In this document: piece after piece, positions 1-64,000 of the stretch
How positions within the stretch are numbered: position 1 is the stretch's first letter
Layout of the letters: every line of letters starts with the position of its first letter
Assembly (NCBI RefSeq): GCF_003334405.1
Contig: NZ_QOWM01000004.1
Reading direction: 5' to 3' (one strand)
Length of the DNA stretch: 64,000 nt
Origin: Escherichia coli
Lineage (GTDB): Bacteria > Pseudomonadota > Gammaproteobacteria > Enterobacterales > Enterobacteriaceae
Position numbers and translations under genes: made by a program
The notes under the pieces: generated by a model
Told to the model about the DNA's origin: nothing
The model's database searches: none
The model's input: the letters and a program-made list of their open reading frames with translations, nothing else

Positions 1-1
1 C

Positions 2-550
2 GACCGCGCAAAACAGGCGGCAGAAGCAAAAGGTGTGAGCGACAACATGCAATTTATACATTGCGCCGCTCAGGATGTTGCTTCGCATTTGGAAACGCCC
101 GTTGATCTGATATTGTTCCATGCGGTGCTCGAGTGGGTGGCTGATCCCCGCAGCGTATTGCAGACCCTGTGGTCAGTGTTGCGTCCAGGCGGCGTGTTGT
201 CGTTAATGTTCTACAATGCGCATGGTTTGTTGATGCATAACATGGTCGCCGGGAATTTTGATTACGTGCAGGCGGGAATGCCGAAAAAGAAAAAACGGAC
301 GCTTTCGCCAGATTATCCACGCGACCCGGCGCAGGTTTATCTGTGGCTGGAAGAAGCTGGTTGGCAAATTATGGGTAAGACAGGCGTTCGCGTGTTTCAT
401 GATTATCTGCGCGAGAAACACCAGCAGCGCGACTGCTATGAAGCATTACTTGAATTAGAAACGCGTTATTGCCGTCAGGAACCGTATATTACCCTGGGGC
501 GTTATATTCATGTCACCGCGCGCAAACCGCAGAGCAAGGATAAAGTATGA
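2..550 (+). CDS. cmoM: SAM-dependent tRNA methyltransferase CmoM/SmtA, 3' portion (5' end upstream of window)
   Basis: Reading frame open from window edge to stop at 548-550; methyltransferase-like residues; sits immediately upstream of mukF as in E. coli. Confidence 0.85.
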
Positions 551-1869
551 GTGAATTTTCCCAGACAGTCCCCGAACTGGTTGCCTGGGCCAGAAAAAAT
601 GACTTCTCCATCTCGCTGCCGGTAGACCGACTCTCTTTTCTGCTGGCGGTTGCCACGCTGAACGGCGAGCGTCTGGATGGTGAGATGAGTGAAGGCGAGC
701 TGGTGGATGCATTCCGCCATGTGAGTGATGCGTTTGAGCAAACCAGCGAAACCATCGGCGTGCGCGCCAATAACGCGATCAACGACATGGTGCGTCAACG
801 TCTGCTGAACCGCTTTACCAGCGAGCAGGCGGAAGGGAACGCAATTTACCGTCTGACGCCGCTCGGCATCGGCATTACTGACTACTACATCCGTCAGCGC
901 GAGTTTTCTACGCTGCGTCTTTCTATGCAGTTGTCGATTGTGGCGGGTGAGCTCAAACGCGCAGCAGATGCCGCCGAAGAGGGCGGTGATGAATTTCACT
1001 GGCACCGTAATGTCTATGCGCCACTGAAATATTCGGTAGCAGAAATTTTCGACAGTATCGACCTGACGCAACGTCTGATGGACGAACAGCAGCAGCAGGT
1101 GAAGGACGATATCGCCCAGTTGCTGAACAAAGACTGGCGGGCGGCGATTTCCAGCTGTGAATTGTTGCTTTCGGAAACTTCCGGAACGCTGCGTGAATTG
1201 CAGGATACGCTGGAAGCGGCAGGCGACAAATTGCAGGCTAATCTGTTGCGCATTCAGGATGCGACGATGACCCATGACGATCTGCATTTCGTCGATCGTC
1301 TGGTGTTCGATCTGCAGAGCAAACTCGATCGTATTATCAGTTGGGGCCAGCAATCCATCGACTTGTGGATTGGCTACGACCGCCACGTACACAAATTTAT
1401 TCGTACCGCGATCGATATGGATAAAAACCGCGTCTTTGCTCAGCGGTTACGTCAGTCGGTACAAACCTATTTTGATGAGCCGTGGGCGCTAACTTATGCC
1501 AATGCCGATCGTCTGCTGGATATGCGTGACGAAGAGATGGCACTGCGCGATGAAGAAGTGACTGGGGAACTTCCTGAGGATCTGGAATACGAAGAGTTTA
1601 ACGAGATCCGCGAACAGCTGGCGGCGATCATCGAAGAACAACTTGCCGTGTACAAAACCAGACAAGTGCCGCTGGATCTTGGTCTGGTGGTACGCGAATA
1701 TCTGTCACAGTATCCGCGTGCACGTCACTTTGACGTTGCGCGTATTGTTATTGATCAGGCGGTACGTCTTGGCGTAGCGCAAGCAGATTTCACCGGACTG
1801 CCAGCGAAATGGCAGCCGATTAATGATTACGGAGCCAAGGTACAGGCGCATGTCATCGACAAATATTGA
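547..1869 (+). CDS. mukF: Chromosome partition protein MukF (kleisin)
   Basis: 440-aa ORF recognised as MukF; start overlaps cmoM stop; followed by mukE and mukB. Confidence 0.96.
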
Positions 1870-2554
1870 ACAAGTGATGCCGGTTAAGCTGGCGCAGGCG
1901 CTGGCGAATCCGTTATTTCCGGCGCTGGACAGCGCCTTACGTTCAGGACGCCATATTGGCCTCGACGAACTGGATAATCATGCATTCCTGATGGATTTTC
2001 AGGAATATCTGGAAGAGTTTTACGCGCGTTATAACGTTGAGCTTATTCGCGCACCAGAAGGGTTCTTCTATTTACGCCCACGTTCCACCACGCTGATCCC
2101 TCGTTCCGTCTTGTCGGAACTGGATATGATGGTCGGGAAAATCCTCTGTTATCTCTATCTCAGCCCGGAACGGCTGGCGAATGAGGGGATTTTCACCCAG
2201 CAGGAACTGTACGACGAACTGCTCACCCTGGCCGATGAAGCAAAACTGCTGAAACTGGTGAACAACCGTTCAACCGGTTCAGACGTTGACCGTCAGAAGT
2301 TGCAGGAGAAAGTACGTTCTTCGCTCAACCGTCTGCGTCGTTTAGGCATGGTGTGGTTTATGGGCCACGACAGCAGCAAGTTTCGCATTACCGAATCGGT
2401 GTTCCGCTTCGGAGCCGATGTGCGTGCTGGCGACGATCCCCGTGAAGCACAGCGTCGCCTGATTCGTGATGGCGAAGCAATGCCGATTGAAAATCATCTG
2501 CAACTCAACGATGAAACCGAAGAGAATCAGCCAGATAGCGGAGAGGAAGAATAA
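1850..2554 (+). CDS. mukE: Chromosome partition protein MukE
   Basis: 234-aa product from ATG at 1850 (MSSTNIEQV...), inside the last 20 nt of mukF; the ORF-track start at 1823 is an upstream in-frame extension. Confidence 0.93.
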
Positions 2555-5500
2555 TGATTGAACGCGGTAAATTTCGCTCACTGACGCTGATTAACTGGAA
2601 CGGCTTTTTTGCCCGAACTTTTGACCTTGACGAGCTGGTCACGACGCTTTCTGGCGGTAACGGGGCGGGTAAATCCACCACCATGGCGGCGTTCGTTACG
2701 GCGCTGATCCCCGACCTGACCCTGCTGCATTTCCGTAACACTACGGAAGCCGGGGCCACCAGCGGTTCGCGCGATAAAGGTCTGCACGGTAAGCTGAAAG
2801 CGGGTGTCTGTTATTCGATGCTCGACACCATTAACTCGCGCCACCAGCGCGTGGTGGTCGGTGTGCGTCTGCAACAGGTTGCCGGACGCGATCGTAAAGT
2901 GGATATCAAGCCGTTTGCCATTCAGGGACTGCCGATGTCGGTGCAGCCGACACAGCTGGTGACCGAAACCCTGAACGAACGCCAGGCGCGCGTGCTGCCG
3001 CTTAACGAGCTGAAAGACAAGCTCGAGGCGATGGAAGGCGTGCAGTTTAAACAGTTCAACTCCATTACTGATTACCACTCGCTGATGTTCGATCTGGGCA
3101 TCATCGCGCGTCGTCTGCGCTCCGCATCTGACCGTAGCAAATTCTATCGTCTGATCGAAGCTTCGCTGTATGGCGGGATCTCCAGTGCCATTACCCGTTC
3201 TCTGCGCGACTACCTGTTGCCAGAAAACAGCGGCGTGCGTAAAGCGTTCCAGGACATGGAAGCGGCGCTGCGTGAAAACCGTATGACGCTGGAAGCGATT
3301 CGTGTCACCCAGTCGGACCGCGACCTGTTTAAGCATCTGATCAGCGAAGCCACCAACTACGTGGCGGCGGACTACATGCGTCACGCCAACGAGCGCCGTG
3401 TCCATCTCGACAAAGCCCTGGAGTTTCGTCGCGAGCTACATACTTCGCGTCAGCAACTGGCGGCTGAGCAGTACAAACACGTCGATATGGCGCGTGAGCT
3501 GGCAGAGCACAACGGTGCCGAAGGCGATCTGGAAGCGGATTATCAGGCGGCCAGTGATCACCTGAACCTGGTGCAAACCGCACTGCGTCAGCAGGAGAAG
3601 ATCGAACGCTACGAAGCGGATCTCGATGAGCTGCAGATCCGTCTGGAAGAGCAAAATGAAGTGGTGGCAGAAGCCATCGAACGCCAGGAAGAGAATGAGG
3701 CTCGTGCGGAAGCTGCCGAACTGGAAGTGGACGAGCTGAAAAGCCAGCTTGCTGACTACCAGCAGGCGCTGGACGTCCAGCAAACGCGCGCGATCCAGTA
3801 TAACCAGGCGATTGCTGCGCTTAATCGTGCCAAAGAACTGTGCCATCTGCCGGACTTAACCGCCGACTGCGCCGCCGAATGGCTGGAAACCTTCCAGGCG
3901 AAAGAGCTGGAAGCGACTGAAAAAATGCTCTCTCTTGAGCAGAAAATGAGCATGGCGCAAACCGCGCACAGCCAGTTTGAGCAGGCTTATCAGCTGGTGG
4001 TGGCAATCAACGGCCCACTGGCGCGTAACGAGGCGTGGGATGTCGCTCGCGAACTATTGCGCGAAGGGGTCGATCAGCGTCACCTGGCAGAGCAGGTTCA
4101 GCCGCTGCGGATGCGATTAAGCGAACTGGAACAGCGTCTACGCGAGCAGCAAGAAGCTGAGCGTCTGCTGGCAGATTTCTGCAAACGTCAGGGCAAGAAT
4201 TTTGATATCGACGAACTGGAAGCCCTGCATCAGGAACTGGAAGCACGCATTGCCTCTCTTTCCGATAGCGTGTCTAACGCCCGTGAAGAGCGCATGGCAC
4301 TGCGCCAGGAGCAGGAACAGCTGCAGTCTCGCATTCAGAGTTTGATGCAGCGTGCGCCGGTTTGGCTGGCAGCGCAAAACAGTCTCAACCAGTTGAGCGA
4401 ACAGTGCGGCGAAGAGTTTACCTCCAGCCAGGACGTCACCGAATATCTGCAACAGTTGCTGGAGCGTGAGCGAGAGGCGATTGTTGAACGCGATGAAGTG
4501 GGCGCGCGCAAAAACGCCGTCGATGAAGAGATCGAACGTTTAAGCCAGCCTGGCGGCTCTGAAGATCAGCGTCTGAACGCGCTGGCGGAGCGTTTTGGTG
4601 GTGTGCTGCTGTCAGAAATTTATGACGACGTTAGCCTGGAAGATGCGCCGTACTTCTCAGCGCTGTATGGCCCGTCACGCCACGCCATCGTGGTGCCAGA
4701 TCTGTCACAGGTAACTGAACACCTGGAAGGCTTGACCGATTGCCCGGAAGATCTCTATCTGATCGAAGGAGATCCGCAGTCATTCGATGACAGCGTGTTC
4801 AGCGTTGATGAGCTGGAAAAAGCGGTAGTGGTGAAAATCGCCGATCGTCAGTGGCGTTATTCACGTTTCCCGGAAGTGCCGCTGTTTGGTCGTGCTGCGC
4901 GTGAAAGCCGTATTGAAAGCCTCCATGCCGAGCGTGAAGTGCTTTCCGAACGCTTCGCCACGCTCTCCTTTGATGTACAGAAAACTCAGCGTCTGCATCA
5001 GGCGTTCAGCCGCTTTATCGGCAGTCATCTGGCGGTTGCGTTTGAGTCTGACCCGGAAGCAGAAATCCGTCAACTGAACAGCCGTCGCGTCGAACTGGAG
5101 CGGGCGTTAAGTAATCATGAAAATGATAACCAGCAGCAGCGTATTCAGTTTGAGCAGGCGAAAGAGGGCGTTACGGCGCTGAACCGCATTCTGCCGCGTC
5201 TCAACCTGTTGGCTGATGACAGCCTGGCGGATCGCGTCGATGAAATCCGCGAACGTCTGGATGAAGCCCAGGAAGCCGCGCGTTTTGTTCAGCAGTTTGG
5301 CAATCAACTGGCGAAACTGGAACCGATTGTTTCGGTATTGCAGAGCGACCCGGAACAGTTCGAACAGTTAAAAGAAGATTACGCGTACTCTCAGCAGATG
5401 CAGCGCGATGCCCGTCAGCAGGCGTTTGCCCTGACGGAAGTGGTGCAGCGTCGTGCGCACTTTAGCTATTCTGACTCGGCAGAAATGCTTAGCGGTAACA

Positions 5501-7014
5501 GCGATCTCAACGAAAAACTGCGTGAACGTCTGGAACAGGCGGAAGCGGAGCGTACCCGCGCTCGCGAAGCGTTGCGCGGTCACGCAGCGCAGTTGAGTCA
5601 GTACAACCAGGTGCTGGCTTCGCTGAAAAGTTCTTACGACACCAAAAAAGAGCTACTCAACGATCTGCAACGTGAATTGCAGGATATCGGCGTGCGTGCT
5701 GATAGCGGGGCAGAAGAGCGGGCGCGTATTCGCCGTGACGAGCTGCATGCGCAACTGAGCAATAACCGTTCACGCCGCAATCAACTGGAAAAAGCGCTTA
5801 CCTTCTGCGAAGCGGAGATGGACAACCTGACCCGCAAACTGCGCAAGCTGGAGCGGGATTACTTTGAGATGCGCGAGCAGGTAGTGACCGCCAAAGCGGG
5901 CTGGTGTGCGGTGATGCGCATGGTGAAAGATAACGGCGTTGAGCGCCGCTTACACCGTCGTGAGCTGGCTTATCTCTCCGCTGATGATTTGCGTTCCATG
6001 TCGGATAAGGCGTTAGGTGCGCTGCGTCTGGCGGTGGCGGATAACGAACATCTGCGCGACGTGCTGCGCATGTCGGAAGATCCGAAACGTCCGGAGCGTA
6101 AAATTCAGTTCTTCGTGGCGGTTTATCAGCATCTGCGTGAACGTATTCGTCAGGATATTATTCGTACCGATGATCCGGTGGAAGCTATCGAACAGATGGA
6201 GATTGAACTTAGCCGTCTGACCGAAGAATTAACCTCCCGTGAACAGAAACTGGCGATCAGTTCCCGCAGCGTGGCGAACATCATTCGCAAAACCATTCAG
6301 CGCGAGCAGAACCGTATCCGTATGCTCAACCAGGGGTTGCAGAACGTATCGTTTGGTCAGGTGAACAGCGTGCGTCTCAACGTGAACGTGCGTGAAACGC
6401 ACGCCATGCTACTGGATGTGCTCTCTGAACAGCACGAGCAGCATCAGGATCTGTTTAACAGCAACCGTTTGACCTTCTCGGAAGCGCTGGCGAAACTGTA
6501 TCAACGTCTTAACCCGCAGATTGATATGGGGCAGCGCACGCCGCAGACCATCGGTGAAGAACTGCTGGATTACCGCAACTATCTGGAAATGGAAGTTGAG
6601 GTTAACCGTGGTTCCGATGGCTGGCTGCGCGCAGAGTCTGGTGCATTGTCGACCGGTGAGGCGATTGGTACCGGTATGTCGATTCTGGTGATGGTGGTAC
6701 AAAGCTGGGAAGATGAATCTCGCCGCCTGCGCGGTAAAGATATCTCTCCTTGCCGCCTGCTGTTCCTCGATGAAGCAGCGCGACTGGATGCTCGTTCTAT
6801 CGCCACGCTGTTTGAATTGTGTGAGCGTTTGCAAATGCAACTCATCATCGCAGCGCCGGAAAATATCAGCCCGGAGAAAGGCACCACCTATAAACTGGTG
6901 CGTAAAGTCTTCCAGAATACCGAACACGTTCATGTCGTCGGCCTGCGAGGATTTGCGCCGCAACTCCCTGAAACGCTTCCAGGAACTGACGAAGCGCCTT
7001 CTCAGGCGAGTTAA
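2554..7014 (+). CDS. mukB: Chromosome partition protein MukB (SMC-like condensin ATPase)
   Basis: 1486-aa ORF; N-terminal Walker [10 protein letters not shown]; long charged coiled-coil middle; ATG overlaps mukE stop (TAATG). Confidence 0.97.
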
Positions 7015-7020
7015 AATTAA

Positions 7021-7049
7021 GGCGGCAGCAATGCCGCCTTTTCTTTTTC
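7021..7049 (+). terminator. Intrinsic terminator after mukB
   Basis: GC hairpin ggcggcagcaatgccgcc followed by ttttctttttc, 7 nt after mukB stop. Confidence 0.8.
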
Positions 7050-7274
7050 CGAAAACTCCGTTTCTGCACTAAAAAAGTGGCACATTACGGCGCGCTTTTC
7101 TTTAAACTTCTTTACATTAGGTTATGTAAAAACGTATCGGCGTTTATATACTGAAGATAAGCCTGATGAGTAACAGGCTTGCTCGTCATACTTTCGTGAG
7201 TATTGGCGTTGTACAGGCAAGTCGTAAAATAACAGCCTGGCTATTCAGAGTATGATAAAAACAGGGGGCAAGGG

Positions 7275-9122
7275 ATGTTGCTTAATATGATGTGTGGTCG
7301 TCGGCTGTCGGCAATCAGTTTGTGCCTGGCCGTAACATTCGCTCCACTGTTCAATGCGCAGGCCGATGAGCCTGAAGTAATCCCTGGCGACAGCCCGGTG
7401 GCTGTCAGTGAACAGGGCGAGGCACTGCCGCAGGCGCAAGCCACGGCAATAATGGCGGGGATCCAGCCATTGCCTGAAGGTGCGGCAGAAAAAGCCCGCA
7501 CGCAAATCGAATCTCAATTACCCGCAGGTTACAAGCCGGTTTATCTTAACCAGCTTCAACTGTTGTATGCCGCACGCGATATGCAACCCATGTGGGAAAA
7601 CCGTGATGCTGTTAAAGCCTTCCAGCAACAGCTGGCAGAGGTGGCGATTGCCGGTTTCCAGCCGCAGTTTAATAAATGGGTAGAGTTACTGACCGATCCT
7701 GGTGTTAACGGGATGGCACGCGACGTGGTGCTCTCTGATGCGATGATGGGCTATCTCCATTTCATTGCAAATATTCCGGTCAAAGGCACTCGCTGGCTAT
7801 ATAGCAGTAAACCTTATGCACTTGCAACGCCGCCGCTCTCGGTGATTAACCAATGGCAGCTGGCGCTGGATAAAGGTCAATTGCCTACGTTTGTTGCAGG
7901 ACTGGCACCGCAGCATCCGCAATATGCGGCGATGCATGAATCGTTACTGGCCTTACTCTGTGACACCAAACCGTGGCCCCAACTGACCGGCAAAGCAACG
8001 TTGCGCCCAGGGCAGTGGAGTAACGACGTACCGGCGTTGCGCGAAATATTGCAACGCACAGGCATGTTGGACGGGGGGCCGAAAATTACTCTACCTGGCG
8101 ATGACACGCCAACTGACGCGGTAGTCAGCCCATCCGCTGTTACTGTTGAAACAGCAGAAACTAAGCCGATGGATAAGCAAACGACGTCTCGTAGTAAACC
8201 TGCGCCTGCCGTTCGCGCCGCCTACGATAATGAACTGGTGGAAGCCGTTAAACGTTTTCAGGCATGGCAAGGATTGGGGGCAGATGGTGCTATTGGCCCG
8301 GCAACACGTGACTGGTTAAACGTAACGCCCGCCCAGCGTGCTGGCGTGTTGGCTCTCAACATCCAGCGATTGCGCTTGCTGCCAACAGAGCTTTCTACCG
8401 GGATCATGGTTAACATTCCGGCCTATTCGCTGGTCTACTATCAGAACGGCAATCAGGTGCTGGATTCGCGAGTCATTGTCGGTCGCCCCGATCGCAAAAC
8501 GCCGATGATGAGCAGTGCCCTTAACAACGTAGTGGTAAACCCGCCGTGGAACGTACCTCCAACTCTGGCACGCAAAGATATTCTGCCAAAAGTGCGCAAC
8601 GATCCGGGATATCTCGAAAGCCATGGCTATACGGTGATGCGCGGCTGGAACAGCAGAGAAGCGATTGACCCATGGCAGGTTGACTGGTCTACAATCACGG
8701 CCTCGAATTTACCGTTCCGCTTCCAGCAGGCTCCAGGCCCACGGAACTCGCTGGGGCGCTATAAATTCAATATGCCGAGTTCAGAGGCCATTTATTTGCA
8801 TGACACGCCGAACCACAATCTGTTCAAGCGTGATACACGCGCATTGAGCTCAGGCTGTGTACGAGTGAATAAAGCTTCCGATCTGGCGAATATGCTGTTG
8901 CAGGATGCAGGCTGGAATGACAAACGTATTTCTGATGCGCTGAAGCAGGGTGATACACGTTACGTCAATATTCGGCAGTCGATTCCGGTGAATCTCTACT
9001 ACCTGACGGCCTTTGTTGGTGCAGATGGTCGTACCCAGTATCGTACAGATATTTACAATTATGATCTGCCTGCGCGATCCAGCTCGCAAATCGTATCGAA
9101 AGCGGAACAATTAATCAGGTAA
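7275..9122 (+). CDS. ldtD: L,D-transpeptidase LdtD (YcbB)
   Basis: 615-aa ORF with N-terminal signal peptide; recognised as YcbB/LdtD. Confidence 0.93.
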
Positions 9123-9302
9123 ATGAAGTAGTTCGGGGAAATCAGTTGTCGTAATAATTAGCATGATTGGGGGCGATTCTCTGCAGCCCCCGTCACTGCT
9201 GGGGTTGAGTCATCTTGACGTCTGCTTTACGGGCGGTTAAGGTGCCTCTTGTGCGCCAGAAGTGCATATAAACGATAACATTGACCTGTAGACTTGATTA
9301 TC

Positions 9303-9851
9303 ATGGACAAATTCGACGCTAATCGCCGCAAATTGCTGGCGCTTGGTGGCGTTGCACTCGGTGCCGCCATCCTGCCGACCCCTGCGTTTGCAACACTCTC
9401 TACCCCACGCCCGCGCATTTTGACACTCAATAATCTTCATACCGGAGAGTCAATCAAAGCGGAGTTTTTCGATGGCAGAGGCTATATTCAGGAAGAATTG
9501 GCAAAACTTAACCATTTTTTCCGCGATTACCGCGCGAACAAAATAAAGTCCATCGACCCAGGATTATTCGACCAGTTGTATCGCCTGCAAGGGTTGTTAG
9601 GCACGCGCAAACCGGTGCAACTCATTTCCGGTTATCGTTCTATTGATACCAACAATGAACTACGCGCCCGCAGCCGTGGAGTAGCGAAGAAAAGCTATCA
9701 CACTAAAGGCCAGGCGATGGATTTCCATATTGAAGGTATCGCGTTAAGCAATATTCGCAAAGCCGCGTTATCTATGCGCGCAGGTGGTGTAGGATATTAT
9801 CCACGTAGTAACTTTGTGCATATTGATACCGGGCCAGCACGGCACTGGTAG
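9303..9851 (+). CDS. mepK: Peptidoglycan L,D-endopeptidase MepK (YcbK), Tat-type signal peptide
   Basis: 182-aa product from ATG 9303 (MDKFDANRRKLLALGGVALGAA...); twin-arginine motif RRKLL; track ORF starts 9 nt earlier at TTG. Confidence 0.9.
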   Translation: MDKFDANRRKLLALGGVALGAAILPTPAFATLSTPRPRILTLNNLHTGESIKAEFFDGRGYIQEELAKLNHFFRDYRANKIKSIDPGLFDQLYRLQGLLGTRKPVQLISGYRSIDTNNELRARSRGVAKKSYHTKGQAMDFHIEGIALSNIRKAALSMRAGGVGYYPRSNFVHIDTGPARHW

Positions 9852-9877
9852 TAATTGCTTAACGAAACAGGGGCAGT

Positions 9878-10525
9878 ATGAACTATCGTATTATTCCGGT
9901 CACCGCATTCTCCCAGAACTGTTCATTAATCTGGTGTGAACAAACCCGTCTGGCCGCACTGGTCGATCCTGGCGGCGATGCGGAAAAAATCAAACAGGAA
10001 GTTGATGACAGCGGCCTGACACTGATGCAGATCCTGCTGACGCATGGTCATCTGGACCACGTTGGCGCAGCGGCGGAACTGGCGCAACATTACGGCGTGC
10101 CGGTTTTCGGCCCGGAAAAAGAAGATGAGTTCTGGCTGCAAGGCTTGCCTGCGCAAAGTCGTATGTTTGGTCTGGAAGAGTGCCAGCCGCTGACGCCAGA
10201 TCGTTGGCTGAACGAAGGCGATACCATCAGCATAGGGAATGTGACTTTACAGGTGTTACATTGCCCTGGGCATACGCCGGGTCATGTCGTGTTTTTTGAT
10301 GATCGGGCAAAGCTGCTGATTTCTGGCGATGTTATTTTCAAAGGCGGAGTAGGGCGCAGTGACTTCCCGCGTGGCGATCATAATCAACTGATTTCTTCAA
10401 TCAAAGATAAATTGCTGCCACTGGGGGATGACGTGATATTTATTCCGGGTCACGGACCATTATCCACACTTGGTTATGAACGCCTGCATAATCCCTTCCT
10501 GCAAGACGAAATGCCCGTCTGGTAA
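9878..10525 (+). CDS. gloC: Metallo-beta-lactamase fold hydrolase (glyoxalase II-like) GloC/YcbL
   Basis: 215-aa ORF with THGHLDH metal-binding motif; position matches ycbL. Confidence 0.9.
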
Positions 10526-10531
10526 GGCACA

Positions 10532-10557
10532 TAAAAAAGCCCGCTTTTAATGCGGGC
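10532..10557 (-). terminator. Candidate intrinsic terminator read on minus strand (distal end of aspC transcript)
   Basis: Hairpin gcccgc-ttttaat-gcgggc preceded on plus strand by an A-run, which is a T-run on the minus strand. Confidence 0.4.
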
Positions 10558-10587
10558 CTGGATTTCTGGCAAAGTGCGCTTTGTTTA

Positions 10588-10687
10588 TGCCGGATGCGGC
10601 ACGAGCGCCTTATCCGGCCTACAAAATCGTGCAAATTCAAAATATTGCAGGGGACGCGTAGGCCTGATAAGCGTAGCGCATCAGGCA
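10588..10687. repeat. REP pair (BIME-like) in gloC-aspC intergenic region
   Basis: tgccggatgcggcacgagcgccttatccggcctac and inverted copy gtaggcctgataagcgtagcgcatcaggca; classic REP consensus. Confidence 0.85.
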
Positions 10688-10710
10688 ATGTTGCGTTTGT
10701 CATCAGTCTC

Positions 10711-10741
10711 AGCCCGCTTTTCAGCGGGCTTCATTGTTTTT
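10711..10741 (+). terminator. Candidate intrinsic terminator for gloC transcript
   Basis: Hairpin agcccgc-ttttca-gcgggct followed by tcattgttttt. Confidence 0.5.
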
Positions 10742-10746
10742 AATGC

Positions 10747-11937
10747 TTACAGCACTGCCACAATCGCTTCGCACAGCGGAGCCATGTTATCTGGTGTCAT
10801 CCCGGCCACATTTACGCGACCAGAAGCAACCGCATATACGCCAAACTCTTCGCGCAGACGCAGCACTTGTTCTTTTGTCAGGCCACTGAAGGAGAACATG
10901 CCGTTCTGTTTGATGATAAAGCTGAAGTCGCGGTTTGCGCCTTTTTCCTGCAGCGTATTGACGAACAACTGACGCATACGCTGAATACGCTGGCGCATAT
11001 CAGTCAGCTCTTGTTCCCAAATCGCACGTAACGCATCGTTGCTCAGGATGGTGGCAACAACAGAAGCGCCGTGTGCTGGTGGGTTAGAGTAGTTAGCGCG
11101 AATCGCCGCTTTCATTTGGCTGAATGCGCGATCAACGGTTTCACTGTCGGCAGCAACCAGAGTACAAGCGCCAACACGCTCGTTGTACAGGCCAAAGTTT
11201 TTAGAGTAGGAACTGGCAACAATCAGCTCTTTATGCATAGCCGCGAAAGCGCGCAGTCCTTCAGCATCTTCTTCCAGACCACGGGCAAAACCCTGGTAAG
11301 CGAAGTCAAACAGCGGTAACCAGCCTTTCTCAACGGAGAGTTGTGCCAGTGTTTGCCATTGTTCCAGCGTAGGGTCGATACCGGTTGGGTTATGGCAGCA
11401 GCCATGGAACAGCACTACGTCGCCAGCCTGAGCTTCATTCAGGCTGTTAATCAGTGCATCGAAGTCAAGAGTGTGATTTTCCGCATCATAATAAGCGTAT
11501 TCACGAACTTCCAGACCTGCAGAGTTAAAGACGCTCTTATGGTTCGGCCAGCTTGGGTTGCTCACCCACACACGCTTAACGCTGGTATTTTTTGCCAGGA
11601 AATCGGCAGCCACGCGTAGTGCGCCAGTGCCCCCCGGAGTCTGTGCCGTGCGAGCACGTTTGTCATTGATCAGGGCGCTACCTTTACCAAACAGCAGTTC
11701 CTGAGTGCAGCGACCAAATTCAGGGATGCCGTCAATGCCGAGGTAATTTTTGGTGGTTTCATTTTCGAGCAGATACTGTTCAGCCTTTTTCACGCTGGTC
11801 AGTACCGGGGTTTTGCCCGTCTCATCTTTATAGACACCAATCCCGAGGTTAATTTTGCCGGGACGTTCATCGGCACGAAACAGATCGGCCAGGCCCAGAA
11901 TCGGGTCGGCAGGAGCGGCGGTAATGTTCTCAAACAT
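10747..11937 (-). CDS. aspC: Aspartate aminotransferase
   Basis: 396-aa ORF recognised as AspC ([16 protein letters not shown]...); PLP-dependent aminotransferase. Confidence 0.97.
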
Positions 11938-12066
11938 GACGAGGTTCCATTATGGTTACAGAAGGGAAGTCCGCTATCAGGGTAACGGGAGATTTACAAA
12001 ATTCCAACTATTACTGATGAAAACGCAGGCTGTTTTTGCAAGACGTGAGATTGCTCTGGAAGGTAT

Positions 12067-12096
12067 AAAAAAAACAGGACCAAAGTCCTGTTTTTT
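12067..12096 (-). terminator. Intrinsic terminator downstream of ompF (bidirectional geometry)
   Basis: Hairpin acaggac-caaa-gtcctgt flanked by an A-run and a T-run, 26 nt downstream of ompF stop. Confidence 0.85.
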
Positions 12097-12121
12097 CGGC
12101 ATTTAACAAAGAGGTGTGCTA

Positions 12122-13210
12122 TTAGAACTGGTAAACGATACCCACAGCAACGGTGTCGTCTGAACCTACGCCCAGTTTGTTGTCAGAATCGATCTGGTTG
12201 ATGATGTAGTCAACATAGGTGGACATGTTTTTGTTGAAGTAGTAGGTTGCGCCCACTTCAAAGTAGTTCACCAGATCAACATCACCGATACCTTCTACGT
12301 CTTTCGCTTTAGATTTGGTGTAAGCGATGGACGGACGCAGACCGAAATCGAACTGGTATTGCGCAACTAACAGAACGTCTTGCGTTTTGTTGGCGAAGCC
12401 GCTGGTGTTTGTAAATTTATTAGTGATCGGCGTAGCGTTACGGGTTTCACCGTAGTTCGCTGCCAGGTAGATGTTGTTCGCGTCGTACTTCAGACCAGTA
12501 GCCCACTGTTCAGCTTTTTTACCGTTGCCAAGAGGTTGAGCTTCTTGCAGGTTGGTACGGTCAGCTGCACCATAAGCACCAACGATACCAAAGCCTTCGT
12601 ATTCGTAGCTGATAGAACCGCCAACACCGTCGCCGTTAGAACGGCGTGCAGTGTCACGCTCGTTTTTACCCAGGTACTGAACAGCGAAGTTCAGGCCATC
12701 AACCAGACCAAAGAAGTTGGAGTTACGATAGGTAGCAACGCCGCCAACACGACCAACGAAGAAGTCATCGCTGTATGCAGTATCACCACCAAATTCTGGC
12801 AGCATATCGGTGTAACCCAGTGCATCATAAACCACACCGTAGTTACGGCCGTAATCGAAAGAACCAACGTCAGCGTATTTAAGACCCGCGAATGCCAGAC
12901 GCGTTTTGTTACCAGTTTGAGCGTCAGCGCCTTCAGAGTTGTTACCCTGGAAGTTATATTCCCACTGACCATAACCGGTCAGATCGGAATTGATTTGAGT
13001 TTCCCCTTTAAAACCAAGACGGGCATAGGTCATGTCGCCATTGCCACCGTAACTGTTTTCACCGTTACCCTTGGAAAAATAATGCAGACCAACAGCTTTA
13101 CCGTACAGATCTACTTTGTTGCCATCTTTGTTATAGATTTCTGCAGCGTTTGCAGTACCTGCTACTAACAGAGCAGGGACGATCACTGCCAGAATATTGC
13201 GCTTCATCAT
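12122..13210 (-). CDS. ompF: Outer membrane porin OmpF
   Basis: 362-aa ORF with signal peptide [22 protein letters not shown] and C-terminal ...VGIVYQF; recognised as OmpF. Confidence 0.98.
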
Positions 13211-13356
13211 TATTTATTACCCTCATGGTTTTTTTATGACACCTGCCACTGCCGTCAATAAGTTCTGTCAATAAAAATTTACGGAACTATTGATGAGAGT
13301 TTGGTGTCTTTATGTGTCTGCAGGCATCTTTCCATTCAAACTAACGTTTCGCTACC

Positions 13357-13419
13357 GTGAAAGTGCTACAAAGATAAAGATTTGGTTTCAAAAAGAAAAA
13401 ATATGTAACCAAAAGTAAA
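13357..13419 (-). promoter_or_regulatory. OmpR binding sites F1-F3 of the ompF promoter
   Basis: Minus-strand sequence reads TTTACTTTTGGTTACATAT (F1), then TTTTCTTTTTGAAACCAAATC and TTTATCTTTGTAGCACTTTCAC, matching the known OmpR boxes. Confidence 0.8.
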
Positions 13420-13628
13420 ATTTAAGGAACTTTGTGAACACCGTCATATTTCCATAGAGACGTGATGATATTTACAGCAATTTTAATCTATTTATATGAT
13501 TTCCTTATATTTAAATTAACTAAACGGAAATTTTGTTTCTGATGGAAACTTTATCGACCTGGCACAAAATCTTCTTTCAGACATCCAGAATGCCAAAAAA
13601 TAGTATGAAAATTGTGCTATTAGCTAAG

Positions 13629-13666
13629 AAAAAACTAATCCGCAATAAGAATGCGGATTAGTTTTT
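13629..13666. terminator. Strong symmetric stem-loop (bidirectional terminator-like) in ompF-asnS intergenic region
   Basis: 12-bp perfect stem aactaatccgca/tgcggattagtt, 7-nt loop, A-run on left and T-run on right. Confidence 0.6.
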
Positions 13667-13769
13667 GCGCGTAAATGTTGCAATGTAATATTCCGTAACA
13701 GGATGATCGTTATGGCGGGGTTGCAAATAGATTGCTTGACTTAACAAACAGATAACTTGACAGAAAAGA

Positions 13770-13798
13770 TAAAAAAAGAGCCAGCGGGCGCTGGCTCT
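13770..13798 (-). terminator. Intrinsic terminator of asnS
   Basis: Hairpin agagccagc-gggc-gctggctct preceded on plus strand by A8 (T-run on minus), 14 nt from asnS stop. Confidence 0.8.
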
Positions 13799-13811
13799 TG
13801 AAGACGCTAAA

Positions 13812-15212
13812 TTAGAAGCTGGCGTTACGCGGAGTACGTGGGAACGGAATCACATCACGTACGTTTTGCACGCCAGTTACGTAAGCAATCAGACGTTCAA
13901 AACCAAGACCGAAACCTGAATGCGGAACAGTACCGTAGCGACGCAGATCGCGATACCACCAGTAATCTTCTTTATTCAGGCCCATTTCCAGCATACGCTC
14001 GTCCAGCACGTCCAGACGTTCTTCACGCTGGGAGCCACCAATGATCTCACCGATGCCCGGAGCCAGAACGTCCATAGCCGCAACGGTTTTACCGTCTTCG
14101 TTAAGGCGCATATAGAACGCTTTAATATCTTTCGGATAGTTTTTAACCACTACCGGTGCTTTAAAGTGTTCTTCCGCCAGATAACGCTCATGCTCAGAAG
14201 AGAGATCGACTCCCCAGTAAACCGGGTTTTCAAACTTCCTGCCGCAGTTTTCGAGAATGGTCACTGCGTCGGTATAATCCACCTGCGCAAAATCGGCTTC
14301 AATGAAGCGTTCCAGACGTGAAACGGCATCTTTATCTACGCGTTCAGCGAAGAATTTCATGTCGTCAGCGCGTTCTTCGAGAACCGCTTTGAAGACATAT
14401 TTCAGCATGGCTTCAGCCAGACCCGCAATATCGTTCAGGTTAGCAAACGCCACTTCCGGCTCCAGCATCCAGAATTCCGCCAGGTGACGGCTGGTGTTGG
14501 AGTTTTCAGCACGGAAAGTCGGGCCGAAGGTATAAATTTTGGACAATGCGCAAGCGTAGGTTTCGCCGTTCAACTGGCCAGATACGGTCAGGAAAGACTC
14601 TTTACCAAAGAAGTCTTTGTCGAAATCCACTTTGCCCTGATCGTTACGCGGCAGGTTTTCCAGATCCAGCGTAGAAACGCGGAACATTTCGCCTGCACCT
14701 TCGGTATCAGATGCGGTAATCAGTGGCGTTGAAACCCAGAAGAATCCCTGCTCGTTAAAGAAGCGATGCAGCGCCTGCGCCAGCGTATGGCGAACGCGCG
14801 CGACGGCACCAATCAGGTTTGTGCGCGGACGCAGGTGAGCGACTTCACGCAGATACTCAATGCTGTGGCGTTTTGCCGCCATCGGGTAAGTGTCTGGATC
14901 TTCAACCCAACCAGCAACTTCAACCTTGCTGGCCTGAATTTCAAATTGTTGCCCCTGGCCCGGCGACGCCACGACTTTACCCGTCACAATGACCGAGCAG
15001 CCGGTGGTCAGACGCAGGACGTCTTCATTGTAATTGGGCAGAGAATTATTGATGACAGCCTGTACAGGATCAAAGCAGGAACCGTCATAAACGGCGAGGA
15101 AGGAGATGCCAGCTTTTGAATCTCGGCGGGTACGTACCCATCCGCGCACGGTGACTTCGCTGTCAACGGCTACACGGCCCTGGAGTACGTCGGCTACAGG
15201 CACAACGCTCAT
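13812..15212 (-). CDS. asnS: Asparagine--tRNA ligase
   Basis: 466-aa product from ATG at 15210-15212 ([14 protein letters not shown]...); class II aaRS; track ORF extends 15 codons upstream from a GTG. Confidence 0.96.
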
Positions 15213-15380
15213 AATATTCTCTCTGTTAATAGTCGGAAAAAATAAACACTTGTCCACCCGTAAATGGGGGGATACCTATGTTACCTGGCATCTGCAATCA
15301 GACAAGCAGAATTCGCAAATGCAGCGAAAGATTTCGGAATTAAAGGTAAAAAAAGGGAGCCGATTAGCTCCCTGATGATA

Positions 15381-16583
15381 TTAACTGGCTTTTTTAATAT
15401 GCGGAAGGTCGAACGCTTTGCGCAGCGCCCGAACAAACGCTTTATCATGGCAGATAGTTTTGCCAGGGCTGTCAGAAAGTTTCGCCACCGGTTTACCGTT
15501 ACACTCTACCAACTTAATGACAATATTCAGGGGTTTTACCTGGGGGATATCGCAGGTCAGGCGAGTCCCAATACCAAAACTTAATTGCACGCGGGAAGAG
15601 AAGTGGCGGTATAGCTCAACCGCTTTGCGTAAATCCAGATTGTCAGAGAAAACCAGCGTTTTACTCTGTGGATCAATTCCCAGCTTTTCATAATGTGCAA
15701 TGGCTTTTTCACCCCATTCAACCGGGTCGCCAGAGTCATGACGCAGGCCCTGATACCGACTAGCGAACTCGACACCGAAATCACGCAGGAAAGCATCCAT
15801 AGTGATGCAGTCGGTTAATGCAATGCCAAGTTGGTCGGGATACTCTTCCAGCCAGGCAGCAAGTGCAGCTCGCTGGCTGTTGGCTAGATCCGGGCTGATT
15901 TGCTGATGTGCCTGGAACCATTCGTGTGCCTGTGTTCCCATCGGCGTGAGGGAAAGCCGACGCGCCAGATCGTAGTTGCTGGTGCCCACAAACCAGGATT
16001 CCTGTTGCAGACGCTTAACGATGGTTTCTTGTACTTCGCGAGAAAAACGGCGACGGGTGCCAAAATCCATCAGATGGAAGCGCGACATATCAAGACCGGC
16101 GGTTAACGCCGAGAAGTCGACTAATTTGCTTTCCAGCGTGTCGAGGGCTTGCGCAACGTCGGCCTGCGGTGAGCGATAGCGATGTACCATTTCACTGATA
16201 ACCGCCAGCAAAGGAACTTCCCAGAGGATGACTTCACGCCACGGGCCGCTTAAACGAATATCCAGCTTGCCATTATCGTTGGACACGGTGACTTGTTCCG
16301 GGTTAAAGCGGAACTCGCGTAACCAGTTAAGATAGTCGGCCTTAAAGAAAGGCAGGGCAGAAAGCCACTGATATTCATCATCCTGCAGGCGCAGGTGCTG
16401 CATCGCCTGAACCTGTTCACGAATAGCATCGGCATAAATACCCAGCAGATCGTCACCTCGGCAACGAAACTCCGCCGCGACATGCACATCGTAATAGTGA
16501 TGAAACACGGCTTGCTGCATATGCAACTTATAAGCATCTGTATCCAGCAACGAGTGCAGAACAGGAGAAGCGAATTGTGTCAT
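15381..16583 (-). CDS. pncB: Nicotinate phosphoribosyltransferase
   Basis: 400-aa product from ATG 16581-16583 ([19 protein letters not shown]...); recognised as PncB. Confidence 0.95.
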
Positions 16584-16612
16584 AGGTGCGCAGTAGCGTC
16601 CTCGTACAGGAG

Positions 16613-16630
16613 CGTTTAGTACAATAAACA
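16613..16630. promoter_or_regulatory. NadR-type operator upstream of pncB
   Basis: cGTTTA-gtacaa-TAAACA, an 18-bp inverted repeat matching TGTTTA-N6-TAAACA, 30 nt upstream of pncB start. Confidence 0.6.
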
Positions 16631-16848
16631 TCTTCAGGAACTGCTGGAGTATACCTTGTTTCGCAATTTATTGAACCCCGATCACACCATATGCCACCTT
16701 TCTGGTCGATGGCATTACGCGGTGTATGTTATAAAAATGTAGCAATAAAGGCGTTTGTACCTGAAAAGATGAAGATTCTGCATAGCGCGATTTACGCAAC
16801 AGGAATAGACTGAACACCAGACTCTATAAAAGATGCTAAAGGTTATTT

Positions 16849-19461
16849 ATGACTCAACAGCCACAAGCCAAATACCGTCACGATTATCGTGCGCCGGATT
16901 ACCAGATTACTGATATTGACTTGACCTTTGACCTCGACGCGCAAAAGACGGTCGTTACCGCGGTCAGCCAGGCTGTCCGTCATGGTGCATCAGATGCTCC
17001 CCTTCGTCTCAACGGCGAAGACCTCAAACTGGTTTCTGTTCATATTAATGATGAGCCGTGGACCGCCTGGAAAGAAGAAGAGGGCGCACTGGTTATCAGT
17101 AATTTGCCGGAGCGTTTTACGCTTAAGATCATTAATGAAATAAGCCCGGCGGCGAATACCGCGCTGGAAGGGCTTTATCAGTCAGGCGATGCGCTTTGCA
17201 CCCAGTGTGAAGCCGAAGGTTTCCGCCATATTACGTATTATCTCGACCGCCCGGACGTGCTGGCGCGTTTTACCACCAAAATTATTGCCGATAAAATCAA
17301 ATATCCCTTCCTGCTTTCCAATGGTAACCGCGTTGCGCAAGGCGAACTGGAAAACGGACGCCATTGGGTACAGTGGCAGGACCCGTTCCCGAAACCGTGC
17401 TACCTGTTTGCGCTGGTGGCAGGCGACTTTGATGTACTGCGCGATACCTTTACCACGCGTTCTGGTCGCGAAGTAGCACTGGAGCTGTACGTCGATCGCG
17501 GCAACCTTGATCGCGCGCCGTGGGCGATGACCTCGCTGAAAAACTCCATGAAATGGGATGAAGAACGCTTTGGCCTGGAGTATGACCTCGACATCTATAT
17601 GATCGTCGCGGTGGATTTCTTCAATATGGGCGCAATGGAGAATAAGGGGCTGAATATCTTTAACTCCAAATATGTGCTGGCCCGCACCGACACCGCCACC
17701 GACAAAGATTACCTCGATATTGAACGCGTTATCGGCCATGAATATTTCCATAACTGGACCGGTAACCGAGTGACCTGTCGCGACTGGTTCCAGCTCAGCC
17801 TGAAAGAAGGTTTAACCGTCTTCCGCGATCAGGAGTTCAGCTCTGACCTTGGTTCCCGCGCAGTTAACCGCATCAATAATGTACGCACCATGCGCGGATT
17901 GCAGTTTGCAGAAGACGCCAGCCCGATGGCGCACCCGATCCGCCCGGATATGGTCATTGAGATGAACAACTTCTACACCCTGACCGTTTACGAGAAGGGC
18001 GCGGAAGTGATTCGCATGATCCACACCCTGCTTGGCGAAGAAAACTTCCAGAAAGGGATGCAGCTTTATTTCGAGCGTCATGATGGTAGTGCAGCGACCT
18101 GTGACGACTTTGTGCAGGCGATGGAAGATGCGTCGAATGTCGATCTCTCCCATTTCCGCCGTTGGTACAGCCAGTCCGGTACACCGATTGTGACCGTCAA
18201 AGACGACTACAATCCGGAAACCGAGCAGTACACCCTGACCATCAGCCAGCGCACGCCAGCCACGCCGGATCAGGCAGAAAAACAGCCGCTGCATATTCCG
18301 TTTGCCATCGAACTGTATGATAACGAAGGCAAAGTGATCCCGTTGCAGAAAGGCGGTCATCCGGTGAATTCCGTGCTGAACGTCACTCAGGCGGAACAGA
18401 CCTTTGTCTTTGATAATGTCTACTTCCAGCCGGTGCCTGCGCTGCTGTGCGAATTCTCTGCGCCAGTGAAACTGGAATATAAGTGGAGCGATCAGCAACT
18501 GACCTTCCTGATGCGTCATGCGCGTAATGATTTCTCCCGCTGGGATGCGGCGCAAAGTTTGCTGGCAACCTACATCAAGCTGAACGTCGCGCGTCATCAG
18601 CAAGGTCAGCCGCTGTCTCTGCCGGTGCATGTGGCTGATGCTTTCCGCGCGGTACTGCTTGATGAGAAGATTGATCCAGCGCTGGCGGCAGAAATCCTGA
18701 CGCTGCCTTCTGTCAATGAAATGGCTGAATTGTTCGATATCATCGACCCGATTGCTATTGCCGAAGTACGCGAAGCACTCACTCGTACTCTGGCGACTGA
18801 ACTGGCGGATGAGCTACTGGCTATTTACAACGCGAATTACCAGAGCGAGTACCGTGTTGAGCATGAAGATATTGCAAAACGCACTCTGCGTAATGCCTGC
18901 CTGCGTTTCCTCGCTTTTGGTGAAACGCATCTGGCTGATGTGCTGGTGAGCAAGCAGTTCCACGAAGCAAACAATATGACTGATGCGCTGGCGGCGCTTT
19001 CTGCGGCGGTTGCCGCACAGCTGCCTTGCCGTGACGCGCTGATGCAGGAGTACGACGACAAGTGGCATCAGAACGGTCTGGTGATGGATAAATGGTTTAT
19101 CCTGCAAGCCACCAGCCCGGCGGCGAATGTGCTGGAGACGGTGCGCGGCCTGTTGCAGCATCGCTCATTTACCATGAGCAACCCGAACCGTATTCGTTCG
19201 TTGATTGGCGCGTTTGCGGGCAGCAATCCGGCAGCGTTCCATGCCGAAGATGGCAGCGGTTACCTGTTCCTGGTGGAAATGCTTACCGACCTCAACAGCC
19301 GTAACCCGCAGGTGGCTTCACGTCTGATTGAACCGCTGATTCGCCTGAAACGTTACGATGCCAAACGTCAGGAGAAAATGCGCGCGGCGCTGGAACAGTT
19401 GAAAGGGCTGGAAAATCTCTCTGGCGATCTGTACGAGAAGATAACTAAAGCACTGGCTTGA
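16849..19461 (+). CDS. pepN: Aminopeptidase N
   Basis: 870-aa ORF with zinc motif HEYFHNWTGN...E; recognised as PepN. Confidence 0.97.
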   Translation: MTQQPQAKYRHDYRAPDYQITDIDLTFDLDAQKTVVTAVSQAVRHGASDAPLRLNGEDLKLVSVHINDEPWTAWKEEEGALVISNLPERFTLKIINEISPAANTALEGLYQSGDALCTQCEAEGFRHITYYLDRPDVLARFTTKIIADKIKYPFLLSNGNRVAQGELENGRHWVQWQDPFPKPCYLFALVAGDFDVLRDTFTTRSGREVALELYVDRGNLDRAPWAMTSLKNSMKWDEERFGLEYDLDIYMIVAVDFFNMGAMENKGLNIFNSKYVLARTDTATDKDYLDIERVIGHEYFHNWTGNRVTCRDWFQLSLKEGLTVFRDQEFSSDLGSRAVNRINNVRTMRGLQFAEDASPMAHPIRPDMVIEMNNFYTLTVYEKGAEVIRMIHTLLGEENFQKGMQLYFERHDGSAATCDDFVQAMEDASNVDLSHFRRWYSQSGTPIVTVKDDYNPETEQYTLTISQRTPATPDQAEKQPLHIPFAIELYDNEGKVIPLQKGGHPVNSVLNVTQAEQTFVFDNVYFQPVPALLCEFSAPVKLEYKWSDQQLTFLMRHARNDFSRWDAAQSLLATYIKLNVARHQQGQPLSLPVHVADAFRAVLLDEKIDPALAAEILTLPSVNEMAELFDIIDPIAIAEVREALTRTLATELADELLAIYNANYQSEYRVEHEDIAKRTLRNACLRFLAFGETHLADVLVSKQFHEANNMTDALAALSAAVAAQLPCRDALMQEYDDKWHQNGLVMDKWFILQATSPAANVLETVRGLLQHRSFTMSNPNRIRSLIGAFAGSNPAAFHAEDGSGYLFLVEMLTDLNSRNPQVASRLIEPLIRLKRYDAKRQEKMRAALEQLKGLENLSGDLYEKITKALA

Positions 19462-19468
19462 TAAATAA

Positions 19469-19498
19469 CCGAATGGCGGCAATAGCGCCGCCATTCGG
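19469..19498. terminator. Stem-loop between convergent pepN and ssuB
   Basis: 12-bp perfect stem ccgaatggcggc/gccgccattcgg with 6-nt loop, immediately after pepN stop. Confidence 0.65.
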
Positions 19499-19503
19499 GG
19501 AAT

Positions 19504-20272
19504 TTACCCCTGTTTTCTCAGGCGAGTTTCAGATTCACCACGTTGCATCACCCGTTGCAACACCTCCGCTTCCAGCTCCGCTAATCGCACCGACCCTAAT
19601 CGACGCGGACGGGGGATATCCACTGTCAAATCCAGACCAATTTTTCCCTCTTCAATTAACAGCACCCGGTCAGCCATCGCTACCGCTTCGCTCACATCAT
19701 GCGTCACCAACAGTACGGTAAAGCCGTGCTCCTGCCAAAGTGACACAATCAAATCCTGCATCTCGAGTCGCGTTAAGGCGTCCAGCGCCCCGAGCGGTTC
19801 ATCAAGCAACAATAATCCCGGTCGATGAATCAACGCTCTTGCCAGCGCCACTCGCTGTTTCTGCCCGCCAGAAAGTGCGGCAGGCCATTCCCCTGCGCGA
19901 TTCTCCAGTCCTACCGCAGCCAACGCTCGACGTGCGGCATCGCGCCACTGGCCTTTAAGGCCTAACCCAACGTTATCAATCACCGATTTCCACGGTAGCA
20001 GACGCGCATCCTGAAACATCATTCGCGTGTCTTCCTGAATTTCAGCCAGCGGTGTGGTGCCCGCTAACACATCGCCTGCGGTTGGCGTTTCCAGACCTGC
20101 CAGCAGGCGCAGCAGGGTACTTTTGCCACCACCGCTGCGGCCCACCACCGCCACAAACTGACCTGCCGGAATATGTAAATCCAGTTGGTTCAGGACGATA
20201 TTTTTCCGCGTAATGTTTGCTTACTGCATTGAGCAACAATGGCGTGCCCTGGTTCAGACGAGCAGTATTCAT
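19504..20272 (-). pseudogene. ssuB: Aliphatic sulfonate ABC transporter ATPase SsuB, disrupted by +1 frameshift
   Basis: ATG at 20270-20272 gives [23 protein letters not shown], then low-complexity sequence; the Walker-A-containing body (…[16 protein letters not shown]… to stop at 19504) is in another frame; frames are rejoined by deleting one T from the T5 run at 20201-20205. Confidence 0.85.
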
Positions 20273-21060
20273 ACCGTGGCCTCCTTCAAATGATAAGCCG
20301 GGTTCCAGCGCAACCAGAGGCGCTCTAACAGCTGCGCGCTGACGTCAGCCAGTTTGCCGAGCAGGGCGTAAAGAATAATAGCGACTACCACCACGTCCGT
20401 TTGCAAAAACTCCCGCGCATTCATCGCCAGATAACCAATGCCTGAATTGGCAGAAATGGTTTCGGCAACAATCAGCGTCAGCCACATCAGGCCCAACGCA
20501 AAACGCACGCCGACCATAATTGAGGGCAGGGCACCAGGCAGGATCACATGGATAAACAGCGGTATGCCGGATAATCCATAGCTACGCGCCATCTCCACCA
20601 ACCCGCGATCGATATTACGGATGCCATGCCAGGTGTTGATATAAATGGGGAATAGCGTACCGAGCGCCACCAGAAAGATTTTTGCGGATTCATCAATGCC
20701 AAACCACAAAATCACCAGCGGGATCAGCGCCAGATGCGGCACGTTGCGCAACATCTGAATTGAGGTATCCAGCAGCCGTTCTCCCCAGCGAGATAGCCCG
20801 CTAATCAGTCCCAAAATCAACCCCAGCGATCCGCCAATTGAAAAGCCAATCAGCGCCCGCCAGGAGCTGATCGCCAGATGCTGCCACAGTTCGCCGCTGG
20901 CGGAGAGCGTCCAGAACGCCGTCACCACTCCTTCCGGTGAAGGCAAAATACGCGTCGACAGCCAGCCAACCGAGGAGGCCAGTTGCCACACCGCCACGAT
21001 GCCCACCGGTAAAAACCAGGGGGCAACGCGCAATAACCACTTCTTCACTGGCGTTGCCAT
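20269..21060 (-). CDS. ssuC: Aliphatic sulfonate ABC transporter permease
   Basis: 263-aa product from ATG 21058-21060 ([10 protein letters not shown]...); multi-pass permease; stop overlaps ssuB start. Confidence 0.93.
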
Positions 21061-21070
21061 TATTTCTTCC

Positions 21071-22216
21071 TTAGCTTTGCGCGACTTTACGGGGGATAAA
21101 ATCATTCGCCACCGCTTCGCCTTGCGGATTCAGCGGCTGCGGCTGGGGAATTTCCGGGATGGCGACATCCAGAAGCGGGAACAGCAACTCGCCAACCCGA
21201 TACGCTTCTTCCAGATGCGGATAGCCCGAAAGCACAAAACTGTCGATGCCAAGCGCGGCATATTCGTTGATTCGCGCAGCGACCGTAGGACCATCGCCCA
21301 CCAGCGCCGTCCCGGCACCGCCGCGCACTAAGCCAACGCCCGCCCATAAATTGGGGCTGATCTCCAGATTGTCGCGCTTGCCGTTATGTAACGCCGCCAT
21401 TCGCTGTTGCCCTACGGAATCCGTCCGGGCGAATGCGGCCTGTGCTTTGGCGATAGTTTCATCATCAAGATGCGAGATTAACCGCTCGGCGGCCTGCCAC
21501 GCTTCGTCGTTAGTTTCACGAACAATCACATGCAGACGAATACCGAAACGAATTTTGCGTCCATGCGCGGCAGCTTTCGCCCGCACTTGTTCGATTTTCT
21601 CTTTAACCAGTTCCGGCGGTTCGCCCCAGGTGAGGTAGAGATCAACCTGTTCTGCCGCCAGCTCCTGGGCGACATCTGACGATCCGCCAAAGTAAAGTGG
21701 CGGATACGGCTGTTGAATCGCCGGGAAGAGCAGTTTTGCTCCGCGCACATGAATATGTTTACCGTTGAAATCGACGGTTTCTCTCTGCAATAAACGCCGC
21801 CAGACCTGGGTAAATTCCGCCGAGGCTTCGTAGCGCTCGCTATGATCAAGGAACACTCCGTCGCCTGCCAGCTCTTGTGGATCGCTGCCTGTGACCAGGT
21901 TAAACAACGCACGTCCATTTGAGAGACGGTCAAGCGTGGCGGCCTGGCGGGCGGCAACGGTAGGTGAGGTTACGCTGGGACGCAGGGCGACAAGAAACTT
22001 CAGCCGCTGCGTCACCGGGATCATCGATGCGGCAACCAGCCACGCATCTTCGCAGGAGCGCCCCGTTGGAATTAGCACACCGGTATAGCCAAGACGATCC
22101 GCCGCTTGCGCAATTTGTTGCAGATAACCGTGATCAACCGGGCGTGAACCTTCTTCCGTTCCCAGATAATGCCCGTCACCGTGGGTCGGTAAAAACCAGA
22201 ACATATTCAGACTCAT
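21071..22216 (-). CDS. ssuD: FMNH2-dependent alkanesulfonate monooxygenase
   Basis: 381-aa ORF recognised as SsuD ([19 protein letters not shown]...). Confidence 0.96.
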
Positions 22217-23172
22217 AATTGTTTTCCTTCCAGTTGAGTGGGCTGCCAGATGCGCTGGCGAATATCGACTTTTTTCGGCACCAGACGATTTTCATAAAAC
22301 AGATCTGCCGTTTGCTGCTGTAAGGCGGCAACCTCGGCGTTAACCGGTTTGATGGTGGTAGGAGGGCGATGATCTAAGTAAGAGGCAATCACCGGTGCCG
22401 GTAAGCCCATCGTTTTTGCCAGTAAAGCGATGCTTTGCTCGCGCTGGCTGCGGGTTAACGCATCGGCCTCACTAAAGGTTGCCAGTACGCCCTGAATAAA
22501 AGCGCCGTTTTTTTCTGCATAGGGACGAGCTGCCAGATAAAACGATCCAGTTTGATTGAGATCGGTGCCGTCTTTCAGCACCCGCACGCCGCCCTGTAAT
22601 AATGCAGCAGAGTAGTAGGGATCCCAGATAGCCCAGGCGTCAACGTTACCTTGCTGGAACGCGGCGCGGGCATCAGCGGGCGTCAGGTAAGTGGGTTGGA
22701 TATCGGTAAACTTAAGTCCGGCCTGACGCAGTGCACGCAGTAAAAGGTTGTGTGAACTGGAACCTTTCTGAAAGGCAACTTTGTGACCTTTAAGATCGGC
22801 TACGGTTTTGATCGGGCTGTTTTCTGCCACCAGAATCACTTCGGCTTTGGGCTTCGGTGGCTCGACGCCCACGTACACCAAATCAGCCCCGGCAGCCTGG
22901 GCAAAGATTGGCGGAATATCCCCGGTACTGCCGAGATCAATACTGCCAACGTTTAACGCTTCCAACATTTGCGGACCCGCGGGGAACTCCACCCAGGAGA
23001 TTTTTGATTCCGGATAGCGTTTTTCCAGTAACTGGTGGCTTTTTGCCAGCACCATACCAATACTGCCTTTCTGATAGCCTATACGTAACGCTTCAGGCGA
23101 GGATTCTGCAGCAACCGCAAAAGTAGAGACGCTAAGCAATCCCGCCAGCGCCAGTTTAATGATGTTACGCAT
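22213..23172 (-). CDS. ssuA: Aliphatic sulfonate ABC transporter periplasmic binding protein
   Basis: 319-aa product from ATG 23170-23172 ([22 protein letters not shown]...); stop overlaps ssuD start. Confidence 0.93.
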
Positions 23173-23740
23173 GGGCATTACCTCGCAGAGACAGAAGGTC
23201 AGGAACCTGAACATCGCGGCGGTGCAATGCCTGCCAGAAAGTTTCTAGCGCGGTATCAAGACGGGTTTGCAGATTTGGCGTGAACTGGGGTCTGTGATGG
23301 TAATCAATTACTTGTGAGTCATCGGCAAACACGCCGTGCAGGATCTCCTGAGCTTTCAGTGCGCTTAAAACTGGTTTAAGGGCATAATCGACCGCCAGCA
23401 GATGGGCCACGGTACCGCCCGTCGCCAGCGGTAGCACCACTTTGCCTTGCAAAGCGCGTTCTGGCAGCAGGTCGAGCAGGGTTTTCAACGCACCGGAATA
23501 GGCGGCTTTATACACAGGCGTGGCGACAATCAGCCCATCGGCCTGTTGCAGCTGTTCGGTGAAGGTCTTGAGTGCCGGACTATCGAAACGAGCATAAAGT
23601 AGATCTTCCGGGGCGAAGTTTTGCAGATTCCAGTGATAAACCTCTACATCCAGGCCATTTAGTTTTTCCCGCGCATATTCCAGCAAGGAGCTGGAGCGAG
23701 AAGGAAAGCGAGGACTACCCGCCAGGGTGATGACACGCAT
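23165..23740 (-). CDS. ssuE: NADPH-dependent FMN reductase
   Basis: 191-aa ORF recognised as SsuE; 8-nt overlap with ssuA start. Confidence 0.95.
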   Translation of the reverse strand: MRVITLAGSPRFPSRSSSLLEYAREKLNGLDVEVYHWNLQNFAPEDLLYARFDSPALKTFTEQLQQADGLIVATPVYKAAYSGALKTLLDLLPERALQGKVVLPLATGGTVAHLLAVDYALKPVLSALKAQEILHGVFADDSQVIDYHHRPQFTPNLQTRLDTALETFWQALHRRDVQVPDLLSLRGNAHA

Positions 23741-24095
23741 ACTCTCTCCTTATAACCAATTGTTCTTTTTTTGTTAACATTGATAACAATTCGGTCAGTC
23801 TGTCGGAGAGACAAGAAAATTCCAAATATAAATTTTGTGTATCTTTTTCTGAAAATAAACTAAAGAAAGGGCTTTATATATCACGCATATTTATTTATTG
23901 GATAGTCATTAGATGTTGAATCAATGAATTACTCGTTCAGTTAATATTTAAATATTCATGAAATCTATAAATTAAAGATTTGTCACTTATTGGATTTAGT
24001 ATGCTTGATTTAAATGGCGGACAATTATTGTTATTATTAAGTCTAATGTCATTTAAAGGCATTATCATATTTACGAAGAGATCAGGATGATAACG
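23741..24095. promoter_or_regulatory. AT-rich divergent control region (ssuE promoter / elf fimbrial promoter)
   Basis: 355 bp, visibly very AT-rich with many A/T tracts, between divergent ssuE and elfA. Confidence 0.6.
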
Positions 24096-24635
24096 ATGAA
24101 AAAAAGTGTATTGACGGCGTTTATAACTGTGGTATGTGCAACGTCCAGCGTTATGGCTGCTGATGATAATGCTATCACGGATGGCTCAGTAACATTTAAT
24201 GGTAAAGTTATTGCTCCAGCTTGTACCCTGGTAGCTGCGACGAAAGATTCCGTGGTGACTTTGCCAGATGTTAGTGCCACGAAGTTGCAAACCAATGGTC
24301 AGGTTTCTGGCGTGCAAATTGATGTGCCAATTGAATTAAAAGATTGTGATACTACCGTAACAAAAAATGCAACGTTCACCTTTAATGGCACTGCGGATAC
24401 TACTCAGATTACAGCGTTTGCTAACCAGGCCTCATCTGATGCTGCTACAAACGTGGCCCTGCAAATGTATATGAATGATGGTACAACGGCCATCACGCCA
24501 GACACAGAAACCGGGAACATTTTGTTGCAGGATGGAGATCAGACGTTGACTTTTAAAGTTGATTATATCGCTACGGGGAAAGCGACTTCAGGTAATGTGA
24601 ATGCGGTAACAAATTTCCATATTAACTATTATTAA
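24096..24635 (+). CDS. elfA: Fimbrial major subunit ElfA (YcbQ)
   Basis: 179-aa product with signal peptide MKKSVLTAFITVVCATSSVMA; fimbrial subunit features. Confidence 0.9.
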   Translation: MKKSVLTAFITVVCATSSVMAADDNAITDGSVTFNGKVIAPACTLVAATKDSVVTLPDVSATKLQTNGQVSGVQIDVPIELKDCDTTVTKNATFTFNGTADTTQITAFANQASSDAATNVALQMYMNDGTTAITPDTETGNILLQDGDQTLTFKVDYIATGKATSGNVNAVTNFHINYY

Positions 24636-24717
24636 TAGAACTCATTAATTGTTTTATTAATTAGTACCCCTCCAGTGTTCTGGAGGGGATATTCATATTT
24701 TTTAAGAGTGACTATTT

Positions 24718-25419
24718 ATGAAAACTTGCATAACAAAGGGAATTGTGACCGTAAGTTTAACGGCAATATTACTCAGCTGCTCATCCGCATGGGCGGCAGG
24801 TAAAGGCGGGATTGGACTTGCAGCAACACGTCTTGTTTATTCAGAAGGTGAAGAGCAAATTTCACTGGGTGTACGTAACACCAGTCCGGATGTTCCTTAT
24901 CTTATTCAGTCATGGGTGATGACCCCAGATAATAAAAAATCAGCAGACTTTATTATTACACCACCGCTATTTGTGCTGAATCCGGCAAATGAGAATCTGT
25001 TACGCATTATGTACATTGGAGCGCCGTTGGCGAAAGACAGAGAAACCCTTTTCTTCACTAGCGTACGGGCAGTCCCTTCAACAACGAAGCGGAAAGAGGG
25101 AAATACCCTGAAGATTGCCACACAAAGCGTCATCAAACTTTTCTGGCGACCAAAAGGTTTAGCGTATCCCTTAGGCGAGGCTCCGGCGAAACTGCGTTGC
25201 ACTTCGTCAGCTGACATGGTTACGGTCAGTAACCCAACACCTTATTTCATTACCCTGACAGACCTGAAAATAGGTGGAAAAGTAGTTAAAAATCAAATGA
25301 TTTCCCCCTTTGATAAATACCAATTTTCTCTGCCAAAGGGGGCCAAAAATAGCAGCGTAACGTATCGAACCATCAATGACTACGGGGCGGAAACGCCGCA
25401 ACTCAACTGTAAATCGTAA
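24718..25419 (+). CDS. elfD: Periplasmic fimbrial chaperone ElfD (YcbR)
   Basis: 233-aa PapD-like chaperone with signal peptide. Confidence 0.9.
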   Translation: MKTCITKGIVTVSLTAILLSCSSAWAAGKGGIGLAATRLVYSEGEEQISLGVRNTSPDVPYLIQSWVMTPDNKKSADFIITPPLFVLNPANENLLRIMYIGAPLAKDRETLFFTSVRAVPSTTKRKEGNTLKIATQSVIKLFWRPKGLAYPLGEAPAKLRCTSSADMVTVSNPTPYFITLTDLKIGGKVVKNQMISPFDKYQFSLPKGAKNSSVTYRTINDYGAETPQLNCKS

Positions 25420-25443
25420 GCCGTCTTCAGTTAAGAGAGCGAG

Positions 25444-29105
<3,662 letters not shown>

Positions 29106-29116
29106 CGCGTGAACGT

Positions 29117-29659
29117 ATGAAGAAAAAAACGATATTTCAGTGCGTTATCTTGTTCTTTAGCATTCTTAACATCCATGTCGGGATGGCTGGGCCTGAACAA
29201 GTTAGTATGCATATTTATGGGAATGTGGTCGATCAGGGCTGTGATGTCGCCACCAAAAGTGCATTACAAAATATTCATATTGGTGATTTTAATATCAGTG
29301 ATTTTCAGGCCGCGAATACCGTAAGCACTGCTGCTGATTTGAATATCGATATCACCGGTTGTGCCGCTGGTATTACTGGCGCGGACGTCCTTTTTAGCGG
29401 CGAGGCTGACACCCTTGCGCCGACACTGCTCAAACTAACTGACACAGGCGGAAGCGGTGGTATGGCAACGGGGATTGCCGTGCAAATTCTTGATGCGCAA
29501 AGTCAGCAAGAAATCCCGCTCAATCAGGTCCAGCCTCTTACGCCCTTAAAAGCCGGGGATAACACACTCAAATATCAACTTCGTTATAAGTCCACAAAGG
29601 CGGGAGCAACGGGCGGTAATGCGACGGCGGTTCTCTATTTTGATCTGGTTTACCAGTGA
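29117..29659 (+). CDS. ycbU: Fimbrial-like protein YcbU
   Basis: 180-aa ORF with signal peptide and fimbrial-subunit-like features. Confidence 0.85.
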   Translation: MKKKTIFQCVILFFSILNIHVGMAGPEQVSMHIYGNVVDQGCDVATKSALQNIHIGDFNISDFQAANTVSTAADLNIDITGCAAGITGADVLFSGEADTLAPTLLKLTDTGGSGGMATGIAVQILDAQSQQEIPLNQVQPLTPLKAGDNTLKYQLRYKSTKAGATGGNATAVLYFDLVYQ

Positions 29660-29666
29660 AGGAGTG

Positions 29667-30182
29667 ATGTTGAAACGGATAATCTGGATTCTGTTCTTAT
29701 TGGGATTAACGTGGGGCTGTGAGCTATTTGCCCATGATGGCACGGTCAACATTAGCGGATCGTTTCGCCGTAATACATGCGTGCTGGCACAGGATAGCAA
29801 GCAAATCAATGTGCAGTTAGGCGATGTCTCGCTGACACGTTTTTCTCATGGGAATTATGGCCCGGAGAAATCTTTCATCATTAATTTGCAGGATTGCGGA
29901 ACAGATGTCAGCACGGTTGACGTCACCTTTTCAGGAACCCCCGACGGAGTGCAGAGCGAAATGTTGTCCATTGAAAGTGGTACGGATGCAGCCAGCGGGC
30001 TGGCAATTGCGATTCTGGATGATGCGAAGATATTGATTCCGCTTAACCAGGCGAGTAAAGACTACAGCCTACATAGCGGTAAGGTGCCATTAACTTTTTA
30101 TGCGCAATTGCGACCTGTCAATAGCGATGTGCAGTCGGGTAAAGTGAATGCCAGCGCGACATTTGTACTTCATTATGACTAA
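29667..30182 (+). CDS. ycbV: Fimbrial-like protein YcbV
   Basis: 171-aa product from ATG 29667 preceded by aaggag RBS; track ORF start at 29619 would overlap ycbU. Confidence 0.85.
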   Translation: MLKRIIWILFLLGLTWGCELFAHDGTVNISGSFRRNTCVLAQDSKQINVQLGDVSLTRFSHGNYGPEKSFIINLQDCGTDVSTVDVTFSGTPDGVQSEMLSIESGTDAASGLAIAILDDAKILIPLNQASKDYSLHSGKVPLTFYAQLRPVNSDVQSGKVNASATFVLHYD

Positions 30183-30885
30183 TACGTGGAACAGATTGGC
30201 GCTCTTGATTTTCGCCGTTTTATCGCTGCTGGTGGCGGGTGAATTGCAGGCAGGAGTGGTGGTCGGCGGAACGCGATTTATCTTTCCGGCAGACAGAGAA
30301 TCGATATCTATTTTACTGACTAATACCAGTCAGGAATCCTGGCTTATTAACAGTAAAATCAACCGCCCAACGCGTTGGGCCGGGGGGGAAGCGTCGACAG
30401 TGCCAGCACCATTACTGGCCGCTCCGCCACTTATTCTCCTGAAGCCCGGTACGACAGGCACGTTGCGCTTGCTGAGAACGGAAAGCGACATCTTGCCTGT
30501 GGATCGCGAAACGCTATTTGAGTTAAGCATTGCCAGCGTGCCATCCGGCAAAGTTGAAAATCAGAGCGTAAAAGTGGCGATGCGCTCGGTATTTAAACTG
30601 TTCTGGCGACCCGAAGGTTTGCCGGGCGACCCGCTGGAAGCTTATCAACAATTACGCTGGACACGGAATTCGCAGGGTGTACAACTCACTAACCCAACGC
30701 CTTATTACATTAACCTGATTCAGGTGAGTGTAAATGGTAAAGCGTTAAGTAATGTGGGAGTTGTGCCGCCTAAAAGCCAGCGTCAGACAAGCTGGTGTCA
30801 GGCAATCGCACCGTGTCATGTCGCCTGGCGGGCGATAAATGATTACGGCGGGTTGAGTGCAAAGAAGGAGCAAAATCTGCCCTGA
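30175..30885 (+). CDS. ycbF: Second periplasmic fimbrial chaperone YcbF
   Basis: PapD-like chaperone; start uncertain between ATG 30148 and ATG 30175. Confidence 0.8.
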   Translation: MTNTWNRLALLIFAVLSLLVAGELQAGVVVGGTRFIFPADRESISILLTNTSQESWLINSKINRPTRWAGGEASTVPAPLLAAPPLILLKPGTTGTLRLLRTESDILPVDRETLFELSIASVPSGKVENQSVKVAMRSVFKLFWRPEGLPGDPLEAYQQLRWTRNSQGVQLTNPTPYYINLIQVSVNGKALSNVGVVPPKSQRQTSWCQAIAPCHVAWRAINDYGGLSAKKEQNLP

Positions 30886-30893
30886 AACAGGTT

Positions 30894-30909
30894 CGGAAAA
30901 CGTTTGCGT
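30894..30909. promoter_or_regulatory. PurR-box-like operator upstream of pyrD
   Basis: cggaAAACGTTTGCGT matches the PurR consensus ACGCAAACGTTTGCGT at 13 of 16 positions. Confidence 0.5.
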
Positions 30910-30995
30910 TTTTTTTGCCGCAGGTCAATTCCCTTTTGGTCCGAACTCGCACATAATACGCCCCCGGTTTGCACACCGGGAATCCAGGAGAGTTC

Positions 30996-32006
30996 ATGTA
31001 CTACCCCTTCGTTCGTAAAGCCCTTTTCCAGCTCGATCCAGAGCGCGCTCATGAGTTTACTTTTCAGCAATTACGCCGTATTACAGGAACGCCGTTTGAA
31101 GCACTGGTGCGGCAGAAAGTGCCTGCGAAACCTGTTAACTGCATGGGCCTGACGTTTAAAAATCCGCTTGGTCTGGCAGCCGGTCTTGATAAAGACGGGG
31201 AGTGCATTGACGCGTTAGGCGCGATGGGATTTGGATCGATCGAGATCGGTACCGTCACGCCACGTCCACAGCCAGGTAATGACAAGCCGCGTCTCTTTCG
31301 TCTGGTAGATGCCGAAGGTTTGATCAACCGTATGGGCTTTAATAATCTTGGCGTTGATAACCTCGTAGAGAACGTAAAAAAGGCCCATTATGACGGCGTC
31401 CTGGGTATTAACATCGGCAAAAATAAAGATACGCCAGTGGAGCAGGGCAAAGATGACTATCTGATTTGTATGGAAAAAATCTATGCCTATGCGGGATATA
31501 TCGCCATCAATATTTCATCGCCGAATACCCCAGGATTACGCACGCTGCAATATGGTGAAGCGCTGGATGATCTCTTAACCGCGATTAAAAATAAGCAAAA
31601 TGATTTGCAAGCGATGCACCATAAATATGTGCCGATCGCAGTGAAGATCGCGCCGGATCTTTCTGAAGAAGAATTGATCCAGGTTGCCGATAGTTTAGTT
31701 CGCCATAATATTGATGGCGTTATTGCAACCAATACCACACTCGATCGTTCTCTTGTTCAGGGAATGAAAAATTGCGATCAAACCGGTGGCTTAAGTGGTC
31801 GTCCGCTTCAGTTAAAAAGCACCGAAATTATTCGCCGCTTGTCACTGGAATTAAACGGTCGCTTACCGATCATCGGTGTTGGCGGCATCGACTCGGTTAT
31901 CGCTGCGCGTGAAAAGATTGCTGCGGGTGCCTCACTGGTGCAAATTTATTCTGGTTTTATTTTTAAAGGTCCGCCGCTGATTAAAGAAATCGTTACCCAT
32001 ATCTAA
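30996..32006 (+). CDS. pyrD: Dihydroorotate dehydrogenase (quinone)
   Basis: 336-aa product from ATG 30996 ([21 protein letters not shown]...); recognised as PyrD. Confidence 0.96.
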
Positions 32007-32179
32007 TTATTTCTTCGAATTCCTCTTTATAAGATAATCAGGGCTTTATTTTCAGCCCTGGTTGTTTTATATTCATCGCTGTTGCTTATTTAGACATTTT
32101 GTACTTTTATTGTTGAGGTTATTAAGCGAAGCGACAATGGATTGTGTTGCTGCGGTTTTATAGGGTAGGGGAGAGGCAG

Positions 32180-32722
32180 ATGCGAATTAAACCAGACGAT
32201 AACTGGCGTTGGTATTACGATGAAGAGCACGATCGAATGATGCTCGATTTAGCCAATGGTATGCTATTTCGCTCACGTTTTGCGCGCAAGATGTTGACTC
32301 CAGATGCCTTTTCTCCCGCAGGCTTTTGCGTTGACGACGCCGCGCTCTATTTCTCTTTTGAAGAAAAGTGCCGCGATTTTAATTTATCTAAAGAACAAAA
32401 AGCCGAACTGGTGCTGAATGCACTGGTAGCAATTCGCTATCTCAAACCGCAAATGCCGAAAAGCTGGCATTTTGTTTCCCATGGTGAAATGTGGGTGCCC
32501 ATGCCGGGCGATGCGGCCTGCGTTTGGTTGAGCGATACTCACGAGCAGGTCAATTTGCTGGTCGTTGAATCTGGCGAAAATGCCGCACTATGCCTGCTGG
32601 CACAACCCTGCGTTGTTATTGCGGGTCGCGCGATGCAGTTGGGCGACGCCATTAAAATCATGAACGACAGGCTGAAACCGCAGGTTAATGTTGACAGCTT
32701 CAGCCTCGAACAGGCAGTCTAA
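32180..32722 (+). CDS. zapC: Cell division protein ZapC
   Basis: 180-aa product from ATG 32180 ([24 protein letters not shown]...); recognised as ZapC/YcbW. Confidence 0.9.
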
Positions 32723-33828
32723 CGCGCCAACTTAAGTGCAGTCTTCGGTACACAGCTACAGCAAAGAATGGTGCCATCATCGCCCATTGCTGATTTTTTC
32801 AGCGGCGTGACTTCGCCTTCTAAAAGCTGAACACGGCAACTTCCACAAATGCCCGCGCGGCAAGAATAAGGGATACGAATTCCCTGATTTTCTAATTGCT
32901 CCAGCAACACCTGTTGGTTATTTCCACGAAATGCCTGTCCCTGCCAGTCAATATCTACATTTGCGTCCGGTTGTTGCGTGATGTTGGCGGTATCATCAGC
33001 GGCAGCTGCGCCGTAAATTTTTGCCGGAGCCGTTGCCAGAATTTCCACCTCATCGCCAACGCGAATCACGCCGCTATTACGGGCAATTAAATTCTGACCA
33101 AAATCGACATCGCCGTTATCCTGGGCAGTGCGGAAAGATTGCAATGTTTTTAATGGTTCGCCTGCCGGATGTTTTTGCCCTTTTTCTGGGCTGACGGTGG
33201 TGAAAATACAGCGGCTACAAGGTTTAACCACATCAAACACCACATCACCAATGCGAATCACTTTCCAGCGATCTTCTTCCCAGGCTGACGCGCCGGAAAC
33301 CACCAGATTGGGGCGGAATTGCTCCATTTTTACACTGGCCGGACAACGTTGTTGGAGATCACGTAACGAGGCTTCGTTAGCAAGAAGGTAAGGATAGCCA
33401 TCAGCAAATGACAGAGGTACAGTGTTGTGGCGTTTCACGCGCCGGGTCATTTGTGGCCCCACCCAGCGTAATTGCACTTCGCGGGAGAAAAATCCACTTA
33501 GCCATTTGTTGATCGCGTCTGGCGCAATTCGCGCGGTAAAATGTGTGCCCCAAACTTCGGTTGGTGCGTCTTGTGTGGCGAAATCAGCAAAACGAACATA
33601 TGCGCTACTGCCATCTGGTGCGGTGAGATGCAAGCCATCATGCACAGGTGAAGGAGTAAACCGTACCATCTGGGGAAACTGGCGAGCGGTAATAAACGTA
33701 CCGTCAGGTTCCGTGATCATAAAGATGCGATCGAAGGCCAGACCACTGACATCTGCCAGAGCATGTGTAAGACCAATGCCGCGCATCGATTTAACAGGAT
33801 GAATAAAAAGCCGGATTAATGTCGCCAC
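32719..33828 (-). CDS. ycbX: MOSC-domain protein with C-terminal 2Fe-2S ferredoxin domain (YcbX)
   Basis: 369-aa ORF; C-terminal Cys cluster [11 protein letters not shown]...CCSC; 4-nt convergent overlap with zapC. Confidence 0.92.
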
Positions 33829-33864
33829 GGTGCGGTCCTCAAATGAAAATAAGCCCTCAACTTT

Positions 33865-33892
33865 ATGACATGACGCGCTTATTAGCTATAAT
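33865..33892 (+). promoter_or_regulatory. Candidate sigma70 promoter for rlmL
   Basis: -35 ATGACA, 16-bp spacer, perfect -10 TATAAT at 33887-33892, about 180 nt upstream of rlmL ATG. Confidence 0.4.
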
Positions 33893-34071
33893 GCGCAACA
33901 ATTTTCTTAGCGCCTGTCCCATTAGGCTATTTTATTTGTCAGTTTGGCCCTGGGTTATGCTCGAAATCCTCACGTACTTGTGTACGCTCCGGTTTCTCCG
34001 CGCTGTCCATGTCCAGACTGACTGCAACAATTACGCCTACTGCGGTAGGCTCTTAGAGTAAAAGTGACGAT

Positions 34072-36180
34072 ATGAATTCTCTGTTTGCCAGTACGGCCCG
34101 TGGGCTGGAAGAGCTGTTAAAAACTGAACTGGAAAACCTGGGGGCCGTTGAATGCCAGGTGGTTCAGGGTGGGGTCCATTTCAAGGGCGACACACGGCTT
34201 GTTTACCAGAGCCTGATGTGGAGCCGCCTGGCCTCGCGTATTATGTTGCCGCTGGGCGAGTGTAAGGTTTACAGCGATTTAGACCTCTATCTCGGTGTTC
34301 AGGCGATCAACTGGACAGAGATGTTTAATCCTGGCGCGACCTTCGCTGTCCACTTCAGTGGTTTGAATGACACCATCCGCAACAGTCAGTACGGCGCGAT
34401 GAAAGTGAAAGACGCGATCGTCGATGCTTTCACGCGGAAAAATCTGCCGCGTCCAAATGTTGATCGCGATGCGCCGGATATCCGCGTTAACGTCTGGCTG
34501 CATAAAGAAACCGCCAGTATCGCTCTTGATCTGAGTGGTGATGGTTTACATCTGCGTGGCTATCGCGATCGTGCTGGTATTGCGCCGATCAAAGAAACCC
34601 TGGCAGCCGCTATTGTGATGCGATCCGGCTGGCAGCCAGGAACACCGCTGCTCGATCCGATGTGTGGTTCCGGTACGTTGCTGATTGAAGCAGCGATGCT
34701 GGCGACCGATCGCGCACCAGGCTTGCACCGTGGGCGTTGGGGCTTTAGCGGCTGGGCGCAGCATGATGAAGCTATCTGGCAGGAAGTGAAAGCGGAAGCG
34801 CAAACTCGCGCCCGTAAAGGCCTGGCTGAGTATAGCTCTCATTTTTACGGTTCGGACAGCGACGCACGGGTGATTCAACGTGCACGCACTAACGCCCGTC
34901 TTGCGGGGATTGGTGAACTGATCACCTTTGAGGTGAAAGATGTCGCGCAACTGACCAATCCGCTGCCGAAAGGGCCGTACGGCACAGTGTTGAGCAACCC
35001 GCCATACGGGGAACGTCTGGACAGCGAACCGGCGCTGATTGCGCTGCATAGCCTGCTGGGTCGGATCATGAAAAACCAGTTTGGTGGCTGGAATCTCTCT
35101 TTGTTTAGTGCCTCGCCGGATCTGCTAAGCTGCTTGCAGCTGCGTGCAGACAAACAGTACAAGGCGAAAAACGGCCCGCTGGACTGCGTACAGAAAAATT
35201 ACCACGTTGCCGAAAGCACTCCAGACAGCAAACCGGCGATGGTAGCGGAAGACTACACCAACCGCCTGCGTAAGAACCTCAAAAAATTCGAGAAGTGGGC
35301 TCGCCAGGAAGGGATTGAATGTTACCGCCTGTATGACGCCGATCTGCCAGAATATAACGTTGCCGTTGACCGTTATGCCGACTGGGTGGTGGTGCAGGAG
35401 TATGCGCCGCCAAAAACTATTGATGCTCACAAAGCGCGTCAGCGTCTGTTCGATATTATCGCTGCAACCATTTCGGTACTGGGGATTGCGCCAAACAAAC
35501 TGGTGCTGAAAACCCGTGAACGCCAGAAGGGCAAAAACCAATACCAGAAACTGGGCGAGAAGGGCGAGTTTCTTGAAGTTACCGAATATAACGCTCACTT
35601 GTGGGTGAACCTGACGGATTATCTCGATACTGGTCTGTTCCTCGATCACCGCATCGCCCGTCGTATGCTCGGTCAGATGAGCAAAGGCAAAGATTTCCTC
35701 AACCTGTTCTCTTATACCGGCAGCGCCACCGTGCATGCGGGATTAGGCGGTGCACGCAGCACCACCACCGTGGATATGTCGCGTACTTATCTGGAATGGG
35801 CAGAACGCAACCTGCGTCTGAATGGCCTGACCGGGCGTGCGCATCGCCTGATTCAGGCCGATTGCCTGGCGTGGCTGCGTGAGGCAAATGAACAGTTCGA
35901 TCTGATCTTTATCGATCCGCCAACCTTCTCTAACTCAAAACGAATGGAAGATGCGTTTGATGTTCAGCGCGATCATCTGGCGCTGATGAAAGATTTGAAA
36001 CGTCTGCTGCGTGCAGGTGGGACGATCATGTTCTCGAACAACAAACGTGGCTTCCGTATGGATCTCGACGGCCTGGCAAAACTGGGACTGAAAGCACAAG
36101 AAATTACGCAAAAAACGCTCTCCCAGGATTTCGCCCGTAACCGCCAGATCCACAACTGCTGGCTGATTACCGCAGCCTGA
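34072..36180 (+). CDS. rlmL: Bifunctional 23S rRNA m2G2445/m7G2069 methyltransferase RlmKL
   Basis: 702-aa ORF with THUMP and SAM-methyltransferase motifs; recognised as RlmL/YcbY. Confidence 0.95.
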
Positions 36181-36191
36181 AAGGAATAGTA

Positions 36192-38099
36192 ATGTCATTA
36201 ATCAGTATGCATGGCGCATGGCTGTCGTTCAGCGACGCGCCGCTTCTCGATAACGCAGAACTGCATATCGAAGATAACGAACGTGTTTGTCTGGTGGGCC
36301 GCAACGGCGCAGGCAAATCGACGTTAATGAAAATCCTCAACCGTGAACAAGGGCTGGATGACGGTCGCATTATTTACGAGCAAGATTTGATTGTAGCGCG
36401 TCTGCAACAGGATCCGCCGCGTAACGTTGAGGGTAGCGTTTATGATTTCGTTGCCGAAGGCATTGAAGAACAAGCGGAATATCTGAAACGCTATCACGAT
36501 ATTTCGCGCCTGGTGATGAACGACCCGAGCGAGAAAAATCTCAACGAACTGGCGAAGGTTCAGGAACAGCTGGATCACCACAACCTGTGGCAGCTGGAAA
36601 ACCGCATCAACGAAGTGCTGGCGCAACTGGGGTTAGATCCTAACGTTGCGCTGTCGTCGCTTTCCGGCGGCTGGTTGCGTAAAGCGGCATTAGGACGCGC
36701 GCTGGTGAGTAATCCGCGCGTGCTGTTGCTTGATGAACCGACAAACCACCTGGATATTGAAACCATCGACTGGCTGGAAGGGTTTTTGAAAACTTTCAAC
36801 GGGACGATTATTTTCATCTCCCACGACCGTTCGTTTATCCGCAATATGGCGACGCGCATTGTTGATCTCGATCGCGGCAAGCTGGTGACCTATCCAGGGA
36901 ATTACGACCAGTACCTGCTGGAAAAAGAAGAAGCCCTGCGCGTGGAAGAATTACAAAATGCCGAGTTCGATCGCAAACTGGCGCAGGAAGAGGTGTGGAT
37001 CCGCCAGGGGATCAAAGCACGCCGTACCCGTAATGAAGGCCGCGTACGCGCCCTGAAAGCGATGCGTCGCGAACGTGGTGAACGTCGCGAAGTGATGGGT
37101 ACCGCAAAGATGCAGGTGGAAGAGGCCAGCCGCTCCGGTAAAATCGTTTTCGAAATGGAAGACGTTTGCTACCAGGTTAACGGTAAGCAACTGGTGAAAG
37201 ATTTTTCTGCCCAGGTTCTACGTGGCGACAAAATTGCCCTGATTGGTCCGAATGGGTGCGGCAAAACCACGCTGCTAAAACTGATGCTCGGTCAGCTTCA
37301 AGCGGACAGCGGGCGTATTCACGTTGGCACCAAACTGGAAGTGGCTTATTTCGATCAGCACCGCGCGGAACTGGATCCCGATAAAACGGTGATGGATAAC
37401 CTTGCCGAAGGTAAGCAAGAGGTGATGGTTAACGGCAAGCCACGCCACGTATTGGGCTATTTGCAGGACTTTCTGTTCCATCCGAAACGGGCGATGACGC
37501 CGGTACGTGCGCTTTCTGGCGGTGAGCGGAACCGCTTGCTGCTGGCGCGTTTGTTCCTCAAACCAAGCAACTTATTGATTCTTGACGAACCGACCAACGA
37601 TCTTGATGTCGAAACGCTGGAACTGCTGGAAGAACTGATCGACAGCTATCAGGGCACGGTATTGCTGGTTAGCCACGATCGTCAGTTTGTCGATAACACC
37701 GTTACAGAATGTTGGATCTTCGAAGGCGGCGGTAAAATTGGTCGTTATGTCGGCGGTTATCATGATGCCCGTGGTCAGCAAGAGCAGTATGTGGCGCTCA
37801 AACAGCCTGCGGTGAAAAAAACCGAAGAAGCCGCCGCGGCAAAAGCAGAAACTGTAAAACGCAGCAGTAGCAAACTAAGCTATAAATTGCAGCGCGAACT
37901 GGAGCAGCTACCGCAATTGCTCGAAGATCTGGAGGCGAAGCTGGAAGCCCTACAGACGCAAGTGGCGGATGCTTCCTTCTTCAGTCAGCCGCATGAGCAG
38001 ACGCAAAAAGTGCTTGCTGATATGGCTGCTGCAGAGCAGGAGCTGGAGCAAGCCTTTGAACGCTGGGAGTATCTTGAAGCGTTAAAAAATGGTGGCTGA
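36192..38099 (+). CDS. uup: ABC-F family ATPase Uup
   Basis: 635-aa ORF with two Walker A motifs (GRNGAGKST, GPNGCGKTT), no membrane domain, coiled-coil C-terminus. Confidence 0.96.
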   Translation: MSLISMHGAWLSFSDAPLLDNAELHIEDNERVCLVGRNGAGKSTLMKILNREQGLDDGRIIYEQDLIVARLQQDPPRNVEGSVYDFVAEGIEEQAEYLKRYHDISRLVMNDPSEKNLNELAKVQEQLDHHNLWQLENRINEVLAQLGLDPNVALSSLSGGWLRKAALGRALVSNPRVLLLDEPTNHLDIETIDWLEGFLKTFNGTIIFISHDRSFIRNMATRIVDLDRGKLVTYPGNYDQYLLEKEEALRVEELQNAEFDRKLAQEEVWIRQGIKARRTRNEGRVRALKAMRRERGERREVMGTAKMQVEEASRSGKIVFEMEDVCYQVNGKQLVKDFSAQVLRGDKIALIGPNGCGKTTLLKLMLGQLQADSGRIHVGTKLEVAYFDQHRAELDPDKTVMDNLAEGKQEVMVNGKPRHVLGYLQDFLFHPKRAMTPVRALSGGERNRLLLARLFLKPSNLLILDEPTNDLDVETLELLEELIDSYQGTVLLVSHDRQFVDNTVTECWIFEGGGKIGRYVGGYHDARGQQEQYVALKQPAVKKTEEAAAAKAETVKRSSSKLSYKLQRELEQLPQLLEDLEAKLEALQTQVADASFFSQPHEQTQKVLADMAAAEQELEQAFERWEYLEALKNGG

Positions 38100-38228
38100 T
38101 CGCAAAATAGTCGATTTAAACAGAGACAGCTGACAACGGTAAAATTGCCTGATGAACTGGGTTTATCAGGCATGAAAACCAACACTTTGTTAGTCATCTG
38201 TAAAATAGCGCATCATTAAGGAGTACCA

Positions 38229-47995: not shown

Positions 47996-50111
47996 TCTGG
48001 CGTTGCAGACGACCAATCTCAGGCAGTAATGCAATCAATAATCCAACTTGTTGTACGACCAGAGGTTCTTTGCTGTCTGCCCGTGGTTCAAGTTGCTGCA
48101 TCCGCTGTTTCAGGCTAGCTAATGCCTCATTGACGCGTTCTTCATCAGCAGGTTGATGATGTAACGCGTCATCAACATAGCAAACTGCGTCATCAAGAAA
48201 CGCCAGAATTTCAGGATTAGTTAACTGCTCCCGGTGAGCACCGAGGGCTGAGATATAGCTGGTAAACGTATGGTTAAGGCACAGCAACCGAAACGCGGCT
48301 TCGCGAATTTGCGGGGTAACGTTCGGCTCGCTGGACATATTTGATACCACCGACGCCAGCTCAGCATCACGGTTGTGTGCATCGCGGCGGGCAATACGAT
48401 ACGCCAGACGGTTATCACGCCCCTGATGGTATTGCTCCAGTATGGCATCGAGATACCGACAGTTGGCCTCTGTGGCGCGTTCGAGCATGCGCGGCAGATT
48501 GCGAAACTGCCAGTCAGGCCAGATGTAGCTCACTGCCGCCCACGCAATGGCACAACCAATCAGCGTATCGATTACGCGAGGTAACGCTACTTCAAAACCT
48601 TCACCCAGTAAGTTAAAACACAGTAGCACCAAAAGTGTGATGAACATCGTTGCATGAGCGTATTGCACGTTACGGAAGGCAAAAAAGAGCACGCCGGTAA
48701 TAACCAGCAGCACCAGCTGCCCTTCCAGTGATGGCACAAACCACAGCACAGGAATGCCAATGGCGATACCTACCAGCGTACCAATAATCCTTAACTTCAG
48801 GCGGTGGCGCGTGGCGTTATAGTTTGGCTGGCAGACAAACAAACTTGTCAGCAAGATCCAATACCCGTGATGCATTCCGGTTATCTGAATGATGGCGTAG
48901 CCGAAGCACAACACCAGCGACATTCTTACCGCATGACGGAAGAGGGCGGATTCCGGCGTGAAGTGACGGCTAAGACGCAGCCAGATATCACTCAACCCGT
49001 GCGGGCTGTCATCAGCGAGCTCATTTTCGTCATTATTATGGGGTAGTGCCTGGGCCTGTTCTGATTCAATTGTTGCCAGTTGGGCATCAATGGCGCGTAA
49101 ATTGTTCAGCAAAAATCCCAGTGTTTTGAGTAAATCGGCGGGTGCGCCGTTATCGCGCATCCGCTCCAGCGCAGCATCAATATGCGTAAAAGCGCGCTCA
49201 AAATGCGGATCATGTTGATAAGGCTGACGCAACAAAATACAGCGTGACAGTTGCTGGCACGCCTGGCCCTGCATCGACATCAGCCGCTGAAAACGGAACA
49301 GCACGTCGCTGTGGCGAAAATGTTCACGCAATGTTTGATACTGAATATGAGAAGAGCTGGCACGCTCGTGAATATCCTGTGCGACAAAGTAATAATGCAG
49401 CGTGCGACGCGTTCCCCGTTGACCACGATCGCCACGTAAGCGGGTCAGCAGCGAGAGTTTCGTCTGATTCAATGTCGCCATCAGCAGACCGTTGGCGAGA
49501 GCCAAATCGTACAGCGGTGCCTGGCTTTGATCTTCAATATCAGGATCAAACATGCGCGACTTGAGCTCAAGATAACGCGCCAGTTGTTCATAGCAACGCG
49601 CCAGGTTGTCCTGCAGCGGGCGGACCGGGAACAGCAGATGACCAATAAGTGTCAGGACGTTGTACCAGACGGCACCGGCCAGCAGATACATCGGCTGCTG
49701 ATACCAGTGCTCATACAGTGATGTTCCCAACATAGTGTAAATGGCGATCAGCAATGCACCGAAGGCAATTGTTGCATAGCGTTGACCCAGACCGCCGAGC
49801 AAAATGAAGCCGCTGGTAGAGAGCGTTAAGCCAATCGCAAATAGCCAGGGCCAGGGAAACAGCAATTCTACTGAGGCCGAGGCGATAAAAAAGCAGAACA
49901 GCGTAATGATGAGGTTACGCAAACGTCCCGCCAGTCGGTCATCGAGATCGGTCAGCGCCGCTGCCACCATCCCCAGCGTTAGCGGAATCGTCAGTTTTAC
50001 ATCACCCAGCCACCACGGAAACGCTGTGGTTCCACAAAGCGCAATAAAAATACGCGCGTAATACAGCCAGGCGCTGTTCCAGGTATAGCGTTTGAGCAAA
50101 GGACTTAGCAT
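47958..50111 (-). CDS. yccS: Inner membrane protein YccS
   Basis: About 717-aa multi-pass membrane protein; start chosen at second ATG (50109-50111), the track ORF starts 3 codons earlier; 3' end overlaps sxy by 38 bp. Confidence 0.88.
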   Translation of the reverse strand: MLSPLLKRYTWNSAWLYYARIFIALCGTTAFPWWLGDVKLTIPLTLGMVAAALTDLDDRLAGRLRNLIITLFCFFIASASVELLFPWPWLFAIGLTLSTSGFILLGGLGQRYATIAFGALLIAIYTMLGTSLYEHWYQQPMYLLAGAVWYNVLTLIGHLLFPVRPLQDNLARCYEQLARYLELKSRMFDPDIEDQSQAPLYDLALANGLLMATLNQTKLSLLTRLRGDRGQRGTRRTLHYYFVAQDIHERASSSHIQYQTLREHFRHSDVLFRFQRLMSMQGQACQQLSRCILLRQPYQHDPHFERAFTHIDAALERMRDNGAPADLLKTLGFLLNNLRAIDAQLATIESEQAQALPHNNDENELADDSPHGLSDIWLRLSRHFTPESALFRHAVRMSLVLCFGYAIIQITGMHHGYWILLTSLFVCQPNYNATRHRLKLRIIGTLVGIAIGIPVLWFVPSLEGQLVLLVITGVLFFAFRNVQYAHATMFITLLVLLCFNLLGEGFEVALPRVIDTLIGCAIAWAAVSYIWPDWQFRNLPRMLERATEANCRYLDAILEQYHQGRDNRLAYRIARRDAHNRDAELASVVSNMSSEPNVTPQIREAAFRLLCLNHTFTSYISALGAHREQLTNPEILAFLDDAVCYVDDALHHQPADEERVNEALASLKQRMQQLEPRADSKEPLVVQQVGLLIALLPEIGRLQRQITQVPQETPVSA

Positions 50112-50129
50112 AAAGGCCATATTAGTGGA

Positions 50130-50576
50130 TTATTCAAAACGACGACGTGCATTGGCTTCACGCGCAGCTTGCGCTGTTTCTACCGATACCACGCGACGAC
50201 CAACCGGCCATAGTGCAATAGCGGCAATTTTAAAGTTCGCAATGCCGACAGGAATGCCAATGATTGAAATACATTGTGCGATGCCCGTTGCAATGTGCAT
50301 CAGGCATAACCACCAGCCAAAGAAAATCAGCCAGAAAATATTCAATACCGTACCGCCAGTATTCAGCAGCACATTTTTGCCAGCCGGGTTCAGTTCATCG
50401 ACATGAATAGCTTCATTGCCATAAGGCACCAGAGACAGTTTAGTGATCTCCCAGCAGGATCGTGTCAGCGGTAAGGTAAAAATCAGCACAATACTGACCA
50501 GAGTCGCCAACAGCCAGCCCAGAGTGGTGGCAAATCCGCCAAGCACAAAGTTCAGAATGTTCAAAACGGTACGCAT
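50130..50576 (-). CDS. yccF: Inner membrane protein YccF
   Basis: 148-aa hydrophobic ORF. Confidence 0.9.
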   Translation of the reverse strand: MRTVLNILNFVLGGFATTLGWLLATLVSIVLIFTLPLTRSCWEITKLSLVPYGNEAIHVDELNPAGKNVLLNTGGTVLNIFWLIFFGWWLCLMHIATGIAQCISIIGIPVGIANFKIAAIALWPVGRRVVSVETAQAAREANARRRFE

Positions 50577-50698
50577 AAAACCTCGCTTTACTGTGGTTTT
50601 CAGTAATGGGCGGCAATTGTAACGTTTTTTTGGGCTGGAGCACGTTTTCTCTGACGGTTACACTGATAAGAAATAATTTCGTGTGGATCTACAGAGTC

Positions 50699-52753
50699 AT
50701 GGAACTGAAAGCGACAACGCTTGGAAAACGTCTGGCACAGCACCCTTACGATCGGGCGGTGATCCTCAATGCCGGGATTAAAGTCTCCGGCGATCGCCAC
50801 GAATACCTTATTCCTTTCAATCAATTACTGGCGATTCACTGTAAGCGCGGTCTGGTATGGGGCGAGCTGGAATTTGTACTGCCGGACGAAAAAGTGGTGC
50901 GTCTGCACGGCACCGAATGGGGCGAGACGCAGCGTTTTTACCATCATCTTGATGCTCACTGGCGGCGGTGGAGTGGCGAGATGAGCGAAATTGCGTCTGG
51001 TGTTTTACGCCAGCAACTGGATTTGATTGCCACGCGCACTGGGGAAAATAAATGGCTGACGCGTGAGCAAACCTCTGGCGTGCAGCAACAAATCCGCCAG
51101 GCTTTGTCGGCGTTGCCGTTGCCGGTTAACCGACTGGAAGAATTCGATAACTGCCGTGAGGCGTGGCGTAAATGTCAGGCCTGGTTGAAAGATATTGAAA
51201 GCGCTCGGTTGCAGCATAACCAGGCGTATACCGAAGCCATGCTTACCGAGTATGCGGATTTTTTCCGCCAGGTCGAGTCTTCACCGCTGAATCCGGCGCA
51301 GGCCCGGGCAGTCGTTAATGGCGAGCATTCTCTGTTAGTGCTGGCAGGTGCAGGAAGCGGAAAAACGTCGGTGCTGGTGGCCCGTGCAGGCTGGTTGCTG
51401 GCGCGTGGTGAAGCGTCCCCTGAGCAAATTTTATTGCTGGCGTTTGGTCGCAAAGCCGCTGAAGAGATGGACGAGCGGATTCGCGAACGGCTACATACCG
51501 AAGACATTACCGCACGCACGTTTCATGCGCTGGCGCTGCATATTATTCAGCAGGGCAGCAAAAAAGTTCCGATAGTCAGCAAACTGGAAAATGATACCGC
51601 TGCCCGTCATGAACTCTTTATTGCTGAGTGGCGCAAGCAATGCAGCGAAAAGAAAGCGCAGGCGAAGGGCTGGCGGCAATGGCTGACGGAAGAAATGCAG
51701 TGGTCAGTGCCAGAAGGTAACTTCTGGGATGATGAAAAATTACAGCGTCGCCTTGCCTCTCGCCTCGATCGCTGGGTAAGTCTGATGCGGATGCACGGTG
51801 GTGCACAGGCAGAAATGATTGCCAGTGCACCCGAAGAGATTCGCGATCTGTTCAGTAAACGTATCAAGTTGATGGCCCCGTTATTAAAAGCCTGGAAAGG
51901 TGCGCTGAAGGCAGAAAACGCTGTCGATTTTTCGGGCCTTATTCATCAGGCGATTGTGATTCTGGAGAAAGGTCGCTTTATCAGCCCGTGGAAGCATATT
52001 CTGGTTGATGAATTTCAGGATATCTCGCCGCAGCGGGCAGCGTTGTTAGCGGCATTACGCAAGCAAAACAGTCAGACGACGTTGTTCGCTGTTGGTGATG
52101 ACTGGCAGGCGATTTACCGATTCAGCGGTGCGCAAATGTCGCTCACCACCGCTTTCCATGAAAACTTTGGTGAAGGCGAACGCTGTGATTTAGACACGAC
52201 TTACCGTTTTAACAGTCGTATCGGTGAGGTGGCAAACCGGTTTATTCAGCAGAACCCAGGCCAGCTGAAAAAGCCGCTAAACAGCTTAACCAATGGAGAC
52301 AAAAAAGCCGTCACGTTATTGGATGAGAGTCAACTTGACGCTTTGCTGGATAAGCTCTCTGGTTATGCCAAACCGGAAGAGCGCATTCTGATCCTGGCGC
52401 GTTACCATCACATGAGGCCTGCCAGCCTGGAAAAAGCGGCAACACGCTGGCCGAAGTTGCAAATCGACTTTATGACCATTCATGCCAGCAAAGGGCAACA
52501 GGCGGATTACGTCATCATCGTTGGCTTGCAGGAGGGAAGTGATGGTTTTCCGGCTGCGGCGCGGGAGTCGATTATGGAAGAGGCGCTACTGCCACCGGTT
52601 GAGGATTTCCCGGACGCTGAAGAACGGCGGTTAATGTACGTGGCGCTGACCCGGGCACGCCATCGGGTATGGGCACTGTTTAACAAAGAGAATCCCTCTC
52701 CCTTTGTGGAAATACTGAAAAATCTGGATGTGCCGGTGGCGAGAAAACCGTAA
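50699..52753 (+). CDS. helD: DNA helicase IV
   Basis: 684-aa product from ATG 50699 (MELKATTLGKRLAQHPYD...) with Walker A GAGSGKTS. Confidence 0.95.
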   Translation: MELKATTLGKRLAQHPYDRAVILNAGIKVSGDRHEYLIPFNQLLAIHCKRGLVWGELEFVLPDEKVVRLHGTEWGETQRFYHHLDAHWRRWSGEMSEIASGVLRQQLDLIATRTGENKWLTREQTSGVQQQIRQALSALPLPVNRLEEFDNCREAWRKCQAWLKDIESARLQHNQAYTEAMLTEYADFFRQVESSPLNPAQARAVVNGEHSLLVLAGAGSGKTSVLVARAGWLLARGEASPEQILLLAFGRKAAEEMDERIRERLHTEDITARTFHALALHIIQQGSKKVPIVSKLENDTAARHELFIAEWRKQCSEKKAQAKGWRQWLTEEMQWSVPEGNFWDDEKLQRRLASRLDRWVSLMRMHGGAQAEMIASAPEEIRDLFSKRIKLMAPLLKAWKGALKAENAVDFSGLIHQAIVILEKGRFISPWKHILVDEFQDISPQRAALLAALRKQNSQTTLFAVGDDWQAIYRFSGAQMSLTTAFHENFGEGERCDLDTTYRFNSRIGEVANRFIQQNPGQLKKPLNSLTNGDKKAVTLLDESQLDALLDKLSGYAKPEERILILARYHHMRPASLEKAATRWPKLQIDFMTIHASKGQQADYVIIVGLQEGSDGFPAAARESIMEEALLPPVEDFPDAEERRLMYVALTRARHRVWALFNKENPSPFVEILKNLDVPVARKP

Positions 52754-52756
52754 GAA

Positions 52757-52778
52757 ACAGGTGGCGTTTGCCACCTGT
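52757..52778. terminator. Hairpin between convergent helD and mgsA
   Basis: Stem acaggtggc/gccacctgt with loop gttt; weak T-tract. Confidence 0.45.
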
Positions 52779-52784
52779 GCAATA

Positions 52785-53243
52785 TTACTTCAGACGGTCC
52801 GCGAGATAACGCTGATAATCGGGGATCAGAATATCGACCGCGTCGTTGAAATGCGGCGACTGGATTATGAAGTCTGCCGTTGCCACGTTGGTGGCGACCG
52901 GAATGTTCCATACCGTCGCCAGACGCAGCAAGGCTTTCACGTCAGGATCGTGCGGCACGGCATTTAGTGGATCCCAGAAGAAAATCAATACATCAATTTT
53001 CCCTTCTGAGATCAATGCGCCAACCTGCTGGTCACCCCCCATTGGGCCACTCAACATCGCGTTGACGTTCATGCCGGTCGCGCGGGAAATTAAGTTACCG
53101 GTAGTGCCTGTTGCATACAGTACGTGTTGTTCCAGTAACGGTTGATGCCGTTCCACCCAGCTCATCAGCATTTGTTTGCAGTGATCGTGTGCCACCAGCG
53201 CAATATGTTTCCGCGCAGGTAAAGTGCGAGTCGTCAGTTCCAT
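52785..53243 (-). CDS. mgsA: Methylglyoxal synthase
   Basis: 152-aa product from ATG 53241-53243 ([23 protein letters not shown]...). Confidence 0.96.
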
Positions 53244-53338
53244 AATGTACATCCGTAGTTAACTTTCCTACAGATTACTGTAAGCACTTATCGCTGCAAG
53301 ATAAAGACCGAAAAAGCCTGCGCACAGGCACAAAAATC

Positions 53339-54001
53339 TCAGGAAGATGGTTGTTTTTCCGCCCACTGCAGGAAAGTATTTCGCGTTTGTGGGTCAGCCA
53401 GTTTAAACCAATACTTCAGCCGTTGTTCTGTGAGCACCTGAGACTGCGGTGGAATAGCATCCAGCTCGGAAACACCCGAAAGCAGCGTACTGTCATCTGC
53501 CATCATCGTGGCAAATTGCGGTAGTGAAGCGCGTTTCGCGGATTTGTTATAGCGTTCAACCTCGACCTCATAATCAATCGTTTTTGCCGTTGAGGTAATG
53601 GCGAGAATATCCAGCTTTACCGGAATCGGCGTCGCATCGCCATCCAACAATTCAAGGCGCGGCGCGGCATCAAAATGGTTAGCTTCCCGCTCATTCTCCA
53701 GGCGAGGCAGGCGAAAATTGACCTGGTTGATGAGCTGGGTATTAAAACTGACCACCAGCGGTGGGGAGATATACAGCCGTTCTTCACTATTGGAAAGATG
53801 AATCGTCTTCTCAACGCGAAACACTAACTGATGCGGTCCATTATCCAGTTCAATGCTGTCCGCACCGCGCAGCAGAGAGCTGGAAACCTTCTTGCCGTCG
53901 AGTACCAGAAGATCGACATCGGTTGAAAGCCGCAGCGTGGTGGCAAAAACGGATACCGGCAAACATAATGCAATCAAGGTGGTCACGATGCCGGTTTTCA
54001 T
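53339..54001 (-). CDS. yccT: Periplasmic protein YccT
   Basis: 220-aa ORF with signal peptide. Confidence 0.9.
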
Positions 54002-54173
54002 AGGTAGCTCCTGTCAAAAGACCGCCCGAATAATAATGTGTCAAAATTTTTCTTTAATCATACTTACTAACATATAGACATATTTCCCGCTTTTGCTCTC
54101 ATTCATTCGTATTAGCTGCATGGTTGGCATGTCGGCTTTGTCGTACACTTTGTTAAACAGTCTGGAGGAAATA

Positions 54174-54587
54174 ATGAAAGAAACCGATATTGCAGGCATT
54201 TTAACGTCCACTCACACCATTGCGCTGGTGGGGGCAAGCGACAAACCCGATCGTCCCAGCTATCGCGTGATGAAATATCTACTCGACCAGGGGTATCACG
54301 TCATTCCGGTTTCGCCAAAAGTTGCCGGCAAAACGCTGCTGGGCCAGAAGGGGTATGGCACGCTGGCAGACGTTCCGGAAAAAGTCGATATGGTCGATGT
54401 TTTCCGTAATTCAGAAGCGGCGTGGGGCGTGGCACAGGAAGCTATTGCCATTGGCGCGAAAACCCTCTGGATGCAACTGGGGGTGATTAATGAGCAAGCG
54501 GCAGTACTGGCACGGGATGCCGGGTTAAATGTGGTGATGGATCGCTGCCCGGCTATTGAGATCCCTCGCCTGGGCCTGGCCAAATAA
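54174..54587 (+). CDS. yccU: CoA-binding protein YccU
   Basis: 137-aa product from ATG 54174 ([30 protein letters not shown]...). Confidence 0.9.
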
Positions 54588-54625
54588 AAAATCCCCGGAA
54601 GGCAAAAACCTTCCGGGGATTTGTT
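54586..54625. terminator. Bidirectional intrinsic terminator (yccU / hspQ)
   Basis: A6 run, 12-bp stem atccccggaagg/ccttccggggat, then T-rich. Confidence 0.85.
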
Positions 54626-54631
54626 CAGGGA

Positions 54632-55006
<375 letters not shown>

Positions 55007-56197
55007 TTACATGACGCGACAGGCAAACCCTTTCAGATATAGCCCTTCCGGATAGGTAGCGATCACCGGATGATCGGCTGCCTGACGGAACTGCTCTATA
55101 AATTGTACATCACGACCGGCATCAATTGCGGCATCCGCGATGATTTTCTGAAATAAATCGCTGGTCATCAGACCGGAACAGGAGAAAGTCAGGAGAATAC
55201 CGCCTTCATTCAGCAGCTGAATCGCCAGCATGTTGATGTCTTTATAACCACGACACGCGCCCATCAACTGGCTTTTATTCTCAACAAACTTCGGCGGGTC
55301 CATCACGATAACGTCAAATTTTTCACCGCGATCGCGATAAGTACGCAGCAATTTAAAGACATCATCACGGACAAACTCAGCCTTGCTCAGATCCAGTTTG
55401 TTCAGCTCAACGTTCTGCCGTGCAATATCCAGCGCTTCCTGGGAGGTATCAACGCTGACAACCTGGCTGCAACCGCCCATCAGTGCCGATACGGCGAAAC
55501 CACCGGTATAGGAGAAACAGTTCAGCACACGTTTATTTTCAACGTAGCGGCGGGTAGCCAGGCGGCTATCACGCTGGTCCAGGTAGTAGCCCGTTTTGTG
55601 TCCGTGCTGAATATCCACCAGCAGTTTCATTCCGTGTTCTTCAATCGGCAGCAGGGCAGGTGGCAACTCGCCGGTGACGGGGCCCTGGGTCAGCTCCATT
55701 CCTTCTTTTTTACGTACCGCGACGTCGCTGCGATCGTAAATCGAACATTCCGGGTACAGCGTTTGCAGGGCACTAATTAATGCCGCGCGCTGATATTCTG
55801 CCCCAGCACTCAGCAGTTGCAGCACCAGAAAATTACCGAAACGATCGATAGTAATACCCGGCAGGCCATCAGATTCTCCGGCGATTAAACGATAGCTGTC
55901 GAGGCCATCTTTTTGCGCCAGCCAGTCACGCCATTTTTGTGCTTGTTGCAAACGGCGGGAAAAAAAAGCAATGTCGATAGACTCAGACGGGTCAAACGTC
56001 CAGACGCGCGCCCGGATTTGCGAAGCTGGCGAATAAGCGCCGCGTGCTAACCATTTTCCCTGATGATCAACAATATCGATGGTTTCACCGAGGCTGGCTT
56101 TACCTTCCATGCGGGCAACGGCCCCGGAAAAGACCCACGGATGGCGACGAAGTAATGATTTTTCGCGCCCTTTGGCTAACACTAAACGTACACTCAT
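55007..56197 (-). CDS. rlmI: 23S rRNA m5C1962 methyltransferase RlmI
   Basis: 396-aa ORF recognised as RlmI/YccW. Confidence 0.95.
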
Positions 56198-56291
56198 AAT
56201 TTACTTTTCTGTCGATGCAAAGAAATGGGCGTCATTGTCCGGAGTTTTCCATGGATTTGCAACGCGTCCATTAAGGATAAGGAGAGCAGCA

Positions 56292-56570
56292 ATGTCGAAA
56301 GTCTGCATAATTGCCTGGGTTTACGGGCGAGTTCAGGGCGTAGGATTTCGCTACACCACACAGTACGAAGCGAAAAGACTGGGTTTAACCGGGTACGCCA
56401 AAAATCTTGACGATGGCAGCGTGGAAGTGGTTGCTTGCGGTGAAGAAGGGCAGGTGGAAAAATTAATGCAGTGGTTAAAGAGTGGCGGCCCGCGTTCTGC
56501 GCGTGTAGAACGGGTGCTCAGCGAGCCGCATCATCCCTCGGGGGAATTAACCGATTTTCGTATCCGTTAA
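56292..56570 (+). CDS. yccX: Acylphosphatase
   Basis: 92-aa product from ATG 56292 ([23 protein letters not shown]...); track ORF is a long upstream extension overlapping rlmI. Confidence 0.9.
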
Positions 56571-56896
56571 ATACATTTTACCGGTTTTGGCAGGCCAGCA
56601 ATTTTGGTGGCTTGCTTAGCCGGACCTTTCGGAAACAGTCGGTATAAATAGCGGCTGTTACCTTTTTCTTCGCCAAATTTATTCGCCATCGCTTTTACCA
56701 GCATACGAATCGCCGGAGAAGTATTGAATTCCAGATAGAAATCACGCACAAAACGCACCACTTCCCAGTGTTCCGGTGACAGCGAAATCCCTTCGTTCTC
56801 TGCAATCACCACAGCCAGCGGCTCACTCCACTGGCTGCTTTCTTTGAGATAGCCTTCGGTATCCGTTTCTATCTCTTTACCTTCGAAGATCAGCAT
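56567..56896 (-). CDS. tusE: Sulfurtransferase TusE
   Basis: 109-aa product from ATG 56894-56896 ([20 protein letters not shown]...); 4-nt convergent overlap with yccX. Confidence 0.92.
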
Positions 56897-56986
56897 AATT
56901 ATTACTACCTTAATCAGACTGGCGGCAGTGTAACAAAAAACAAAGCCCCGCATAAAGCGAGGCTATGAAAGTGTTAGCGGGTGAGA

Positions 56987-57646
56987 TTAATCGCGGCTAG
57001 CGAAGCCCAGAATGCTCAGCAGGCTGACGAAGATGTTGTACAGCGAAACATACAGGCTAACCGTGGCACGAATATAGTTCGTCTCACCGCCATGAATGAT
57101 GTTGCTGGTTTCAAACAAGATAGCGCCAGAGGAGATCAGAATGAAGACCGCGCTGATCGCCAGATGCAGAGCAGGCAGCTGCAGGAAGATATTCGCAACC
57201 ATACCAATCAGCACCACCACAATACCCGCCATCAGCATACCGCCGAGGAACGACATATCTTTGCGGGTGGTCAGCACATATGCAGAGCAGCAGAAGAACA
57301 CTAACGCCGTTCCGCCCAGTGCCATAGCGATTACGTCACCCATTCCGGCAGACAGATAGGTGTTCAGAATAGGTCCGAGGATATAACCCAGAAAACCGGT
57401 AAAGGCGAATGCGGAGATAATCCCGGTCGGCTTATTCGCCGTTTTATAGGTCAGGAACATCAAACCATACATACCCACCAGCGTCAGAATCAGACCCGGA
57501 GATGGCAGCATCAGCACCGTACTGGCAGTTGCGGTAATCGCCGAAAAGGCCAGCGTCAGGCTCAGCAGAAAATAGGTATTACGCAGCACCTTATGGGTGC
57601 TAAGCAGTGATGTACGGTCATGTGAAGAACTAACAATACGATCCAT
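56987..57646 (-). CDS. yccA: Inner membrane protein YccA (Bax inhibitor-1 family)
   Basis: 219-aa multi-pass membrane ORF. Confidence 0.93.
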
Positions 57647-57807
57647 TGAGTCACTCTCTATGACAGATGTAATTAATTAAGCAGCATAATGATAATGCGT
57701 AAGGGCACCCAGAAGTTTTACCCATCTTTACGCATTTGATCTGGAACAGGTTTAACAGCGGATTATCAGGTCATTAAGCAAATATAACGCCCTGAGAATT
57801 TCGACAG

Positions 57808-57843
57808 GCAAAAGAAAAAGGGGTTAGCATTTAGCTAACCCCT
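57808..57843 (-). terminator. Intrinsic terminator of serT
   Basis: Stem aggggttagc/gctaacccct with loop attt; minus strand follows with TTTTTCTTTTG. Confidence 0.8.
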
Positions 57844-57852
57844 TATCTTATT

Positions 57853-57940
57853 TGGCGGAAGCGCAGAGATTCGAACTCTGGAACCCTTTCGGGTCGCCGG
57901 TTTTCAAGACCGGTGCCTTCAACCGCTCGGCCACACTTCC
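57853..57940 (-). tRNA. serT: tRNA-Ser (anticodon UGA)
   Basis: 88-nt minus-strand sequence GGAAGTGTGGCCGAGCGG...CTTCCGCCA with long variable arm, anticodon loop CUUGAAA, encoded CCA. Confidence 0.95.
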
Positions 57941-58366
57941 GGAATGACGCGCACTATAAACATCCCGATGCGGCGTGTAAACCCCTAATTTGTTTGTTTG
58001 CCTGAAAAACAGCCAAAAGTGCATTGATAGCGTGAAATAACAGCAGATTGATCATTTCATCACCATGAATTCCTTCTCTTTTACTCGTTTAGCAACCGGC
58101 TAAACATCCCCACCGCCCGGCCAAAAGAAAAATAGGTCCATTTTTATCGCTAAAAGATAAATCCACACAGTTTGTATTGTTTTGTGCAAAAGTTTCACTA
58201 CGCTTTATTAACAATACTTTCTGGCGACGTGCGCCAGTGCAGAAGGATGAGCTTTCGTTTTCAGCATCTCACGTGAAGCGATGGTTTGCCTTGCTACAGG
58301 GACGTCGCTTGCCGACCATAAGCGCCCGGTGTCCTGCCGGTGTCGCAAGGAGGAGAGACGTGCGAT

Positions 58367-59485
58367 ATGAATAACGAGGAAACATTTTACCAGGCCATGC
58401 GGCGTCAGGGCGTTACCCGGCGCAGCTTTCTCAAATATTGTAGTCTGGCTGCCACGTCGCTGGGATTAGGCGCGGGAATGGCACCAAAGATTGCCTGGGC
58501 GCTGGAGAACAAACCGCGCATTCCGGTGGTATGGATCCACGGTCTGGAATGCACCTGCTGTACCGAATCTTTTATCCGCTCCGCTCACCCACTGGCGAAG
58601 GACGTCATCCTTTCCCTGATTTCCCTCGATTACGACGATACTTTGATGGCTGCCGCCGGAACCCAGGCGGAAGAAGTCTTTGAAGACATCATCACGCAAT
58701 ACAATGGCAAATATATCCTCGCAGTAGAAGGTAATCCGCCGCTGGGCGAGCAGGGGATGTTCTGTATCAGCAGCGGTCGACCGTTTATTGAGAAACTCAA
58801 ACGTGCCGCTGCCGGAGCCAGCGCGATTATCGCCTGGGGAACCTGCGCGTCCTGGGGCTGCGTGCAGGCCGCGCGACCCAATCCGACGCAGGCAACGCCT
58901 ATCGACAAAGTCATCACCGACAAACCCATTATCAAAGTACCTGGCTGCCCGCCGATCCCGGATGTGATGAGCGCCATCATTACTTACATGGTGACCTTTG
59001 ATCGCTTGCCAGATGTCGACAGAATGGGCCGTCCGCTGATGTTCTATGGTCAGCGAATCCACGATAAATGCTATCGCCGCGCCCACTTCGACGCCGGAGA
59101 GTTCGTCCAGAGTTGGGATGATGACGCTGCCCGCAAAGGTTACTGCCTGTACAAAATGGGCTGCAAAGGGCCTACCACCTATAACGCCTGTTCCTCCACA
59201 CGCTGGAATGATGGCGTTTCTTTCCCAATCCAGTCTGGTCACGGCTGCCTGGGCTGTGCGGAAAATGGTTTCTGGGATCGCGGTTCGTTCTACAGCCGCG
59301 TGGTCGATATTCCGCAAATGGGTACTCATTCCACCGCCGATACCGTCGGTTTAACCGCGCTTGGCGTGGTGGCAGCGGCTGTTGGTGTGCACGCAGTCGC
59401 CAGCGCCGTTGACCAGCGCAGACGTCATAACCAGCAACCTACAGAAACCGAACATCAGCCAGGCAATGAGGATAAACAGGCATGA
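58367..59485 (+). CDS. hyaA: Hydrogenase 1 small subunit (Tat signal)
   Basis: 372-aa product from ATG 58367 ([27 protein letters not shown]...); twin-arginine motif. Confidence 0.96.
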
Positions 59486-61275
59486 GCACTCAGTACGAAA
59501 CTCAGGGATACACCATCAATAATGCCGGACGCCGCCTGGTGGTCGACCCGATTACGCGCATCGAAGGCCACATGCGCTGCGAAGTGAATATTAACGATCA
59601 GAATGTGATCACCAATGCCGTCTCCTGCGGCACCATGTTTCGCGGGCTGGAGATCATCCTACAAGGGCGCGACCCGCGCGATGCGTGGGCGTTCGTTGAA
59701 CGTATCTGCGGCGTCTGTACTGGCGTACACGCCCTGGCTTCGGTTTACGCCATCGAAGATGCTATCGGTATTAAAGTGCCGGACAACGCCAATATCATCC
59801 GCAACATTATGCTGGCAACGCTCTGGTGCCACGATCATCTGGTGCACTTCTATCAGCTTGCCGGGATGGACTGGATCGATGTGTTAGATGCGCTGAAAGC
59901 CGACCCGCGGAAAACCTCCGAACTGGCGCAAAGTCTCTCCTCTTGGCCGAAATCATCCCCTGGCTATTTCTTCGACGTACAAAACCGCCTGAAAAAATTT
60001 GTTGAAGGCGGGCAGTTGGGGATCTTCCGCAATGGCTACTGGGGGCACCCGCAGTACAAACTGCCGCCAGAAGCTAACCTGATGGGCTTTGCCCACTATC
60101 TCGAAGCTCTCGATTTCCAGCGTGAAATTGTCAAAATCCACGCGGTCTTTGGCGGTAAAAACCCGCATCCAAACTGGATTGTCGGCGGGATGCCTTGCGC
60201 CATCAACATTGACGAAAGCGGCGCGGTCGGGGCAGTCAATATGGAACGCCTGAACCTGGTGCAGTCAATTATCACCCGCACGGCGGACTTCATTAACAAC
60301 GTGATGATCCCCGACGCCTTAGCCATCGGTCAGTTCAACAAACCGTGGAGCGAAATCGGCACTGGTCTTTCTGATAAATGCGTTCTCAGCTACGGCGCAT
60401 TCCCGGATATTGCCAACGACTTTGGCGAGAAAAGTCTGCTGATGCCTGGCGGCGCGGTGATTAACGGCGACTTCAACAATGTGCTGCCAGTGGATTTGGT
60501 TGATCCGCAGCAGGTGCAGGAGTTTGTCGACCACGCCTGGTATCGATATCCCAACGATCAGGTCGGGCGTCATCCGTTCGATGGCATCACCGACCCGTGG
60601 TACAACCCCGGCGATGTCAAAGGCAGCGATACCAACATTCAGCAGCTGAATGAACAGGAACGCTACTCGTGGATCAAAGCGCCACGCTGGCGCGGTAACG
60701 CGATGGAAGTGGGGCCGCTGGCGCGCACGTTAATCGCTTATCACAAAGGCGATGCTGCGACCGTTGAGTCGGTCGATCGCATGATGTCGGCGTTGAACCT
60801 GCCGCTTTCCGGTATCCAGTCAACGTTAGGCCGCATTTTGTGCCGCGCGCACGAAGCGCAGTGGGCCGCAGGTAAGTTGCAGTATTTCTTCGACAAGCTG
60901 ATGACCAACCTGAAAAACGGCAATCTCGCCACTGCTTCCACGGAAAAATGGGAACCTGCAACCTGGCCGACAGAGTGCCGTGGTGTCGGTTTTACCGAAG
61001 CGCCGCGCGGGGCGTTAGGCCACTGGGCCGCCATTCGCGATGGCAAGATTGATCTCTACCAGTGCGTGGTGCCGACCACCTGGAACGCCAGCCCGCGCGA
61101 TCCCAAAGGGCAGATTGGCGCTTATGAAGCTGCGCTGATGAACACCAAAATGGCGATCCCCGAGCAACCGCTGGAGATCCTGCGTACTCTGCACAGCTTT
61201 GACCCGTGCCTCGCCTGTTCAACACACGTGCTGGGCGACGACGGTAGCGAGCTGATCTCCGTGCAGGTGCGTTAA
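59482..61275 (+). CDS. hyaB: Hydrogenase 1 large subunit ([NiFe])
   Basis: 597-aa ORF with N-terminal [10 protein letters not shown] and C-terminal DPCLACSTH motifs; ATGA overlap with hyaA. Confidence 0.97.
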
Positions 61276-61293
61276 CAGCGAAGGAGAATCATC

Positions 61294-62001
61294 ATGCAAC
61301 AGAAAAGCGACAACGTTGTCAGCCACTATGTCTTTGAAGCGCCAGTGCGCATCTGGCACTGGTTGACGGTGTTATGCATGGCGGTGTTGATGGTCACCGG
61401 ATACTTTATCGGCAAGCCGCTACCTTCCGTCAGCGGCGAGGCGACGTATCTGTTCTATATGGGCTACATCAGGTTAATTCACTTCAGCGCCGGGATGGTT
61501 TTTACCGTGGTTTTGCTGATGCGGATCTACTGGGCTTTTGTTGGCAATCGATACTCCCGCGAGCTGTTTATCGTGCCGGTATGGCGTAAAAGCTGGTGGC
61601 AGGGCGTGTGGTATGAAATCCGCTGGTATCTGTTTCTGGCAAAACGTCCGAGTGCCGATATAGGCCATAATCCCATCGCCCAGGCGGCGATGTTCGGCTA
61701 TTTCCTGATGTCGGTCTTTATGATCATCACTGGTTTTGCGCTGTACAGCGAACACAGCCAGTACGCTATTTTTGCGCCGTTCCGTTATGTGGTGGAATTT
61801 TTCTACTGGACGGGTGGCAACTCAATGGACATTCACAGCTGGCATCGGCTGGGGATGTGGCTGATTGGCGCGTTTGTGATCGGTCATGTCTACATGGCGC
61901 TGCGTGAAGACATCATGTCCGACGACACGGTGATCTCCACCATGGTCAACGGCTACCGTAGCCACAAATTTGGCAAAATAAGTAACAAGGAGCGTTCATG
62001 A
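61294..62001 (+). CDS. hyaC: Hydrogenase 1 b-type cytochrome subunit
   Basis: 235-aa membrane protein. Confidence 0.95.
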
Positions 62002-62585
62002 GCGAGCAACGCGTGGTGGTCATGGGGCTGGGCAACCTGCTGTGGGCCGATGAAGGCTTCGGCGTGCGGGTGGCGGAACGGCTGTATGCCCATTACCACT
62101 GGCCCGAGTATGTGGAGATTGTCGATGGCGGTACTCAGGGACTGAACTTGCTGGGGTATGTCGAAAGCGCCAGCCATCTGTTGATTCTCGATGCCATTGA
62201 CTACGGGCTGGAACCTGGAACGCTGCGAACCTATGCCGGAGAACGCATTCCGGCTTATCTCAGCGCGAAGAAAATGAGCCTGCATCAGAACAGTTTCTCC
62301 GAAGTGTTGGCGCTGGCGGATATCCGCGGACATCTGCCAGCACATATTGCCCTCGTCGGTCTGCAACCCGCAATGCTCGACGACTACGGCGGTAGCCTGA
62401 GCGAACTGGCACGGGAGCAACTGCCCGCTGCGGAACAGGCGGCGCTGGCGCAGCTTGCTGCGTGGGGAATTGTGCCGCAACCGGCTAATGAATCGCGCTG
62501 TCTCAATTATGACTGTCTGTCGATGGAAAATTACGAAGGCGTTCGCTTGCGCCAGTACCGGATGACACAGGAGGAGCAGGGATGA
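61998..62585 (+). CDS. hyaD: Hydrogenase 1 maturation protease
   Basis: 195-aa ORF; ATGA overlap with hyaC. Confidence 0.94.
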
Positions 62586-62980
62586 GCAACGACACGCCAT
62601 TTGATGCGTTGTGGCAACGAATGCTGGCGCGCGGCTGGACGCCAGTCAGTGAATCCCGTCTTGACGACTGGCTTACGCAAGCGCCAGACGGCGTGGTGTT
62701 ATTAAGCAGTGACCCGAAACGCACGCCAGAGGTCAGCGATAATCCGGTAATGATTGGCGAATTACTGCGCGAGTTTCCCGACTATACATGGCAGGTGGCG
62801 ATTGCTGACCTTGAGCAGAGCGAAGCCATCGGCGATCGCTTTGGCGTCTTTCGCTTTCCTGCCACTTTAGTGTTTACCGGCGGAAACTATCGCGGCGTGC
62901 TGAATGGTATTCACCCGTGGGCGGAACTGATAAACCTGATGCGCGGGCTTGTCGAACCGCAGCAGGAGCGTGCCTCATGA
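62582..62980 (+). CDS. hyaE: Hydrogenase 1 operon protein HyaE
   Basis: 132-aa ORF; ATGA overlap with hyaD. Confidence 0.93.
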
Positions 62981-63834
62981 GCGAAACTTTTTTCCATCTG
63001 CTGGGGCCAGGAACGCAACCGAACGATGACAGTTTCAGCATGAATCCACTGCCGATCACCTGTCAGGTGAATGATGAACCGAGTATGGCGGCCCTGGAGC
63101 AATGTGCTCACAGCCCGCAGGTGATTGCGCTGTTAAACGAGTTACAACATCAACTAAGCGAACGCCAACCGCCGTTGGGCGAGGTGCTGGCAGTCGATCT
63201 GTTAAATCTCAACGCCGACGATCGTCACTTTATCAATACGCTTCTCGGGGAAGGGGAAGTGTCAGTGCGCATTCAGCAGGCTGACGACAGTGAAAGTGAA
63301 ATACAGGAGGCGATCTTCTGCGGATTATGGCGGGTGCGCAGACGTCGCGGCGAAAAGTTGCTGGAGGACAAACTGGAGGCTGGCTGCGCGCCGCTGGCGT
63401 TGTGGCAGGCGGCAACGCAAAATCTCTTGCCGACAGATTCGCTGTTACCGCCGCCCATTGATGGCCTGATGAATGGCCTACCGTTGGCGCATGAGTTACT
63501 GGCACATGTACGTAACCCCGACGCGCAGCCGCACAGCATTAATCTGACGCAATTACCCATCAGCGAGGCTGATCGGCTTTTTCTCTCACGTCTCTGTGGG
63601 CCGGGAAATATTCAGATTCGTACCATTGGCTATGGCGAGAGCTATATCAACGCCACGGGGTTACGCCATGTCTGGCATTTACGCTGTACGGACACCTTAA
63701 AAGGCCCGTTACTGGAAAGTTATGAAATCTGCCCAATACCGGAAGTGGTGCTGGCAGCGCCAGAAGATTTGGTCGACTCTGCGCAGCGGCTTAGCGAGGT
63801 ATGTCAGTGGCTGGCGGAAGCTGCACCGACGTAA
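62977..63834 (+). CDS. hyaF: Hydrogenase 1 operon protein HyaF
   Basis: 285-aa product from ATG 62977 ([20 protein letters not shown]...); ATGA overlap with hyaE. Confidence 0.93.
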
Positions 63835-63967
63835 AAAGACGGTAAGTATCGCTTTCAGTCTTATGAATATCGCAATCGGCGAATACCTCTGGTCGTAGAG
63901 TTTCAGGATAAAGAGGGAGATCTACCATTATCGGGTTATTTTTCTCTCTTCGCCTACAGGAGTGCGC

Positions 63968-64000
63968 ATGTGGGATGTCATTGATTTATCGCGCTGGCAG
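63968..64000 (+). CDS. appC: Cytochrome bd-II oxidase subunit I, 5' end only (runs off window)
   Basis: ATG at 63968 preceded by aggag RBS; MWDVIDLSRWQ resembles the CydA/AppC N-terminus; position after hyaF. Confidence 0.75.
   Translation, partial: MWDVIDLSRWQ

Follow-up and report, generated by a model that had tools for sequence, protein, structure and literature searches.

The window, a stretch of 64,000 nt, is Escherichia coli chromosome, and it carries three neighbouring plus-strand genes that encode two enzymes of peptidoglycan cross-linking and GloC. The genes, the spacer between the first two and the hairpin at the downstream end are the following:

7275-9122, plus strand: ldtD (ycbB), encoding an L,D-transpeptidase of 615 aa (ATG open reading frame, RefSeq annotation).
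9123-9302, plus strand: ldtD-mepK spacer of exactly 180 nt; its length is conserved in Enterobacterales, with a median of 182 nt.
9303-9851, plus strand: mepK (ycbK), encoding an M15-family peptidoglycan L,D-endopeptidase of 182 aa; its annotated start codon is the ATG at 9303.
9878-10525, plus strand: gloC (ycbL), separated from mepK by a 26-nt gap and co-transcribed with it (operon b0926-b0927).
10711-10730, plus strand: terminator-like hairpin closing the mepK-gloC unit, found in a terminator scan.

The ldtD-mepK region matches many E. coli genomes with 100% DNA identity and is present in 5,426 of 5,426 complete E. coli genomes, and a comparison with MG1655 (NC_000913.3 980700-984500) shows three mismatches in 3,801 nt and no indels. 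Genes, order, spacing and protein sequences are all shared with K-12 ldtD (ycbB, b0925), mepK (ycbK, b0926) and gloC (ycbL, b0927), and these three SNPs leave no substantive difference in the compared stretch; the strain is either a non-K-12 one or related to K-12. By sequence comparison, the locus is ldtD-mepK-gloC of the E. coli K-12 type, and the gene identities can be taken as secure. The identities and same-strand adjacency proposed in the first-pass annotation agree with the open reading frames, the NCBIfam scores and the E. coli identity, and its 180-bp spacer is accurate to the nucleotide. A mechanical list of open reading frames starts mepK at an upstream TTG, at 9294. An Rfam scan of 6900-10800 (E up to 1) gave no match in ldtD, the spacer or mepK; REP-related matches beyond gloC were the only ones in that interval.

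Among the best 80 loci from a search with a 10-sequence alignment, all of them from Enterobacterales, the order mukB-ldtD-mepK-gloC is kept in each of the 78 with enough flank, and the mepK-gloC gap in these relatives has a median of 39 nt. An alignment of 60 MepK sequences was too diverse as a query for this search, and distant lineages were sampled one by one, with ten representatives. In four of these ten, a YcbB-type L,D-transpeptidase (LDT) gene lies immediately upstream of mepK, including one pair with a 35-nt gap (L092) and one with an 8-nt overlap (L095), and the remaining six MepK homologues have no adjoining LDT. These counts bear on a reading in which the adjacency is inherited synteny without regulatory meaning, the hairpin after ldtD an efficient terminator and read-through rare noise: the six homologues without a neighbouring LDT are in keeping with it, and recurrence of the pair in the other four lineages, once with overlapping genes, speaks against it. 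Among the papers covered by the literature search, none names both ycbK and ycbB.

The two enzymes and the export of MepK

LdtD scores 1201 bits against the NCBIfam equivalog NF007891 (cut-off 425) and contains the Pfam domains YkuD (7.7e-26), Scaffold (2.6e-17) and PG_binding_1 (3.4e-07). Its catalytic Cys528 lies in SSGCVRV, an instance of SxGC(I/V)R, with the His-containing YLHDTPNH upstream, and the crystallised YcbB in PDB 6NTW matches residues 31-615 with E=0. Formation of 3-3 (mDAP-mDAP) cross-links has been published for the identical K-12 protein. MepK, in turn, reaches 274.9 bits against NF053624 (cut-off 185) and 3.3e-61 against Pfam Peptidase_M15_2 (DUF882, PF05951), and its zinc ligands H133, D140 and H173 are present and invariant in an alignment of 60 homologues with 40-66% identity. 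The search for solved structures related to MepK by sequence gave a single, spurious match. Long proteins with a MepK domain (480-730 aa) were considered as LdtD-like fusions, and this was rejected, as phmmer with LdtD found no similarity and Pfam shows the M15 domain only.

According to bioRxiv 10.1101/2021.02.12.430937, MepK with the H133A substitution is inactive in vivo; the same work cites Chodisetti and Reddy 2019 for the preference of MepK for 3-3 cross-links and for the lethality of YcbB production without MepK. Voedts et al. describe a dual specificity in which 3-3 cross-links are preferred. The link between a synthase of 3-3 cross-links and the hydrolase that cleaves them, which had been drawn from published work, is correct.

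The export signal of MepK lies in its N-terminal segment:

9303-9392, plus strand: Tat-type signal peptide of MepK, MDKFDANRRKLLALGGVALGAAILPTPAFA, with an RR motif and an AFA cleavage motif.

Residues 7-30 are NRRKLLALGGVALGAAILPTPAFA, and the two Arg codons, CGC CGC, occupy 9324-9329. Both R8 and R9 are invariant in the 60-sequence alignment (40-66% identity), which bears out the twin-arginine, Tat-type signal of the first-pass annotation. The RR context, A-N-R-R-K-L-L-A, resembles (S/T)-R-R-x-F-L-K, although N-R-R-K-L-L departs from the textbook Tat motif S/T-R-R-x-F-L-K. In the family, RR and a hydrophobic stretch occur in 105 of 114 short-form representatives, with the consensus (S/T/N)-R-R-x-(F/L)-L, and among these 105 members Asn is the third commonest residue at -1 and Leu the second commonest at +3. 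Long-form representatives carry RR and a hydrophobic stretch in only 5 of 28 cases. The h-region of MepK, LLALGGVALGAAILPTP, averages 1.75 in Kyte-Doolittle hydropathy and is followed by A-F-A and then T. The generic Tat-signal HMMs TIGR01409 and PF10518 did not match MepK (Pfam; NCBIfam at E up to 10). Short Tat-signal HMMs miss many true substrates, and this negative carries little weight. Reporter tests of signal peptides were reportedly made by Tullman-Ercek and co-workers in 2007.

Work on ExPEC and on Salmonella counts MepK among the Tat substrates (PMC7549933, PMC8262268), and for Salmonella it is regarded as a verified one. In the Salmonella constructs the mature protein begins at residue 31, and Sec-targeted MepK did not complement a tatABC mutant (PMC7549933/PMC8262268), whereas Sec-targeted AmiA, AmiC and SufI did. 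These Tat-exported proteins of E. coli and Salmonella (AmiA, AmiC and SufI/FtsP) share with MepK an RR signal peptide and action at the envelope, and MepK is set apart from them as a zinc enzyme. MepK reaches the periplasm via Tat with a cleavable RR signal peptide, as already published.

Organisation of the ldtD-mepK spacer

As a whole, the spacer has an RNA fold z-score of -3.94. Within it, five features can be placed:

9159-9201, plus strand: terminator-like stem-loop after ldtD, with a G/C core at 9169-9191.
9215-9220, plus strand: mepK promoter -35, TTGACG, a conserved block in the spacer alignment.
9238-9243, plus strand: mepK promoter -10, TAAGGT, conserved and 17 bp after the -35.
9251-9302, plus strand: mepK 5' UTR of 52 nt, with a 5'-terminal hairpin at 9251-9267 (-6.3 kcal/mol).
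9281-9286, plus strand: TTGACC, the '-35-like element' of the first-pass annotation, ending 16 nt short of the mepK ATG (9303).

The stem-loop pairs GGGGGC (9169-9174) with GCCCCC (9186-9191) in a core of -12.3 kcal/mol, and its extended form, 9159-9201, reaches -21.2 kcal/mol; the hairpin suspected around 9165-9190 is therefore confirmed in its core, with support from covariation. The arms of the hairpin vary in sequence and register among relatives, so that RNAalifold on a MAFFT alignment of the region produced no meaningful consensus, and the structure was assessed by per-sequence searches against shuffles and by pair counting for the named structure. Relatives have a hairpin just upstream of the -35 with a median of -18.2 kcal/mol, against -11.3 in shuffles, and it is more stable than its own shuffle median in 61 of 66 spacers. 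In the pair counting, paired cells made up 71.6%, against 61.4±2.0, with a score of 0.309 against 0.168; none of 500 shuffles scored as high, and the position was the best in the slide control.

What follows the stem differs between E. coli and some of its relatives. In E. coli the U-tract is degenerate (GTCACTGC, two T in 8), whereas several relatives, among them L019, L046, L058 and L070, have five to six T in 8, and the generic terminator scan did not call the E. coli hairpin at 9159-9201. Since the U-run is lacking in E. coli and present in relatives, the E. coli structure is best called terminator-like or weakened, and from its sequence it looks like an ldtD terminator that would be partial in this species. 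A stable hairpin of -21 kcal/mol is what the mere inheritance of gene order, with efficient termination after ldtD, would predict, but a hairpin without a U-tract is not. A competing hairpin at 9185-9207 uses the conserved CTGGGG.

Downstream of the hairpin lies TTGAC(G/T)-17 bp-TA..GT, the only block in the alignment of 61 spacers whose conservation is 90% or higher over all families. TTGAC(G/T) with TAnnnT 16-18 bp downstream occurs in 66 of 77 Enterobacterales spacers, and the spacing is exactly 17 bp in 65 of these 66. The -10, TAAGGT, agrees with the consensus in only three of six positions, among them the key T1, A2 and T6. A published start of operon b0926-b0927 (SMRT-Cappable-seq TSS 983022) corresponds to window position 9250, 7-8 nt past TAAGGT, and the G at 9251 is likely the mepK +1. 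The features of a sigma-70 promoter, namely a spacing of 17±1 bp, conservation and a start 6-8 nt past the -10, are thus found together at 9215-9243. In the 5' UTR, 9251-9302, no obvious Shine-Dalgarno sequence was seen; the arms of its hairpin, GTGCGC and GTGCAT, show conservation but no covariation in the 61-sequence alignment.

The mepK promoter is therefore about 65 bases upstream of the TTGACC first proposed. That hexamer is indeed present and matches TTGACA at five of six positions, and a generic scan called an overlapping ATAACA-18-TATCAT at 9275-9304; both would suit a model of two fully separate units in which TTGACC is the mepK -35. However, since 16 nt separate the end of TTGACC from the ATG, the -10 would sit on the ATG and the start within the coding sequence, so that it cannot be the mepK -35, and SMRT-Cappable-seq has no published start between the hexamer and the mepK ATG. 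Its conservation, as T(G/T)AC(C/T), is limited to Enterobacteriaceae, whereas the upstream promoter is conserved beyond them, and the generic promoter scan is no richer than shuffled sequence (5 sites against 4.6 expected). With a read-through transcript on record as well, this model is hardly credible.

Transcription units and the coupling of mepK to ldtD

Published starts were placed by subtracting an offset of 973,772 from the genome coordinate, and the start-site evidence comes from one dataset (SMRT-Cappable-seq); the 2016 Cappable-seq data gave no matching coordinates. Besides the start at 9250/9251, the following features are relevant to transcription:

7101-7115, minus strand: CpxR-box-like site GTAAAGAAGTTTAAA upstream of ldtD, found by pattern search (GTAAA-N5-GTAAA, one mismatch).
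7147-7152, plus strand: ldtD promoter -10, TATACT, conserved as TATAcT in the upstream alignment.
9159-9160, plus strand: second published mepK-gloC start (NC_000913.3 982931; SMRT-Cappable-seq), at the foot of the hairpin.
9802-9803, plus strand: gloC-only start (TSS 983574, 28 reads, TTS 984506), inside the 3' end of mepK.

The published ldtD starts (SMRT-Cappable-seq 980897 and 980930) fall at 7125/7126 and 7158/7159, and the centre of the CpxR-box-like site is about 50 nt upstream of the latter. In 33 upstream regions from Enterobacteriaceae, the block CTTTAAaCTTCTTTACA at this site shows conservation of 90% or more, and ldtD is included in the CpxR regulon list, from which mepK is absent. 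For the start at 9159/9160 no convincing sigma-70 motif was found at normal spacing; nearby, the block TTGTCGTAA (9146-9154) is conserved in Enterobacteriaceae.

The SMRT-Cappable-seq transcripts fall into four classes, b0925, b0925-b0926-b0927, b0926-b0927 and b0927, and the read-through class b0925-b0926-b0927 begins at the ldtD start site. A simple ldtD-mepK operon, served by the ldtD promoter only and with no promoter in the spacer, would account for this read-through, for the shared strand and conserved order, and for the near-abutting or overlapping genes of some distant relatives (L092, L095). Such an operon has one promoter and no internal starts, yet starts are published at 9159/9160, 9250/9251 and 9802/9803, the two capped 5' ends within the spacer yielding b0926-b0927 transcripts. 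The -35/-10 pair with its fixed 17-bp spacing in 66 of 77 spacers, a spacer that stays at about 180 nt instead of collapsing, and RegulonDB, which lists the ldtD and mepK units separately (per the SMRT-Cappable-seq table), also stand against it, so that the simple operon is very improbable and in effect already refuted by the start-site data.

The ldtD and mepK-gloC units overlap, and a promoter of their own for mepK-gloC coexists with read-through from ldtD. The earlier proposal of separate promoters rather than one operon consequently stands as regards a mepK promoter within the spacer, but not as regards exclusive separation, given the published b0925-b0926-b0927 transcript; a co-transcript of the kind that the proposal had itself named as contrary evidence has been reported (SMRT-Cappable-seq). 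The SMRT-Cappable-seq catalogue contains other overlapping units with an internal promoter and a leaky terminator, which give the same three kinds of transcript. The ldtD-mepK pair differs from them in pairing a synthase with the hydrolase that cleaves what it makes, and in a hairpin/-35/-10 module of near-constant length across several Enterobacterales families.

Taken together, the spacer of this K-12-type locus very probably consists of a terminator-like stem-loop, a sigma-70 promoter for mepK-gloC and a 52-nt leader, with read-through from ldtD besides. As published, LdtD, of the YcbB type, makes the 3-3 links that MepK, a zinc M15 enzyme, preferentially cuts. The first part of the spacer, the stem-loop, would act as the ldtD terminator, presumably a weak one in E. 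coli because its U-tract is degenerate; the second is the promoter, its -35 at 9215-9220 and its -10 at 9238-9243, with transcription starting at about 9251 (+1); and the third is the 52-nt leader. In this arrangement mepK is expressed from its own promoter and also by read-through from the Cpx-responsive ldtD promoter, and such read-through may raise MepK upon LdtD induction, which would fit the lethality of YcbB without MepK.

Coupling of mepK to ldtD by read-through may be quantitatively minor, since the CpxR regulon list does not include mepK. This absence, together with the reported ldtD-only transcripts, is also consistent with the reading of the adjacency as synteny devoid of regulatory meaning; the read-through class, however, passed its authors' operon-calling criteria, and the dependence of YcbB-producing cells on MepK offers a selective reason for the linkage, which leaves that reading unlikely. 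At the other extreme, the spacer might be a tuned coupling device in which the hydrolase tracks the synthase, a tentative and rather doubtful suggestion. A constitutive mepK promoter would then guarantee a minimum of 3-3 endopeptidase, an ldtD terminator that is leaky by design, with a U-tract worn down in Escherichia, would let a constant share of the Cpx-induced ldtD transcription through into mepK, and the competing hairpin at 9185-9207 might modulate the leak.

Published work already covers the genes and their enzymology, the genetic dependence, the export by Tat and also the transcript classes, and for the checks suggested in the first-pass annotation, on Tat dependence and on operon structure, most of the work has been carried out and published. 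The finding itself changes nothing known; its modest added value lies in a precise map of the spacer, supported by conservation, that places a terminator-like hairpin, a promoter and a leader, corrects the promoter call and supplies clean targets for mutagenesis. The 3-3 cross-linking by LdtD bypasses the penicillin-binding proteins and leads to resistance to most beta-lactams, and since this route needs MepK, a tie between mepK and ldtD expression is of some practical interest.

At the far end of the locus, the published TTS 984506 corresponds to window position 10734, near the 10711-10730 hairpin.

Locus and transcripts

The ldtD-mepK region belongs to the E. coli chromosome. A search with 3.6 kb of sequence around the two genes gave matches in each of the 5,426 complete E. 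coli genomes, in many cases at 100% identity (5,526 matching places, four of them on plasmids; in four genomes no place covers 80% or more of the query), and the region differs from K-12 MG1655 (NC_000913.3 980700-984500) by three substitutions and no indels, so that MG1655 coordinates equal window coordinates plus a fixed 973,772. In the RefSeq annotation of the identical sequence, mukB, ldtD, mepK and gloC lie on the plus strand and aspC on the minus strand.

Features of the ldtD-mepK region, in window coordinates
7101-7115: CpxR-box-like site, one mismatch to GTAAA-N5-GTAAA (pattern search)
7147-7152: ldtD -10 element, TATACT (upstream alignment)
7275-9122, plus: ldtD (RefSeq)
9123-9302: ldtD-mepK spacer, 180 nt
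9169-9174 and 9186-9191, plus: hairpin arms GGGGGC and GCCCCC (fold)
9215-9220, plus: mepK promoter -35, TTGACG (spacer alignment)
9238-9243, plus: mepK promoter -10, TAAGGT (spacer alignment)
9303-9851, plus: mepK (RefSeq)
9878-10525, plus: gloC (RefSeq)

The spacer length, signal peptide, hairpin and TTGACC hexamer described in the first-pass annotation all lie where it placed them. It reads a well-characterised locus correctly and without novelty, and the tests it proposed have largely been done already; in its interpretation, the -35 call is wrong and the denial of an operon half right.

mepK is transcribed both from its own promoter and together with ldtD. SMRT-Cappable-seq (Supplementary Data 2, PMC6131387, NC_000913.3 coordinates) reports ldtD alone (b0925) from starts at 980897 and 980930 (window 7125 and 7158), mepK-gloC (b0926-b0927) from 982931 and 983022 (9159 and 9250), gloC alone (b0927) from 983574 (9802; 28 reads, end 984506), and an ldtD-mepK-gloC transcript from 980930 (7158), flagged 'novel' there, RegulonDB holding b0925 and b0926-b0927 as separate units. 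Every listed start is a pyrimidine and the base after it a purine, so the listing is probably 0-based, with the true +1 one base on. The suggestion of separate promoters rather than one operon was thus right in spirit, since mepK has its own promoter, and wrong in excluding co-transcription. At 984506 (window 10734) the gloC-only transcript ends where a terminator scan places a terminator-like hairpin (10711-10730). Its start (9802-9803) falls within the 3' part of mepK, 75 nt ahead of the gloC ATG. Between gloC and aspC, 10531-10665 carries REP-type repeats, with an Rfam ES036 (CssrF) match at 10623-10665 (53 bits; gathering score 37.6) and, on the minus strand, a naRNA4 match (10583-10619) that falls below threshold.

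The mepK promoter and the spacer hairpin

Spacer length has a median of 182 nt over 76 loci and is mostly 171-189 nt, a range spanning Enterobacteriaceae, Yersiniaceae, Pectobacteriaceae, Erwiniaceae and Hafniaceae; the mepK-gloC gap in relatives has a median of 39 nt. The single block conserved across all families in 61 aligned spacers is TTGAC, 17 bp, TA(A/T)(G/T)GT. By pattern search these elements occur in 66 of 77 spacers, at exactly 17-bp spacing in 65 of the 66, and the -10 lies 55-66 nt upstream of the ATG in most. The published start at 9250/9251, 7-8 nt past the conserved -10, independently supports this promoter. The TTGACC at 9281-9286, previously proposed as -35-like, is not the mepK -35: it ends 16 nt before the ATG, which would put the -10 on the start codon and the transcription start within mepK; it is kept only in Enterobacteriaceae, within an ATG-abutting block (TGTAGACCTGATTATC), and SMRT-Cappable-seq reports no starts between it and the ATG (PMC6131387).

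Nearly all spacers hold a stable hairpin of variable sequence immediately before the -35. Best hairpins have a median of -18.2 kcal/mol against -11.3 in dinucleotide shuffles, 61 of 66 beating their own shuffle median, and the spacer RNA of E. coli is more stable than its shuffles (z = -3.94). For the named helix of this hairpin, a 24-sequence alignment gives 71.6% of cells paired (61.4±2.0 in shuffles) and a covariation score of 0.309 against 0.168, equalled by none of 500 shuffles and top in a slide control, one pair being GC in 11 sequences and CG in 10. Many relatives flank the stem with an A-run and a T-run, the signature of an intrinsic terminator (for example GAAAACGGGCC...GGCCCGTTTTT in the relative L019); the E. 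coli tail, GTCACTGC, has two T in eight, and the E. coli hairpin was not called by a generic terminator scan.

Upstream of ldtD, the CpxR-box-like site and TATACT are conserved across 33 Enterobacteriaceae. Both are suitably placed for the reported start at 7158/7159, the box centred about 50 nt before it; the read-through transcript begins at this start too. The CpxR regulon list includes ldtD and not mepK; CpxR-like sites number 8 in the whole window against 3.4 expected, a perfect one lying at 57717-57731. In the most economical model, a constitutive mepK-gloC unit would set basal expression, and a partial terminator would pass some Cpx-responsive ldtD transcription into mepK; a purpose for this read-through coupling is something we infer.

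Several smaller features accompany these regions. A second hairpin at 9185-9207 (CAGCCCC/GGGGUUG, -9.6 kcal/mol) is in competition for the 3' arm of the terminator-like stem. Enterobacteriaceae conserve the downstream arm of this second hairpin, CTGGGG; it could be an anti-terminator-like alternative or simply belong to the region upstream of the promoter. The E. coli mepK leader (9251-9302) has no recognisable Shine-Dalgarno; other families carry AGGTAA or GGGTA 8-10 nt ahead of the ATG. At the 5' end of the mepK leader, a hairpin (GUGCGC/GUGCAU) is conserved but shows no covariation. Right after the ldtD stop, 9123-9131 reads ATGAAGTAG (start, Lys, stop), with nucleotides conserved in Enterobacteriaceae; the Serratia and Rahnella counterpart is ATGCAGTAA, and that of Citrobacter opens a 12-codon ORF, which argues for conservation as DNA, not peptide. 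The ldtD 5' UTR (about 116 nt in E. coli) has about 85 extra nt (window ~7170-7255) in Escherichia and Citrobacter relative to Enterobacter, Kosakonia, Cedecea and others.

Conservation of the gene pair

Among the best 80 loci of a scan that took one genome from each species, all Enterobacterales, mukB-ldtD-mepK-gloC is kept in all 78 with sufficient upstream flank, MepK being more conserved (68-98% identity) than LdtD (45-94%). In ten more distant MepK representatives (44-56% identity), a YcbB-type LDT lies directly upstream on the same strand in four, with gaps of 240, 35 and 149 nt (loci L083, L092 and L094) and an 8-nt overlap (L095); the other six have no LDT directly upstream. The pairing is therefore recurrent, short of universal. 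In L092 and L095 the two genes probably form a tight operon, in contrast to Enterobacterales with their ~180-nt spacer module. In the E. coli locus L091 (NZ_CM129861.1), an IS4 insertion, carried by two wastewater strains from Galapagos, separates mukB from ldtD (window ~7015-7100), upstream of the ldtD promoter region.

LdtD, MepK and the Tat signal

LdtD scores 1201 bits against its NCBIfam equivalog (cut-off 425), with Scaffold, PG_binding_1 and YkuD domains and Cys528 in the motif SSGCVRV; residues 31-615 match crystallised YcbB (6NTW). MepK scores 275 bits against the NCBIfam MepK equivalog (cut-off 185) and matches Peptidase_M15_2 at 3e-61, retaining H133, D140 and H173, zinc ligands invariant in a 60-sequence alignment (40-66% identity). 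The functional link put forward for the two enzymes was already published: MepK prefers 3-3 cross-links and YcbB production is lethal in a mepK mutant; where YcbB is the sole transpeptidase, MepM and MepK are together necessary and sufficient (bioRxiv 10.1101/2021.02.12.430937, citing Chodisetti and Reddy 2019).

The proposed Tat-type signal of MepK (MDKFDANRRKLLALGGVALGAAILPTPAFA) is borne out by its homologues and by the literature. A search of 1.84 billion representative proteins shows RR followed by a hydrophobic stretch in 105 of 114 short-form homologues (165-320 aa), with the consensus (S/T/N)-R-R-x-(F/L)-L, into which the E. coli N-R-R-K-L-L falls; R8 and R9 are invariant in the 60-sequence alignment. 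The h-region is moderately hydrophobic (mean hydropathy 1.75) and ends in A-F-A. Generic Tat-signal HMMs gave no match to MepK, a result of little weight because the motif is so short. Published work on both E. coli and Salmonella counts MepK/YcbK among the Tat substrates (PMC7549933, PMC8262268), and Sec-rerouted MepK does not complement, which the study's authors blame on the zinc cofactor (PMC7549933/PMC8262268).

The family also has a long form of 480-730 aa (P0148, P0158, P0162, P0165, P0173 and others), with an N-terminal M15_2 domain and a mostly non-RR, Sec-like leader; its ~450 C-terminal residues match nothing in Pfam and are not similar to LdtD. According to an Hfq RNA-interactome and proteome study, mepK belongs to the regulon of the sRNA SdsR, MepK being up-regulated in an sdsR mutant (PMC10954441).

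Follow-up and report, generated by a model that had tools for sequence, protein, structure and literature searches.

Results

The gloC-aspC intergenic region

The window, by which we mean the whole stretch of 64,000 nucleotides of Escherichia coli DNA that was analysed, carries the genes ldtD, mepK and gloC (ycbL) on the plus strand in convergent orientation with aspC, with ompF lying beyond. The gap between gloC and aspC is 221 nt long (10526-10746) and contains, in this order, an A6 run, a first hairpin (hairpin 1), a 29-nt outer motif, a Y-type REP, a 35-nt linker, an inverted Z1-type REP, a 23-nt outer motif, a second hairpin (hairpin 2) and a tail up to 10741 (Table 1). Window positions are obtained by subtracting 973772 from the coordinates of the K-12 strain MG1655, and across the gap the two sequences differ by a single base. 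The two hairpins and the pair of REPs had already been recognised in the initial annotation of this DNA, which placed them to within a few bases.

Table 1. Features of the gloC-aspC region, in window coordinates.
Feature	Position	Strand	Remarks
gloC (ycbL) CDS	9878..10525	+	Stop codon TAA at 10523-10525; ORF list; identical DNA annotated in RefSeq
A6 run, part of the ancestral bidirectional terminator	10533..10538	.	U-tract for the minus-strand reading of hairpin 1; also stands before the one hairpin of empty alleles
Hairpin 1, left terminator copy (AGCCCGCTTTTAATGCGGGCC)	10538..10558	.	Stem 10539-10544 / 10552-10557
Complete BIME-1/RIP element, 152 bp	10559..10710	.	Presence/absence unit among strains; modal length 152 bp over 36 loci
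Left outer motif	10559..10587	.	Alignments, end consensus
Y-type REP (TGCCGGATGCGGCACGAGCGCCTTATCCGGCCTAC)	10588..10622	.	CTAC end towards the linker; RNA fold -19.5 kcal/mol
L linker, 35 nt	10623..10657	.	Candidate IHF site ATTCAAAATATTG at 10635-10647; Rfam ES036/CssrF over 10623-10665
Z1-type REP (GTAGGCCTGATAAGCGTAGCGCATCAGGCA), inverted relative to the Y REP	10658..10687	.	Sequence, alignment
Right outer motif	10688..10710	.	Right terminal inverted repeat TTTGTCATCAGTCTC at its end (10696-10710)
Mapped aspC 3' end, ...GCGGGCUGAGA-3'	10706..10707	-	K-12 984478/984479; Term-seq, SMRT-Cappable-seq, SEnd-seq; no U-tract
Hairpin 2, right terminator copy (AGCCCGCTTTTCAGCGGGCTT)	10711..10731	.	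Stem 10711-10718 / 10723-10730, 8 bp; SEnd-seq site 984478-984506
T-rich tail TTCATTGTTTTT, from the ancestral terminator	10730..10741	+	Plus-strand U-tract; same in empty alleles
Mapped mepK-gloC 3' end	10734	+	K-12 984506; SEnd-seq
aspC CDS	10747..11937	-	ORF list, RefSeq annotation

A complete BIME-1 element between the genes

The names Y and Z1 follow Ton-Hoang 2012, where BIME-1 is defined as a Y and a Z1 REP present in single copy and separated by a long L linker that holds an IHF site. Judged by its sequence, the gloC-aspC REP pair is a complete member of this class, for which RIP and RIB are aliases. The pair had been called BIME-like beforehand; the REPs stand as described, and the element extends beyond them to a full-length 152-bp BIME-1/RIP that includes conserved outer motifs. 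The arms of the Y and Z1 REPs are 93% complementary in inverted orientation, and a fuzzy REP scan of the 64-kb window returned this one pair only, non-tandem and situated between convergent stop codons. The IHF site in the linker is predicted from its match to the consensus WATCAANNNNTTR, with which it agrees at 12 of 13 positions, and the linker scores 53 bits against Rfam RF02751 (ES036/CssrF), for which the gathering score is 37.6. Weaker Rfam matches, among them naRNA4 and the Trp leader, fell under their gathering scores and were rejected as reflecting only REP-like or hairpin content. The long fold that takes in the entire gap (-95 kcal/mol, z = -4.4) was likewise discarded as a candidate functional RNA, as it just expresses the symmetry of a palindromic element together with the duplicated hairpins.

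The 153-nt core of the element is a dispersed repeat found at 40 or more places per E. coli genome. Comparison with other REP and BIME copies, which the initial annotation had put forward, was carried out, and a stretch of 150 nt (10561-10710), reaching beyond the REPs alone, recurs with about 87% identity in paralogs such as those at fepA-entD and rlmC-artJ. A family sample of 36 flank-distinct copies was taken from metagenome contigs. In this sample the consensus ends of the element, CAGATTGTTGACAAAG and GAGACTGATGACAAAC, are inverted relative to each other and agree at 12 of 15 positions. The left end of the window copy has diverged, in that the first 16 nt of its left outer motif (TGGATTTCTGGCAAAG) form an altered version of the left terminal inverted repeat of the family. 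The Z1 REP is unchanged in five aligned sequences (four gloC-aspC orthologues and the rlmC-artJ paralog). In strain MS6193 the Z1 REP of the gloC-aspC element has received an insertion of IS621.

Two hairpins with a common stem

A consensus scan reads hairpin 1 as a minus-strand terminator (10559-10537, tail TTTTATGTGC) and hairpin 2 as a plus-strand terminator (tail TCATTGTTTT), which is the same terminator geometry as had been annotated initially. The two hairpins were the first terminator-like sites in the scan output. Folded as RNA, hairpin 1 has an energy of -14.1 kcal/mol (minus strand) and hairpin 2 one of -15.6 kcal/mol (plus strand). Both have the same stem, and they have in common an exact 11-nt direct repeat, AGCCCGCTTTT, at a distance of 173 nt; by our own estimate about 0.01 such repeats are expected by chance in a region of 321 nt. 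Of the two runs, the left copy keeps the A-run and the right copy the T-run, and it is for this reason that the hairpins look like oppositely oriented terminators. When hairpin 2 is read on the minus strand, the stem is followed by the tail GAGACUGAUGAC and by no U-tract, and the 8-nt 5' flank contains one A.

In K-12, a G>T change at window position 10554 breaks the stem of hairpin 1. Its minimum free energy rises from -14.1 to -8.6 kcal/mol with a different fold, whereas hairpin 1 of the window strain is intact and followed by U6. The hairpin 1 copy of E. albertii also carries a mismatch. These stem changes in K-12 and E. albertii are consistent with a left copy that is redundant and decaying in some lineages.

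Transcript 3' ends in K-12

It had been proposed in the initial annotation that both transcripts cross the REPs before terminating, and that REPs are consequently present in both 3' UTRs. The 3' ends of both genes were looked up in published K-12 data. Term-seq gives a dominant, "primary" aspC 3' end at 984479, corresponding to window position 10707, and SMRT-Cappable-seq gives a full-length aspC transcript running from 985744 to 984479. The SEnd-seq table of Ju et al. 2019, in the form reproduced in the supplement of bioRxiv 10.64898/2026.03.23.713779, holds an overlapping bidirectional termination site at 984478-984506; this is entry 69, ycbK:ycbL:aspC, which corresponds to window positions 10706-10734 and is assigned there to both log and stationary phase. 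In all three data sets the K-12 aspC end thus lies 4-5 nt past hairpin 2 and before the REPs, while the mepK-gloC RNA, according to SEnd-seq, crosses hairpin 1 and both REPs to end at hairpin 2. The proposal is borne out for gloC, the transcript of which ends beyond the REPs and includes them in its 3' UTR, and fails for aspC in K-12.

Since both 3' ends are mapped to it, hairpin 2 is a still working bidirectional terminator in K-12, and hairpin 1 appears to be unused in this strain. Because gloC transcripts read through the whole of BIME-1, the gloC mRNA has a REP-containing 3' UTR of about 209 nt. On the aspC side hairpin 2 behaves as a terminator or processing stop, despite the displacement of its U-tract by the insertion. 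The aspC end may be formed by hairpin-dependent termination aided by convergent transcription, or it may be the product of a 3' exonuclease trimming back to the hairpin; Term-seq, SEnd-seq and SMRT-Cappable-seq all report termination and processing inseparably. The K-12 Term-seq tables call no plus-strand end near 984490-984529 and no end on either strand near 984320-984349. Rho-dependent regions have been mapped in K-12 beyond the gap, at 984273 on the minus strand and at 984537 on the plus strand, and their position past the gap on both strands indicates that some transcripts read through.

These data bear directly on the reading that the gap contains two working unidirectional terminators, with the gloC and aspC transcripts each ending at the far hairpin after passing the REPs. 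The sequence geometry fits such an arrangement and the gloC-strand RNA does end at the far hairpin; the minus-strand Rho-dependent region at 984273 implies that some aspC-strand RNA spans the gap, and hairpin 1 of the window strain retains its stem, its U6 and its -14.1 kcal/mol. Furthermore, the dominant Term-seq ends of artJ and uspB are found at the distal hairpin copy, beside the U-tract, after BIME-1 has been crossed, which shows that the use of the two hairpin copies depends on the locus. Against this, the aspC end falls short of the REPs, at 984478/984479, in each of three independent K-12 data sets, and K-12 Term-seq calls no dominant 3' end at hairpin 1 (near 984304-984310), where the K-12 stem is broken by the single nucleotide change. 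We regard two working unidirectional terminators at gloC-aspC as unlikely. It must be noted that all 3' end data for gloC-aspC come from K-12 with its mutated hairpin 1; as this hairpin is intact and has its U6 in the window strain, some aspC transcripts may end there. At tsx the Term-seq end lies at the foot of the Z1 REP.

Empty and filled alleles of the gloC-aspC site

The filled gloC-aspC allele is covered by 2,811 of 5,426 complete E. coli genomes (~52%). Empty E. coli alleles lack 172-173 bp, which amounts to the element plus one copy of the hairpin; in O157:H7 and Ecol_AZ161 the gap is 50 nt long, and its one hairpin keeps both the A-run and the T-run (AAAAAAGCCCGCTTTTCAGCGGGCTTCATTGTTTTT). 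When each species was represented by one genome, gloC-aspC synteny was recovered at 78 loci, from Citrobacter to Serratia and Rahnella, and most of these have a gap of 42-60 nt with a single succession of A-run, hairpin and T-run. In about 60 other species of the Enterobacteriaceae there is one hairpin and the element is absent. The single terminator in most species, together with the empty alleles of E. coli, indicates that the ancestral state was one bidirectional terminator, which gloC and aspC have in common in nearly all Enterobacteriaceae.

The copies of E. albertii and E. coli share locus-specific changes that are absent from the aligned rlmC-artJ paralog. With an orthologous copy in E. 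albertii, the gloC-aspC insertion is old, and since E. albertii is filled, polarity within Escherichia is ambiguous. The single-hairpin alleles of E. coli could be ancestral, or they could have arisen later by deletion between the two copies of the hairpin.

We consider it highly probable that BIME-1 was inserted into a terminator shared by gloC and aspC, duplicating and splitting its stem-loop, and that the right copy still terminates both strands in K-12.

Duplicated hairpins at other BIME-1 loci

Pairs of empty and filled alleles, with one hairpin in the former and two in the latter, were found at four convergent gene pairs of E. coli, gloC-aspC among them. At pitA-uspB the empty allele reads ...GAGCGGGTCAGTTTACTGGCCCGCTTTTTTT and the filled allele, present in 1,940 of the 5,426 genomes, has the same hairpin on both sides of the element. 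The change from one to two hairpins is repeated at rlmC-artJ, filled in 3,192/5,426 genomes, and at tsx-yajD, where 80% or more of the filled-form query is covered in 3,805/5,426 genomes, a figure that does not represent a clean count of filled alleles. At these four loci, for each of which E. coli has an empty allele, the repeat comprises the stem-loop of the site together with two or three A·T pairs. Asymmetric loops are retained in direct and not in inverted orientation.

In the sample of 36 flank-distinct loci, the similarity between left and right flanks was scored against mismatched pairs of flanks, which gave a mean of 5.9 and a 99th percentile of 10. Observed scores reached 23, and 13 of the 36 loci exceeded the 99th percentile of the mismatched pairs. 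The flanking repeat at all 13 is 16-27 nt long and located 0-3 nt from the element on both sides. The remaining 23 loci display no clear duplication, and many of them have a hairpin on one side only; two of these 23, fepA-entD and L109/L198, have no flanking hairpin. The locus L144 (yjfF-fbp) lies on a contig that is not from E. coli, the hairpin at this place in K-12 is a different one, and no pair with an empty allele was found for it.

The gloC-aspC site has been occupied in other genera as well. In Pseudocitrobacter vendiensis and P. faecalis, two copies of GGCCGCGAAAGCGGCC enclose a BIME-1-like unit that is oriented the other way round, and a sister species has an empty site. In Entomohabitans the same position is taken by an element that has no REPs but has the same end core (TGCTGACAAAG), a perfect flanking repeat of 26 nt and, in the middle of the element, a perfect match to the IHF consensus, which is a predicted site. 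The Pseudocitrobacter and Entomohabitans elements are independent insertions at the gloC-aspC terminator.

As a pattern, the duplication of a hairpin as a general footprint of BIME-1 insertion is well supported. Its geometry is that of a target-site duplication with a length set by the structure of the target and not by a fixed stagger. That tandem terminators were there first, with BIME-1 landing between them later and no duplication linked to insertion, is extremely improbable. One Citrobacter genome (L054) does possess two different tandem terminators in the gap with the element absent, but at the E. coli site both copies have the same stem and the exact 11-nt repeat, exactly one copy is left in the empty alleles, and 13 other loci show the pattern too, each with a locus-specific repeat abutting the element.

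Discussion

Relation to known elements

BIME-1, RIP and RIB elements of E. coli were reportedly described by Gilson in 1991, by Boccard and Prentki and by Oppenheim in 1993, and by Bachellier in 1994 and 1997. The gloC-aspC element does not differ from them, having the same Y and inverted Z1 REPs, an IHF site within a long L linker, and presence or absence as a whole unit. Presence/absence polymorphism of BIME-1/RIP among isolates is attributed to Bachellier 1997 in a paper that cites it.

The single GC hairpin at which convergent 3' ends overlap by 29 nt is of the kind collected as overlapping bidirectional terminators by Ju et al. The layout of the filled allele departs from theirs in that the A-run serving aspC has been moved away by 173 bp and the end is formed without a U-tract.

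BIME-1 also resembles the miniature inverted-repeat elements (MITEs) Correia/NEMIS, ERIC and RUP, which likewise are short, non-coding and palindromic, have terminal inverted repeats and flanking direct repeats, vary by presence and absence, are co-transcribed into 3' UTRs and, in some cases, contain IHF sites. The duplications made by MITEs are as a rule short and of fixed length. In this respect BIME-1 is atypical, with a repeat of 16-27 bp that tracks the length of the stem-loop of the host. We know of no parent insertion sequence for BIME-1.

A duplicated palindrome has a mechanistic analogy in Cas1-Cas2 and casposon integration, where joining at both borders of a palindrome, followed by gap filling, duplicates the palindrome, and where IHF is involved in E. 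coli. The likeness is one of mechanism only, for at gloC-aspC there is no CRISPR, no leader and no insert of spacer size; the insert is 152 bp long and has inverted termini of its own, and nothing ties Cas1 to BIME-1.

How BIME-1 may enter a terminator

It is possible, though we propose it tentatively, that BIME-1 is a MITE-like element with inverted termini of 15 nt and a central IHF site, which integrates at the feet of terminator hairpins and duplicates the stem-loop in doing so. At gloC-aspC the element probably entered a single bidirectional intrinsic terminator composed of an A-run, a GC hairpin and a T-run, and its insertion duplicated the whole stem-loop of about 20 bp, leaving one copy on each side. 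Cutting and joining would take place at both feet of the hairpin, probably while it is extruded as a cruciform or as a single-strand hairpin, and fill-in after the nicking of the feet by some enzyme would yield a target-site duplication defined by structure. A bend at the central IHF site would bring the two termini together. A duplication whose length tracks that of the hairpin speaks for a target that is extruded, as a hairpin or cruciform, when the element integrates, and the constant borders of the element, along with its conserved inverted ends, favour a model in which a protein recognises it. The member without REPs in Entomohabitans suggests that the REPs may be cargo and not recognition sites. 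A search of 1.25 Mb of locus sequence for an autonomous relative with the same termini returned none. A pairing of end motifs 3.5 kb apart in four contigs was considered as an autonomous element and was rejected as a chance match inside a coding region.

The main alternative to enzyme-mediated insertion is a duplication made by replication template switching, for which no transposase would be needed. Palindromes are obstacles to replication, and a strand stalled at the hairpin could switch through microhomology of the A- and T-runs to a donor BIME-1 and then return upstream, so that the hairpin is copied a second time. The junctions do fall within the A/T pairs at the stem base, hairpins with T and A runs also flank the donors, and a cognate transposase was not found within the 1.25 Mb of locus sequence. 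On the other hand, at 13 of 13 loci the borders are sharp and constant (CAGATTG...CAGTCTC) and lie 0-3 nt from the repeat, and no carry-over of donor hairpins was noticed when the junctions were inspected by eye. The terminal inverted repeat of 15 nt (12/15), which is also found on the REP-less element of Entomohabitans, resembles moreover what an enzyme would recognise. On balance, template switching seems improbable to us as the source of the duplications.

An enzyme that acts on REPs is present in E. coli, and BIME-1 shares with REPINs the arrangement of two inverted REPs as a repeated unit. One may therefore suppose that BIME-1 is a REPIN-type unit moved by the REP-specific Y1 transposase RAYT/TnpA-REP, with flanking hairpins that have nothing to do with insertion. 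In vitro, the E. coli TnpA-REP cuts REP DNA and joins it again (Ton-Hoang 2012). Y1 transposases of the IS200/IS605 type leave no flanking repeats, however, whereas the polymorphic unit at these loci is bordered by locus-specific direct repeats, and its borders lie outside the REPs, 29 and 23 nt past them. Mobility by RAYT alone fits poorly for these two reasons, and the Entomohabitans element has the same termini without any REPs; we find this origin very unlikely.

If insertion at hairpin feet by a MITE-like element is the right reading, shared bidirectional terminators are converted into split ones as BIME-1 spreads. The opposed "terminators" at gloC-aspC are the footprint of a repeat insertion and not a designed pair. 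The targeting of terminators, if true, would account for the long-noted location of RIP/RIB elements at the 3' ends of genes.

What is new and what follows for gloC and aspC

The BIME-1/RIP/RIB element, its location at 3' ends, its presence/absence polymorphism and the K-12 3' ends are already known. With all of these in the literature or in data tables, the gloC-aspC observation as it was submitted is an ordinary one. No description of flanking duplications of hairpin size (16-27 bp), or of the inverted termini, was found in the accessible literature, the primary papers of the 1990s excepted; the closest remark is that REP dimers of some other phyla are located within palindromes. The main uncertainties are whether the papers of the 1990s hold a prior description, and whether an enzyme or replication slippage is the maker of the duplication. 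The way in which REPs and BIMEs spread has been unresolved since the 1980s, and the duplication, the inverted termini and the targeting of terminators place testable constraints on the mechanism.

On the aspC side, where the hairpin has lost its U-tract, the 3' end offers a clean case of U-tract-independent end formation between convergent genes. For gloC, about half of E. coli have the REP-containing 3' UTR of ~209 nt and the other half one of about 40 nt, so that the filled and empty alleles form a natural pair with which the effect of a REP/BIME on mRNA can be tested.

Hairpins flanking BIME-1 and their variants

The aligned 271 nt across the gloC/aspC gap contain a single difference between the window and the K-12 reference MG1655, a G>T substitution. 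It falls in hairpin 1, the left of the two copies of the ancestral bidirectional terminator stem-loop flanking BIME-1, where it affects the right arm and breaks the stem in K-12. Because of this substitution, the function of hairpin 1 in other strains is not testable by 3' ends mapped in K-12.

The two hairpin copies were also compared in the gloC-aspC gaps of Pseudocitrobacter. In P. faecalis (L038) the loop is GAAA in both copies, whereas in P. vendiensis (L037) it is GAAA in the left copy and TTTT, nearly its reverse complement, in the right. These loop sequences suggest an inversion, later than the duplication, of the loop in one of the copies. At a BIME-1 on a metagenome contig (L191), ...CCGGCGGGTTT closes the left flank and AAACCCGCATCG opens the right flank. 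This arrangement has the appearance of a single hairpin whose two arms have been split apart and not duplicated, and this BIME-1 may be a decayed copy or another outcome of insertion.

Single REPs or a REP pair adjoin an intact single terminator in Citrobacter (L010, L012, L028 and L031), Lelliottia (L014) and Leclercia (L021), and no hairpin duplication was found beside the REPs in these six gaps. The route by which such lone REPs arrived seems to be different from that of the 152-bp unit.

In Entomohabitans teleogrylli a REP-less insert of ~176 nt lies within the gloC-aspC terminator. Both of its ends are similar to the termini of BIME-1, a perfect IHF consensus, AATCAATTTATTG, is found close to its middle, and the flanking repeat is a perfect 26 nt that includes the terminator hairpin. 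Expanded gaps were observed in Enterobacteriaceae bacterium LSJC7, with a (GCCAGA)n microsatellite, and in Buttiauxella agrestis.

Coordinates of features in and around the gloC-aspC gap
Feature	Sequence	Position	Equivalent or length
G>T, hairpin 1 right arm	window	10554	MG1655 984326
L linker, RF02751 match	window	10623-10665	
IS621 copy in Z1 REP	E. coli MS6193, NZ_CP047405.1 (L003)	1762-3040	window 10661/10662
Orphan 3' end	MG1655	985841, minus strand	~window 12069
Region with REP-less insert	E. teleogrylli (L076)	2149-2376	insert ~176 nt
Expanded gap	LSJC7 (L064)	2149-2490	342 nt
Expanded gap	B. agrestis (L067)	2149-3514	1,366 nt

Features within BIME-1 and upstream of aspC

The L linker of BIME-1 matches the Rfam small RNA family RF02751 (ES036/CssrF) with 53 bits, and this family may simply be the repeated BIME-1 linker transcribed inside 3' UTRs.

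The Z1 REP of the gloC-aspC BIME-1 is split in some genomes (H28, H29) by a copy of IS621, of the IS110 family, with the minus-strand junctions ATCAGGCCT|TGTATTATCC... and ...ACAGTATCT|ACGCG. In the bridge-RNA papers the target of IS621 is reportedly ATCAGGCCTAC with a CT core, and the junction sequences would fit this target and core.

Between ompF and aspC, Term-seq places a very strong "orphan" 3' end at a distance of 132 nt upstream of aspC. The hairpin at this end, presumably the ompF terminator, carries a U8 tail (GGACTTTGGTCC, then TGTTTTTTTT).

Follow-up and report, generated by a model that had tools for sequence, protein, structure and literature searches.

A perfect palindrome beside the distal OmpR site F4 in the asnS-ompF spacer of Escherichia coli is allele-specific and probably recent

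The second of two stem-loops found downstream of asnS in Escherichia coli, a palindrome lying against the distal OmpR site F4 of ompF, is an allele-specific structure that is neither conserved nor accompanied by covariation; the DNA sequence of one of its halves is conserved. The hairpin is probably a recent by-product and not a conserved control element, since only about one E. coli strain in four has it in perfect form and related species lack it. The reading we favour, with moderate confidence, is that it represents a recently perfected quasi-palindrome, and that the moderate bidirectional activity as an intrinsic terminator which it would have in this allele is incidental and does not mark an insulator or RNA element maintained by selection. 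Even a conspicuous hairpin can be young and unselected.

The asnS-ompF spacer and its OmpR sites

The window was a stretch of E. coli DNA of 64 kb, in which ompF lies at 12122-13210 and asnS at 13812-15212, both on the minus strand (the coding sequence of asnS, with its stop codon at 13812-13814, was taken from the RefSeq annotation of matching genomes). Positions 13211-13811 form the asnS-ompF spacer of E. coli, which at 601 bp and 34% GC is the 600-bp AT-rich ompF control region that the first-pass annotation had described. Segment 13100-13900 had a match in 5425 of 5426 complete E. coli genomes; in 5414 of the 5426 a single piece spanned 80% or more of the segment, and the annotation under the matches was ompF and asnS in every case. 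Alignment with K-12 MG1655, whose coordinates are obtained by adding 973,773 to the window position, gave a single base difference across the spacer, within an A-run of the ompF leader. The spacer is the canonical, textbook ompF control region of E. coli, a locus already known and among the best-studied of bacterial control regions, and what follows carries little weight for general biology. Its polymorphism is already exploited in source tracking of E. coli, SNPs of the spacer serving as markers.

An AsnS-based scan, with one genome per species, was used to collect 24 Enterobacterales with a porin gene after asnS. Twelve Enterobacteriaceae species had a long spacer of 544-786 bp, mostly about 600 bp. 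A short spacer of about 300 bp, from which the distal half including F4 was missing, was found in Serratia, Yersinia, Erwinia, Pantoea, Pectobacterium, Brenneria, Photorhabdus and others; F4 has been reported as absent in Yersinia, which matches its short spacer. Conservation was expressed, for each stretch of 10 nt, as the identity to the E. coli sequence averaged over the 12 other species with a long spacer.

Followed along the minus strand, the spacer presents the asnS intrinsic terminator, then the distal OmpR repression site F4 and then the palindrome abutting F4, and past the palindrome some 210 bp of putative loop DNA with a few conserved islands leads to F1-F3, the ompF promoter and the micF-targeted leader. 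Sequence reading placed the ompF -10 hexamer (AAAGAT) at 13326-13331, at the upstream end of a promoter and leader segment covering 13211-13331 on the minus strand. We take the 5' leader of ompF, the target of micF, to be about 110 nt long, which puts the predicted transcription start near 13319. Identity in the leader over 13 species was 0.75-1.00 in each 10-nt window. F4 was reportedly located by Huang et al. in 1994 at -380 to -350. Counting from a start near 13319, this published interval predicts F4 at 13669-13699, where the minus strand reads GTTACGGAAT ATTACATTGC AACATTTACGC, and the core TGTTAC...ATT of this site was conserved across 13 species. The position agrees with the description of F4 as lying 260 bp upstream of F1-F2-F3 (PMC3050692). 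OmpR boxes F1 (13418-13399), F2 (13398-13379) and F3 (13376-13357) could be read on the minus strand within 13357-13418; their AC dinucleotides fall at the positions given in PMC1489923, so that the earlier placement of F1-F3 at 13357-13419 on this strand proved correct, and the boxes were strongly conserved over 13 species. As far as can be judged from sequence, F1-F3 together with F4 appear to be built of tandem 20-bp units with two 10-bp half-sites each and AC at positions 4-5, the distal site lying about 260 bp upstream. The likeness to the described E. coli ompF upstream system extends from the locus itself and the one-base spacer difference to the location of F1-F3 at -40 to -100 and to a GTTAC/ATTAC/TTTAC cluster at the distance upstream of F1 that is described for F4, about 260 bp, and we saw no differences from it.

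The two hairpins downstream of asnS

The asnS intrinsic terminator was located at 13769-13799 on the minus strand both by folding and by a terminator scan. Starting 12 nt past the asnS stop, it comprises a stem-loop at 13776-13799 with a 10-bp stem (6 G-C pairs) and a 4-nt loop, followed by a T7 run at 13769-13775, and it folds at -17.8 kcal/mol (z = -5.8); the assignment of 13770-13798 as the asnS terminator in the first-pass annotation was thus borne out. In 18 of the 24 other Enterobacterales a perfect stem of 8 bp or more lay no further than about 65 nt from the asnS stop, with differing stem sequences, examples from elsewhere in the order being GGCCAGC, GAGTCGGG, GAGGCCGA and ATCCGC. This first hairpin therefore has what is expected of an intrinsic terminator, namely a G+C-rich stem-loop and a U-tract 3' of asnS, with a structure kept across orthologous positions despite sequence change. 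A d'Aubenton-Carafa-type score, calculated with the formula of d'Aubenton-Carafa et al. and with modern energy parameters and serving as a rough guide only, came to 62 for this terminator. Neither inspection by eye nor a promoter scan revealed a minus-strand promoter between the two hairpins, and on this strand only read-through past the already strong asnS terminator reaches the second one.

The second hairpin occupies 13629-13666 and can be read on both strands as an A6 run (13629-13634), a first arm (13635-13644), a loop (13645-13651), a second arm (13652-13661) and a T5 run (13662-13666). Its perfect inverted repeat covers 13630-13666, with 10-bp arms of mixed sequence, CTAATCCGCA and TGCGGATTAG, separated by a 7-nt loop; to the 10 mixed pairs the flanking A-run and T-run add 5 A.T pairs, giving 15 perfect pairs in all. 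The stem-loop noted earlier at 13629-13666 is thus real, although its stem is longer than the 12 pairs then counted. When both segments were folded on the minus strand the two stem-loops were reproduced, the second at -21.2 kcal/mol (z = -6.5) beside the -17.8 kcal/mol of the asnS terminator, and on the plus strand the second hairpin folded at -20.3 kcal/mol. It is the longest perfect stem of the 64-kb window, for which simulated sequence of the same composition gave 0.05 stems of at least 12 bp per window. Seven other long stems in the window look like terminators of the A-run/stem/T-run kind, and the two that were checked against annotation were the terminators of asnS and ompF.

Whichever strand is read, the stable stem-loop of the second hairpin runs straight into a U-tract, given by T6 for the minus strand and by T5 for the plus strand. 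Its lower stem is A/U-rich, a feature that usually reduces termination efficiency. On the rough d'Aubenton-Carafa-type scale the minus strand scored 33, the same value as the ompF terminator, and the plus strand 14. A simple terminator scan missed this hairpin, probably because the scan extends the stem through the A/T runs. Neither hairpin coincided with a 3' end (MG1655 9873xx-9875xx) in the Term-seq table of Adams et al. (PMC7815308), from which the asnS terminator is also missing, so that this table decides nothing, and the published TERMITe 3'-end data had no entries. The palindrome starts three bases from the promoter-proximal edge of F4, a proximity that the earlier reader did not notice, and in the literature that we found on the ompF upstream region this palindrome between F4 and the loop DNA is without mention.

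Physical termination at the second hairpin, in both directions, is plausible. In this allele the palindrome would probably stop the weak transcription reaching it, namely residual asnS read-through on the minus strand and the transcript C0240 on the plus strand. It resembles bidirectional intrinsic terminators in its A6 run, 10-bp mixed stem, 7-nt loop and T5/T6 U-tract on either strand, and in a score like that of the ompF terminator. It differs from them, however, in that it does not stand at the end of a convergent gene pair but about 115 nt past a strong terminator and inside a regulatory region, and also in its A/U-rich lower stem, its lack of conservation and the lack of compensatory change. 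The second hairpin would thus be at most a strain-restricted addition to bidirectional-terminator-like palindromes.

Alleles of the palindrome in E. coli and related species

The exact 45-nt palindrome allele was carried by 1407 of 5425 E. coli genomes (about 26%). The remainder departed from it by 1-2 mismatches (621 genomes), by 3 mismatches (3138) or by at least 5 (259). We compared 12 E. coli alleles, those of 536 and O157:H7 among them, together with E. albertii. The minus-strand 5' arm of the palindrome (13652-13661) was a polymorphism hot spot, with variable sites at 13661, 13657, 13655 and 13653, whereas neither E. albertii nor any of the 12 E. coli alleles showed a change in the loop and minus-strand 3' arm (13635-13651). 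All stem substitutions thus fell within the 5' arm, and the 3' arm never compensated for them in any of the 12 E. coli alleles. Across the alleles the folding energy of a 66-nt segment went from -21 to -17, -13 and about -12 kcal/mol, and the rough terminator score from 33 to 27, 19, 11 and -12, with -50 in E. albertii. When polymorphic sites were counted in 30-nt bins, the bin holding the 5' arm had 8 such sites in the 12 alleles and was the densest of all bar the stretch right after the asnS stop.

Both 13661 and 13668 are A in the outgroups and in every other E. coli allele, so that the C at 13661 and the G at 13668 of the K-12-like allele are derived. The ancestral state would have been an imperfect dyad, ATAATCCGCA-N7-TGCGGATTAG, and in the K-12-like lineage an A-to-C change at 13661 would have joined the mixed stem to the flanking A/T runs to give 15 perfect pairs. 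This resembles quasi-palindrome correction by template switch, where an imperfect repeat is perfected by one substitution, here the A-to-C at 13661, that matches the invariant opposite arm. It differs from such correction in that the other derived change, at 13668, does not fall within the repeat and that the changes in other alleles reduce complementarity. The change at 13661 thus carries the signature expected of template-switch correction, the mechanism being inferred from the pattern alone. Beside F4 the K-12 reference allele is atypical: its bases at 13661 and 13668 are derived, and its palindrome is perfect, as it is not in most E. coli. What is concluded from K-12 about the distal ompF region may therefore not hold for other strains. 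Selection in the lineage carrying the perfect allele is possible, since a 15-bp perfect palindrome is far from chance and the allele is common at 26%.

In the 12 other long-spacer Enterobacteriaceae (E. albertii and 11 further species) the second hairpin was absent despite homologous sequence. The position was alignable and stemless in E. albertii, two Citrobacter, Superficieibacter, Phytobacter, Leclercia, Kluyvera and others, with local folds of -0.1 to -7.1 kcal/mol. No covariation was found in the stem over 13 sequences, the observed score being reached by 449 of 500 shuffles, and 10 of the 15 stem pairs departed solely via unpaired cells in this count. Retention in relatives was thus not observed for the second hairpin, which is absent in 12 species and whose losses within E. 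coli are uncompensated, whereas the asnS terminator is kept across Enterobacterales with different stems. A search for a known structured RNA or small RNA family gave no Rfam match, and a permissive threshold over 12900-14100 returned two sub-threshold chance hits, at 16.6 and 15.4 bits where the gathering scores are 100 and 80.

Alternative roles and the surrounding transcription

The alternatives considered below overlap with the reading of a recently perfected quasi-palindrome and with one another, and the probabilities that we attach to them need not add to one. The palindrome, as a dyad or through its conserved half TCTTATTGCGGATTAG, could be envisaged as a DNA-level protein-binding site in the F4-dependent repression loop, with an extension of OmpR binding, a nucleoid protein, some other dimeric regulator or a cruciform that depends on supercoiling as candidates. 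Besides abutting F4, it contains one of the two most conserved islands of the distal half, 13641-13650 (TCTTATTGCG, part of the loop and the inner 3' arm) with a mean identity of 0.81; the other is 13611-13620 (ATAGCACAAT) with 0.80, whose TAGCAC is shared with box F3. Both exceed F4 itself, the first half-site of which (13691-13700) reached 0.65, and neighbouring distal sequence had a mean identity of about 0.2-0.5, with about 0.4 beside 13641-13650. Partial dyad symmetry, read by eye, was also seen in Citrobacter (8/10) and Phytobacter (7/10). However, no known motif was found in the palindrome, which also lacks a match to the IHF consensus, the two matches elsewhere in the spacer being at chance level for the window; the freely varying 5' arm argues against a symmetric dimer site, and we found no footprint data for -350 to -290. 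We regard a binding site of this kind as unlikely to be the main function, though it is the alternative that survives best. Since half of the palindrome is constrained in sequence and the other half drifts, a DNA-level site fits better than an RNA helix, and the conserved loop and 3' arm, judged from sequence, more probably have a DNA-level role in the F4-dependent repression loop or the distal regulatory block.

Two further islands were conserved nearer to ompF. That at 13421-13440 (TGTTCACAAAGTTCCTTAAA) had a mean identity of 0.87. The other is a block at 13484-13510 (AAATATAAGGAAATCATATAAATAG, considered on both strands) in which 13491-13510 had an identity of 0.80-0.85, and it overlaps an IHF-consensus-like match at 13484-13496 with one mismatch, a pattern that was not enriched over chance in the window. 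The islands 13641-13650, 13611-13620, 13491-13510 and 13421-13440 of the distal half are not explained by F4 alone.

The palindrome could also be the terminator of a real plus-strand gene, C0240, which would be transcribed divergently from inside the ompF upstream region and yield either a small protein (39-48 aa) or a small RNA. A transcript opposite ompF/asnS and between both genes, with a putative small ORF, was observed on tiling arrays by Stead et al. (PMC3082872), who refer to it by the name C0240 given by Tjaden et al., so that transcription of this strand has been seen in two array studies (a second literature match to 'C0240' was an unrelated strain name). Term-seq by Adams et al. (PMC7815308) mapped a plus-strand 3' end, antisense to asnS, at MG1655 987644, which is 13871 in the window. 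Plus-strand transcription of the spacer is real, given the C0240 transcript and this mapped 3' end; as the end at 13871 lies beyond the palindrome, either the hairpin leaks on the plus strand or the RNA starts downstream of it. A promoter scan gave a sigma-70-like promoter, TTTACA-18-TATGAT, at 13471-13500 on the plus strand (10/12 matches), which is a possible origin of C0240; its -10 lies inside the conserved block 13491-13510, and its -35 is not conserved outside Escherichia.

An ORF of 39 codons follows this promoter-like site at 13542-13661 on the plus strand, its TAG stop being the last triplet of the palindrome, which is then followed by the T5 run, and a frame remains open in E. albertii. 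It is nevertheless probably not a protein gene and was rejected as such, for it failed a test of purifying selection and displayed no coding constraint: in E. coli alleles only 3 variants were synonymous and 16 were nonsynonymous, the latter including the gain of one stop and the loss of another, one-base indels shifted the frame in 536 and O157:H7, and the TAG was lost in most alleles. Automatic annotations list the ORF solely as 'hypothetical protein', and it was absent from the curated RefSeq records examined. These points, together with the lack of an Rfam match, the poorly kept -35 and a short plus-strand T-run scoring 14, make it quite improbable that the palindrome exists as the terminator of a C0240 gene. 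A second ORF, of 25 codons and hydrophobic (13465-13542, plus strand), was also rejected; it overlaps the promoter-like site, has 11 of its 25 residues changed in E. albertii and has no entry in protein databases.

The first-pass annotation had proposed that the second hairpin acts as a back-up terminator and insulator or is a processed RNA element. A selected back-up terminator would insulate the regulatory DNA of F4 and F1-F3 and the ompF promoter from asnS read-through, for which the hairpin has the right orientation and a suitable position, about 115 nt downstream of the first terminator and just before the loop DNA, together with a T6 run and a score close to the one obtained for the ompF terminator. 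However, F4 lies upstream of the hairpin, which cannot shield a site that it is downstream of, and the asnS terminator is itself strong (score 62) and conserved. Moreover, about 74% of E. coli genomes have the hairpin in weakened form or have lost it, and none of the other genera examined has it, although these share the F4-containing 600-bp architecture. With the perfect form in only about 26% of genomes, uncompensated one-arm changes in the others, absence in 12 species, no covariation and no Rfam match, neither the insulator nor the RNA reading could be upheld. The location downstream of F4, the strong and conserved asnS terminator, the weakening in about three quarters of genomes and the lack of compensatory evolution thus all argue against a conserved insulator or RNA element, and selection for a back-up terminator seems to us less probable still than the C0240 alternative.

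Very little probability is given to the idea that the strength of the palindrome as a bidirectional terminator or cruciform, varying by lineage from about -21 to about -12 kcal/mol in the 66-nt fold and lower if the stem is lost, tunes antisense or read-through transcription or DNA looping at ompF; if it were true, this variation would contribute to differences in how porins are regulated between lineages or in association with hosts. Derivation from a repeated or mobile palindromic element (REP/BIME-like, or a MITE end), as its remnant or as a copy, can be dismissed, for although the palindrome is intergenic and IS200C inserts beside it, identity as a dispersed repeat was rejected because the sequence is single-copy (median 1 place per genome, maximum 2), homologous non-palindromic sequence stands at the same site in other genera, and the likeness to other IS200C flanks is limited to the A-run/hairpin/T-run pattern.

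IS200C was found inserted at the A-run of the palindrome at least twice. In strain GF60 it lies within this A-run with ompF intact, and in three ompF-deleted genomes it lies about 5 bp away, the other junction being the A-run of the ompF terminator. The same end of IS200C abuts another A6-hairpin-T-run element elsewhere in E. coli (strain EC1515), which suggests a target preference of IS200C for A-runs beside terminator hairpins.

Spacer length and conserved islands

The spacer between asnS and the porin gene is about 300 bp long in Serratia, Yersinia, Erwinia, Pantoea, Pectobacterium, Brenneria and Photorhabdus (loci L013-L023 and L071), and 544-786 bp, mostly about 600 bp, in the Enterobacteriaceae examined (loci L002-L012 and L024). 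From this sequence comparison, the distal half of the spacer, which carries the distal OmpR site F4 (13669-13699), appears to be an addition at family level.

The ompF upstream region contains three strongly conserved islands, none of which lies within the OmpR sites F1-F4. These are ATAGCACAAT (13611-13620), which has TAGCAC in common with F3, TGTTCACAAAGTTCCTTAAA (13421-13440), situated directly upstream of F1, and ATATAAGGAAATCATATAAA (13491-13510), which overlaps an IHF-like match at 13484-13496. A plus-strand hydrophobic ORF of 25 codons, MIFTAILIYLYDFLIFKLTKRKFCF (13465-13542), overlaps the sigma-70-like promoter site at 13471-13500. This ORF is open in E. albertii, yet 11 of its 25 residues differ there, and it had no match in the protein collection searched; it is probably spurious.

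Mapped RNA 3' ends

Published Term-seq data (PMC7815308) place a plus-strand RNA 3' end at MG1655 987644 (window 13871), on the strand opposite the 3' part of asnS. A transcript antisense to asnS would therefore run across its terminator (13769-13799, minus strand). A stem region, GGCGT...ACGCC / GTACGTG...CACGTAC, immediately precedes this end. The same study (PMC7815308) reported a strong minus-strand 3' end at MG1655 986970 (window 13198), which falls 12 nt inside the ompF coding sequence, in the region of micF pairing and translation initiation.

IS200C insertions and variation among E. coli strains

In strain GF60 (locus L094), in which ompF is intact, IS200C was found within the A-run beside the palindrome of the spacer (palindrome at 13629-13666), and three genomes deleted for ompF, including 366_BP0076 (locus L095), carry IS200C about 5 bp from the GF60 insertion point; these insertions fall in window 13625-13634. 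In these three genomes the other IS200C junction (12061-12069) lies in the A-run of the ompF terminator (12069-12096). In strain EC1515 the same IS200C end adjoins a further element composed of A6, a hairpin and a T-run. Taken together, these insertion points suggest that IS200C prefers A-runs beside terminator-like hairpins as targets.

Polymorphism in the asnS-ompF spacer was highest in the 30-nt bin at window 13800-13829. Three alleles (L082, L091 and L092) have a multi-base segment replaced in this interval, right behind the asnS stop codon, which is itself changed from TAA to TAG; the stem of the asnS terminator is retained. Two E. coli genomes in the sample, E302 (L085) and A33 (L086), have ompF annotations marked as pseudogenes, the lesions being one internal stop and one frameshift.

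Follow-up and report, generated by a model that had tools for sequence, protein, structure and literature searches.

A single-base gain in a short homopolymer probably made ssuB a pseudogene in one lineage of Escherichia coli

Introduction

The ssuB gene on this E. coli contig does not read through: a surplus base in a short homopolymer divides it into two open reading frames (ORFs), and the question is whether that base belongs to the organism or to its sequencing. The window (the whole stretch of DNA that was analysed, 64,000 nucleotides in length) carries genes of the E. coli chromosome in the order mukFEB ... pepN, ssuBCDAE, elfADCG ... hya, appC. SsuB serves as the nucleotide-binding component of SsuABC (PMC3839906; PMC6906117), and the ssu operon is switched on only in cells starved of sulfate or cysteine (PMC6906117). 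A preliminary description, made from the sequence alone, had proposed that ssuB is split by a one-base gain within an otherwise intact operon and had left two explanations standing, a loss-of-function allele or an artefact. The observation is a single-base difference from the reference state and not a statistical pattern, and the real issue is mutation versus sequencing error.

Results and Discussion

The ssuB frame breaks after codon 23

Direct reading of the window places the ATG start of ssuB at 20270-20272 on the minus strand. The coding strand then runs through CAT TAC GCG GAA AAA TAT CGT CCT, with five A at 20201-20205, where the wild-type gene, as found in MG1655 and EH09-18-41, has an A4 run (GCG GAA AAT ATC, codons 22-25). 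The features of the locus, all on the minus strand, are as follows.

19504..20272, minus strand: ssuB, entire, read as a pseudogene; 769 nt compared with 768 (99.9% match, with a single gap, to K-12 and about 1,500 other genomes)
20201..20205, minus strand: A5 homopolymer with the surplus base, T5 on the plus strand (direct reading and base-by-base comparison with EH09-18-41 and MG1655)
20042..20272, minus strand: 5' fragment ORF of 76 aa, opening with 23 native SsuB residues, A-loop Tyr21 among them, followed by 53 out-of-frame residues (ORF list)
19504..20154, minus strand: 3' fragment ORF of 216 aa, from a GTG start (native Val40) to the normal ssuB stop (ORF list)

Beyond its native residues the 76-aa ORF reads KYRPEPTGF... 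up to a stop, and the 216-aa fragment starts four residues ahead of Walker A (GRSGGGKST), with the Q-loop, LSGGQ signature, Walker B, D-loop and H-loop also read off its translation. The ORF layout of the preliminary description, from the ATG through the KYRPEPTGF... frame to the GTG at 20154 and the Walker A motif, could thus be read in the sequence in every element, and the T5 run is indeed one base longer than in K-12 and EH09-18-41. Its claim that removal of one base restores a continuous ORF was likewise borne out: the repaired translation is the 255-aa SsuB of K-12 and scores 497.6 bits on NCBIfam NF008420 (aliphatic sulfonates ABC transporter ATP-binding protein, the SsuB equivalog; cut-off 395 bits) over profile positions 2-255. 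On the same profile the 216-aa fragment alone reaches 426.8 bits, above the cut-off, at positions 41-255, and the match of the 76-aa ORF ends at residue 24 (positions 2-25). The 216-aa fragment also matches PF00005; neither product, however, holds the A-loop aromatic together with Walker A to H-loop in one chain, as Tyr21 and strands beta1-beta2 are either on the 5' fragment or lost, and never accompany Walker A. No uninterrupted frame encodes a complete nucleotide-binding domain, the ssuB frame being broken after codon 23, and the locus as it stands is therefore classed as an ssuB pseudogene and not as a functional SsuB member. The 76-aa frameshift peptide had no exact match in the protein collection, likely since gene callers drop ORFs that overlap the 216-aa ORF.

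The break is confined to the last gene of ssuEADCB, which overlaps ssuC in an ATGA read directly in the window, as befits a last gene coupled to ssuC; its flanks equal those of annotated K-12. The remaining genes are these.

20269..21060, minus strand: ssuC (permease), intact, its stop overlapping the ssuB start in ATGA (no DNA difference from K-12 and EH09-18-41, both of which annotate it as ssuC)
21071..22216, minus strand: ssuD (FMNH2-dependent alkanesulfonate monooxygenase), intact (ORF list and comparison with K-12 and EH09-18-41)
22213..23172, minus strand: ssuA (periplasmic binding protein), intact (comparison with K-12 and EH09-18-41)
23165..23740, minus strand: ssuE (NADPH-dependent FMN reductase), intact (ORF list and comparison with K-12 and EH09-18-41)

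Across these four genes (20269-23740) there are zero differences from K-12, and the operon is otherwise intact, as had been proposed. The ORF list stretches ssuC to 278 aa (20269-21105) and ssuA to 333 aa (22213-23214), against 263 and 319 aa in the K-12 annotation; the longer forms simply reflect the first-start rule and are no real difference. The natural point of comparison is K-12 ssuB (b0933), which encodes the ATP-binding subunit of SsuABC at the same locus between pepN and elfA, in the same operon order, and the K-12 operon DNA equals that of the window save for one inserted base. The differences are the surplus A in codons 23-24 of the window gene and the lack of any single polypeptide with both A-loop and Walker A.

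The A5 allele is absent from complete genomes

Over the full 64 kb, the window differs from MG1655 by 13 substitutions and two indels (the ssuB base and a T7/T8 difference at 13229), and from EH09-18-41 (NZ_CP063503.1), the closest complete genome among the matches found, by 8 substitutions and one indel, which is the ssuB base. In both references the A4 run lies within an annotated, uninterrupted 255-codon ssuB. The window holds 805 homopolymer runs of at least four bases, 233 of which have five or more; the 232 other runs of five or more bases and the 572 four-base runs are of the same length as in EH09-18-41. The second indel against MG1655 falls in a run at 13229-13235 (T7 in the window and in EH09-18-41, T8 in MG1655), which sits in the 5' UTR of ompF, 19-25 nt before its start codon, and is an A-run on the ompF strand. 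Judged by the alignments, it looks like a natural length polymorphism and not an error, because the complete genome EH09-18-41 has T7 too.

The distribution of the A5 allele was then set against that of the wild-type run. A 79-nt query over the site matched the region in 5,418 of 5,426 complete RefSeq E. coli genomes, and the best among the matches listed was 78/79, i.e., without the surplus base. One record fell in the 99%+ identity band; it must be a partial-coverage match, because 80% or more of the query is covered in only 5,417 of the 5,418 matches and because a 45-mer of the A5 allele matched nothing. This 45-mer, in which the run is centred so that each 28-nt megablast seed must cross it, gave zero matches in the 5,426 complete RefSeq E. 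coli genomes, and a corresponding A3 45-mer, which served as a test of the hotspot idea discussed below, gave zero matches in the complete RefSeq E. coli genomes as well. The preliminary description would have been overturned by a reference ssuB that itself carries five T with another start; among complete RefSeq genomes no A5 was found. The 24-mer specific for the A5 allele (TTACGCGGAAAAATATCGTCCTGA) occurred as an exact match on no contig of the metagenome collection, where the A4 23-mer control was found on 46 contigs. In the protein collection, intact 255-aa SsuB was present on at least 1,000 contigs versus 23 contigs for the truncated 216-aa call.

Three assemblies share A5, which favors a genuine mutation

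The identical A5 run was found in two NCBI drafts, GCA_024592625.1 (JANJGP010000001.1, 443 kb) and GCA_024592615.1 (JANJGO010000024.1, 64 kb), each a record separate from that of the window. The former differs from the window by 0 indels and 2 substitutions over 20.6 kb and the latter by one 2-bp indel outside ssuB over 15.9 kb, and A5 is common to three non-identical, near-identical assemblies including the window. All differences among the three sit at window positions 10537-10605, in the gloC-aspC intergenic region: in GCA_024592615.1 the A6 run of the gloC terminator hairpin is altered by 2 bp, and GCA_024592625.1 has substitutions at 10601 and 10605 within a REP-like palindrome. These are probably repeat-associated variation or local assembly ambiguity. 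Adjacent accession numbers make it probable that the two drafts share a study and a pipeline; a literature search for JANJGP, JANJGO, GCA_024592625 and GCA_024592615 returned no paper.

From these comparisons, we put the probability at roughly four in five that the surplus base reflects a true and recent insertion of 1 bp (A4 to A5) that has made ssuB a pseudogene in one phylogroup-A lineage of E. coli. This reading is favored because three assemblies have one otherwise unique indel without other homopolymer noise, and the rest of the operon, identical to K-12, is undegraded, which is what one would expect around a pseudogene of very recent origin. The preliminary choice between loss-of-function allele and artefact was correctly framed, and the evidence tilts toward the allele.

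The alternative that the strain is truly A4, and that a homopolymer miscall was carried through a common pipeline, is unlikely. Long-read and flow-based platforms classically err by adding one base to a homopolymer, A5 occurs in none of the 5,426 complete genomes and on no metagenome contig, and the supporting drafts, whose consecutive accessions make one laboratory and pipeline probable, could conceivably share a systematic or reference-guided error. There is even a precedent at the site, as a long-read NCTC assembly (GCA_900450035.1; UGEQ01000001.1) has this ssuB run at an erroneous length, A3. That assembly, however, has 6 indels in 20 kb, the A3 and five further 1-base indels, with ssuD, ssuC and a fimbrial gene fragmented, a pattern that reads as the signature of uncorrected homopolymer errors, whereas the sibling drafts are essentially indel-free over 16-21 kb. 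Three different assemblies agree on A5, and the run is short, in a window where all other runs of five or more bases and all four-base runs agree with the nearest genome. A real insertion therefore remains the preferred reading of this evidence.

Other ssuB lesions, and whether the run is a hotspot

Retrieved contigs among the 23 that carry the 216-aa fragment were surveyed at the DNA level for the lesions behind it. In other lineages, nonsense codons were found at K19* (AAA>TAA), L13* (TTG>TAG) and Q29* (CAA>TAA), and one contig has a verified IS1 insertion in ssuB after about codon 17; several further contigs of the survey are defective as assembled (N gaps, a poly-A scar, a low-coverage error). 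The nonsense codons and the IS1 insertion are independent of A5 and sit in other public E. coli assemblies and metagenome contigs. Like the A5 insertion, these other natural nulls hit the first ~30 codons, and gene callers emit from them the same GTG-start fragment of 216 aa; they differ from it in kind, being nonsense codons, IS1 or plain assembly defects, and in lineage. The poly-A scar belongs to GCA_002111485.1 (E. coli SHECO002), where TTGCTCA at ssuB codons 13-15 is replaced by a ten-A run (CCATTGAAAAAAAAAATGCAG); the deposited 216-aa protein OSM93182.1 stems from this scar, which looks like an assembly or gap-filling artefact. Sporadic ssuB decay is not unusual in E. coli assemblies, because unrelated lesions (the three nonsense codons and IS1) are found in assemblies other than those with A5.

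This scatter of lesions bears on a second alternative, quite improbable in our view, in which the A-run is a mutational hotspot or a reversible switch, or in which loss of ssuB was positively selected in the lineage. In its favor, both A5 (window lineage) and A3 (NCTC assembly) occur in one run, and public assemblies hold several unrelated inactivating lesions (K19*, L13*, Q29*, IS1). Against it, a tract of 4-5 bases is far shorter than known contingency repeats, A3 and A5 are both absent from the 5,426 complete genomes, and the sole A3 case is in an assembly full of other frameshifts; intact protein on at least 1,000 contigs versus 23 truncated fits sporadic neutral decay better than selection. 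A more specific version holds that the A4 tract is a weak hotspot whose gains and losses are occasionally selected or reversible, with gut-adapted E. coli lineages switching off a costly SsuABC while the operon stays ready for reversion; we consider it slightly less probable still, and under it the A5 of the window and the A3 of the NCTC assembly may be two outcomes of one process. A phase-variable contingency locus was rejected on the tract length (4-5 nt), the absence of A3 and A5 from complete genomes and the restriction of A5 to one lineage. The insertion has its closest counterparts in frameshift pseudogenes made by slipped-strand mispairing in homopolymers, in which, as here, one base is gained, the gene shows no other decay and the phylogenetic spread is narrow; there is no notable difference from these, and at 4 to 5 bases the run is too short for a contingency locus.

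Very improbable, finally, is a real insertion with SsuB function kept, whether by +1 ribosomal frameshifting, by transcriptional slippage at A5 or through an active 216-aa ATPase: the fragment does have all catalytic motifs from Walker A to H-loop, an equivalog score above the cut-off and a weak AGG about 9 nt upstream of its GTG, but the frameshift is conserved in no other genome whereas programmed sites are conserved, GCG GAA AAA UAU CGU is without stop, rare codon or slippery heptamer, and the fragment is without residues 1-39, among them Tyr21 and two beta strands that align, and are conserved, in MalK and further ABC ATPases of solved structure. Five A are well below the run length that gives efficient RNA polymerase slippage. 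Programmed recoding, of the +1 type of prfB or the -1 type of dnaX, failed the test of conservation (A5 in 0 of 5,426 genomes; metagenome contigs with 46 A4 and 0 A5) and was further rejected for having no stimulator, no fitting X XXY YYZ heptamer and a run of only 5 nt. Rescue as a split protein was rejected on sequence and structural grounds.

Predicted consequences for sulfonate uptake

If the insertion is genuine, the simplest account of its origin would be slipped-strand mispairing (replication slippage) in the A4 run at codons 23-24. Ribosomes coupled from ssuC would then translate 23 native codons followed by 53 out-of-frame codons, giving a 76-aa nonsense peptide. Because the zero-frame stop is reached 110 nt past the internal GTG, termination-reinitiation at that GTG is not available. 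An independent start at the GTG would produce SsuB without residues 1-39, which include strands beta1-beta2, Tyr21 of the A-loop and the first part of the strand running into Walker A. The alignment of SsuB with MalK and other solved ABC ATPases starts at about residue 14 and pairs SsuB Tyr21 with MalK Trp13, the adenine-stacking A-loop residue of the MalK structures. Because the A-loop, beta1-beta2 and the start of the Walker A strand are missing, we infer that the 216-aa product should fail to fold or to bind ATP properly and would be non-functional. SsuABC would be left without an ATPase, though SsuE, SsuD, SsuA and SsuC are still encoded.

Hybrid Tau/Ssu transporters, in work by Eichhorn et al. 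from 2000, reportedly give no growth, and TauB should therefore not substitute for SsuB. The predicted outcome is loss of SsuABC-dependent alkanesulfonate uptake, with the substrates of TauABC spared: the lineage would not grow on SsuABC-dependent alkanesulfonates as sole sulfur source, and its use of taurine and sulfate would be unaffected. A polar effect is not expected, because ssuB is last in its operon and pepN is convergent. Since the operon is on only under sulfate or cysteine starvation, loss of ssuB is probably neutral in the gut, which would also account for the scattered, unrelated ssuB nulls described above.

In all likelihood a well-characterised gene has here become an ordinary frameshift pseudogene, recently and in a single lineage, and this matters little past the annotation, metabolic modelling and phenotyping of that strain. 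In the window, ssuB should be annotated as a pseudogene, all the more as gene callers give a misleading 216-aa “SsuB” in such cases, and the A5 site is a handy marker of the lineage. If the mutation is real, this lineage should fail to grow on MOPS, HEPES or ethanesulfonate as sole sulfur source.

Follow-up and report, generated by a model that had tools for sequence, protein, structure and literature searches.

An RSA-type MITE in the leader of the rlmL–uup operon is present in some strains of Escherichia coli and absent from others

In Escherichia coli K-12, the promoter of uup is said to have been placed upstream of ycbY by primer extension and to be moderately active and constitutive (work attributed to Reddy and Gowrishankar, J Bacteriol 2000). 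Described counterparts of the element that we find just downstream of this promoter include the short repeats ERIC/IRU, Correia/NEMIS of Neisseria, and YPAL/RU-2 of Yersinia, which, like it, measure about 100 to 170 bp, carry inverted repeats, are bordered by a short duplication, sit between genes or inside operons, and are transcribed as a long hairpin. The ERIC-, Correia-, and YPAL-type families leave a TA duplication. A second group for comparison comprises the IS5 family (IS1031-type), PIF/Harbinger, and the Tourist MITEs, whose insertions duplicate 3 bp (TWA/TNA) and whose ends are of the G(A)GCC type. Moreover, RSA, with a length of 150/151 bp and six occurrences, is one of the repeat classes in a table compiled from the GenBank record of K-12, and the title of the reference for RSA (also BEE95) describes dispersed enterobacterial intergenic elements.

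The element in the rlmL leader is unrelated in sequence to ERIC, Correia, and YPAL/RU-2 and differs from them in its low copy number and its TWA duplication. Among copies sampled by core match, the core is better conserved than the ends, unlike in ERIC/Correia/YPAL-type MITEs. The Delihas repeat families RU-1, RU-2, and RU-3 were also considered, and their sequences differ from that of the element. With the IS5-family (IS1031-type), PIF/Harbinger, and Tourist elements it shares the type of 3-bp duplication and the G(A)GCC-type ends, but no transposase partner with the element's ends was seen, and the link to these families is by analogy. The RSA/BEE95 repeat resembles it in length (about 150 bp), in number of K-12 copies (six), and in dispersal through enterobacteria. 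The promoter upstream of it is the K-12 rlmL(ycbY)–uup operon promoter itself, the same object at the same position and without any difference.

Promoter and transcription starts of the rlmL–uup operon

The DNA analyzed is a stretch of 64,000 nucleotides from E. coli, called the window here, in which pyrD, zapC, and ycbX (minus strand) are followed by rlmL and uup. This gene order is that of the E. coli K-12 sequence, and the ycbX–rlmL region is identical to that of K-12 MG1655 (locus L001); NC_000913.3 coordinates equal window positions plus 973772. The features of the promoter region are as follows.

33826–33828, minus strand: start codon GTG of ycbX (ORF list and MG1655 annotation b0947)
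33852, minus strand: approximate transcription start of ycbX (SMRT-Cappable-seq, b0947, 1007624 reverse; PMC6131387)
33865–33870, plus strand: -35 hexamer ATGACA of the rlmL–uup promoter (consensus scan)
33887–33892, plus strand: -10 hexamer TATAAT of the rlmL–uup promoter (consensus scan)
33900 (33899 in the second data set), plus strand: main rlmL–uup transcription start, an A (Cappable-seq, SMRT-Cappable-seq)
33900–34071, plus strand: 5' untranslated leader of rlmL, 172 nt (transcription start to the rlmL ATG at 34072)
33941, plus strand: minor transcription start inside the element, after TATTTT at 33928–33933 (Cappable-seq 1006936, score 2.04)
34058, plus strand: minor transcription start 3 nt past the element, after TAGGCT at 34046–34051 in the element's right end (Cappable-seq 1007053, score 2.94)
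34072–36180, plus strand: rlmL (rlmKL), first gene of the rlmL–uup operon (ORF list, MG1655 annotation, SMRT-Cappable-seq)

The sequence-only reading had proposed a near-consensus sigma-70 promoter facing rlmL and a leader of about 180 nt. A consensus scan of 33300–34600 returned one promoter-like site, ATGACA–16 bp–TATAAT on the plus strand with 11/12 matches, exactly where that reading had seen it, and no second site with at least 11/12 matching hexamer positions occurs on either strand of the 64-kb window. Because first-order Markov simulations of the window yield a mean of 0.58 such sites by chance, the hexamer match alone is weakly significant. The stronger evidence comes from two published 5'-end data sets, which agree on the start to within one nucleotide. 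Cappable-seq (Ettwiller et al. 2016, PMC4782308) reports a plus-strand start at U00096.2 position 1006895 with a score of 5.55, corresponding to window 33900, and SMRT-Cappable-seq (Yan et al. 2018, PMC6131387) reports the start of b0948|b0949 (rlmL–uup) at NC_000913.3 position 1007671, corresponding to window 33899. Both lie 7 to 8 nt past TATAAT. From the mapped start, the leader measures 172 nt, close to the earlier estimate. It could be argued that the hexamers match by chance and that the real promoter lies elsewhere, given that about 0.6 sites of such quality are expected per 64 kb; with the strongest start of two independent, 5'-triphosphate-specific data sets falling 7 to 8 nt past TATAAT, we find this scarcely credible. 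The near-consensus sigma-70 promoter at 33865–33892 thus drives the rlmL–uup mRNA from 33899/33900.

Further plus-strand Cappable-seq starts are listed at U00096.2 positions 1006936 (score 2.04), 1007053 (2.94), and 1007246 (2.12) (PMC4782308). The first, in the left arm of the element at 33941, and the second, at 34058, raise the possibility that the element carries weak promoter-like ends. The offset of +777 from U00096.2 to U00096.3 was checked on the zapC promoter, where the strongest nearby start, 1005076 (score 109), falls on a G exactly 7 nt past TATATT upstream of zapC.

Operon-length SMRT-Cappable-seq reads show that rlmL and uup are co-transcribed from 33899/33900, and the operon is marked "same" as the reference annotation in that genome-wide map (PMC6131387). 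The promoter is therefore already known, its start site being in public maps. The Rend-seq and ROSE supplements contained no usable rlmL entry, and the literature searched contained no paper naming ycbX together with rlmL, or ycbY together with uup and promoter. The ycbX and rlmL starts are divergent with about 48 bp between them, so that the two promoters overlap back-to-back. A candidate -10 element for ycbX is TAAAGT, the complement of 33860–33865.

Some observations concern the neighboring genes. The strong zapC start (Cappable-seq score 109) lies at 32081 on the plus strand, 7 nt past TATATT (region 32068–32081), and the zapC start codon follows about 99 nt downstream. The zapC and ycbX coding regions are convergent, and their 3' ends overlap by 4 bp (window 32719–32722). 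Term-seq places plus-strand 3' ends at 32814 and 32875, antisense and 90 to 150 nt inside ycbX, which implies that the zapC 3' UTR, or an RNA begun at 32727, reaches over the 3' end of ycbX.

A mobile insertion in the rlmL leader

Most of the mapped leader consists of a strain-variable, RSA-type MITE that went unnoticed in the first reading of the sequence. Its parts are listed below.

33907–33909: left copy of the duplicated target TTA (occupied versus empty site alignment)
33910–34052, plus strand: RSA-type MITE of 143 bp, GCGCCTGTCCC...GGTAGGCTC, an imperfect palindrome over nearly its full length (presence/absence, other copies, fold)
33910–33927, plus strand: left terminal inverted repeat GCGCCTGTCCCATTAGGC (scan, aligned copies)
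34035–34052, plus strand: right terminal inverted repeat GCCTACTGCGGTAGGCTC (scan, aligned copies)
34053–34055: right copy of the duplicated target TTA (occupied versus empty site alignment)

The two inverted repeats of the window copy, as read from the sequence, agree at 13 of 18 positions. The target TTA lies 8 to 10 nt downstream of the transcription start, the element begins 10 nt after it, and 146 of the 172 leader bases (85%) are owed to the insertion. In addition, the 9 nt GCAACAATT at 33895–33903, which span the start, are repeated exactly and directly at 34024–34032 within the element's right arm, probably by chance.

The insertion was revealed by comparing strains. A megablast search with 33700–34200 found matches in all 5426 complete E. 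coli genomes, full-length in 4191 and in two pieces covering 72% of the query in the remaining 1235, so that the site is occupied in about 77% and empty in about 23% of these genomes. When the empty-site strain AJ5 is aligned with the window, the two differ cleanly by 146 bp. At the empty site, which has a single TTA, CAATTTTCTTA is joined directly to GAGTAAAAGTGACGATATG (that is, TTCTTA to GAGTAAAAG), and at the occupied site, TTCTTA is followed by the element from GCGCCTGTCCC to GGTAGGCTC and then by TTAGAGTAAAAG. The reciprocal search with the empty allele matched 5426/5426 genomes, with the match running either uninterrupted over 181 bp or, split in two, over 327 bp; among 40 rows sampled evenly down the ranking, 8 were empty and 32 occupied, and the extra length was always 146 bp. 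The leader at the empty site is 26 nt long. An insertion with TTA duplication thus lengthens the leader in K-12 and in about 77% of sequenced E. coli. The empty or ancestral state has the 26-nt leader, and the 143-bp element has entered the TTA just past the start and duplicated it, extending the leader from 26 to 172 nt.

In Escherichia albertii the site is occupied as well; the copy there shares the unusual left end (GCGCCTGTC...) and differs by a handful of substitutions, implying that the insertion is old. The empty alleles of E. coli are thus most simply read as secondary, precise losses. Among the empty-site genomes is a strain of serotype O6:K2:H1, which we take to be associated with phylogroup B2. 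One listed result stands apart: for strain AHB2 (NZ_OZ547090.1; H15, locus L003), the best listed megablast match is the copy between qseE and qseG alone, in one place, which is at odds with the junction search that found the ycbX–rlmL junction in 5426/5426 genomes.

The repeat family and its relatives

The same sequence is present elsewhere in the genome. The 172-nt segment is found at a median of 5 places in an E. coli genome, with a maximum of 8, and a 20-nt string from the center of the element occurs at 46 loci in about 20 genera of a species-representative genome collection, including Escherichia, Citrobacter, Klebsiella, Enterobacter, Pluralibacter, Atlantibacter, Buttiauxella, Pectobacterium, Dickeya, Erwinia, Pantoea, Rahnella, Serratia, and Leminorella. 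The aligned copies give the family consensus TWA|GAGCCTATCCCATTAGGCTATTTTACTTGCCATTTTGGCCCTGGGCAGTGCTCGAAATCCTCACGTACTACGTGTACGCTCCGGTTTCTCCGCGCTGTCCGTGTCCAAACTGGCTGCGACAATAACGCCTACTGGGATAGGCTC|TWA, with 18-bp inverted repeats GAGCCTATCCCATTAGGC and GCCTACTGGGATAGGCTC at its ends that agree at 17 of 18 positions. The flanking triplet, TTA or TAA, is usually equal on both sides of one copy and differs between copies, which is the behavior of a true 3-bp target duplication. The few copies with mismatched triplets could be accounted for by recombination between copies; formally, the flanks could also be read as a 2-bp duplication, TA, next to a terminal base that varies, in place of a 3-bp TWA. 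Copies lie in both orientations relative to neighboring genes, with no bias and often only a few bases from gene ends. One of them is located within an operon, in the sense direction between qseE (glrK) and qseG (locus L003, 2001–2142; also L013, L021, L027, and L043), and is conserved in E. coli and several other Escherichia species. Taken together, we find inverted repeats, a target duplication, small, non-coding, dispersed copies, and insertion polymorphism, as in a MITE.

Its size, copy number, and host range identify the element most probably as the RSA repeat of the K-12 annotation. It measures 143 bp, or 149 bp with both TTA triplets, and family copies with both triplets are mostly 150 to 151 nt long; in the 4.58-Mb, K-12-sized genome of strain ER1709, whose rlmL copy equals the window copy exactly, the family occupies six places. 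If so, the repeat family is already known from the first K-12 genome record. The current RefSeq record of MG1655 carries no RSA annotation at the ycbX–rlmL site, and a full-text literature search with strings of the element sequence returned nothing relevant.

No autonomous insertion sequence with matching ends was seen in plasmids, in viral contigs, or in the loci around the copies. The family consensus matches 166 plasmid records by blast, and these matches are all MITE-sized and without IS annotation; in viral contigs, the end sequence has no match. Additional end-like matches near copies, considered as a possible parent IS, proved to be further MITE copies. A 3-bp TWA duplication points to IS5 (IS1031-type) or Harbinger-like transposases. 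As no partner was seen, the assignment to these transposases is a tentative one drawn from the duplication, which resembles that made by IS5/Harbinger-type enzymes.

Several individual copies deserve mention. An RSA copy of 91% identity is found at the same place on many large plasmids of Klebsiella, Citrobacter, and Enterobacter (H35–H65), where it overlaps an annotated RND efflux permease gene; its recurrence on large plasmids suggests that the element travels on conjugative plasmids. The copies of Pluralibacter gergoviae carry a nested, GC-rich palindromic insertion of about 60 bp in the left arm, and in a copy of Citrobacter amalonaticus unrelated sequence takes the place of the left arm or interrupts it (these atypical copies are at L005, about 9290–9480; L007, 6521–6760; and L022, about 1830–2010). 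About 200 bp from an RSA copy of Atlantibacter hermannii, a strong match (114 bits) to the sok antitoxin RNA (L032, 4128–4284, minus strand) marks a hok/sok-type toxin–antitoxin locus. Hammerhead-like CUGAUGAG strings occur in a few copies, and as they lie outside the consensus and gave no Rfam hit, we judged them coincidental.

The only Rfam match of the element points to a second, related family. The model RF02228, the Xanthomonas sRNA sX9, matches window 33972–34037 with 25.8 bits, below its gathering score of 44, and it also matches all six of the other enterobacterial copies tested (25 to 35 bits), with the core and right arm of the element aligning to the model in every copy tested. The E. 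coli copy is a relative, not a member. When metagenome contigs were scanned with the core pattern forced to a non-enteric variant, about 35 of the 43 matches represented a sister repeat in contigs of 64 to 67% GC (loci L050–L092, for example L051, 311–385). Like the element, it is about 140 bp long and has GAGC...GCTC ends, a TWA duplication, and a homologous core; the arms differ. In its copies, too, the left and right triplets usually agree with each other, with TTA and TAA alternating from copy to copy. The half of the sister repeat from apex to right end scores 81 to 96 bits on sX9, implying that the Rfam sRNA corresponds to half of a MITE: the model covers its element from the apex to the right end, and that half alone. 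The many copies of sX9 reported per genome fit this view.

How well the core is conserved has to be judged with the sampling in mind. The enterobacterial copies were collected by exact match to the 20-nt core, and the apparent enterobacterial trait of a core better conserved than the ends is partly an anchoring bias of that scan; a second Erwinia copy, for instance, has intact ends and a mutated core. The comparison across the two families is fairer evidence for core conservation than the core-anchored sample. In their joint alignment, 13 of the 30 pairs of the consensus hairpin have changed on both sides, in a compensatory manner, between the two families, and two U.G pairs do not vary, although inverted repeats co-evolving symmetrically with a transposase would also give such covariation. 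The enterobacterial sample behind it is anchored on the core match, and a copy with a decayed core exists.

Leader structure, coding potential, and alternative readings

The RNA of the element is predicted to fold as one rod-like hairpin on either strand (-51.8 and -52.2 kcal/mol, z of about -4.6). In the fold of a 202-nt leader, the stem begins at nucleotide 5, leaving about four unpaired 5' nucleotides, and closes just before the ribosome-binding region, which is unpaired. As RNA, the element would therefore be a single self-contained rod that brings the 5' end beside an unchanged ribosome-binding region. Full-length reads show that it is co-transcribed with rlmL and uup. With the predicted hairpin self-contained and the ribosome-binding region free, we infer that the element is a tolerated passenger, which would have at most modest effects on mRNA stability.

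The remaining feature of the region is an open reading frame.

33819–34061, plus strand: 80-codon ATG ORF, not a gene (ORF list, relatives, transcription start maps)

This frame is present in the ORF list, and the sequence-only reading had taken it for a non-coding leader rather than a gene. This judgment and the one on the promoter hold up. Its ATG at 33819 lies 81 nt upstream of the mapped start, and the next upstream plus-strand start in the table is at window 32727. In addition, the frame is not conserved in relatives, as it is truncated to 36 aa in empty-site strains and interrupted by an in-frame stop at codon 43 in E. albertii, and the leader itself is mostly mobile-element sequence. 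Codons 33 to 80, the C-terminal 48, come from the element and the duplicated target. Past the transcription start, the frame has a single ATG, at 33957; it falls within the hairpin, and the family consensus has GTG in its place. The listed RefSeq genome records, MG1655 included, annotate no gene at the ORF. The 80-codon ORF would thus be a by-product of reading across the promoter and the element.

Against this background, three other readings were weighed. One holds that a small protein is made from the 80-aa ORF, or from the 34 aa that begin with the ATG at 33957, and draws on the uninterrupted 80-codon ATG frame in K-12. A start codon upstream of the mapped transcript start, truncation to 36 aa where the site is empty, the stop at codon 43 in E. 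albertii, 48 C-terminal codons made of mobile element, the lack of annotation in the listed RefSeq records, and an internal ATG that is GTG in the consensus and buried in the hairpin make it extremely improbable. A dedicated cis-regulatory RNA (riboswitch, attenuator, or protein-binding leader) evolved for rlmL–uup is suggested by the length and structure of the 172-nt leader and by a terminator-like hairpin with a T-run at 33912–33937. However, the scan hit in question (33912–33927, with the T-run reaching 33937) is a small hairpin within the left inverted repeat, and although hairpin and T-run are present as in an intrinsic-terminator attenuator, the Term-seq tables (Adams et al. 2021) give no 3' end among the entries listed between 1007600 and 1007899, which include the leader, and full-length operon reads begin at the mapped start. 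An Rfam search at permissive thresholds found no cis-regulatory family at E < 1, with sX9 as the sole match below that value. Moreover, the same sequence sits at unrelated loci in either orientation, and 85% of the leader is missing from 1235/5426 E. coli genomes. A leader that lacks the element in about 23% of strains has not evolved as a regulator of rlmL, and with 146 of its 172 bases belonging to a strain-variable mobile insertion it is no dedicated rlmL leader; we consider this reading highly improbable.

The element could also have been co-opted after its insertion, with the 5'-proximal hairpin altering mRNA decay or being cut by a double-strand RNase, or with the ends supplying weak additional promoters at 33941 and 34058. 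The stem that begins at nucleotide 5 in the fold, the two minor starts, the stable half-element RNA (sX9) given by the homologous Xanthomonas-type element, and the compensatory changes that keep the core hairpin all speak for this possibility, and ERIC repeats in Yersinia act in this way (PMC2267715). If it were true, the expression of RlmL and Uup would differ between occupied and empty strains. Nevertheless, about a quarter of strains do without the element, its copies show no orientation preference relative to genes, and the minor starts score low (2.0 to 2.9, versus 5.6 at the main start), so that we regard co-option as unlikely. The weak starts at 33941 and 34058 and the conserved, covarying core do leave room for some function. 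On a bolder reading, the element is not just a passenger in decay, and RSA and sX9 form a gammaproteobacterial superfamily whose core hairpin of about 70 nt is an RNA or single-strand module, as the compensatory changes and invariant U.G pairs suggest it could be, and which, in the rlmL leader, sets strain-specific levels of RlmL and Uup; we hold this to be quite improbable. Uup suppresses the precise excision of elements flanked by inverted repeats. If the core-module reading were true, the insertion could influence its own loss through Uup.

Overall, the evidence very probably describes a sigma-70 promoter at 33865–33892, a leader-lengthening RSA-type MITE carried as a tolerated passenger, and a spurious ORF. 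For promoter biology this carries little weight, as the start is in public transcription start maps and the repeat family most probably in the first K-12 record. Searches for a riboswitch or a small protein should leave the long rlmL leader aside. Among E. coli strains, an operon for an rRNA methyltransferase and an ABC-F protein comes with or without a clean insertion of 146 bp that lies between its promoter and its ribosome-binding site; this difference offers a ready-made natural experiment on what a hairpin-forming MITE in a 5' UTR does to expression. In addition, the finding that sX9 corresponds to half of a related mobile repeat bears on whether sX9 matches should be counted as sRNA genes.

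Follow-up and report, generated by a model that had tools for sequence, protein, structure and literature searches.

Overlapping stop and start codons at gene junctions of the hya, ssu, muk and pqi operons in a chromosomal segment of Escherichia coli

Results

The overlapping stop and start codons within the hya, ssu, muk and pqi operons are most probably ordinary operon-internal junctions of the commonest prokaryotic type, in which the start codon shares bases with the preceding stop codon and the downstream Shine-Dalgarno sequence is embedded in the 3' end of the gene before it. Work on such overlaps, and on how they relate to translational coupling, goes back to 1980 and includes surveys across genomes, and this junction type is already well described. 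The overlaps reported here matter little beyond the quality of the annotation.

The stretch of DNA that was analysed (64,000 nucleotides, hereafter the window) is E. coli chromosome: sequence matching gave about 100% identity to E. coli chromosomes. Its gene layout is cmoM'-mukFEB … ssuEADCB … pqiABC … hyaABCDEF, and the gene coordinates (Table 1) are those of RefSeq, carried over onto the window from two annotated genomes. After this transfer all of the window's open reading frames proved to be intact, with the sole exception of ssuB. We take hyaABCDEF, ssuEADCB, cmoM-mukFEB and pqiABC to be established operons. The six hya genes have about 100% identity to the RefSeq-annotated hyaA-F of E. 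coli K-12 and other strains, and they stand in the order small subunit, large subunit, cytochrome b, maturation protease, HyaE and HyaF. The interval 58367-63834, to which the original prediction had assigned the overlaps of all four operons, extends exactly from the hyaA start to the hyaF stop; ssu, muk and pqi lie elsewhere in the window.

Table 1. Coordinates of the genes, gene junctions and ssuB homopolymer discussed in the text (positions in the window).
Feature	Position	Strand	Basis or comment
cmoM/mukF ATGA overlap (-4)	547..550	+	read from sequence
mukF/mukE 20-nt overlap	1850..1869	+	mukE ATG 1850 to mukF TGA 1867-1869
mukE/mukB TAATG overlap (-1)	2552..2556	+	shared base 2554, read from sequence
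ssuB A5 run, nt 68-72 of ssuB	20201..20205	-	A4 in other E. coli genomes
ssuC/ssuB ATGA overlap (-4)	20269..20272	-	strong GAAGGAGG Shine-Dalgarno upstream
ssuA/ssuD ATGA overlap (-4)	22213..22216	-	read from sequence; ssuA is the upstream gene
ssuE/ssuA 8-nt overlap ATGCGTAA	23165..23172	-	read from sequence
pqiB/pqiC ATGA overlap (-4)	41124..41127	+	read from sequence
hyaABCDEF operon, [NiFe] hydrogenase 1	58367..63834	+	about 100% identity to annotated E. coli genomes
hyaA	58367-59485	+	intact ORF, ATG start
hyaA/hyaB ATGA overlap (-4)	59482..59485	+	read from sequence; GAGGA Shine-Dalgarno 9 nt upstream
hyaB	59482-61275	+	intact ORF, ATG start
hyaB/hyaC 18-nt intergenic spacer	61276..61293	+	read from sequence; contains AAGGAG Shine-Dalgarno
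hyaC	61294-62001	+	intact ORF, ATG start
hyaC/hyaD ATGA overlap (-4)	61998..62001	+	read from sequence; AAGGAG Shine-Dalgarno 5 nt upstream
hyaD	61998-62585	+	intact ORF, ATG start
hyaD/hyaE ATGA overlap (-4)	62582..62585	+	read from sequence; AGGAGGAG motif upstream
hyaE	62582-62980	+	intact ORF, ATG start
hyaE/hyaF ATGA overlap (-4)	62977..62980	+	read from sequence; CAGGAG motif upstream
hyaF	62977-63834	+	intact ORF, ATG start

Every one of the predicted overlaps is present when the junctions are read directly: the four ATGA overlaps of hya (A/B, C/D, D/E and E/F), those of ssuC/ssuB and pqiB/pqiC, the 8 nt shared by ssuE and ssuA, and, in muk, both the 20 nt of mukF/mukE and the TAATG of mukE/mukB, the start of mukE being contestable. 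The pair predicted as ssuD/ssuA also has its ATGA, but was named in the reverse of the direction of transcription. The types represented are thus NTGA (-4) and TAATG (-1), together with -8 and -20; eight ATGA junctions and one TAATG junction consist of same-strand reading frames in which the start shares bases with the upstream stop. The ssuC/ssuB junction is intact in spite of the frameshift in ssuB, pqiA/pqiB is a gap of +4, and hyaB/hyaC is the sole hya junction without an overlap. The window holds three further junctions of this sort that had gone unremarked, the ATGA of cmoM/mukF and the overlaps elfC/elfG (-10) and ycbV/ycbF (-35). An Rfam scan of the window gave no match at any gene junction.

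The -4 pattern in the window is beyond chance. Among the 22 tightly spaced same-strand pairs (defined as -40 to +40), eight have a spacing of exactly -4 (P = 1.5e-10 under a uniform null); all eight of the window's genes that end in ATGA overlap the next gene, and the remaining 11 genes with a TGA stop all lack an A before it. Spacings of -8 to +6 occur in 11 of the 37 same-strand pairs of the window, as against 707/2987 in E. coli genome-wide, so that the window shows no enrichment over the genome-wide rate (binomial P = 0.24). These overlaps are an ordinary feature at normal E. coli frequency, -4 being the most frequent spacing in this species and the range -8 to +6 holding 24% of its same-strand pairs (PMC10666635).

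The original prediction had read the overlaps as signs of translational coupling. The junctions and their favourable geometry (-4, -1 or -8, with the Shine-Dalgarno sequence in the upstream gene) speak for this claim, but an overlap taken as proof does not stand; coupling at the overlaps of the window may nevertheless reasonably be inferred. Coupling drops steeply with distance (PMC10666635), and the -4, -1 and -8 pairs all fall within the range of about -8 to +10 nt used in that study, mukF/mukE at -20 lying outside it. The overlaps leave no space for a terminator or promoter between the genes, as expected of a single transcript, and promoter-like or terminator-like sites inside hya and ssu are no commoner than in shuffled sequence. 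Shine-Dalgarno duplex energy and local RNA folding (from -40 to +30 around each start, long-range pairing being beyond the scope of such folding) were computed for all 55 starts of the window. A Shine-Dalgarno-like motif accompanies each of the overlapped starts, the duplex energies ranging from -3.1 to -11.7 kcal/mol (mean -6.7), and among the 55 starts the overlapped and the independently initiated ones do not differ in Shine-Dalgarno strength. Nor is any local occluding structure predicted at the overlapped starts (mean z +0.5, unpaired probability 0.53, the same as at independent starts), and the sequestered Shine-Dalgarno and start required for coupling by RNA unfolding are not seen in local folding. 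Since both Shine-Dalgarno strength and local structure match those of independent starts, de novo initiation at the overlapped starts is equally possible. A literature search on hya, muk and pqi found, within the library searched, no published coupling test of their gene pairs.

The cross-species comparison of junctions covered hya and included seven close orthologous operons from Escherichia, Citrobacter and Edwardsiella. The ATGA overlaps of hyaA/hyaB and hyaC/hyaD are both kept in 7/7, and the gap at hyaB/hyaC is 18-19 nt in 7/7; no overlap was found at a hyaB/hyaC-type junction among the 40 loci examined. At hyaD/hyaE the -4 spacing is confined to Escherichia (3/7), Citrobacter and Edwardsiella having -7 or +5, and hyaE/hyaF is spaced at -4 in four of the seven, at -1 in two and at +3 in one. 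The overlaps are stable at hyaA/B and hyaC/D in close relatives and evolutionarily labile at hyaD/E, at hyaE/F and in distant homologues, the spacings across these three sets being -7, -4, -1, +3, +5 and larger.

The ssuB frameshift named in the original prediction is confirmed. The A5 run of the gene contains one extra A, a +1 insertion that shifts the frame and brings in an early stop, the TGA at 20042-20044 (codon 77 of 255), with loss of the Walker A motif. None of the 5318 full-length ssuB matches in complete E. coli genomes is exact: all are one base different (98.5%), all have A4 and an intact ORF of 255 aa, and the A5 run recurs in none of them. The frameshift may be either a mutation private to this sequence or a sequencing error in the homopolymer. 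Programmed frameshifting was considered but does not fit an insertion found in the window sequence alone (0/5318 matches), and was rejected; moreover, five consecutive A are too few for transcriptional slippage, and no prfB-type +1 site is known at ssuB. Ribosomes would, as predicted, terminate early in this last gene of ssuEADCB, at the codon given above. The accompanying argument, that coupling spares the upstream genes from polar effects, does not follow, because polarity acts on downstream genes, with or without translational coupling. Directly 3' of ssuB are a terminator with a 13-bp stem and the convergent pepN, and the frameshift can affect nothing but SsuB and possibly how stable the mRNA is at its 3' end. 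If real, it would inactivate the ATPase of the sulfonate ABC transporter.

Discussion

At ordinary junctions of this type, a ribosome that ends the upstream reading frame would halt only a few bases from the next AUG, and initiation would be promoted there. This could take place by either of two routes: the ribosome or its 30S subunit might be retained (termination-reinitiation), or the ribosome might keep the initiation region from folding, so that a new 30S subunit can use it. Depletion of ribosome recycling factor left coupling unchanged, which speaks against a main role for reinitiation (PMC7538156). By either route the output of the downstream gene would be partly linked to translation of the upstream one, an arrangement that would suit the obligate partners HyaA/HyaB, MukF/E/B, SsuC/B and PqiB/C.

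It is possible, though rather unlikely, that the overlaps are simply by-products of genome compaction, with the downstream genes translated independently and no regulatory role for the junction. The NTGA type arises easily, because any ATG with an A after it has a TGA within it. Brown and Wade, in their review, ascribe the abundance of the -4 spacing to ease of evolution (PMC12548453). Compaction would agree with downstream Shine-Dalgarno sequences that match those of first-in-operon genes in strength, with the absence of predicted local occluding structure, and with the free change of spacing between species at hyaD/E, at hyaE/F and in the distant homologues. Ribosome profiling points the same way, relative translation being about equally variable in overlapping and non-overlapping pairs (Burkhardt 2017, PMC5318159), as does the native E. 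coli pair bioB/bioF, which has an ATGA overlap without coupling (Huber 2019, PMC6728339). However, the same dual-reporter study found four of the five native E. coli ATGA pairs to be coupled, and subunits of heteromeric complexes are 4.5-fold enriched at short spacings (PMC10666635). Nor would compaction alone predict that the small/large-subunit junction lies within -8 to +10 in 34/52 hya-type loci while the large subunit/cytochrome b junction does so in only 2/40.

A more elaborate interpretation of the hya operon, which we regard as doubtful, is that it is built of translational modules under selection, with synthesis of the HyaAB heterodimer locked at 1:1 and the cytochrome b and maturation proteins set independently. 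In such an arrangement, hyaA/B and hyaC/D may be held at ATGA while hyaB and hyaC are always separated by the 18-19-nt Shine-Dalgarno spacer, and the recurrent ATGAGY (Met-Ser) junction may be a preferred context for reinitiation. The idea is compatible with the conservation in 7/7 close orthologues, with the lack of B/C overlaps in 40 loci and with a second codon AGY at 26/43 of the cross-species -4 junctions; this falls short of a demonstration.

Finally, some of the overlaps could be artefacts of start annotation, the true starts lying downstream after short gaps. MukE is the clearest candidate: ATG 1850 gives 234 aa and the overlap of -20, and ATG 1877 gives 225 aa and a gap of +7; whether mukF and mukE share 20 nt or leave 7 nt between them thus hinges on a contestable start. 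E. coli MukE structures exist in both forms (225 aa starting MPVKLA in 7V8P and 3RPU, 234 aa in 3EUH), and in-frame alternatives to the start also occur within 5-12 codons in hyaD, ssuD, pqiC, hyaE, ssuB and ssuA. Nevertheless, the Photorhabdus MukE starts MSSTHIEQF, in agreement with the 234-aa form, and that of Haemophilus ducreyi has Ile at the position of E. coli Met10 and must therefore start upstream, so that this comparison favours ATG 1850. Moreover, a GGAG/AAGG motif lies 5' of ATG 1850 and none 5' of ATG 1877. For the other genes, a later start would cut into what resembles a signal peptide at the SsuA N-terminus and would truncate that of PqiC (MKKWLVTIAALWLAG), which is like the beginning of a lipoprotein signal peptide, and when HyaB, HyaD, HyaE and HyaF are aligned to relatives by tblastn, the match begins with residue 1, right at the ATGA. 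Misannotated starts are a highly improbable explanation of the overlaps.

Set beside known systems, the ordinary junctions of the window have counterparts of both kinds. The bioB/bioF pair and the chloroplast atpB/atpE pair have an ATGA overlap like those described here, and yet the downstream cistron was found to be translated independently (PMC3241655 for atpB/atpE); an ATGA overlap alone is accordingly no proof of coupling. In the classical coupled E. coli pairs trpB/trpA, trpE/trpD, galT/galK and rplK/rplA, which are cited in PMC7538156, nonsense mutations showed the dependence, whereas for the window pairs coupling is predicted from the sequence. The closest counterparts are the -4 (NTGA) and -1 (TAATG/TGATG) pairs of Huber 2019/2023, coupled by termination-reinitiation, with hyfH/I, astD/B, ydbH/ynbE and menD/H as the E. 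coli pairs tested. The 20-nt overlap of mukF/mukE lies outside the range of -8 to +10 that Huber et al. treat as predicting coupling. The junction geometry is nonetheless the same, and, as in the Huber pairs, the Shine-Dalgarno sequence is in the upstream reading frame, the junction is within a known operon and many of the pairs are partners of one complex.

Identity of the sequence and its annotation

Gene coordinates were carried over from the RefSeq annotations of K-12 MG1655 and isolate F829; all 55 transferred genes except ssuB have a start, a stop and an open frame. Positions 1-24000 match E. coli chromosomes at ~100%, except for one single-base length difference. The segment 58000-64000 is also ~100% identical to E. 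coli chromosomes, is present in 5426/5426 complete genomes searched and is annotated as hyaA-hyaF; the interval of the original prediction, 58367-63834, has the hyaA start and the hyaF stop as its exact ends. The source is close to K-12 without being K-12: the 26 kb of 38000-64000 differ from K-12 MG1655 at six single bases, and for 1-24000 the top matches are to non-K-12 phylogroup A-like strains.

Above the gathering score, Rfam identifies a PyrD leader (30928-31001, +), a tRNA (57856-57940, -; tRNA-Ser in the K-12 annotation) and the ES036/CssrF sRNA downstream of gloC (10623-10665, +). Three convergent pairs have overlapping 3' ends: zapC/ycbX (4 nt, 32719-32722), yccX/tusE (4 nt, 56567-56570) and sxy/yccS (38 nt, 47958-47995). 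Two long ORFs run antisense, one of 287 aa within hyaA (58466-59329, -) and one of 215 aa spanning hyaC-hyaE (61953-62600, -); both are probably coding-strand shadow ORFs.

Overlapping junctions and their frequency

Each of the 37 same-strand neighbour junctions in the window was read straight from the sequence. All of the hya, ssu, muk and pqi overlaps originally listed are present, with two amendments: the pair given as ssuD/ssuA does share ATGA, but in the opposite gene order, ssuA being upstream; and the list omitted three same-strand overlaps (cmoM/mukF, elfC/elfG and ycbV/ycbF). The last of these is so long that the ycbF start merits checking.

Gene junctions read from the sequence
Junction	Feature	Coordinates	Strand	Remark
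hyaA/hyaB	ATGA overlap	59482-59485	+	
hyaB/hyaC	18-nt gap with AAGGAG	61276-61293	+	
hyaC/hyaD	ATGA overlap	61998-62001	+	
hyaD/hyaE	ATGA overlap	62582-62585	+	
hyaE/hyaF	ATGA overlap	62977-62980	+	
ssuE/ssuA	8-nt overlap, ATGCGTAA			
ssuA/ssuD	ATGA overlap	22213-22216	-	ssuA is the upstream gene
ssuC/ssuB	ATGA overlap	20269-20272	-	
pqiB/pqiC	ATGA overlap	41124-41127		
cmoM/mukF	ATGA overlap	547-550		same strand; newly listed
mukF/mukE	20-nt overlap	1850-1869		
mukE/mukB	TAATG	common base 2554		
elfC/elfG	10-nt overlap (-10)	28035-28044		same strand; newly listed
ycbV/ycbF	35-nt overlap (-35)	30148-30182		same strand; newly listed

The pattern is not random: the stop-to-start spacing (negative for overlaps) is exactly -4 in 8 of the 22 tightly spaced pairs (uniform-null P = 1.5e-10), and an overlapping successor follows 8/8 genes ending in ATGA, while A precedes TGA in 0/11 of the remaining TGA-terminated genes. 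With respect to frequency, the window is normal for E. coli, spacings of -8 to +6 occurring in 11/37 same-strand pairs versus 707/2987 genome-wide (P = 0.24). The hya operon overlaps at 4/5 junctions, somewhat more than the 15% to over 30% of operon pairs given as base rates in the literature (PMC7538156, PMC5318159), the comparison being post hoc.

Re-annotated starts could turn overlaps into gaps. For hya, SsuA and PqiC the evidence favors the annotated starts, mukE being the weak point. The tblastn alignments of the hya products to relatives start at residue 1, precisely at ATGA, and the N-termini of SsuA and PqiC (MKKWLVTIAALWLAG) are signal-peptide-like, such that a later start would cut into signal-like sequence. 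For mukE, ATG 1850 gives 234 aa and a spacing of -20 to mukF, and ATG 1877 gives 225 aa and a gap of +7. Among MukE structures, 3EUH has the 234-aa form and both 7V8P and 3RPU the form starting MPVKLA. We favor ATG 1850 as the probable start, because Photorhabdus MukE begins MSSTHIEQF, H. ducreyi MukE has Ile where E. coli has Met10, and GGAG/AAGG lies upstream of ATG 1850, whereas no Shine-Dalgarno motif was found upstream of ATG 1877.

The ssuB frameshift

A one-base insertion gives ssuB an A5 run (20201-20205, - strand; ssuB nt 68-72) in place of the A4 of the reference. Read from the intact ATGA junction, the frame shifts at codon 24 and the product lacks the Walker A motif (residues 44-51). 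Among complete E. coli genomes, a 66-nt query over the site was matched 5318 times over its full length, each time at 98.5% (one difference) and never exactly; the insertion is thus private to this sequence. Either the gene for the sulfonate transporter ATPase carries a true null allele here, or the extra base is a homopolymer sequencing error. The expectation that ribosomes would stop early in ssuB is borne out by a premature TGA at 20042-20044, codon 77 of 255. It had also been argued that coupling would spare the upstream genes any polar effect, which does not follow from coupling. No gene is exposed to polarity from the frameshift, since ssuB is the final cistron of ssuEADCB and is followed by a 13-bp-stem terminator (19498-19469) and the convergent pepN.

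Conservation of the hya junctions

One HyaD scan of species-representative genomes yielded 80 loci, in which HyaA-F homologues were placed by tblastn and stop-to-start distances measured; at distant loci (HyaD identity 62% or less) start codons were picked by a nearest-start heuristic. In the seven close orthologues (Escherichia, E. albertii, Citrobacter, Edwardsiella), hyaA/B and hyaC/D are invariably ATGA (7/7 each), and hyaB/C always has a gap of +18 or +19 with a Shine-Dalgarno motif (7/7). The other junctions vary: hyaD/E is -4 in three, -7 in three and +5 in one, and hyaE/F is -4 in four, -1 in two and +3 in one. In distant homologues, the spacing between small and large subunit is -4 at 7 loci and -1 at another 7, and falls within -8 to +10 in 27/45; that between large subunit and cytochrome b does so in just 2/33. 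With the close orthologues included, the latter junction shows no overlap in 40 loci, unlike its neighbors. These distances indicate that tight spacing recurs, centered on the obligate heterodimer pair, while the exact overlap is evolutionarily labile.

The sequence is ATGAGC (Met-Ser) at each of the four hya overlaps (59482, 61998, 62582, 62977), and across the HyaD-containing loci (L003-L082) the second codon is AGY in 26/43 junctions at -4. This conserved modular pattern, with A/B and C/D fixed at ATGA, B/C always spaced and junctions mostly ATGAGY, is mildly interesting. In distant hya-like operons (L010-L081), ~300-770 nt separate HyaD from the HyaE homologue at 56/63 loci, an interval presumably filled by a putative extra maturation gene missing from E. 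coli hya.

Does overlap imply coupling?

A Shine-Dalgarno-like motif precedes each overlapped start, inside the upstream gene; the mean duplex energy of -6.7 kcal/mol does not differ significantly from that of independent starts (mean -5.6). Between -40 and +30, local folding shows no gain in stability over shuffled sequence (mean z +0.5), the initiation regions of overlapped and independent starts are equally accessible, and an occluding local hairpin has no support. The sequence is thus compatible both with reinitiation and with de novo initiation.

The literature is divided on what overlap implies. Dual-reporter assays showed coupling for 4/5 native ATGA pairs of E. coli, though not for bioB/bioF (Huber 2019, PMC6728339). 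Coupling declines with distance, within about 20-40 nt, and subunits of heteromeric complexes are 4.5-fold enriched among short spacings (PMC10666635). Depletion of ribosome recycling factor left coupling unchanged (PMC7538156), evidence against reinitiation being the principal mechanism. In ribosome profiling, the relative translation of overlapping pairs is about as variable as that of others (PMC5318159), and a 2025 review considers the coupling mechanism unsettled and NTGA abundance partly a matter of ease of evolution (PMC12548453). A literature search covering hya, muk and pqi turned up no coupling experiment on these pairs.

The original reading of these junctions as translationally coupled stands in part: the overlaps are real, the polarity argument is flawed, and coupling of the hya, ssu, muk and pqi pairs is plausible on sequence grounds, if generic. 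No spacing is more frequent than -4, be it in E. coli or across prokaryotes (PMC10666635, PMC12548453), and the stop/start overlaps in the window are a textbook feature, already known and at normal genomic frequency.
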